Origin: Desulfocapsa sulfexigens DSM 10523
GTDB taxonomy: Bacteria; Desulfobacterota; Desulfobulbia; Desulfobulbales; Desulfocapsaceae
NCBI RefSeq assembly: GCF_000341395.1
Contig: NC_020304.1
Location: 1,740,001 to 1,772,000 of the forward strand
DNA length: 32,000 nt
Reading direction: 5' to 3'
Shown here: piece by piece, positions 1 to 32,000 of the stretch
How positions within the stretch are numbered: the first letter of the stretch is position 1
Layout of the letters: every line of letters begins with the position of its first letter
Made by a program: the position numbers and the translations under genes
The notes under the pieces: generated by a model
What the model was told of the DNA's origin: nothing
Databases searched by the model: none
The model's input: only the letters and a program-made list of their open reading frames with translations

Positions 1-781
1 CACCAGACTGATACTTGTCCCGTTTGTTCCATTGATAGCCAGCTTGCCGCCTAGTTGTACAACTCTATTCTTAATGTTGGGCAGCCCCCGACCCTGTCGT
101 TTTTTTTGCAATAAGCCACTTCCGTTATCTTTTAGACTGCAATGAAGATTATCTTGCCCTACTTGCAGGGAGAGGTGAATTTCTTTTGCATTGGCGTGAC
201 GAATGATATTGGTCATTCCTTCTTTTACAATTTTAAAGAGATTGAGTGCTAGAAGGACTGAGGGGCCAGGCACATCCTCCTGAATATCAGATTTCTTGAT
301 GAATTGTAATTGATGGGACTCAGCAGCCTTGGCACAATACTGATGCAGGTCGGCAAAAAGACTTTCCCAGGTAACCGCCTTGGCGTCCAGGATATCCATA
401 AAACTGCGGATCTCAAGTATCGAATCGTCACATATGTCGCTGATGTTTTTGAGAATGGTTTCTGTAGGTTGGGTAATGGTTCCATCAACAACCATCTGAG
501 AGAGGAGTTTGATGTTTACCAGACTACCGCCGACTCCATCGTGGAGATCTTGAACCAGTTGTTTTTTGAGTTCGATACTTCGGTTTCGTTCACTGGTATC
601 ACGGAGAATGGCAACGGTATGGACTTCTTTATTAATAGTAACCGGTGACAGGGTTACTTCCACCGTGCAATGTTTTCCCTGTTCATTGATAATCTCGAGT
701 TCAACAGGATCTTTTCTGTTTTGCAGGGGGCGGGCAGAAAATTTCACCAAATCCCTTTGATCCCATGAAATTCCGGTCAGG
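1..781 (-). CDS. Sensor histidine kinase, C-terminal portion (rest of PAS, HisKA_3-type H-box, HATPase_c). Out of frame with 782..2089, and the 3' end leaves the window.
   Basis: My own minus-strand translation from about 790 down to 1 has no stops. It is absent from the ORF track because no stop lies inside the window. It reads ...KNVHDLTGISWDQRDLVKFSARPLQNRKDPVELEIINEQGKHCTVEVTLSPV...QLVQDLHDGVGGSLVNIKLL...IVKEGMTNIIRHANA...LKDNGSG...GRGLPNIKNRVVQLGG. The HDGVGG H-box plus N, G1 and G2 boxes match a NarX/LiaS-type kinase core. Confidence 0.8.
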
Positions 782-2089
782 TCATGGACATTTTTCCCCC
801 CTTGCCTCCTCACTGGCAAGGGCGAAAAAATCTTCAGCTGCAGGATTGAGATAGGAAATCTCTCTTTTTTCGTTGATGAGGATAATGGCATCACTGGCCG
901 CATTCGTGATGATACGGTACATTTTTTCCTGGGCACGGAGCTTTTCACTGTAGTTGGCAATGGACTGTTTCATTCGTTTGAAACCATCTGCTGTTTCCTG
1001 CAGTTCAGTAAAAACTGAGTTGAGAGTACAGTCAACCTGCAGATCCTGGTCTTCAATGGCCCGGGCCTCTTGCTGCAGACATTTGATTGGAGCAATAATA
1101 GCCCTGGCAAAACGAAAAGCAAGGATGGATGCGATGAGTGAGAGCAATACCGTGGCGATAAGATTAGTACGCCTGTTTGACCGTATCTTCCCAAGATAAT
1201 CTTCTTCCGGAAGGTACATGGCAACGATCCAGTCCAGTTCTGTTCCCGGAAAGGGAGTAAACATGGCCACAAAATCTTGCTTTTGAGCAGTGAAAGAAGT
1301 GAAGACTGGTTTTTTGAGATCGAAGAGAGATTCTGGCGCGATCTGATTGTTTACAGCTGCCATGGCCTTGCCGGTTTTTCCTACGCGGAGTTTGCCTACA
1401 AAGGACGATAGCTCCTTGAGGTCTATGTCAACACCAATAACACCTTTGAGGCTGTTGTCCTCCCAGTAAGAAGGTCCGGCAATAGTGACTCCTGGTTGTT
1501 TGGAGGTATAGAAGATATAGGGATCGGTCCAGCCTATTGCACGACTCTGCACTGCCTGTTTATACCAGGGGTGCTTGCGGGGGTCATAGGGGTCGGCTGG
1601 TGTTTGCTCGCGTTGTAATTCGCGGAAATTTTCATCTCGCCAGATCAGCATGACGCTTCTTTCTCTTTCATTGTGTCTGATTATCTTTGTCCTGAATCCA
1701 TTTTTTTTTTTGGCTTCGTTGCGACTCACGTAATAAAAAGAACCGTCAGGAGTCCCAAGATATATCCCGGCCAGGTGGGGGTGGATCTTTAGCTGATCAA
1801 AAAAATAACGCTCAAGAGAGCTTATGGTAAGCGTTCCAGTATTGAAAACGTTTGCACTGAGCAACTGTTTGGTGAGGGTGACGGCACCCTTTGCTTTTTC
1901 CAGATGATTATAGGACTGCTCCAAGGTGAAGTCGGAAATATTATCCATGATATCATGGGCATGACTATAAAATGTCTTCTCTGACAGAAGATAAAAGGAT
2001 GGGGCAAGTAGGAGGTGCGTCCCCCAGACCAGTACGATGACTGACAGGATGAGACTGGTACGCATAGAGAGATTGAATTTCATTGGCAC
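782..2089 (-). CDS. Sensor histidine kinase, N-terminal portion (TM, Cache-like periplasmic domain, TM, HAMP, start of PAS), ended prematurely by a frameshift
   Basis: 435-aa ORF. It has an N-terminal TM (LILSVIVLVWGTHLLLA) and Cache-type signatures (DPRKHPWYKQA, GWTDPYIFY, GVIGVDIDLKELS). A second TM (LIATVLLSLIASILAF) is followed by a HAMP-like helix pair and then PAS (ITNAASDAIILINEKREISYLNPAAEDFF). The ORF stops inside the PAS domain at 782. Confidence 0.85.
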   Translation of the reverse strand: MPMKFNLSMRTSLILSVIVLVWGTHLLLAPSFYLLSEKTFYSHAHDIMDNISDFTLEQSYNHLEKAKGAVTLTKQLLSANVFNTGTLTISSLERYFFDQLKIHPHLAGIYLGTPDGSFYYVSRNEAKKKNGFRTKIIRHNERERSVMLIWRDENFRELQREQTPADPYDPRKHPWYKQAVQSRAIGWTDPYIFYTSKQPGVTIAGPSYWEDNSLKGVIGVDIDLKELSSFVGKLRVGKTGKAMAAVNNQIAPESLFDLKKPVFTSFTAQKQDFVAMFTPFPGTELDWIVAMYLPEEDYLGKIRSNRRTNLIATVLLSLIASILAFRFARAIIAPIKCLQQEARAIEDQDLQVDCTLNSVFTELQETADGFKRMKQSIANYSEKLRAQEKMYRIITNAASDAIILINEKREISYLNPAAEDFFALASEEARGEKCP

Positions 2090-2743
2090 TTACCGGCAGA
2101 AAGGAAAGGCCAGGCATGAAGAGGCATGCCCGACCTTTTGAAACTAGTGCGATGCCATTTGTCCATGTAGGGGTTATTTATTCACATTTTTCTCAAGTAT
2201 TTTCTCCGAAGATACCCTTCCGGCAACATTTACGGGCGAGGGAACGAACGTTTATAATTCCTGTGATTCCTTTAAAAGCTCATTGTTTTAGCAAGTCATA
2301 GCAGGTTCCTAGTCCGCTATTAGAGCACAAATAAAGTAAGATGTATATGGCTGGACCAGGGTATTTTCCGGGTATTGTGCCAAAACGTACTGGTATAAAG
2401 AAACTACTGCTTTTCCTCAGATACACGCTTGTTGCAAAAGCAAGAGTCGAACCGTAATTCTTATGAAGAGAATGTATTACTTCGGTTTTCAGTCACATTG
2501 CAATCGGACTGTCTCGGAAATATGGTGTCAACGTCACGACCGGGTGTTCTCAGTAAGACGGGTCCACGCCATACCATTACAGTAATCTTTAGCTTTTTGC
2601 TGACAATTGGCCAAAACGATAAATATAACGGTTCCCGATGTCTGGGTCGGTTGGTATTGATATTTCCTATTTGCTCTATAGTCTCCATGCGTGATACTGT
2701 TTCTTTTTGTTTTTATCATATTATTTCTATCTGGAGAATTCAA

Positions 2744-3586
2744 ATGAGGAAAACCATCTATTCTGTATCACTATCTATTCTTGTGGCAGCGCTGCTGTTA
2801 TTTTCTGCGTCATGGTCGCTTGCATCTGATGATCTTTCTTCCTTCGCAGGGCAGAAAGGAACCCTTCGAATAGCCGGTGGGACGGCCCATATTCCGGTGA
2901 TGAAGGAGGCTGCCAAACAGATCATTAATTTTAATCCTCAAATTCAAATCTCCATTGCCGGAGGCGGTTCCGGTCTTGGCATCAAACAGGCAGGAGAGGG
3001 GCTGGTTGATATCGGCAATGCAGGGCGCAAACCAAGTGATGACGAGATTCATAACTATAATTTACAGCTGGTGAAGTGGGCAGTTGACGGTGTCGGTGCA
3101 GTAGTTCATCCGAAGAATAAAGCACAGTCCCTCACAAACACCCAATTGCAGGATATCTATTCCGGTAAGATCAGCAACTGGAAAGATGTCGGCGGGGTTG
3201 ATCGGGAGATAAACCTGTACACCCGTGATGAAGCCAGTGGTACCCGGGAAGTTTTCTGGAAAAAAGCACTGGCAAAGGGTGACATTTCAGCAAAGGCCAA
3301 TGTGGTGGTTTCCAATGGTGCCATGAAAACTGCTGTTGCCGGTGATCCCTTTGCTATCGGCTTTGTTTCGGTGGGCAACATGGACAGCTCTGTTGCACCT
3401 GTAGCCCTTGACGGGGTAGCTCCCAGCCCGGAGAGTGTCCGTAGCGGTGAATATAAGGTGGCTCGCGGCCTGTATAGCTTGACTAAAGGAGAACCGTCAG
3501 GATTGGCCAAACTCTTTTTGGAGTTTATTGTCAGCCCTACAGGTCAGCAGATTGTCGTTGACAAGGGATTTATCCCGGTTCAATGA
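2744..3586 (+). CDS. pstS: Phosphate ABC transporter substrate-binding protein PstS (PBP-like-2 type)
   Basis: The ATG at 2744 is preceded by GGAGA (2733-2737). Signal peptide MRKTIYSVSLSILVAALLLFSASWSLA. Motifs: GTLRIAGGTAHIPVM, ISIAGGGSGLGIKQ, TRDEASGTREVF. The stop overlaps the pstC start (ATGA at 3583-3586). I do not consider the TTG-initiated track ORF from 2429 to be coding upstream of 2744. Confidence 0.9.
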   Translation: MRKTIYSVSLSILVAALLLFSASWSLASDDLSSFAGQKGTLRIAGGTAHIPVMKEAAKQIINFNPQIQISIAGGGSGLGIKQAGEGLVDIGNAGRKPSDDEIHNYNLQLVKWAVDGVGAVVHPKNKAQSLTNTQLQDIYSGKISNWKDVGGVDREINLYTRDEASGTREVFWKKALAKGDISAKANVVVSNGAMKTAVAGDPFAIGFVSVGNMDSSVAPVALDGVAPSPESVRSGEYKVARGLYSLTKGEPSGLAKLFLEFIVSPTGQQIVVDKGFIPVQ

Positions 3587-4443
3587 GACTTCCGACCTAC
3601 TCGGTCAGTGAATACCTGTTTCTGGCAGCGGCGGTCTTCAGCGGGCTGCTCGCTGTCGCGATCTTTTGTTTTCTCTTCTTCTTTGGGCTACCGCTGTTGC
3701 AGTCTGGTCAGCTGGTAGACTTGCTGTTTTCTTCCTGGGCACCCGACAAAGGGTTATACGGCATTTATCCCATGCTGATAACCAGCTTGACCTTGGCCAC
3801 CGTCAGTATGCTGATCAGCTTTCCTGTAAGCCTTGGTTGTAGCTTTGTGATTACGTCTCTTGCTCCGGTTCGATTGCGACGTGTTCTGCTGGCCGTCATA
3901 AGAGTGATGACCGGCATCCCAACCGTAGTATATAGTTTTGCTGCCCTGTTCCTGTTAGTGCCGCTTATGCGCAGCCTTGTCGGACATGGAACCGGAATGA
4001 GTATTCTTACTGCAGCTCCTGTCCTTGCACTAGTCATAGCTCCAACCATGATCCTGTTTTTTGTGGACAGTTTTAGCAAGGTTTCGTCCAGGTTTACTCT
4101 TGCCGTTGACGCTCTTGGTGGCAGTGAAATTCAAAAACTCCTGTATGTAATTCTGCCCCTGGCCTGGCCTGGTATTGTCAATGGTGTGCTTTTGGGCTTC
4201 GGCCGTGCCATGGGTGATACCATGGTCAGCCTGATGCTTGCTGGAAACAGTACTGCTGCTCCTGAATCCATGACCGAGTCAGCCAGAACGCTTACTGCTC
4301 ATATTGCTCTGGTCATGGCCTTTGACTTTGATTCCATGGAGTTTAAATCCATTTTTGTCTGCGGTCTTTTTCTCTACATTCTGACAGCAGCTCTCATGTT
4401 ACTCTTTCGCATGTTCACTGTTTACTTTTCGGAAAGAACATGA
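3583..4443 (+). CDS. pstC: Phosphate ABC transporter permease PstC
   Basis: 286-aa polytopic membrane protein following pstS. It carries an EAA-like loop (ALGGSEIQKLLYVILPLAWPGIVNGVLLGFGRAMGDTM). ATGA overlaps at both ends (3583 and 4440). Confidence 0.9.
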   Translation: MRLPTYSVSEYLFLAAAVFSGLLAVAIFCFLFFFGLPLLQSGQLVDLLFSSWAPDKGLYGIYPMLITSLTLATVSMLISFPVSLGCSFVITSLAPVRLRRVLLAVIRVMTGIPTVVYSFAALFLLVPLMRSLVGHGTGMSILTAAPVLALVIAPTMILFFVDSFSKVSSRFTLAVDALGGSEIQKLLYVILPLAWPGIVNGVLLGFGRAMGDTMVSLMLAGNSTAAPESMTESARTLTAHIALVMAFDFDSMEFKSIFVCGLFLYILTAALMLLFRMFTVYFSERT

Positions 4444-5321
4444 TGGGAAGACTTCTTGAAAAGAGCATTGCTGTTCTCTCCTGGATTGCAGGCTTTTTGC
4501 TTATAGCATCACTTCTCTTACTTCTTACTTACCTGGTAAACAAGGGATGGAGTTCTTTACGGGTAAGCCTGATTTTTGGAGACACTGTACCTTTGGATGC
4601 CTTATTGCTCAAACGGCAGGTATTTGACGGAATTTTTCCTGCCATTGTCGGTACCCTTTTCCTTATTGTTGGCTCGATGTTCATTGCTATCCCAGTTGGC
4701 ATTGCCGGAGGCATTTACATGGCAGAGTATTGCAGAGGGAAAATGAAATCATTACTCAATCTGGCCTTTGACATTCTTGCTGGAGTGCCTTCCATAATTG
4801 TCGGACTGGCTGGACTCTTACTGACCATCTTTCTCAACCGCACTTTTCATGGACAGATTAAAACCTGTCTCCTGATCTCCTGTGTCTCTCTAGCTTCACT
4901 GGTGCTTCCCTATATTATCCGGACAACGCAGACAGCACTTGAGACAGTCGATCCGGTTGTCCGTAAAACAGCCCCCGCTCTTGGTGCTTCACGCTTGCAG
5001 AATATCACTATGGTACTGTTGCCCAATTCCATCTCCAACATTTTTTCCGGAGTTATTCTAGCCACTGGCCGCTGTGCAGAAGACACCGCTGTAATCATGC
5101 TGACCGGCGCTGTCGCAACAGCAGGTCTTCCACGGTCTATCTTTGATCAGTATGAAGCCCTCCCATTTTATATCTACTATATTTCATCGCAGTATACCGG
5201 CCCCGATGAGTTGGCCCAAGGGTTTGGAGCCGCAATCATACTTTTGCTTCTCTGCACCGGCCTACTGGTTTCCACTCTATGGATACAGCGACGACTGTCA
5301 ATAATACTGCTGTACAGGTGA
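4440..5321 (+). CDS. pstA: Phosphate ABC transporter permease PstA
   Basis: 293-aa membrane protein, the second permease of the pst operon. Motif ALGASRLQNITMVLLPNSISNIFSGVILATGRCAEDTA. Confidence 0.9.
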   Translation: MMGRLLEKSIAVLSWIAGFLLIASLLLLLTYLVNKGWSSLRVSLIFGDTVPLDALLLKRQVFDGIFPAIVGTLFLIVGSMFIAIPVGIAGGIYMAEYCRGKMKSLLNLAFDILAGVPSIIVGLAGLLLTIFLNRTFHGQIKTCLLISCVSLASLVLPYIIRTTQTALETVDPVVRKTAPALGASRLQNITMVLLPNSISNIFSGVILATGRCAEDTAVIMLTGAVATAGLPRSIFDQYEALPFYIYYISSQYTGPDELAQGFGAAIILLLLCTGLLVSTLWIQRRLSIILLYR

Positions 5322-6061
5322 GCACTGTGGACGTTCCCGTAAAAATTTATACGCAATCCCTTTGTTTTTATTATCGTCGGCAGAAAGTTTTGCATGATAT
5401 CAGCCTCCAGCTTCCGGCAAATCAAATAACAGCTATCACCGGGCCATCTGGATCTGGAAAGTCGACCTTCCTGATGGTCTTGAACAGATTGTGGGAAGAA
5501 GTTGAGGGGTGTGATATATCGGGAAAGGTTACAATGGAACTGGCTGGTCATTTTAAAAATATTCACGATCCAACACTTCCAGTCTGTGAACTGCGCCGAA
5601 AGGTGGCCATGGTTTTTCAGCAGCCCAACCCGCTGCCAATGTCCATTTATAAAAATATAGCCTTTCCCCTGCGCCTCGCACATGTAAATGATAAGAAGCG
5701 GATCAAAGAGAACGTGGAATTCGTGCTCAGACAGGTATGCCTTTGGGACGAAGTCAAAGATCGCCTGGGAGATGACGGCCGTCTACTTTCAGGCGGGCAA
5801 CAGCAGAGACTGTGTCTGGCACGAGCTCTTGTCCTGAATCCGGAAGTTTTACTGCTTGATGAACCTACTTCCTCCCTTGATCCGGAGGCGAGCAACGCTA
5901 TTGAGGAATTACTGCTGACGCTCAAGTCGCAATGTACGTTGGTTATGGTCTCCCATTACCAGGATCAGATCCAACGCATTGCTGACTTCCATATTAAGGT
6001 TCTCAATGGACGATTCAGTACAGGTTTAGATTGGAGGGGAGATTGTAACCAGAATTCGTAG
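5279..6061 (+). CDS. pstB: Phosphate ABC transporter ATP-binding protein PstB (divergent, short C-terminus)
   Basis: Walker A GPSGSGKST, Q-loop VAMVFQQPNPLPMSIYKNI, signature LSGGQQQRLCLARAL, Walker B LLLDEPTSSLDP. The start is uncertain. ATG 5279 overlaps pstA by 43 nt. The in-frame GTG at 5318 forms a GTGA overlap with the pstA stop and is an equally good start. Confidence 0.85.
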   Translation: MDTATTVNNTAVQVSTVDVPVKIYTQSLCFYYRRQKVLHDISLQLPANQITAITGPSGSGKSTFLMVLNRLWEEVEGCDISGKVTMELAGHFKNIHDPTLPVCELRRKVAMVFQQPNPLPMSIYKNIAFPLRLAHVNDKKRIKENVEFVLRQVCLWDEVKDRLGDDGRLLSGGQQQRLCLARALVLNPEVLLLDEPTSSLDPEASNAIEELLLTLKSQCTLVMVSHYQDQIQRIADFHIKVLNGRFSTGLDWRGDCNQNS

Positions 6062-6346
6062 GTTTGTTTCAGCTCGTACTCCATGTGGCTCGCGAATCTG
6101 TGACACAAGGATATCACCTTTTTTTGCCGGTAATTCCGTGTCCCCCTTACCAAGAAAAAAACCATTCCCTTCAAGTATCTGAATAGATAAGTCACCATCC
6201 AGATCATGAGAATGAACTGGAAAGGTCACACCCGCCTCAAGGTTGAAATTAATAATTTTAAAATATGCGGAGTCTTGTACAAGAAAAAACCGCTTCATTG
6301 CACCTGGTGTATACTCGTTTGTCTCATCAAGTTGTATAACTTTCAT
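6026..6346 (-). CDS. Small cupin-domain protein
   Basis: 106 aa with strong SD AAGGAGA upstream of the ATG at 6346. Cupin-like core GVTFPVHSHDLDGDLSIQILEGNGFFLGKGD...GDILVSQIREPHGV. Its 3' end overlaps the convergent pstB 3' end by 36 nt. Confidence 0.7.
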   Translation of the reverse strand: MKVIQLDETNEYTPGAMKRFFLVQDSAYFKIINFNLEAGVTFPVHSHDLDGDLSIQILEGNGFFLGKGDTELPAKKGDILVSQIREPHGVRAETNLRILVTISPPI

Positions 6347-6542
6347 ATTTGTTCTCCTTATGGATGGTTGTGAGGTATCTTAACGCACCTTCAGAGTTAG
6401 CAGGTAAAGTCAAAATAATCACTTGGAAACTCTTTAATCTGCATGCAATGGCAAGTGCTGAAGATCTCTGTTTGTGGTAAAGAATTATATGGCTGGCTTG
6501 ATCGGGTCACAAGCAGATGGACTGTAATGGTACTTATATGAT

Positions 6543-6719
6543 CCTGATTACCACTAATCCTCAGCCTACCCGCATGAGGAGGAGTTGTTTCGTGTCGATT
6601 GTATGGGCATATCGGCCTGGACGGCCGCAGCAGAGCCCCAAGGGATGGGTTTATGGCGTCCCATATAATCGATACGGAACAGCTCCGGGTTGCAAAGCTG
6701 AGTTTTGATGGTAATCAGG
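6543..6719. mobile_element. MITE-like non-coding palindromic element (177 bp) with 11-bp terminal inverted repeats and 8-bp flanking direct repeats
   Basis: The TIRs are CCTGATTACCA (6543-6553) and TGGTAATCAGG (6709-6719). The flanks are TATATGAT (6535-6542) and TATGTGAT (6720-6727), 7 of 8 identical. The internal arms are complementary, including a 27-bp stem (6581-6607 with 6660-6686). There is no transposase-like ORF. Confidence 0.6.
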
Positions 6720-6764
6720 TATGTGATTGTACCCAAAAAACAATATACATATTGGTATGTCGCA

Positions 6765-7466
6765 ATGTCAGAGATACAGGATCGGGTAAAGCTCAGATCT
6801 TCCTGGAAAGCCAAGATAGGCGGAGAGTTTGAGCAGGAGTATATGCAGAATCTCAGACGGTTTCTGATTGAGGAAAAACAGGCTGGGAAAATTATCTACC
6901 CCGAGGGAGATAATATCTTCAGCAGTATGAATCTGGTTTCATTCGATGATGTGAAGGTTGTGATTATCGGGCAGGATCCCTATCATGGTGAAGGTCAGGC
7001 ACATGGGCTCTGTTTTTCTGTAAAACCGGGAGTCAGGATACCACCATCACTCCAGAATATTTTCAAGGAAATCCAGGGGGATCTTGGGATTCCTATCGGG
7101 AATCATGGATATCTGAAAAGCTGGGCCGAGCAGGGTGTGCTGCTTCTCAACAGTGTTCTCACAGTTGAAAAAAATAAAGCCGGATCCCATCAGGGAAAAG
7201 GCTGGGAACGGTTTACCGATGCTATTATAGAAAAACTCAATAAAGAACATACCGGACTGGTGTTTCTTCTTTGGGGGAGTTACGCTCAGAAAAAAGGGAG
7301 GATTATTGACCAGAAACGTCACCTTGTGTTGCAGTCTGTTCACCCTTCACCCCTCTCTGCACATCGAGGATTTTTTGGAAATCATCATTTTTCCAGGACA
7401 AATGCGTACCTGGAGCGTCAGGGGAAATCTGTGATTAATTGGGCAGTTCCGGCATTGCAGGTTTGA
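6765..7466 (+). CDS. ung: Uracil-DNA glycosylase, family 1
   Basis: Motifs [31 protein letters not shown] and [14 protein letters not shown] chose ATG 6765 ([10 protein letters not shown]...), which gives the usual length of about 230 aa. The track ORF starts at 6705, inside the repeat element. Confidence 0.9.
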
Positions 7467-7475
7467 TATATGCAG

Positions 7476-7745
7476 TTACTCTGGCTGGATATAATCGGCC
7501 AGAGCGTTGATGGTGGTGACACGGCGGCGAAATTCCTTGCTGTCCACAAGTCGTGTTCCAAACTGATTCTGCAGCCCCATGGAGATCTGCAGGGCGTCCA
7601 GTGAATCCAGGCCGAGTCCACTGGCGTCGGAAAAAATCATAACATCATCATTCAATTCATCCGGTGTTATGTCCTCAATATCACACTCTGTGAATATCAT
7701 GGTTTTCAGGCGTAGTTTTAATGTATTGTCAACTGACCCTTTCAT
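7476..7745 (-). CDS. Acyl carrier protein (phosphopantetheine-binding), last gene of the Dar-like cassette
   Basis: 89 aa with the GLGLDSLDALQI motif (DSL serine attachment site). Its ATG overlaps the permease stop (ATGA at 7742-7745). Confidence 0.8.
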   Translation of the reverse strand: MKGSVDNTLKLRLKTMIFTECDIEDITPDELNDDVMIFSDASGLGLDSLDALQISMGLQNQFGTRLVDSKEFRRRVTTINALADYIQPE

Positions 7746-8932
7746 AATCCATTTTTAGTTCTGTGGCCAAATATCAGCCATGCAGTGAGAAGCAGGATTA
7801 TTCCGAAACCTGCAAGAGCCAGTGACTCAATGAGCACTGCACCTGTACCAGAATTACGCAGAAAGATATCGAGAAATCCTTCGAGCCCCCATGACATGGG
7901 CGAGATGTTACTCAGGGTCTGCATGCCCGGCGGCATAAAGAATTTAGGAACCATGACCCCGCCGATGGCACCAAATAAGATATTAATAAGCCCGCCGATG
8001 GTTGTTGCCTGCTCCACACTATTTACTGAAACTGCGATCAGGATTGATGTGCCTATGGCAGCCAGGCTGAGCCCAGCGGAAACCATGAACAAACCAGGCA
8101 AGGAGTTTCCAAGGGTGAGGGGAGCAGCACCAAGGAGCGGCACAATAAACATTCCAACTGCTATCATCAGCCACGCCTGAAGCTGATTGATAATCATGTA
8201 TGGTACAATTTTCCCGGTAAAAAGAAGTGGGATAGAGACGTTCATGGACTGCATCCGCATCAGGGTATTCTGTTTGCGTTCGTTGATAAAGATGGTGGAC
8301 ATGGGGATAATGATAAAAAACATCCCGAAGACTATCCATGACGGTACGCTCTGCTGGGTGGATGTGGGGTGCTGATCTGGGCGCAGGCCATTGAAGTGAA
8401 CCTCCAGTTCGTTCTTGTGAAGCCTCACTGCTTCTGACCTTGCTGTAAGCCCTGGTAGTAATGGCTCAAGTTCCTGCAGCATTTTCTGTACCTGCAATTG
8501 TATGATAACTGCCCTCAATTCTCCTTTAAAGAGTGCCAGCATATCTTGTTTGACGTCACTTGCAACGTCGAGTTGTAAGATTCTGTCACTCTTTTTCTGG
8601 GTAAACTGAGCAGAATAGCCTCTGGGGATAGTGAGAGCGAAATGGAGGCCGCTGTTTAATGCCTGCTCCAGTTGTTCCTGACTCGATATCTTCCCTTCGT
8701 ATTCCTGAAGTACGGTGTTCTCCTTAAGAAAGGTCGCAATTTTCAGACTGATAGATGTCTGATCCTTATCGATCACGGTGTAACGTATAAAAGCCCTGTC
8801 ACTATTGAAGGTGTCCTTCAGCGCCATGGACATGATCAGGATAAAAATAGAGGGCATGACAAAGAGTGCAGCAAGGGCGTGCTTGTCGCGCAGGATCAGA
8901 ATAAATTCTTTTTTGAGCATTGCCCTAAGCAT
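7742..8932 (-). CDS. ABC-2 type transporter permease
   Basis: 396 aa. One N-terminal TM, an extracytoplasmic loop of about 150 aa, then five C-terminal TM helices, which is the YhhJ/YbhS-like ABC-2 architecture. It overlaps the ATPase gene by 8 nt. Confidence 0.8.
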   Translation of the reverse strand: MLRAMLKKEFILILRDKHALAALFVMPSIFILIMSMALKDTFNSDRAFIRYTVIDKDQTSISLKIATFLKENTVLQEYEGKISSQEQLEQALNSGLHFALTIPRGYSAQFTQKKSDRILQLDVASDVKQDMLALFKGELRAVIIQLQVQKMLQELEPLLPGLTARSEAVRLHKNELEVHFNGLRPDQHPTSTQQSVPSWIVFGMFFIIIPMSTIFINERKQNTLMRMQSMNVSIPLLFTGKIVPYMIINQLQAWLMIAVGMFIVPLLGAAPLTLGNSLPGLFMVSAGLSLAAIGTSILIAVSVNSVEQATTIGGLINILFGAIGGVMVPKFFMPPGMQTLSNISPMSWGLEGFLDIFLRNSGTGAVLIESLALAGFGIILLLTAWLIFGHRTKNGL

Positions 8933-9662
8933 TCAATTTTTCCGGACTGGTCAGATGAATAAACAGAGATTCAAGATTCATTGCCGGATCATTATTTTCC
9001 TGAAGCAGAGCCTGCAACGATCCCTGGCGAATGATTTCTCCATGATTGATGATGGCGGCTTCGTCACAGATTTTTTCGATTTCATCCATGTAATGGGAAG
9101 TGTAGATAACGGTTTTATGGTCTTCCTTGAAATTGCGGATGGTTTCGAGGATGTCGATTCGTGACTCAGGGTCAATTCCGATGGTAGGCTCGTCGAAATA
9201 AAGAATCTCAGGGTCGTTCAACAGGCCGATGGCAATATTCAGACGTCTTTTTTGCCCACCGGAGAGGGTGCCGGCCTTTTGCTCAAGGAACGTATCGAGA
9301 TGATTGACGGATATTGCATATTCGAGATTGTTCTGGAGGGATGCACCGACAATATTCTGGATACCTGCGAAAAAGTGGAGATTTTCAATAACGGTAAGAT
9401 GAGCATACAGGGCAAGGGATTGGGGAATAAGAGTACAGCGTTTACGGATCTGTTTGAGATTGTCGCCCAGGGGGAGGCCAAATATTTTAATCTCACCCTC
9501 CTGGAAACCACTGAGCCCGTTCAGGATGGAAATCAATGTTGTTTTCCCGGCCCCGTTAGGCCCCAGTAGGCCGAAGATAACACCTTTGCCTATTTCCATG
9601 CTGAGCTCTTTTAAGGCTGGCTTACCATGATAGCATTTTGTGAGACTGTTGATGTGTATCAT
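8925..9662 (-). CDS. ABC transporter ATP-binding protein
   Basis: Walker A GLLGPNGAGKTT, signature LSGGQKRRLNIAIGL, Walker B ILYFDEPTIGIDP. I preferred the internal ATG 9662 (MIHINSLTKCY...) by homology to typical N-termini. The track start 9716 would overlap the upstream gene by 50 nt. Confidence 0.85.
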   Translation of the reverse strand: MIHINSLTKCYHGKPALKELSMEIGKGVIFGLLGPNGAGKTTLISILNGLSGFQEGEIKIFGLPLGDNLKQIRKRCTLIPQSLALYAHLTVIENLHFFAGIQNIVGASLQNNLEYAISVNHLDTFLEQKAGTLSGGQKRRLNIAIGLLNDPEILYFDEPTIGIDPESRIDILETIRNFKEDHKTVIYTSHYMDEIEKICDEAAIINHGEIIRQGSLQALLQENNDPAMNLESLFIHLTSPEKLNA

Positions 9663-9666
9663 TCCT

Positions 9667-10674
9667 TCAAGCCAGATTTCTATCCAGAAGTTCTTGGTAT
9701 ACTTCGGCTTCTGCATCAGCCAGAGAGTTTACTTTCTCCCCGATAGCAGCAAAGTCGACTGGTTTGTCTTTTTTCTTGCGTATGGCGGTAACTGCCAGCA
9801 GGGCAAACTCGCGCCACTGGTCGCCTACAGCGGTCATCATCCGTGATGCTTTCTGCAAATCCTTATTGTCGAGGAGAGTAGCTGCTTCCTGAAGAAATGA
9901 CGCATAGATAAAACGAAAACCGGCACCACCGGTTCCAATCTCTTCCTGCATTCGCACGATATGGCCGAGAAAGAGCCTGGCCCACCTGGGATCTTTTTGG
10001 TCGAGTCTTCCTATGCTTTTTGCCAGGGAACGAATACCGCGAATCCCGGCAATGGGAACGGGTGTTTTCAGCATGGCTTTGGCATTCTTATAGATCACCT
10101 TTGGAATAATAACAGGAAAATCAATATGCTTGGGAATATGGTGTGGATAGTAAAGTAATCCCTTTGGGGCCATCATTCCCTTTACAAAACGTGCTTTTTC
10201 AAGATCCTTTGCCTCACAACGTTGGCGTGTCTCAAATACAGGATCGCTGATCAGATATTGCCTGTCTTCCTTTCCGTAAATGATCAGATTATGGGCATTA
10301 AAGTGAAATCGCATTTCCGGGGGAAAGTAGGGAAGCCAGAAGACCGAGCTCTGGGCTCCGATTATTTTTCCCTGAGCAAGGAGTGTGTCGAGCATATCCA
10401 TACCCTTTTGTGGACTCGAGAAGGTGTGCATTTGCATTTTAATACCAAGATTTTGCTGCAATCCCTTTATGATGCCTTTTGGCCGTGTCCGATAGGTGAC
10501 AAGCGGCATGCCGCCCAGTTTAAGAAAGGGGATATAGGCAAACAGTAGAGCACCTGAGAGGCCGAAGGCCATGGCTTCCGAGAGCGGCAGCCCATGATGT
10601 GATATCATGAGTGACATCACGCCACTTTCACAATGGGCAAAATGTTTGTGCTGAAAAGGCACTTGCTTAGTCAT
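9667..10674 (-). CDS. BtrH N-terminal-domain / DUF4872-like protein (papain-fold acyl-ACP transferase or peptidase-like)
   Basis: 335 aa. The N-terminus FQHKHFAHCESGVMSLMISHHGLPLSEAMAFGLSGAL resembles the BtrH_N cysteine motif. Recognition is by eye only. Confidence 0.55.
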   Translation of the reverse strand: MTKQVPFQHKHFAHCESGVMSLMISHHGLPLSEAMAFGLSGALLFAYIPFLKLGGMPLVTYRTRPKGIIKGLQQNLGIKMQMHTFSSPQKGMDMLDTLLAQGKIIGAQSSVFWLPYFPPEMRFHFNAHNLIIYGKEDRQYLISDPVFETRQRCEAKDLEKARFVKGMMAPKGLLYYPHHIPKHIDFPVIIPKVIYKNAKAMLKTPVPIAGIRGIRSLAKSIGRLDQKDPRWARLFLGHIVRMQEEIGTGGAGFRFIYASFLQEAATLLDNKDLQKASRMMTAVGDQWREFALLAVTAIRKKKDKPVDFAAIGEKVNSLADAEAEVYQELLDRNLA

Positions 10675-10678
10675 TGTT

Positions 10679-11083
10679 TTACTTCTGCTCCGGCATTCTG
10701 CAGAGTTCCTCTGCGGTCATTCCGAGAGCGTTTCCGTATCGATCAAGCATTTTTGAGGAAAGTTTCCAGAAAACAGAGGGGTTGAAGTGGCGTTTGATGC
10801 GCCATTTATATATACCGGTTGATTCGGACAATACCTGCAGATCCATACGTCTGTCGTACATATAAAAAAAAAGGGGGGATTTGCTGCCACTGCCTACCTT
10901 TGTATAGGCATCTTTTGCGAGACGTTCAAGTTCCTGTACCGCCTGCATGGTTGCCTCTTCTTCGATCTTCCAGCCACTGGAAGCAATAACATCGTAGTTA
11001 CCGGCGCTGTCTGTTGCGTACATCGCTTTTTTGTTGTTTGCGTAGGTACGGATGTTATCCTGTGGGACTTCGTTCTGTTCCAT
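10679..11083 (-). CDS. Hypothetical protein (134 aa) embedded in the Dar-like cassette
   Basis: The ORF sits 3 nt after the KAS III stop and 4 nt before the BtrH-like start. I recognise no family. It contains an in-frame C6T9 tract on the coding strand. Confidence 0.6.
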   Translation of the reverse strand: MEQNEVPQDNIRTYANNKKAMYATDSAGNYDVIASSGWKIEEEATMQAVQELERLAKDAYTKVGSGSKSPLFFYMYDRRMDLQVLSESTGIYKWRIKRHFNPSVFWKLSSKMLDRYGNALGMTAEELCRMPEQK

Positions 11084-11086
11084 TGC

Positions 11087-12241
11087 CTATACCACGGTGA
11101 AATGCATAAATGCCGTTGAAAATCTGCCGCTTTCCGGGACATAGCAGAGTATACGTTCCCCTTTTTCGAGACGTCCGGAGTTGAAGAGTTCTTCAAGAAT
11201 AATGTATATGGATGCTGATCCGGTGTTTCCCTTTGTGCTCAGGTTGCTGAACCATTTTTCTTGTGGGATATCACAATAAGCATGATGCATTCCTTTATAC
11301 ACCTTGTCACGAAAATAGGCAGAGGAGTAGTGGGGGAGGAACCAGTCAATCTGTTCGGGATCCACTCTGTTTTCTTTCACAAGTTCAAGGAGAGGTCTTG
11401 TCACGGTGTACTCAATGATTTTATCATTAAGCAGTTTGACATCCTGTTTTATGCTGAATGTTGAATGTTCCAGCCATTCCTGGGGGAGATATTCACGCCA
11501 TCCGCGCAGAGAACCATCCTGGAGTTTCTCGGCACCAGCATACATACAGGATTCTAGTTCACCGGCATAGGATTTCTGGTCAATCCAGTCTATGCGTAAG
11601 GATATCCCGTCCCTGGTACTGTTTGGCTTGTTGCTCATCCAGACAGCCCCGGCTCCATCACTCAGCATCCAGCGCAGGAAGTCTTTTTCAAAGGCGAGCT
11701 CGGGGTTCTTTTCCAGATCTTTGCTGCGCACGGCCATTTCTTCAGTGAAGAGGTGGCCGCGCAGGAGGGATGATACATTCTCGGAACCCGTTGCCACAGC
11801 ATTGCTGTTGAGTCCGGAGAGGATAGCCATATATCCATATTTCAGTGACATGGTACCCGCTAGACATATCCCTGCAGTTGCAACAGCTTCACATGGTGGC
11901 AGACCAAGCTCCCCAAGTACCATGAGTGCGTGGTTAGGCATGATCTGATCGGGAAGGGTGGTGCCGCAGGCAAGGAGCTCTATGGTATCCAGATCGCAGC
12001 CCTGTGTGCCAAGCATGCGTACGGCTTCTGCGGTGAGTTGAGCATTGTTGTGACTGGCGAGGCCGGTTTTGGGATCAATGGCATAGTAGCGGGAAATGAT
12101 TTTGTTACTGCGGAGAATCAGGTTTCGTACCCGTGATGGTCGTGTCGCCACCGGCTGAAGTAACGACTCCATGCTATCATTGGAAACCGCTTCATTGGGT
12201 AAAAATGCACTGATGCAATTGATAAAAACGTTTTGTAACAT
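11087..12241 (-). CDS. darB: KAS III-family ketosynthase, DarB-like (3-oxoacyl-ACP synthase III family)
   Basis: 384 aa. Catalytic triad candidates are Cys in ATAGICLAG, His in FLPHYSSAYF and Asn in STKGNTGSASIY. It lies directly downstream of the DarA-like gene. Confidence 0.65.
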   Translation of the reverse strand: MLQNVFINCISAFLPNEAVSNDSMESLLQPVATRPSRVRNLILRSNKIISRYYAIDPKTGLASHNNAQLTAEAVRMLGTQGCDLDTIELLACGTTLPDQIMPNHALMVLGELGLPPCEAVATAGICLAGTMSLKYGYMAILSGLNSNAVATGSENVSSLLRGHLFTEEMAVRSKDLEKNPELAFEKDFLRWMLSDGAGAVWMSNKPNSTRDGISLRIDWIDQKSYAGELESCMYAGAEKLQDGSLRGWREYLPQEWLEHSTFSIKQDVKLLNDKIIEYTVTRPLLELVKENRVDPEQIDWFLPHYSSAYFRDKVYKGMHHAYCDIPQEKWFSNLSTKGNTGSASIYIILEELFNSGRLEKGERILCYVPESGRFSTAFMHFTVV

Positions 12242-12262
12242 GCGTTGTAAACTTAAAAGCCT

Positions 12263-13174
12263 TTATTTTCCTGAAGGTTGTTCATAGTATTTGACAGCCT
12301 TGGCGAGCGACTTTTTCCTGAATGGAGAAAGCAGCTTTCGGACCAGCATGTTCAAAGGTACAATGGTGAGTATCAGAGTCAATAGAAAGATTACATAGAT
12401 CGTGATAACAACATTACGTCCACGTGAATATTGGGGCCCTGCCTTTTTGATCAGTTTGGACCAGATCAAAAAACTGCGGTGGGCTATATGTTCCGTGGCA
12501 ATCAGCTTTCCGTTGACATTAACGGCTCCCATGTTATTCAGCAGTGGGAGACTATCCCGTTCTTCATCATGCTGCAATGCTTTGCAGAGACGATCCCCAA
12601 AACGAGAGGTGGAAGCAATTTCATTTTCGTGTACTCCTGCCCGGGGGAAGAACCAGAAGGCATCTTTCTTTCCGGTGAGCATCCAGCGTGGAGTGGTGAC
12701 AAAGGTGTAGAGCGATTTACCCTGATCTGTGAGCACCACGTTGTCCAGGAGGTGTGCACCAAGGTCCTTGAGCATCGTTTTCATTTTTTCCTGGGCCATC
12801 AGCCACATATCACGGCAGGCAATCACAGTTACTACTGGCGTATTGTTAAATACTTTTTTGGCCTGATCACTTTGCAGAAAACCGGTGACAGGAATGGAAG
12901 GAGAGAGAAACCAGGAGGTGTAGCCGAGCACGATGAGATCGTATTGTTCTTCTATTTGCAAGGTCTTCACCGGGCAGCCATCGAGGTAGACAGCTTCCGG
13001 GAACACATTGAAAAACCTGTAAAATGGCCAGGGGTAAGGATAGGGAGTTAGCGGCTCAATTTTTTGATAATCACATTGGATACCGTCACACTGTTTAAGA
13101 GGTGCGACAATCTGATCCATAACGGATTGCAGTTGTCCGCTTTGGGAGTAATAGAGAACCAGTACTTTTTTCAT
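12263..13174 (-). CDS. darA: Flavodoxin-like protein resembling the dialkylresorcinol condensing/aromatising enzyme DarA
   Basis: 303 aa. The N-terminus MKKVLVLYYSQSGQLQSV is flavodoxin-like. YDLIVLGYTSWFLSPSIPVTGFL and NTPVVTVIACRDMWLMAQEKMK match my recollection of DarA proteins. There is a C-terminal TM helix (VVITIYVIFLLTLILTIVPL). Confidence 0.6.
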   Translation of the reverse strand: MKKVLVLYYSQSGQLQSVMDQIVAPLKQCDGIQCDYQKIEPLTPYPYPWPFYRFFNVFPEAVYLDGCPVKTLQIEEQYDLIVLGYTSWFLSPSIPVTGFLQSDQAKKVFNNTPVVTVIACRDMWLMAQEKMKTMLKDLGAHLLDNVVLTDQGKSLYTFVTTPRWMLTGKKDAFWFFPRAGVHENEIASTSRFGDRLCKALQHDEERDSLPLLNNMGAVNVNGKLIATEHIAHRSFLIWSKLIKKAGPQYSRGRNVVITIYVIFLLTLILTIVPLNMLVRKLLSPFRKKSLAKAVKYYEQPSGK

Positions 13175-13265
13175 TGGCTGATTTTTCCTGTTAGCGGGTA
13201 TGGATGTTTATCCAATCCAGAGGTTGCTTGCTCAAAGTGTTCAGTGGTCATTTTTTCCTTCTGCA

Positions 13266-13371
13266 GCCTGGACGGCCACAGCAGAGCCCCCAGGGATGGG
13301 TTTATGGCGTCCCATATAATCGACACGGAACAACTCCGGGTTGCAAAGCTGAGTTTCGATGGTAATCAGGT
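13266..13371. repeat. Truncated second copy (centre plus right arm) of the 6543-6719 palindromic element
   Basis: 106 nt align without gaps to 6615-6720 (offset 6651) with 5 mismatches. It has the same orientation and includes the right TIR TGGTAATCAGG (13360-13370). The left arm is absent. It lies in the intergenic gap between the M16 peptidase stop and the darA-like start. Confidence 0.85.
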
Positions 13372-13373
13372 TC

Positions 13374-16292
13374 TTATAACTCGCCCAACTGATCAAAAAG
13401 ATCACTGTCAGCTTCAATTTTTGCACGGTTTCCAATGATCATCCGGTTACTGTTTGCCTGCATGGTGGCAAATGCATCGGCATAAGAACGCATGTCCTCT
13501 ACGGAGGTTGAAATGATCTCTTCAATTCGCTGCTGTTTGAACTCTGCGGTAATACCGTTCAGGTAATCATTGCGGGCAGAGATACCTTTTGCAGCAGAAG
13601 CCCGATGGGGAGTAAAGTTGCCGTAGGTTCCTATAATTAACTGATGCAGGACTTCTTTGGGCAGTTCAAGATTTTTGACCACTTCAGCCATGGCCTGATA
13701 ACAGGTATAGGTTTTTCGTACCTGCGGGTCACGGTAACTTATAACTGCAAAGTTACCACTGATAGGACTGAACTGGATAAAACAGCCATAGGCCCCACCC
13801 ATCTGCCGTACTGTATTCCAGAGATAATCACGGGAGAGGTAGGTTTTCAGAACCTCAAAATACCCCTTGTACCCTTCGCCTTCGGGCAGGAGTTTACCAC
13901 CCTGTACTGCGTAGACAACTTCTGCGGAGGTGATTAGCGCCTCATGTCTGGGAAGCTTTGGTATAATAAATTCCTGTCTGGGCGGTGTCATATCAGGGAG
14001 CGCTGATATCAGACCTCTGCAGTGCTTTTGAAAGCTGGTGACTTCGCTTTCATTGGCGGTAATAGAAATGGTCAGATTGTTTCGGTTGAAAAGCGTATCT
14101 GCCATCTCCCGAAGACCTGCTAGAAAGGCTTCTTCAAGTTTTGGGTAGTTATTGGCAAGTTCTTTGGTGCTGCGATAATTAGTGACCCCCGAGACCATTT
14201 CATTACAGGCTCCGGCTTTACTTAACTGGGCAAAGGCCAGCGATGCTGGGAGATTATACCCTTCGCTCTGGGCTTCGTGTTCTGTCCAGGCAAAATCACG
14301 AATAACAATTTCCTGAATATGAACGCGATCCTGCAGGGAGAGATCGGAGAAGACCTCACTCAAGAGTTGCAGGGCTCGTTCCTGGTACTCGGGCAGGCAT
14401 TTCATCTGGAACCAGAGGATGGGACGAAAGTCACCATGGCCACCTTTTTTGACATGGCAGTGGAAGTTATGCGAGAATCCTCCAGTACAGATCCCGACTT
14501 CCCTGGCAAAATGCATATAGTCCATTTTGGAGGTACCGATTTCGGTAACAATACTTCCGAAAAGATCCAGCCAGGGGAGATATTTTTGCGGGAGGCAGGA
14601 GACGTCAAAACCGATATCAATATAAGAAATATGATCGGTATTCAGTTCGCTGACCAGAAATTCGTGTCCGTCAATATCTGTGGCACGTACCTGATGAAAA
14701 TCGGGGTTCCGGTCAAGGTCCTCCAGTCCCAGTTGAGGAAGAAGGGCAAGAGTCTCCACACTGTTTGCCCGTTGCTGATCCTCCATCAGCTCCAGAGTTC
14801 TGGCAATAAGTTTTTCCTGGCTATGGGAGTCAAGACTTTTACCGTATGCTTCAAGACGTGCCGCCTCACTTGCCTGATCCCTGGTCTGTTTTTCTGGATC
14901 CGGCTTGAGGGTGATGACAACTGTAGCCGGGTTGTCGAGAAGGTATTTCTTGATCAGTTCCTCGAAGTAGTTCTCGTTTAATGCCCTGTTACGGATGGTT
15001 GCAAACAACTCGTTAATCTGCAGGGAATCGTAGGGGTCTGTGCCGTACTTGAATGCAGGCATTGCTTTGCCGATAAGATCCAGACCGCGTTGTGCCTTGC
15101 AGCCCTCTTCTCTCACCCCAAATTCATACTTGTTGAGTTCTGAAAGGATGAGGTCTGTAGCCAGGCCCTCCGCTGCCATCTGTGATAGAGTTTTTTTGTA
15201 GAGATTGAGGAACTCATCTCGTTTTTCAGAATCACTTCCCACAAGATAGGTTACCATCATGGTTTTGAAACTTGAGGTGGAGATATAAAAACCACCAAAG
15301 TCCTTACACAATCCACTGGTAATAATAGTATTCTTTAGAGGTGAGGCATCTGAGTTGTAGAGGATGTTGGAGATGATCTGGAAGGCTGCATTCTCTTCAC
15401 GATTCAGCACCGTTGAGACTCTGCTTGCAACAGCAAGAAAGGTTTTTTGATCTGTATTCTTTGAGTCGATGCTGTAACGGTCTTCAATGTAGGTTATTTT
15501 TTGTATCTCGTCTCCGGAAAGTACTTTTGCACGTTTCCCTTTTTCGGGGAATTCGGAAAGAAAATTATCCTGAAGATAGGACAGTTCATCACCAAGATCT
15601 GCATCGCCATAAATAAAAAATGTGGCGTTTGATGGATGGTAATGGGTTTTGTGAAAGGCACAAAATTCTTCATAGGAGAGTTCTGGAATGTTTTGCGGAT
15701 CCCCACCCGATTCATGGGCGTAGGTGGAATTTGGCATCAGGCCGCCAAATATATGATGAAAGATCAACCGTATGGGGTCGGAAAAGGCTCCTTTCATCTC
15801 GTTGTAGACAACACCCTGATACTGCAGGGGGGAATCTTTCCCCTCCTGGTGGTAATGCCAGCCTTCCTGTTCAAATGTGGATCTGGCCAGCAGTGGATTT
15901 AACACCACATCCATATACACATCCATAATGTTGAAATATTCCTTCAGGTTCCTGGTGGCAAAGGGATAGTAGGTGATATCCGATCCGGTCATGGCATTTA
16001 AAAATGTCATGAGTCCGCCCTTGTTGATTTCGCCAAAGACATCCTTAACCGGGTATTTTTTTGATCCCATAAGTACCGAATGCTCAAGAATATGAGCAAC
16101 GCCCTTGGAGTCGGTGGGAATGGTGTTGAATGAAACTGAAAAGGTTTTGTTATTGTCGCCATTCTTGATGGCCAGTAATGGACAGCCGAGAACATCGTGC
16201 TCAAAAAGATATACTTCTGCTTTTATTTCGTCGAGCTGTTGCACTTGTTTCAGGGTAAATCCGGAATAGGTAGAGCCTGGAGAATAGGTCAT
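13374..16292 (-). CDS. M16C-family zinc metallopeptidase (PreP / presequence-protease-like insulinase)
   Basis: 972 aa. It has the inverted zinc motif HILEHSV (HxxEH) near the N-terminus followed by ...NAMTGSDITYYPF...YNEMKG. The length and four-domain size are typical of PreP-like M16C enzymes. Confidence 0.85.
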   Translation of the reverse strand: MTYSPGSTYSGFTLKQVQQLDEIKAEVYLFEHDVLGCPLLAIKNGDNNKTFSVSFNTIPTDSKGVAHILEHSVLMGSKKYPVKDVFGEINKGGLMTFLNAMTGSDITYYPFATRNLKEYFNIMDVYMDVVLNPLLARSTFEQEGWHYHQEGKDSPLQYQGVVYNEMKGAFSDPIRLIFHHIFGGLMPNSTYAHESGGDPQNIPELSYEEFCAFHKTHYHPSNATFFIYGDADLGDELSYLQDNFLSEFPEKGKRAKVLSGDEIQKITYIEDRYSIDSKNTDQKTFLAVASRVSTVLNREENAAFQIISNILYNSDASPLKNTIITSGLCKDFGGFYISTSSFKTMMVTYLVGSDSEKRDEFLNLYKKTLSQMAAEGLATDLILSELNKYEFGVREEGCKAQRGLDLIGKAMPAFKYGTDPYDSLQINELFATIRNRALNENYFEELIKKYLLDNPATVVITLKPDPEKQTRDQASEAARLEAYGKSLDSHSQEKLIARTLELMEDQQRANSVETLALLPQLGLEDLDRNPDFHQVRATDIDGHEFLVSELNTDHISYIDIGFDVSCLPQKYLPWLDLFGSIVTEIGTSKMDYMHFAREVGICTGGFSHNFHCHVKKGGHGDFRPILWFQMKCLPEYQERALQLLSEVFSDLSLQDRVHIQEIVIRDFAWTEHEAQSEGYNLPASLAFAQLSKAGACNEMVSGVTNYRSTKELANNYPKLEEAFLAGLREMADTLFNRNNLTISITANESEVTSFQKHCRGLISALPDMTPPRQEFIIPKLPRHEALITSAEVVYAVQGGKLLPEGEGYKGYFEVLKTYLSRDYLWNTVRQMGGAYGCFIQFSPISGNFAVISYRDPQVRKTYTCYQAMAEVVKNLELPKEVLHQLIIGTYGNFTPHRASAAKGISARNDYLNGITAEFKQQRIEEIISTSVEDMRSYADAFATMQANSNRMIIGNRAKIEADSDLFDQLGEL

Positions 16293-16304
16293 TAGAGTCT
16301 CATA

Positions 16305-16754
16305 TTAAAAAAGTTTATTGGAATCAAGGAGAAGGGTTACCGGGCCGTCGTTAACAAGTTCTACAGCCATATGGGCTTGAAATTTACCACTTGCAGTGAC
16401 TATGTTCCTTTGTCTTACTGTCTCTATAAATTTGAGGTACTGGGTCTTTGCTTTTTCGGGTAGGGCAGCACTGGAGTAGCCGGGGCGTCGTCCCTTACGG
16501 CAATCACCATAGAGGGTGAACTGGGAAACGACAAGCATGGCACCACAGCTATCAATAAGAGATCGGTTCATTTTACCATCGTTGTCTTCAAAGATGCGAA
16601 GGTTGATGATTTTGTCAACCATCCATGTGATCTCTGCTTCCCCGTCATCTTTGTGGATGCCAAGGAGTACAAGAAGTCCTGCTCCAATCTCTCCTGTTTT
16701 TTCAGAATCAACAGTAACAGATGCACTGTTGACTCGCTGAATAACTGCTCGCAT
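16305..16754 (-). CDS. dtd: D-aminoacyl-tRNA deacylase
   Basis: 149 aa. MRAVIQRVNSASVTV...GLLVLLGI...SQFTLYGDCRKGRRPGY...GKFQAHMAVELVNDGPVT is the canonical Dtd pattern. Confidence 0.9.
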   Translation of the reverse strand: MRAVIQRVNSASVTVDSEKTGEIGAGLLVLLGIHKDDGEAEITWMVDKIINLRIFEDNDGKMNRSLIDSCGAMLVVSQFTLYGDCRKGRRPGYSSAALPEKAKTQYLKFIETVRQRNIVTASGKFQAHMAVELVNDGPVTLLLDSNKLF

Positions 16755-16757
16755 ACT

Positions 16758-17369
16758 TTACACTCGAAGGTGCTTTGGTTTCAGTTCCATCCCTTTAAAA
16801 AGGATGTCCGAACATAACCAAGCCGGTTGTGGACTCGTCGGAAAAACCAACATCAAGGCGGACAACTGCACCGGAGAACATTGAAGAAGAGTTGTGACAC
16901 CACTCTTCATTGGATTCCAGGTGTTGCCTCCTACGGGGGCAGATTTAAGCAAACTGTCTTTCAGGGTGTAGTACTGCATGGCGTCACTTCGTGATGATCC
17001 CCAGGGCATGACAAACTCCATTTTGAAGTCTGTCCAGTTGTCATCTCCACTGTCTTCTACGTAGTCATCCATGTCAGAATCATTGCTACCCGCTCGGATA
17101 GTATCCTGCCTGAATCTGCCTGTGTAAGCCCGGTTTTTTGGATCCTGTCCATAGCCCTTTGCACCGCCGCCGACACCCAGGGTAAATCCCATACTCTCTG
17201 ATGAAAAGGCATAGGGCATAAGGCTGTTTTTTGTTCCTACCCTGGGGTTTTCTTCGCGGGTAAGGGTGTTTTTTACTGAGGTTCTGGGTTTCGCCTGAAG
17301 GGCTGGGACAAGAAAAATGGTTACCAGACCAAGGATGCAGAATGCTTTTAAAACTGTTGGGTAACTCAT
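16758..17369 (-). pseudogene. Decayed outer-membrane beta-barrel (Omp85/surface-antigen-like) gene with signal peptide and N-terminal part in one frame and the C-terminal strand in another
   Basis: The ATG at 17369 has SD GAGAGG 8 nt upstream. Signal peptide MSYPTVLKAFCILGLVTIFLVPALQA. The last 45 or so residues of the ORF look like out-of-frame junk. An alternative frame (16795-16881) encodes MFSGAVVRLDVGFSDESTTGLVMFGHPF-stop, a typical OMP C-terminal strand ending in Phe. Confidence 0.4.
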
Positions 17370-17416
17370 TAAGAACCTCTCTGGGTTTTTGTGTGAAAGT
17401 ATAGGTTTCAAGTAAA

Positions 17417-17456
17417 CAGAACTTAACCGAAAAAAAAATTTTTTCCAAATGTTCTG
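17417..17456 (-). terminator. Possible AT-rich hairpin terminator after the diguanylate cyclase gene
   Basis: CAGAAC (17417-17422) pairs with GTTCTG (17451-17456). An inner GAAAAA/TTTTTC stem is enclosed. On the minus strand it is followed by TTTAC. The stem is AT-rich and there is no clean U-tract, so this call is weak. Confidence 0.25.
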
Positions 17457-17588
17457 GCCGGTCCTGTAAGAGAAACTGAAAATAATTCTTAAGAAGGGAA
17501 TGTGTTGGAAAGATTACCTTATCTACAGGGCTTATGAAGGGAGGGTGTGTTGAATGTTGCACTCTTTTACCAGAACTGACCATGGACT

Positions 17589-19160
17589 TTAGGCAGAAAA
17601 ACAAAACTGATTTCGTCCTGCCTCTTTGGCCCTGTACATTGCAGCGTCAGCATTGTTTATCAGGATGGTCTGCTCAATACCATCGTCTGGAAAAAGGGCT
17701 ATACCTATGCTGGCTCCTATTGATGCTTCCTGGCCATTCAGGATAAAGGGTTGAGAGAGCTTGTCTATAATAAGCTGTGCCATTCTGATAATATCTTTAC
17801 GGTCTGTCATGGTGTTGAGGATAACGGTAAACTCATCACCACCCATGCGAGCCACGGTGTCGGATTCTCGCACTAGCTCATGAATCCTCTCTGCAACTTC
17901 CTTCAACAGCTGGTCACCAGCAGTGTGCCCAAGGCTATCGTTGACGATTTTGAATTTATCCAAATCGATAAAAAACAGAGTAAAACGGGTGTCGAGGCGT
18001 TTGCTGTCCAGAATGATACGCGATAAACGATCATGAAAAAGCTGGCGATTGGGAAGGCCGGTCAGAGTGTCGAAAGTTGCCTGGTGCCTGAGAATCTCCA
18101 CGGCCTCCCTTTCTTTTATTTTGGCCTGAGAGAGGCGCCAGCTAAACAGTATTAGTAGGGGGAGAACGAGAGTCGCAATCTGGACCAGAGAAAGCAGTAT
18201 GGATTTATTGCCGGCATTGATATCATCCTTTGTTACATGGGAGATAACTTTCCACTGGTAGTCTTTTTGCATTGTTGCCTGCGTTTTTTCGGTATGTCCT
18301 GAGTTATAGTGTTGCGATGACTGCAAAGGATGAATGGTGGCAAAGGTAAACAGACCATTGTCGCTGGTGAACTGGCCTCGTTCTGTCGCCATAATTCGTT
18401 TCCATTCCAGTGGATGAACATTGCTGAAGTTATGCTTATGATCCAGCATAAACCCCCACTCCCTTTCAGGATCAGGATGTTTGAGCCAATATCCTTCTGC
18501 GTTTACGAGGGAGGCATGGTCTCTAATATTTGCAACTGCACTGGAAAAGTTTCCGAGGAGACGCTCTGCCATGTAATTGAGTATCAGTATCCCTATTTTT
18601 TCCCCCTGATTATTGAACACAGGAGTGCCGAAGCGAATCATCGGTTTGTAGGGTTCTTCGATCCGGTCGTGCTCAATATTGAGATCAAGGGGTGAAATGT
18701 AGACCATTCCCTGATCAATGGTGATTGTTTCCTGGAAGTAGTAGCGATTCCCCTTGTTCTGCAGTGACGAAGCCGGGGCTATGGTTGCCTTGTCCTGTTT
18801 GAAGTTCACCCGAACAATCTCTACTCCTTCGGTGTTTAAAAAACGGGCCTGGTCATAGATTCCTTTGATTTGTGAGAAGAGCTGTACGTCATTCTGAAGA
18901 TTTGTGAAGGACTCAAGGGGAAGAAGCTTTTGGTCATGATGAAAGGCCTTGTTCTTTGCCAGGATAAGAAGATCGGACATGACCGTTTGAAATTCCAGGT
19001 AGATCGCGCTCTCGCCCATGCGAACATTGAGACGTTCCTTTTCAAGGCGATTCGTGTTCACCTTGTCAGTTTCAGAGAAATAGAAGTAAGTGAAAAAAAT
19101 AGAGAAGGCTATGGCCCAGGGGAGGAATATGGGAAGAAAGTATTTTAAAAAAAATTTCAT
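17589..19160 (-). CDS. Membrane-bound diguanylate cyclase with Cache-like extracytoplasmic sensor domain
   Basis: 523 aa. TM1 (FLPIFLPWAIAFSIFFTYFYF), a periplasmic domain of about 300 aa (RYYFQETITIDQGMVYISPLDLNIEHDRIEEPYKPMIRFGTPVF), then TM2. The GGDEF domain has an intact GGDEF and an RESD I-site five residues upstream. Its start overlaps the MBL gene stop by 1 nt (TAATG). Confidence 0.9.
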   Translation of the reverse strand: MKFFLKYFLPIFLPWAIAFSIFFTYFYFSETDKVNTNRLEKERLNVRMGESAIYLEFQTVMSDLLILAKNKAFHHDQKLLPLESFTNLQNDVQLFSQIKGIYDQARFLNTEGVEIVRVNFKQDKATIAPASSLQNKGNRYYFQETITIDQGMVYISPLDLNIEHDRIEEPYKPMIRFGTPVFNNQGEKIGILILNYMAERLLGNFSSAVANIRDHASLVNAEGYWLKHPDPEREWGFMLDHKHNFSNVHPLEWKRIMATERGQFTSDNGLFTFATIHPLQSSQHYNSGHTEKTQATMQKDYQWKVISHVTKDDINAGNKSILLSLVQIATLVLPLLILFSWRLSQAKIKEREAVEILRHQATFDTLTGLPNRQLFHDRLSRIILDSKRLDTRFTLFFIDLDKFKIVNDSLGHTAGDQLLKEVAERIHELVRESDTVARMGGDEFTVILNTMTDRKDIIRMAQLIIDKLSQPFILNGQEASIGASIGIALFPDDGIEQTILINNADAAMYRAKEAGRNQFCFSA

Positions 19161-20005
19161 TATGGCCAGAGTTGGTTCAGGTTCTTTTGGAGATCGAGTT
19201 TACAGGCCTTAACCTGCGGGTCATGATAAAAGGTGAACCAGCTGTTCAGTTGCTGATAGTGTCTGAAATATTCTTCCTTGCGATCGATAACCTCCAGCGG
19301 AAAGTTGTCATATGCCATAATCCACAGTGGATTGCTGTGCGCGTGGGTGGGGAAAAGATCGCCTAAATGGACTGCGGTTTCGCCTCTTGAGGTGATTTCG
19401 ATCAACTGATGTCCGCGGGTGTGACCCCCGGTGTGCCGTAGCATTATGCCGGGGATGACTTCAACATCTCCTGAAACAATCTCAAGTTGACCTTCTCTTT
19501 TCAGGAGATTGAAGTTTTTAGGCCAATAGGTGGACTGAGCACGACGGCATGGTTGTTCCACATCCTCCCACTCCGTTTTCTGTATGTAATGGACGGCGTT
19601 TGGGAACGTGAGTTCTTCTCTGCCTTCTGGGGTATGCATGACTATGCCACCGGCATGATCAAAATCACAGTGGGTAAGAAGGACATAGTCAATATCCTGT
19701 TGTGACAGGCCAATCTCTGCAAGATCTTCCACTAGAGACCAGGGAGCAGTCACCTGAAAGATGGAAAGCTGTTTTTCTGTCAGTTTATTTCCAAGGCCTG
19801 TGTCGATTATAAGATTGTGTTCTGCTGTTTTGACCAGCAGAACATCATTGGTGAATGGTAGTGTGTTGGCTGTATCAGCCTTGCACTTTTTTTCCCAGAG
19901 AACCTTTGGCACAGCGCCAAACATGGTTCCGCCATCGAGGCGAAAATTTCCGCCATTTAACCAGTAAATCTGAAAGTCACCGACAGCTAAATGTTCTGAT
20001 ACCAT
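19160..20005 (-). CDS. MBL-fold metallo-hydrolase
   Basis: 281 aa. The motif LLTHCDFDHAGG is a variant (H-C-D-F-D-H) of the canonical HxHxDH. Later residues are HTGGHTRGH and HLGDL. Its start overlaps the decarboxylase beta-subunit stop by 1 nt (TAATG). Confidence 0.8.
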   Translation of the reverse strand: MVSEHLAVGDFQIYWLNGGNFRLDGGTMFGAVPKVLWEKKCKADTANTLPFTNDVLLVKTAEHNLIIDTGLGNKLTEKQLSIFQVTAPWSLVEDLAEIGLSQQDIDYVLLTHCDFDHAGGIVMHTPEGREELTFPNAVHYIQKTEWEDVEQPCRRAQSTYWPKNFNLLKREGQLEIVSGDVEVIPGIMLRHTGGHTRGHQLIEITSRGETAVHLGDLFPTHAHSNPLWIMAYDNFPLEVIDRKEEYFRHYQQLNSWFTFYHDPQVKACKLDLQKNLNQLWP

Positions 20006-21132
20006 TAGAATGTCCCCAGGGCCGACCAGAGAACACCAGCTGCAATAGCCGATCCAATAACTCCAGCCACATTAGGTGCCATGGCATGCATAAGGAGAAA
20101 ATTACTCGGATCTTCTTTGAGACCTACTGCATGAACCACCCGTGCAGAATCTGGAACTGCAGAAACACCTGCAGCGCCAAGGAGCGGGTTGATTTTCTCT
20201 TTCAGGAAAAGATTCATAAATTTGGCAAAGAGTATCCCGCCCATGGTGGCAATAACGAAGGAGCCGGCACCAAGGACAAAGATCAGAATAGACTGGCTGG
20301 TAAGAAATGTCTGGGCCTGGGTAGAGGCACCCACTGAAAAGCCAAGGAGGATGGTTACGATATCGATTAAGGAATTTCTGGCCGTATTGGCCAGTCGTTC
20401 GGTAACCATTGATTCCTTGAGCAGGTTGCCGAAAAAGAGCATACCAAGAAGCGTCATAGAGCCTGGAGCGATAAGGGCGCAGATAAGAAAGGCGACAATA
20501 GGAAAGATGATCTTTTCTTTTTTGGATACCTGGCGTGGTGGTTTCATGTGAATGACACGCTCTTTCTTAGATGTAAGAAGGTACATGATCGGCGGCTGGA
20601 TGACAGGAACGAGTGCCATGTATGAATAGGCGGCTATGGCAATGGGACCAAGGAGTTCCGGGGCAAGCATGGAGGAAAGAAATATGGCAGTGGGGCCGTC
20701 TGCCCCACCGATGATACCTATTGCTCCAGCCTGCTCCGGGGAAAACCCGAGGTAGAGAGAACCAATAAAGGTGAGAAATACACCAATCTGGGCAGCAGCC
20801 CCCAGGAGTATCAGTTTGGGATTTGAAAGCATGGTGGAAAAGTCGGTCATTGCTCCGATTCCGAGAAAGATGAGAGGTGGATATATCCCTTTCATTACTC
20901 CAAGGTAGAGGTAGTAAAAAACTGAACCTTCAGCATAGACGGAGAGCGGCATTCCTTGAATGGGTGGGATGTTTCCCACAATAACCCCAAATCCGATGGG
21001 AACCAGCAGGAGAGGTTCATAATCCTTGGTAACAGCGAGGTAGATAAAGACAATCCCAACGGCAATCATTATGAGATTGATCCATTCCAGATGCGCAATT
21101 CCCGAGTTGTTGTAGAAGCTTAAAAGATCCAC
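20005..21132 (-). CDS. mmdB: Na+-translocating decarboxylase beta subunit (OadB/MmdB/GcdB family)
   Basis: 375-aa polytopic membrane protein. The N-terminus ...LAVTKDYEPLLLVPIGFGVIVGNIP is typical of the family. GTG start at 21132 with SD AGGGGA 7 nt upstream. Confidence 0.9.
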   Translation of the reverse strand: MDLLSFYNNSGIAHLEWINLIMIAVGIVFIYLAVTKDYEPLLLVPIGFGVIVGNIPPIQGMPLSVYAEGSVFYYLYLGVMKGIYPPLIFLGIGAMTDFSTMLSNPKLILLGAAAQIGVFLTFIGSLYLGFSPEQAGAIGIIGGADGPTAIFLSSMLAPELLGPIAIAAYSYMALVPVIQPPIMYLLTSKKERVIHMKPPRQVSKKEKIIFPIVAFLICALIAPGSMTLLGMLFFGNLLKESMVTERLANTARNSLIDIVTILLGFSVGASTQAQTFLTSQSILIFVLGAGSFVIATMGGILFAKFMNLFLKEKINPLLGAAGVSAVPDSARVVHAVGLKEDPSNFLLMHAMAPNVAGVIGSAIAAGVLWSALGTF

Positions 21133-21140
21133 TGTGTCCC

Positions 21141-21587
21141 CTATGTCAGGATGATCAGAGGCTGGCCCTGATTGACCACATCGCCTTCAGCAATGAGGAT
21201 TTCACTTACTGTCCCATCTATGGTGGCCGTAATACTGTTTTCAAGTTTCATGGCTTCCAGGACCAGTAATTTCTGTCCGGTACGCACCTGCTCGCCAAGG
21301 CTTACAGTAATACTGATAATCTGCCCTGGAATAGGGGTGAGGATGGCTCCGCTACCTGCAGTCGCAGATGCAGGTGGTGAAGCCATAGGAGCAGCTGGGG
21401 AGGCGGAGGGCATGGCAGAGATGGGAGCTCTCGCTTTGGAGTCAGCGACTGCAGTGAAATTTTCGATGGTATCAATATTAACAATATGCTGTTTGCCATT
21501 CACTTCAGCCAGCACGGCATCGTCAGTAACATCTTTAATAACAACATTATAGCTATTGTTGTTTATTTTTAGCTTGTATTCTTTCAT
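21141..21587 (-). CDS. mmdC: Biotin carboxyl carrier subunit of the decarboxylase (MmdC-like)
   Basis: 148 aa. Ala/Pro-rich linker (PSASPAAPMASPPASATAGSG) followed by a biotinyl domain with LVLEAMKLEN (biotin-lysine motif). Confidence 0.85.
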   Translation of the reverse strand: MKEYKLKINNNSYNVVIKDVTDDAVLAEVNGKQHIVNIDTIENFTAVADSKARAPISAMPSASPAAPMASPPASATAGSGAILTPIPGQIISITVSLGEQVRTGQKLLVLEAMKLENSITATIDGTVSEILIAEGDVVNQGQPLIILT

Positions 21588-21961
21588 TTGCGATTCCAGG
21601 TGGTTGTCAATTTTCGGTTGTTCAGACTCTGCATGCGCCCTGAAACAAGCCAGGGTGATTCCATGTCACCATGGCTTTTCCAGGTGATACGTTCATCTCC
21701 ATCGGGAAAGTTGTTGTGGAGATGGAGGGCAGTGGCAATGGCCAGAAGAATTTCCTCTTCCTCTCTGTTGTCAGCAGAAGTTGTTTTGGTAGAGAGCTGT
21801 GGTTTGGGGCTTCCGAGCCTGAGAAGCTTGGGAAGCAGGGTGATGTAGATGGCTATGATCACCAATCCAGCAAAAACCAGTGTCATTCCCATGAGTGAGA
21901 ATTGCAGGGCGTCAAGTCCCGGCTGGTTGAGATTGTGAAGACCTATGTTTGCAAATGTCAT
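21584..21961 (-). CDS. OadG/MmdD-like small membrane-anchor subunit of the Na+-pumping decarboxylase
   Basis: 125 aa. It has a single N-terminal TM with the OadG-like LMGMTLVFAGLVIIAIYITLL segment. ATGA overlap with the carrier-subunit gene. Confidence 0.65.
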   Translation of the reverse strand: MTFANIGLHNLNQPGLDALQFSLMGMTLVFAGLVIIAIYITLLPKLLRLGSPKPQLSTKTTSADNREEEEILLAIATALHLHNNFPDGDERITWKSHGDMESPWLVSGRMQSLNNRKLTTTWNRK

Positions 21962-22076
21962 GGCGTCGCTATGCGGTCACGGTTTTGGGTTAGTTAGGGG
22001 AAATTAGAGAACTGATCTCCGGCTTCTGGTCGTAGGATCAAGCCGAAAACCATTCCTTGTTTTGTTAACCGGTTCT

Positions 22077-23621
22077 TTACAGAGGAATATTCCCGTGTTT
22101 TTTCATGGGATTGCTGTCTCTTTTATTCTGCAGCATTCCAAGGGCTTTAATGATACGAAAGCGGGTTCGTGCCGGCTCAATGATGTCATCGACATAGCCG
22201 CGTCTTGCTGCTACGTAAGGATTGGCGACAGCGTCCTGGTATTCTTCCTCTTTGGCTGCAAGATAAGCTGCGGGGTCATCTGTTTTCTGGGCTTCCCTTC
22301 CGTATAATACCCCAACGGCTCCCTTTGCTCCCATGACGGCAATCTCAGCACAGGGCCAGGCATAGTTGATGTCACCGCGGAGATGCTTGGATGACATGAC
22401 GCAGTAAGCGCCACCATATGCTTTACGGGTGATGACAGTGATCTTGGGAATAGTCGCTTCTGCATATGCGTAGAGGATTTTTGCACCGTTGCGGATGGCA
22501 CCGCCATATTCCTGGGCGGTTCCGGGGAGAAATCCGGGGACATCAACAAAGGTGACCACTGGAATGTTGAAGCAGTCACAAAAACGGACAAAGCGGGCAC
22601 CTTTAACAGAAGAGTCAATATCCAGAACTCCCGAGAGATGTAATGGTTGATTGGCTACAATTCCCACAACTTTACCACTATATCGGGCAAATCCGATGAT
22701 AAGGTTGGGGGCGAAATTTTCTTTGATCTCAAAGAAGTCGCGGTTGTCGATACTTGCAAGAATCACTTCCTTCATATCATAGGGTGTGCTCGCACTTTCC
22801 GGAATGATAGAGTTGAGTTCTTCCGAACGACGTTCTGAGGGGTCCTGTGTGGGCAGTGTGGGTGGCGTTTCCACATTGTTTTGTGGCAAATAGCTGAGCA
22901 GTCTTTTGACATACCCAATACAGTCTGCACCAGACTGGGCAGCATAATCTGAAACCCCGGAACGCGTGGAATGCATGTCGGCACCCCCGAGTTCTTCAAC
23001 GGTTACATCTTCGTGGGTGACGGACTTGACCACCTTGGGGCCGGTGAGAAACATGTAGGAGTTGTTTTTGACCATGGCTACAAAGTCGGTGAGTGCCGGT
23101 GAATAGACCGCGCCTCCGGCGCAGGGGCCAAAAATTGCGGAGATCTGTGGCACAACACCGGAAGCCATAACATTCCGAAGAAAAATATCAGAATATCCGG
23201 CTAGGCTTTCAATACCTTCCTGAATACGAGCCCCTCCTGAATCATTGAGGCCAATAACGGGGGCTCCATTTTTTATGGCAAGATCCATGATCTTACAAAT
23301 TTTTTCAGCAAATGTCTCAGAGAGAGAGCCACCAAGAACCGTTGGGTCCTGGGCATAGACGTAGACCAGTCTGCCGTCTACCGTTCCATAGCCAGTGACC
23401 ACGCCGTCTCCAGGGAATATCTTTTTTTCCATGCCGAAATCATGGCAGCGATGGGTTTTGAACATGTCAAACTCTTCAAAAGAGCCGGGATCAAGAAGGA
23501 GATCGATTCGTTCTCTGGCGGTCATTCTGCCCTGGGCATGGAGCTTGTCGATTCGCTTCTGGCCGCCTCCGAGTCGTGCTTCGGCTCGGAGTTTCAGCAG
23601 GTTGTCGATATGGTCTGTCAT
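22077..23621 (-). CDS. mmdA: Methylmalonyl-CoA decarboxylase alpha subunit / carboxyltransferase (propionyl-CoA carboxylase beta-chain family)
   Basis: 514 aa. Motifs [88 protein letters not shown] overlap with the epimerase gene. Confidence 0.9.
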
Positions 23622-24025
23622 TTTTGTGCTCCACTGCAGAATTCAGTGAGTAGTCCATGGCTGGACTTGGGATGAAGAAAGGCTACCTGCTTGTTACCGG
23701 CTCCAGTGAAAGGTGTCTCATGGATCAGTTTGCAGCCATTTTCTCTAGCCTGCTCCAATTGTTCCTCTACATTTGTACTGCGATAGGCCACATGGTGCAA
23801 GCCTTCCCCGCGACTGCTCAGGAATTTGGCTATGGGGCTATCGTCTGTTGTGGGTTCCAGCAACTCAATGTGGGTTTCACCGAGTACAAAAAAAGCTGTA
23901 CGCACCTTCTGAGAGACAACTTCCTCTTCTTTTTCACAGGTAAGTCCGAGTATTTCTTCATAGAACTTTCGTGCTTCGGCGATGGAGTGAACGGCAATTC
24001 CTAAGTGATCTATTTTTTCTAGCAT
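23618..24025 (-). CDS. mce: Methylmalonyl-CoA epimerase (VOC/glyoxalase fold)
   Basis: [22 protein letters not shown]...[30 protein letters not shown]...[17 protein letters not shown] preferred ATG 24025. The track ORF starts at a TTG at 24055, immediately after the mutase stop. Confidence 0.85.
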
Positions 24026-24055
24026 ATTCGTATTTTTTTTATTTTTGTATTTCAA

Positions 24056-25699
24056 TCAGTCCCGATATTCTCCGAAAATTCCCCGAAGGACAGAGCATAT
24101 TTCACCGAGGCTTGCGTAAACCCGAACCGCATCAATTATCGGTTCCATAAGGTTACTTCCTGATTCAGCAGCAACTTGAAGAGCAGCCAATCTGCTCTGG
24201 ACCTCTGCCTCATCCCGTTGCTGGCGAACATTTTTCAGCGAACTCACCTGTGCTTCTTCAACTGCAGGATTGACCCGGAGCAAATCCGGCTTTACTTCTT
24301 CTTCTATCTGGAAACCATTAACGCCGACTATAACCCGTTCACCGGATTCGATTTCTTTTTGATACTCATAGGCTGCCTGCTCGATCTGCCGCTTGATAAA
24401 ACCATCTTCAATACAGGCCACCACACCTCCGGAATGTTCAATCTTTGCGATCAGTTCTTCTGCAGCAAGTTCGATGGAATCCGTAAGCTGCTCGATATAA
24501 TACGATCCGGCAAAAGGATCAACAGTATCCGCAACTCCTGATTCGTGGGCAATGATCTGCTGAGTGCGAAGTGCGGTGCGAACCGAGTCTTCGGTGGGTA
24601 GAGAGAGTGCTTCATCACGTGAATTGGTGTGGAGGCTTTGAGTGCCGCCAAGAACTGCTGCAAGAGCCTGGATGGTGACACGCACTATATTGTTATCGAT
24701 CTGTTTTGCGGCAAGGCTGCTGCCTGCTGTCTGGGCATGGAATCGCATCATCATGGAGGCCGTTTTTTTTGCTTCAAAGCGGTTTTTCATGATCCTGGCC
24801 CAGAGTCTGCGTGCAGCCCTGAATTTTGCAACCTCTTCCAGAAGGTTTGAGGATGCATTGAAAAAGAAGGCCAGGCGCTTGGCAAAATGATCTATCTCAA
24901 GCCCTGCCTCGATAGCCGTCTGCACATAGGTGATACCGTTTGCAAGTGTAAAAGCAACCTCCTGGGCAGCTGTGGAACCAGCTTCCCTGATATGATAGCC
25001 GGAGATGGAGATGGTATTGAAAAGTGGCATATTTGCGCTGCACCACTGAAAAATATCGGTGATCAGGCCAAGGGATGGTTTGGGTGGAAAAATATAGGTT
25101 CCGCGGGCAACGTATTCTTTTAAGACATCATTCTGGATGGTTCCACGAAGTTTGTCTGCAGGGATGCCCTGTTTTTCCGCCACCACAATGTACATGGCCA
25201 ACAGGACAATGGCCGGAGAGTTAATGGTCATGGAGGTGGAGATCTTGTCGAGTGGAATGTCAGCAAAGAGTGCTTCCATGTCGGCTAAGGTGTCAATGGC
25301 CACACCAACCTTGCCCACTTCACCAAGAGACATGGGGTCGTCGGAGTCGTAGCCGATCTGAGTGGGGAGGTCAAAGGCCACCGAGAGGCCGGTGGTCCCC
25401 TGAGCGAGCAGATAGCGGTAACGTTTGTTGGATTCCGATGCCGTGGAGAACCCGGCATACTGCCGCATGGTCCAGAACCTGGCCCGGTACATGGTGGGCT
25501 GAACGCCTCTGGTGTAGGGGTACTGTCCTGGAAACCCAATATGTTCCAGATAGTCGTCGTCTATGTTTTCTGGCAGGGCGAGACGCGGAACTTCAGCGTC
25601 CCCATGGAGAGTAAACTCTTCCTTTCGTTCCGGAAAACGGTTCAGGCTTGTTGAGAGTTCGTTTTCCTGCCACTCATTGTACTTTGTATTTGTGCTCAC
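24056..25699 (-). CDS. Methylmalonyl-CoA mutase, large catalytic (substrate-binding barrel) subunit of a split mutase
   Basis: 547 aa. Motifs [74 protein letters not shown] start at 25699. There is no B12 domain in this ORF. Confidence 0.9.
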
Positions 25700-25713
25700 G
25701 ATGTTTTGGATTT

Positions 25714-26634
25714 TTAGAGGTTTAGTGTGTCGATCAGTTCCTGTGCTCGGACACGGGGATCACTTCTTTCAGAACATTCTGATATGGCCTGTTTTAATCC
25801 TGGCCGGAGTATTTCAAATACCCAGTCAAGCGTTTCGGCTTCCAGTGCCCTGCCACGCCGTTTTTCTTTTATGCCATTTGTTTTTATGTAGCTGGAGAAT
25901 CTATTGACTGTATTGAGAAGTTCAGCAATGCCCGCATTGTCTGTGGCTATTGTTTTAAGGACACGTTTGATTGCACTTTCCTCCTCTTTAGCGGAGAAAA
26001 TCTGTTCCATATCCATACATAGCGCTTCAGCACCTGCTATATCTGATTTGTTCACCACTAAAAAATCTGCCACTTCAAGCAATCCCGCTTTCATGGCCTG
26101 GATATCATCGCCAAAACCTGGGGCAAGTACCATAAGGGTGATGTCAGCAAGACGAACAATATCCATCTCAGACTGACCAACACCCACTGTCTCAATAAGA
26201 ATCACCTCACAGCCGGAGGCCGCCATTATACGTACTGCTGCCCCGGCTGAGGCGCACAATCCGCCAAGTCGCCCCCTGGTTGCCATGGAACGTACAACAA
26301 CATCGGGGTCAAGGGCATGATCCATCATGCGAATGCGATCACCCAGAATGGCACCTCCGCTGATGGGGGAGGAAGGATCCACCGCAATAATACCCACCCG
26401 TTTTCTCTGTTCACGCAGGGTGCGGATCAGACTGGAGGTGAGTGTGGATTTCCCGGCTCCGGGAGGGCCTGTGATCCCAAGTACCAGGACATTATCAATC
26501 AGGTCCTGGTCGAGCGCCGAAAGTATCTCAGCTGCTTCCATGCCGTTGTTTTCGACGGCAGAGATGGCCCTGCCAATGGCACGTGGGTCGTGATCCTTCA
26601 GTCCTGCAAGCAGGGCTTTACTTTTCGGTGTCAT
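25714..26634 (-). CDS. meaB: Methylmalonyl-CoA mutase-associated GTPase MeaB (ArgK family)
   Basis: P-loop [32 protein letters not shown] preferred the internal ATG 26634 ([12 protein letters not shown]...). The longer track ORF (to 26712) adds a Pro/Ser-rich tail that overlaps the B12-subunit gene. Confidence 0.85.
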
Positions 26635-27046
26635 GGTCACGGTGCTGCTGACTGGCTGTTGTGAAGGACTGGATGATGGTGTCGGCCGCAGTTCCGGGGG
26701 TAAAGATTGCATTGAGCCCCTTTTTCAGGAGGATTTCGATATCCTCGTCCGGAATGACACCACCTCCTAAAACCGGGATATCAGCTCCACCCCGGTCCTT
26801 CAATTCCTGGACCACCTGCGGAAAAAGTCGAAGGTGGGCGCCGGACAGTGAAGAGAGACCGACCACATCTACGTCTTCCTGGATGGCAGTGGCGGCAATT
26901 TCTGCTGCTGTTCTGCGGATGCCTGTGTAAATCACTTCGAAGCCTTCATCCCGCAGAGCCCTGGCAATAAATTTGGCGCCTCTGTCATGGCCGTCAAGGC
27001 CGGGTTTTCCGATAAGGACGCGAAAGGGTGTTTGTTCAGTTGTCAT
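26618..27046 (-). CDS. Methylmalonyl-CoA mutase small subunit, cobalamin-binding domain
   Basis: [42 protein letters not shown] carries the DxHxxG B12 motif. The ATG at 27046 forms an ATGA overlap with the upstream gene stop. Confidence 0.9.
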   Translation of the reverse strand: MTTEQTPFRVLIGKPGLDGHDRGAKFIARALRDEGFEVIYTGIRRTAAEIAATAIQEDVDVVGLSSLSGAHLRLFPQVVQELKDRGGADIPVLGGGVIPDEDIEILLKKGLNAIFTPGTAADTIIQSFTTASQQHRDHDTEK

Positions 27047-27393
27047 GATATTTTTAAACCGTTTGCAATTGTTTTGTCCGGAGCGGCCAGAACCACGGAA
27101 CCATTTTCCTGAGAGAATCCGGTAACCAGACATTCTGACATAAAGGGGCCGATCTGTTTGGGAGGAAAGTTGAGAACAGCGATGATCTGTTTTCCAATGA
27201 GCTCCTCCCTGCTGTAGAGATCTGTGATCTGGGCACTTGATTTTCGAGTGCCAATTTCGCTGCCAAAATCAATAAGAAGTTTCCAGGCGGGCTGCCGGGC
27301 TTCGGGAAAGTCATTGACTTCAACAATGGTACCCGTGCGCAGCTCAATTCGCTCAAAATCCTGCCAGTTGATTGTTTCCATGGTTCGTTTCAT
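27043..27393 (-). CDS. CsaA/YgjH-type tRNA-binding-domain protein
   Basis: About 116 aa. [53 protein letters not shown]...[21 protein letters not shown] is the OB-fold tRNA-binding (Trbp111/CsaA) pattern. ATGA overlaps with sucD (27390-27393) and with the B12 subunit (27043-27046). Confidence 0.75.
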
Positions 27394-28271
27394 ATATGCT
27401 CTGTAAAGACTTCCCGGCACAGCCTGCCAAGGTTCCCCAGACTTTCACAGACATGAATGTTGTTGTCGCGCATGGCGGTAAGTTTCGCCTCTGCTGTTCC
27501 TTTGCCTCCACTGACAATGGCTCCGGCATGGCCCATGCGTCTTCCTGGAGGGGCTGTCAGTCCCGCAATGAAGCCAACCACGGGTTTGTTCATGTTGGCG
27601 GCTATCCAGGCAGCAGCGTCTTCTTCTGCGCTGCCGCCAATCTCACCAACCATAACCACTGCCAGTGTTTCAGGGTCATTCTGGAAGGCCGAGAGGCAGT
27701 CGATAAAGTCTGTGCCGTTGATGGGGTCACCGCCAATACCGAGACAGGTAGTCTGACCAAGTCCCTGTTGTGTGAGCTGATGGACAACTTCATAGGTAAG
27801 AGTGCCCGACCGTGAAACCACTCCAACCGGGCCACCCGGGGTGTGGATGGGGCCTGGCATAATGCCGATCTTGCACTCTCCTGGGGTGATGATCCCCGGG
27901 CAGTTGGGGCCGATAAGACGGGTCTTTTTACCCGCCATGCCATTTTTGACCCGGAGCATGTCCATAACCGGAATTCCTTCAGTGATACACACCACCAATT
28001 CAAGTTCTGCATCCACTGCTTCAAGGATGGCTTCTGCAGCAAAGGGAGGAGGGACTACGATCATGGAGGCATTGGCACCGGTGTCACGCCTCGCTGCGGC
28101 CACACTGTTAAAAACGGGAATTCCCTTCAGGTTCTGCCCACCTTTGCCGGGAGTTACTCCAGCAACGATGTTTGTTCCATACAGGCGGCACTGTTCGGTG
28201 TGGAACTGCCCCTCTTTTCCAGTGATTCCCTGGACCAGAACTCTGGTATTTTTATCTACAAATATAGCCAT
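27390..28271 (-). CDS. sucD: Succinyl-CoA synthetase alpha subunit
   Basis: [25 protein letters not shown]...[20 protein letters not shown]...SRSGTLTYE...MGHAGAIV is canonical SucD, including the phosphohistidine loop. Confidence 0.95.
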
Positions 28272-28274
28272 TGT

Positions 28275-29429
28275 TTATTCCTTGAATTGAGATTCTAACG
28301 GACTGGTGAGTTGCAGGGGATCTCCTGAGATGATTTCCACGGATGGGGGGACGACCTCTGCCTCGTCCAGTGGCAGGATGGTGGCAGGTTTTGCCTCTCT
28401 ATTCTTCAGATATTCAAGACTATTTTTACAGAAGGCGGTAATGACTCCATCAACTCCCACTGTGAAATAGAAAAATTCCAGTTCTTCATTAAAATTCTGG
28501 ACGAAGGGGACTCTTTTTGCAGTATCTTTTTCAATTGGAAAGGTGAAGATCATGGTTCCAAGCTGCTGGGCATTTTTTACAAAATCATCAAGTAACAGTT
28601 TCCCCTCAGAATCTGCCAGCATATGTTTGGGCAGGCCTATGGCGGCCACGGAACTGGTGAGTGAACGGAGGCCAGATTTAGAAAACATCCAGTCGTAGTT
28701 ATAACTGTTCCACTCTCCCCACTCCTCGGTCATATTTTCCTGTCCTTCATTTGATTCAATGAGTTGCACCAGCTTGACATCCATCCCCATTTCAGGGAGA
28801 AGCTCTTTTTTTATGCGACTGAGCTCGGCGGCATCGTAGGACATTAGAAGAAGAGTGTCGTCAGGGCTACTGTAGCCATATTGCTGAAGGATACGAAGTA
28901 CAGGGCTGCTGAGATCCCTGCCTTCTTTGCGGTGCAGCCAGGTCTGCTTGAGTTCAATGGCAATGCGAGTGTTTTTTTCCAGGCTTTTGTTCAGTGCCTC
29001 GACGAGGGACAATACCTCTTCAAGGGTTGGGATGGTGAGACGTAGCTGCAGGTCTTCGGGAAAACGTCCCGCAGGATCGCGCAGAGTCAGTTGACGAATT
29101 TCTTCAAGAGTAAGGTCGAGGGCGTAAAACTGTCCATCGTCCCGCTTACGATCAGGAAAAATTTCACCAACATTGGTATTATGTTGTATTCTGGGAGAGC
29201 CAGCAACAATAACCTCATTGTCTGCGCTGAGGACTGTGTCAATCTTGACAATATCCGTGTCCATCACTATAGCCATAGCTATTGCCGGCAGGCTGTGTTC
29301 CATGAGGTAGCCGGAAGCTCCACCCTGTGCGATCACAAGCTTGGCTGTCGCGGGTGATGACGGAAAAACAAGGCCAGTGAGGATAAGGAAAAATCCAGAT
29401 CGTTTTAAGAGAAGTAATAGATATCGCAT
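28275..29429 (-). CDS. Secreted GlpQ-like glycerophosphodiester phosphodiesterase homologue lacking the catalytic His/Arg/His residues (predicted pseudoenzyme)
   Basis: Signal peptide MRYLLLLLKRSGFFLILTGLVFPSSPATA. There is clear similarity to E. coli GlpQ as I recall it: FPDRKRDDGQFYALDLTLEEIRQL, YDAAELSRIKKELLPEMGMDVKLVQLI, SYNYDWMF. However, the HRG motif reads QGG, E-x-D reads K-I-D and HD reads AG. Confidence 0.75.
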   Translation of the reverse strand: MRYLLLLLKRSGFFLILTGLVFPSSPATAKLVIAQGGASGYLMEHSLPAIAMAIVMDTDIVKIDTVLSADNEVIVAGSPRIQHNTNVGEIFPDRKRDDGQFYALDLTLEEIRQLTLRDPAGRFPEDLQLRLTIPTLEEVLSLVEALNKSLEKNTRIAIELKQTWLHRKEGRDLSSPVLRILQQYGYSSPDDTLLLMSYDAAELSRIKKELLPEMGMDVKLVQLIESNEGQENMTEEWGEWNSYNYDWMFSKSGLRSLTSSVAAIGLPKHMLADSEGKLLLDDFVKNAQQLGTMIFTFPIEKDTAKRVPFVQNFNEELEFFYFTVGVDGVITAFCKNSLEYLKNREAKPATILPLDEAEVVPPSVEIISGDPLQLTSPLESQFKE

Positions 29430-29432
29430 GGG

Positions 29433-30584
29433 TTATATGGCCGCCAATAATTCTGCGGCGTGATTAAGGTCTTTTGCGTTGCTCAGAGACAGGCCAGATT
29501 CAGCAAGAATTCTTCGCCCTGCTTCCACATTGGTTCCTTCCATACGAACCACAACAGGAAGGGAGAGGCCAATTTTCCTGGCCGCTGCCACAACACCTTC
29601 TGCGAGGATATCACAACGGAGAATACCGCCGAAGATGTTGATAAAAATGCCGCGAATCTTGGGGTCGCTCAGGATAATGCGAAAACCATTCTCTACCATT
29701 TCAGCGCTGGCACCACCTCCGACATCCAGGAAGTTTGCCGGCTCAAGGCCAGCCTGCTTGATCAGGTCCATTGTGGCCATGGCGAGGCCAGCTCCATTGA
29801 CCATACTGCCGATGGTGCCATTCAGTCGGATATAGTTCAAACCGTGACTTGCTGCTGTTGCTTCGAACTCGTCCTCTTCGCTACTGTCATGCATGGCAAG
29901 GATATCGGGATGGCGAAAAAGACTGTTGGAATCAATGTCCATTTTGGCGTCAAGTGCAATCACGGTATTTTCTCCGGTGATAACCAGTGGGTTGATCTCA
30001 ACGAGGGAGCAGTCGCTTTGTATAAACAGGGTAAAGAGTTTTCTGATGATACTGCTAAAGCATTTAGTCACAGCAGGAGCTATTTCAAGACCGAAGATCA
30101 GTTCCCGTATCTGGTAGCCCTGCAGGCCGAGCAGAGGGTTTACGTGCACCGTAATAATGCGCTCCGGAGTTTCTGCTGCCACCGTTTCAATTTCCATTCC
30201 CCCGTCACGACTCGCAATGATAACAATTCCAGAACGGTCACGATCAACGAGTATTGAGAGATAGAGTTCTTTGGCAATATTTACTCCCTGTTCAAAGAGG
30301 ATGGTTTTGACTTCTGTTCCTTCTGCCCCGGTCTGTTTGGTAACAAGCTGCATACCAAGGATTCTTTCCGCAGCTTTTTGCGCTTCGGCAACTGTCCTGG
30401 CAAGAACAACACCCCCCCCCTTGCCACGGCCTCCTGCAAGAATTTGTGCCTTGACTGCGACGGGCATTGTTATTCCTTCCAGAAGAGAGGAGATGTCTTC
30501 TCTGACAGTACAGATTTTTCCTTCAGGAACAGGAATGCCATATGTGCGGAAGAGCTCTTTTGCTTGGTATTCGTGAATTTTCAT
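29433..30584 (-). CDS. sucC: Succinyl-CoA synthetase beta subunit (ATP-grasp)
   Basis: MKIHEYQAKELFRTYGIPVPEG...VKAQILAGGRGKGGGV...NFLDVGGGA...NIFGGILRCD is canonical SucC. Confidence 0.95.
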   Translation of the reverse strand: MKIHEYQAKELFRTYGIPVPEGKICTVREDISSLLEGITMPVAVKAQILAGGRGKGGGVVLARTVAEAQKAAERILGMQLVTKQTGAEGTEVKTILFEQGVNIAKELYLSILVDRDRSGIVIIASRDGGMEIETVAAETPERIITVHVNPLLGLQGYQIRELIFGLEIAPAVTKCFSSIIRKLFTLFIQSDCSLVEINPLVITGENTVIALDAKMDIDSNSLFRHPDILAMHDSSEEDEFEATAASHGLNYIRLNGTIGSMVNGAGLAMATMDLIKQAGLEPANFLDVGGGASAEMVENGFRIILSDPKIRGIFINIFGGILRCDILAEGVVAAARKIGLSLPVVVRMEGTNVEAGRRILAESGLSLSNAKDLNHAAELLAAI

Positions 30585-30621
30585 TTAATTATAAACTCTA
30601 GTATCCAATGGTATGTATCTG

Positions 30622-32000
30622 TTATTGTTTTGGATAACCCATATTCCCCAAGGCCCCGGTGATTTCCTCGAGGCTTGTCGGGTCATCTATGGTAGAGGGC
30701 ATGTTGTATGGCTTGCCATTGGCAATGGAACGCATGGTGCCGCGAAGAATTTTACCTGAGCGTGTTTTTGGAAGTCTCTCCACCATAGTGGTTTCACGGA
30801 GGCAGGCGATGGGGCCAATCTCATTGCGAACCATTTTTACCAGATCGTTCTGGATTTCATCAACCTTACGTTCGACCCCGGCTTTCAGAACAAAAAGGCC
30901 CAGTGGAAGTTGTCCCTTGAGTTGGTCATCGGTCCCGATGACCGCACATTCTGCAACATCAGGGTGGGTGGCAATAACTTCTTCCATGGCCCCGGTGGAT
31001 AGACGATGCCCGGCAATATTAATGACATCATCCATACGGCCCATAACGAAAACATAGCCATCCTTGTCGATGTAGCCACCATCACTGGTCTCGTAGAATC
31101 CGGGGAAGGTTTTCATGTAGGAGGAAATAAAACGCTCTTCATTTCGCCACAGAGCGGCAAGGGTTCCGGGAGGAAGTGGCAGCTTGATAACAATGTTACC
31201 TTCCTCTCCTGCTGGAAGTTCCTTACCGTCGTCGTTAACTATCCGTACATCATAGCCGGGGACGGGTAGGGTGGGGGACCCTGCCTTGACCTCCATCTCT
31301 TCAATGCCACGACAGTTGGCAACAATGGACCAGCCCGTTTCCGTTTGCCACCAGTGATCAATAACGGGTACCTTGAGGAGATCCGACGCCCAGTGGTAGG
31401 TGTCTGGATCAAGACGTTCTCCAGCAAGGTAGAGGGCTTCGAAAGAACTCATGTCGTACTGACCAAGTAAGGAACCGGTGGGGTCCATCTTTTTAATGGC
31501 GCGGAATGCTGTGGGCGCAGTGAAAAGTACTTTCACCTTATGCTCTGAAATAACCCGCCAAAAGGCACCGGCATCGGGGGTTCCAATGGGCTTTCCTTCA
31601 TAGATAATGGTGGTGGCACCCTTGAGCAGTGGTCCGTAAATAATGTAAGAATGGCCTACCACCCAGCCAACATCTGACGCTGACCAGAAGACATCGCCGG
31701 TTTCAATATTATAGATGTTTTTCATGGACCAGTGAATGGCGACGGCATGGCCTCCATTATCACGCATTACACCCTTTGGCATTCCAGTGGTGCCAGAGGT
31801 GTAGAGGATATAGAGCGGGTCTGTTGCAGCGACAGCGACACAGTCAGCGGGCTCACTTGTGGCTGTGAGTTCCTGCCAGTCCAGGTCTCTTCCTTCCTGC
31901 ATCTCGGCAGTGATGATGTCGCGCTGAAAAACAATACATTTTTCCGGTTTATGGTCGGACTGTTCAATAGCTCTATCCACCAATGGTTTGTAGGCGATTA
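30622..32000 (-). CDS. prpE: Short-chain acyl-CoA synthetase, PrpE-like (propionate-CoA ligase / Acs family). The N-terminus lies beyond the window.
   Basis: AMP-binding motif YILYTSGTTGMPKGV, then HWWQTETGW (GW as in PrpE/ACSS3-type rather than GG as in Acs), then LPKTRSGKILRGTMRSIANG...STIDDP. The reading frame stays open to the right-hand window edge. Confidence 0.7.
   Translation of the reverse strand, partial: IAYKPLVDRAIEQSDHKPEKCIVFQRDIITAEMQEGRDLDWQELTATSEPADCVAVAATDPLYILYTSGTTGMPKGVMRDNGGHAVAIHWSMKNIYNIETGDVFWSASDVGWVVGHSYIIYGPLLKGATTIIYEGKPIGTPDAGAFWRVISEHKVKVLFTAPTAFRAIKKMDPTGSLLGQYDMSSFEALYLAGERLDPDTYHWASDLLKVPVIDHWWQTETGWSIVANCRGIEEMEVKAGSPTLPVPGYDVRIVNDDGKELPAGEEGNIVIKLPLPPGTLAALWRNEERFISSYMKTFPGFYETSDGGYIDKDGYVFVMGRMDDVINIAGHRLSTGAMEEVIATHPDVAECAVIGTDDQLKGQLPLGLFVLKAGVERKVDEIQNDLVKMVRNEIGPIACLRETTMVERLPKTRSGKILRGTMRSIANGKPYNMPSTIDDPTSLEEITGALGNMGYPKQ

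Follow-up and report, generated by a model that had tools for sequence, protein, structure and literature searches.

A stand-alone copy of the dialkylresorcinol (dar) gene module in the strict anaerobe Desulfocapsa sulfexigens

Organization and gene content of the dar cassette

Seven tightly packed open reading frames lie on the minus strand between positions 7476 and 13174 of the 32-kb stretch of Desulfocapsa sulfexigens DNA analyzed here, which is referred to as the window. In the order of the genes they are:

darA: 12263 to 13174, minus strand, 303 aa, putative DarA-family aromatase ("dialkylresorcinol condensing enzyme") with a WrbA/flavodoxin-like N-terminal domain and a C-terminal TM helix
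darB: 11087 to 12241, minus strand, 384 aa, KAS III assigned to the StlD/DarB type
darG: 10679 to 11083, minus strand, 134 aa, small conserved protein (DarG_fam, NF053536), named darD in the Azoarcus nomenclature
darH: 9667 to 10674, minus strand, 335 aa, predicted BtrH-related papain-like cysteine acyltransferase, darE in Azoarcus
ABC transporter ATPase (darI): 8925 to 9662, minus strand, 245 aa, ABC_tran, darF in Azoarcus
ABC-2 permease (darJ): 7742 to 8932, minus strand, 396 aa, ABC2_membrane_3 and ABC2_membrane, darI in Azoarcus
darC: 7476 to 7745, minus strand, 89 aa, acyl carrier protein with a DSL phosphopantetheine site

Gaps of 21, 3, 4 and 4 nt separate the first five genes and are followed by overlaps of 8 and 4 nt, which reproduces all reading frames and stop/start junctions of an earlier annotation made without database searches (the sequence-only reading). 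From this spacing we infer that the seven genes are co-transcribed; the counts of terminator- and promoter-like sites within the cassette were at or below the shuffle expectation and are silent on an operon either way. Judged by homology, the reading frames are genuine genes and not chance ORFs, because six of the seven match Pfam or NCBIfam models strongly and the 303-aa protein has thousands of full-length homologues. An Rfam scan of the whole window returned no family.

The assignment of the KAS III is based on several lines of evidence. DarB scored 579 bits against the StlD/DarB model NF005293 (cut-off 450) versus 57 bits against the fabH model TIGR00747 (cut-off 292), and its residues 2-384 match the structure of StlD (PDB 5gk0) with E=6e-134, with FabH structures at about 1e-11. 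The Cys, His and Asn motifs already quoted in the sequence-only reading are present, and C126, H304 and N339 align with the catalytic residues of the crystallised StlD; these three positions and E154 are each at least 95% conserved among 70 orthologues. In the narrow NCBIfam exception model "resorcinol_DarB" the protein reached 487.5 bits and stayed under the cut-off of 550, but the DarB of a classical darABC-type locus of Pseudomonas also falls short with 503.9 bits, which indicates that the functional class is wider than this model covers. [quoted passage not shown]

A search of the Pfam and NCBIfam profiles with the 303-aa protein gave no significant match and at most marginal flavodoxin/WrbA hits. 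As DarA from the classical Pseudomonas locus was likewise missed by the same libraries, a DarA model is simply absent from them and the result does not point to a different family; therefore, we dropped the missing match as an argument against DarA identity. NCBI annotates close homologues as dialkylresorcinol condensing enzyme, and the family comprises 805 representative clusters, all of about 300 aa. The identity to DarA of Pseudomonas dar loci, including the classical darA-darB-ACP-AraC locus L078, is 45-48% across residues 1-303. The AlphaFold model (pLDDT 80.7, pTM 0.82) retrieved WrbA and PnpB as best Foldseek matches (E about 4e-8) and also flavodoxins, with a range of E from 4e-8 to 3e-6, and the family profile matches the FMN flavoprotein 3edo/2mwm with E=2.3e-6. 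A single C-terminal TM helix, as previously read from the letters, is located by hydropathy at residues 255-273, and the flavodoxin-like fold of that reading is confirmed by the model, Foldseek and profile data. We assign the protein to DarA, to which it is homologous over its full length, with a fold of the WrbA/flavodoxin type and putative aromatase activity; the fold also suggests binding of FMN and a quinone as acceptor.

The 134-aa protein had been regarded as an orphan, which does not hold, as it reached 174.8 bits against the curated model NF053536 DarG_fam (cut-off 70). Against the flexirubin-specific equivalog NF053545 it scored 130.2 bits, below the cut-off of 170. Its sequence matches UWK_01565 of Desulfocapsa sulfexigens DSM 10523 with 100% identity, and it is modeled (pLDDT 77) with a disordered N-terminus and a helical C-terminal half, and a fold search retrieved only weak matches to XRE-type HTH domains (E 0.01-0.2). 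The profile match places DarG among the conserved accessory proteins of the dar module.

For the 335-aa protein the BtrH-like call was borne out by its Pfam architecture of BtrH_N (1.8e-47) and DUF4872 (2.4e-57), and the score against NF053550 DarH_acyl was 495.5 bits (cut-off 300); a PDB sequence search with DarH returned no match. H14-C15-E16, H124, N126, H128-N129 and D144 are at least 95% conserved among 63 orthologues, and the conserved Cys and His residues are as expected for a thioester-dependent transferase.

The calls of an ABC ATPase, an ABC-2 permease and an ACP were likewise backed by Pfam and NCBIfam. The ATPase matches ABC_tran (1.2e-28), with the DrrA subfamily as best NCBIfam model under its cut-off. 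With an alternative upstream ATG at 9716 the protein would have 263 aa and its gene would overlap the preceding one by 50 nt, but in orthologous loci the conservation begins at the start at 9662. The permease matches ABC2_membrane_3 (4.5e-33) and ABC2_membrane (2.2e-16), and hydropathy suggests one TM segment, a loop of about 160 aa and five further TM segments. In collinear loci darC directly follows the permease gene; its product matches PP-binding (5.8e-06), carries the phosphopantetheine site DSL at S48, and D47-S48-D50 are at least 95% conserved among 44 orthologues.

Distribution of the module

The genome survey was seeded with a nine-sequence DarA alignment (A2), as a 24-sequence alignment (A1) was too variable as a seed. 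DarB adjoins DarA in 70 of the 78 surveyed loci. Among the 61 informative loci the four-gene core DarA-B-G-H was found in 55 and the complete set of seven genes in 43, and the module recurs in dozens of genera from many phyla. The question raised by the sequence-only reading, whether the seven-gene order occurs in other genomes, is thereby answered positively with 15 collinear loci. That reading had also treated the ABC-2 exporter, the "orphan" and the BtrH-like enzyme as an extension of a DarA/DarB/ACP-type cassette. They are not an unusual addition, since the composition is the published canonical one of dar clusters, DarG and DarH are NCBI-curated families and the set occurs in dozens of genera. 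The Dar-type pathway itself stands on the DarB scores, the StlD match and the full-length homology of DarA to the classical locus, and neither a merely generic flavodoxin nor a KAS III of the FabH group was found. We therefore regard the cassette as a trimmed version of the canonical dar module that stands alone, and thus as a further member of a known system and not as a new pathway. The module is known for making dialkylresorcinol lipids, which form the lipid portion of pigments of the flexirubin type.

What has been trimmed becomes apparent downstream of the ACP, where 32 of the 43 seven-gene loci continue with a ketosynthase (darJ/darD) and a 281-aa partner. A tblastn search of the 32-kb window with representatives of this DarJ/DarK-type pair gave no match, which counts against the pathway proposed below as regards the supply of substrate to DarC. 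L078 and four further loci with DarA and DarB, among them two of Pseudomonas, contain neither DarG nor DarH nor the ABC genes. As these genes are absent from darABC loci that make free dialkylresorcinol (DAR), they are not needed for the core reaction and are candidates for tailoring or export. They are conserved in most copies of the module, yet the searchable literature holds no experimental function for DarG, DarH or the ABC-2 pair, and none of it reports experimental data on DUF4872 or on an acyltransferase for the DAR ester bond.

A flanking repeat had led us to consider a mobile island. This was rejected in view of an unremarkable GC content, the lack of a transposase or integrase, and a synteny that is kept in a related MAG.

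Proposed pathway and competing explanations

In the pathway that we propose, DarB would join a beta-ketoacyl and a 2-enoyl thioester by Michael addition and Claisen condensation to a carboxy-cyclohexanedione, a chemistry that is established for the family and assigned here by homology. The substrates would be drawn from fatty-acid metabolism and/or be carried on DarC. DarA, as a membrane-anchored WrbA-like flavoprotein, would then decarboxylate and oxidise this product to the 2,5-dialkylresorcinol, which is the established role of its family and the putative one of this protein. Fold and membrane anchor suggest that the electrons would pass via FMN to a membrane quinone, and the aromatisation probably proceeds via the flavin without O2. 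This bears on the host, which the sequence-only reading had rightly taken for an anaerobe from the surrounding genes and which is the strictly anaerobic Desulfocapsa sulfexigens.

The role of the BtrH-like enzyme had previously been seen in passing on an ACP-bound Dar product to an acceptor. This does not fit the known chemistry, because the product of DarB is a free carboxy-cyclohexanedione, which is decarboxylated and aromatised by DarA (PMC6836626). Consequently, it is more likely that the resorcinol is the acyl acceptor and not the ACP-bound donor. DarH would move an acyl group from the DarC thioester onto a resorcinol hydroxyl to give an ester of the flexirubin/arcuflavin type, and the ABC-2 transporter may move the hydrophobic product from the inner membrane towards the envelope. 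Both an ordinary fatty acyl group and a polyene produced by distant loci of the genome are conceivable as acyl donor. Taken as a whole, we consider a dialkylresorcinol module operating through DarB, DarA, DarH and ABC-2 export to be likely.

A more specific proposal goes further: the module, standing alone without polyene genes and DarJ/DarK, may enable strictly anaerobic, sulfur-disproportionating Desulfocapsaceae to make an acylated DAR envelope lipid without oxygen, in which case DarA would be a flavin dehydrogenase that is anchored in the membrane and linked to quinone, instead of an O2-dependent aromatase. We put this forward as a speculative idea with a rather small chance of being correct. 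It may extend to those Campylobacterota that share their closest homologues. If true, it would represent a previously unrecognised class of resorcinolic lipids in anoxic sediment bacteria; the surveys of biosynthetic gene clusters in anoxic basins that we checked mention resorcinol clusters in passing only.

The cassette could also be one half of a split pathway for an aryl-polyene-DAR pigment, with the polyene genes at another place in the genome and the esterification carried out by DarH or a different enzyme. The two experimentally studied organisms with the same gene order both make polyene-DAR esters, the polyene loci of Azoarcus are unlinked to one another and lie apart from the dar genes (PMC3949708), and additional KS and Ketoacyl-synt_2 genes lie beside the module in several of the surveyed loci (L014, L015, L017, L025, L055, L056 and L064). 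However, among the window's ORFs of 150 aa or more there is no KS/CLF pair, dehydratase, LolA-like protein, MMPL exporter, ammonia-lyase or XanB2, a DarJ/DarK-type KS pair is missing there as well, and DarG falls under the flexirubin-specific cut-off. We assume that such a pigment has some plausibility but is probably not the product. A split pigment overlaps with the best explanation, and the acyl donor is the sole difference between them.

Secretion of a free DAR or cyclohexanedione through the ABC-2 pump, with a signaling or antimicrobial function comparable to that in Photorhabdus asymbiotica or Pseudomonas chlororaphis, would require DarH to act as a thioesterase for ACP loading or editing instead of an O-acyltransferase. 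Both compound types are known as end products of darABC systems, and an exporter next to biosynthetic genes would suit a secreted product. Nevertheless, this seems unlikely to us, as the surveyed loci of the free-DAR type (L058, L066 and L078) have no DarG, DarH or ABC genes, no LuxR-solo (PauR-like) or AraC (DarS/DarR-like) regulator is present within the window, and free DAR is not detectable in Azoarcus, which has the same module and esterifies its DAR to a polyene (PMC3949708). The reading that housekeeping genes are adjacent by chance, namely those of a FabH, a flavodoxin or quinone reductase of generic type and an ABC transporter without relation to them, could only draw on the marginal flavodoxin/WrbA matches of the 303-aa protein in Pfam/NCBIfam, and the classical Pseudomonas DarA is missed by these libraries too. 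With the StlD/DarB score of the KAS III, its match to the StlD structure and a four-gene core order that is kept across many phyla, we regard the housekeeping FabH as ruled out and such a coincidence as extremely improbable.

Comparison with known dar systems

Among the closest described counterparts of the preferred dialkylresorcinol module is the dar cluster of Azoarcus sp. BH72 (azo0293-azo0283; Schoner et al., 2014; PMC3949708), which has the same order of darA, darB, a conserved hypothetical gene, a BtrH-like gene, ABC ATPase, permease and ACP. In contrast to the Desulfocapsa copy, the Azoarcus cluster contains a toxin-antitoxin pair between ATPase and permease and goes on with the ketosynthase darJ and darK, and its polyene (arc) loci are situated elsewhere in the genome, whereas the 32-kb window contains no polyene genes and its host is strictly anaerobic. 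Expression of the Azoarcus dar biosynthesis proteins in E. coli led to free DAR (PMC3949708). The flexirubin cluster of Flavobacterium johnsoniae (darA, darB, G, H, I, J, C, D; PMC12968099) is alike in the seven functions and the lettered order, and the NCBIfam names DarG and DarH evidently follow its nomenclature. Unlike the Desulfocapsa copy, which stands alone, this dar section is part of a 37-kb pigment cluster, and in comparison with this type the DarG and DarB of the window stay below the flexirubin equivalog cut-off and the "resorcinol_DarB" model, respectively. For Chitinophaga pinensis, a different enzyme, the "ligase-like" FlxW, has been proposed as the maker of the ester bond, which counts against DarH in this role.

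With darABC (+darSR) of Pseudomonas chlororaphis/aurantiaca and StlC/StlD of Photorhabdus the cassette shares the DarA/DarB(/ACP) core, but DarG, DarH and the ABC-2 transporter are missing from these loci, and their products are free resorcinols, as shown for DAR in P. aurantiaca (PMC6836626), or stilbene. DarH in turn shares the N-terminal BtrH_N domain with BtrH of butirosin biosynthesis, and the transfer of an acyl group from an ACP thioester is assumed by analogy; it differs from BtrH by the DUF4872 domain, by its own NCBIfam equivalog and by the lack of an aminoglycoside context, and its acceptor would presumably be a phenol and not an amine. With the Desulfocapsa copy, a strict anaerobe joins the hosts of this widespread lipid/pigment module; as a clean minimal system that stands alone without the ketosynthase pair and adjacent polyene genes, the copy allows the roles of DarG and DarH as well as an O2-free aromatisation of the DarA type to be addressed directly.

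Architecture and protein families of the dar cassette

Seven tightly packed minus-strand genes make up the dar cassette, and all seven matched the ORF list exactly at the positions that had been read from the sequence alone.

Genes of the dar cassette, in gene order
12263-13174, minus strand: darA (303 aa)
11087-12241, minus strand: darB, KAS III (384 aa)
10679-11083, minus strand: darG (134 aa)
9667-10674, minus strand: darH (335 aa)
8925-9662, minus strand: ABC ATPase (245 aa; alternative start 9716)
7742-8932, minus strand: ABC-2 permease (396 aa)
7476-7745, minus strand: darC, ACP (89 aa)

Successive genes are separated by gaps of 21, 3, 4 and 4 nt, followed by overlaps of 8 and 4 nt, and judged by this spacing alone a single operon is plausible. 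Terminator-like and promoter-like sites within the cassette showed no excess over the shuffle expectation, and its GC content equals that of the flanks.

The Dar-type assignment proved to be real and is carried by DarB and by the full-length homology of DarA. On NCBIfam NF005293 (StlD/DarB family beta-ketosynthase, cut-off 450) the KAS III reaches 579 bits, compared with just 57 bits on the fabH model (cut-off 292). Its match to the solved structure of Photorhabdus StlD (5gk0) covers residues 2-384 with E=6e-134, against about 1e-11 for structures of FabH. The motifs noticed earlier (Cys, His and Asn) align with their StlD counterparts, and in a set of 70 orthologues C126, H304, N339 and E154 each show 95% conservation or more. 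For DarA, no Pfam or NCBIfam model was matched; as a Pseudomonas DarA from a classical darA-darB-ACP-AraC locus is likewise missed, these databases are simply without a DarA model. An exhaustive homologue search returned 805 representative clusters, and 251 reached E<=1e-30; the 150 best listed are nearly all full-length (about 300 aa). NCBI labels the close homologues "dialkylresorcinol condensing enzyme". Identity to DarA of Pseudomonas dar loci is 45-48% over residues 1-303. The AlphaFold model (pLDDT 80.7, pTM 0.82) has a flavodoxin-like core with the FMN quinone reductases WrbA and PnpB as best PDB matches (E ~4e-8), followed by flavodoxins, and the family profile matches the FMN flavoprotein 3edo/2mwm (E=2.3e-6). 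Together with a single hydrophobic helix at residues 255-273, this bears out the description as a flavodoxin-like protein with a C-terminal TM helix.

The 335-aa protein contains the Pfam domains BtrH_N and DUF4872 and scores 495 bits on NF053550 (BtrH-related acyltransferase DarH, cut-off 300). Across 63 orthologues, conservation of 95% or more is seen at H14-C15-E16, H124, N126, H128-N129 and D144, as would be expected for a papain-like Cys/His transferase. The 134-aa protein, identical (100%) to UWK_01565 of D. sulfexigens DSM 10523, had been taken for an orphan, which does not hold: it scores 175 bits on NF053536 (DarG family dialkylresorcinol biosynthesis protein, cut-off 70). In the predicted structure of DarG the N-terminus is disordered and the C-terminal half is helical (residues ~70-127, pLDDT >90), with weak likeness to five-helix XRE-type HTH domains and also to the HTH-like structural domains of HppE, HEPD and MPnS (E 0.01-0.2 in both cases). 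DarG may bind DNA, or it may serve DarB or DarH as a structural partner. The permease (Pfam ABC2_membrane_3) has TM1, a loop of ~160 residues and then five TM segments, and the cassette is completed by the ABC ATPase and the ACP with its conserved D-S-x-D site.

Distribution and genomic surroundings

At least 582 relatives were confirmed by a genome scan with a DarA alignment, counted over its first 600 matches. Gene content was compared at 80 loci with tblastn and ORF clustering; 61 of these had enough downstream sequence for counts. The DarA-DarB-DarG-DarH core is present in 55/61 loci and all seven genes in 43/61; 15/61 are collinear as in the window, 32/61 combine all seven with a 381-aa ketosynthase (PF00109 + PF02801) and a 281-aa partner, and 5/61 have DarA-DarB only, including some Pseudomonas of the classical free-DAR (dialkylresorcinol) type. 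Collinear loci are found in Desulfocapsa-like MAGs, Sulfurimonadaceae, Aliivibrio/Vibrio and Sulfurospirillum. A convergent arrangement of the four-gene core and the ATPase-permease-ACP-KS-partner unit occurs in many loci of Pseudomonas, Arcobacter and other groups.

The KS pair beside the ACP is absent from the window and from the Desulfocapsa-like loci L008, L010, L011, L013 and L023; L011 has a lone KS homologue, placed on the opposite strand four genes further downstream. This absence beside the ACP is the sole structural peculiarity of the window copy. The 281-aa protein matched no Pfam or NCBIfam family, and in 41 loci (L009, L012, L014, L015, L017, L019-L022, L025, L029, L031 and others, e.g., L069:12479-13324) it is invariably the neighbor of the module's 381-aa ketosynthase. 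By module position it matches Azoarcus darK, and its candidate roles are KS partner or chain-length factor.

Among the loci compared for relatedness (L009, L014-L017, L019-L022, L025-L027), the dar proteins nearest to those of the window, Desulfobulbales aside, come from Campylobacterota (Sulfurimonadaceae, Sulfurospirillum; DarA 56-63% identity) and from Vibrionaceae (DarA 57-60%); DarA of a "Deltaproteobacteria" MAG (L070) is more distant (48%). The pattern suggests, from sequence comparison, that marine sediment and vent bacteria may have exchanged the collinear module horizontally. Although L009 carries the label Sulfurimonadaceae, its DarA is 74% identical to that of the window, and a binning error may lie behind this.

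The window is 96-98% identical at the DNA level to a MAG contig of the same synteny. Neighbors of the cassette are pst phosphate transport genes, a cupin, a uracil-DNA glycosylase, a PreP-type M16 peptidase, a GGDEF protein and a methylmalonyl-CoA pathway block; polyene-type genes were not found in the 32-kb window. A palindromic element of ~190 nt at 6534-6727 forms one long hairpin (MFE -94.9 kcal/mol vs. -59.8 +/- 4.7 for shuffles, z=-7.5), and a 106-nt partial copy (95% identity) lies 6.65 kb away at 13266-13379, so that the two copies flank the uracil-DNA glycosylase gene and the entire dar cassette. The element matched no Rfam family, has no transposase nearby and looks like a MITE or REP-like repeat. 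A further observation concerns a 384-aa glycerophosphodiester phosphodiesterase-family gene (28275-29429), which has an unusual insertion point between putative succinyl-CoA ligase alpha/beta subunit genes (27390-28271, 29433-30584). These genes (27390-30584) lie inside the methylmalonyl-CoA block of mutase, MeaB, B12-binding subunit, carboxyltransferase and OAD beta subunit.

Proposed pathway

DarB enzymes condense two acyl thioesters, one beta-keto and one alpha,beta-unsaturated, into a carboxy-cyclohexanedione, which is aromatized with decarboxylation by DarA-type enzymes such as BrtC and StlC (review PMC6836626). Because of family membership, condensation by DarB and subsequent aromatization by DarA would be the first two steps here as well. 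How an anaerobe drives the second step was a fair question of the sequence-only reading; the WrbA-like fold, the FMN-type N-terminal loop YYSQSGQ and the membrane anchor suggest that DarA could be a flavin dehydrogenase passing electrons to membrane quinone, and we infer that O2 would not be needed.

Loci of the free-DAR type are without DarH. BtrH-type enzymes are said, from work of Llewellyn et al. in 2007, to take ACP thioesters as donors. In Azoarcus, which has DarH, DAR is found solely in esterified form, yet the dar biosynthesis proteins yield free DAR in E. coli (PMC3949708). Another enzyme, FlxW, has been proposed to make the ester bond in C. pinensis. As DarH is absent from free-DAR loci, Azoarcus DAR is esterified and BtrH-type donors fit, we favor DarH as the enzyme that would transfer an acyl group from an ACP thioester to a resorcinol hydroxyl; the ABC-2 system would then export the hydrophobic product. 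The earlier idea that an ACP-bound Dar product is passed on by the BtrH-like enzyme is unlikely, since the DarB product is a free acid (PMC6836626). A literature search found no experiments on DarG, DarH or the ABC pair. The interest of the cassette lies in what DarG, DarH and the transporter may do, as well as in a possible O2-free aromatization.

Comparison with known dar systems

The BtrH-like gene, the supposed orphan and the ABC-2 pair had been regarded as an extension of a Dar cassette. The gene lists of Azoarcus BH72 and F. johnsoniae match, and the supposed extension is therefore the canonical module. In Azoarcus BH72 the order is darA, darB, darD (conserved hypothetical), darE (BtrH-like), darF (ABC ATPase), a toxin-antitoxin pair, darI (permease), darC (ACP), darJ (ketosynthase) and darK (Schoner et al. 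2014, PMC3949708, Table 1). The flexirubin genes of F. johnsoniae comprise darA, darB, G (hypothetical), H (BtrH N-terminal domain), I (ABC ATPase), J (permease), C (ACP) and D (ketosynthase) (2026 paper, PMC12968099), and the NCBIfam names DarG and DarH follow the lettering of this cluster. The cassette is thus a published, NCBI-curated dar module that is widespread across phyla, and the window holds a trimmed, stand-alone copy of it in a strict anaerobe.
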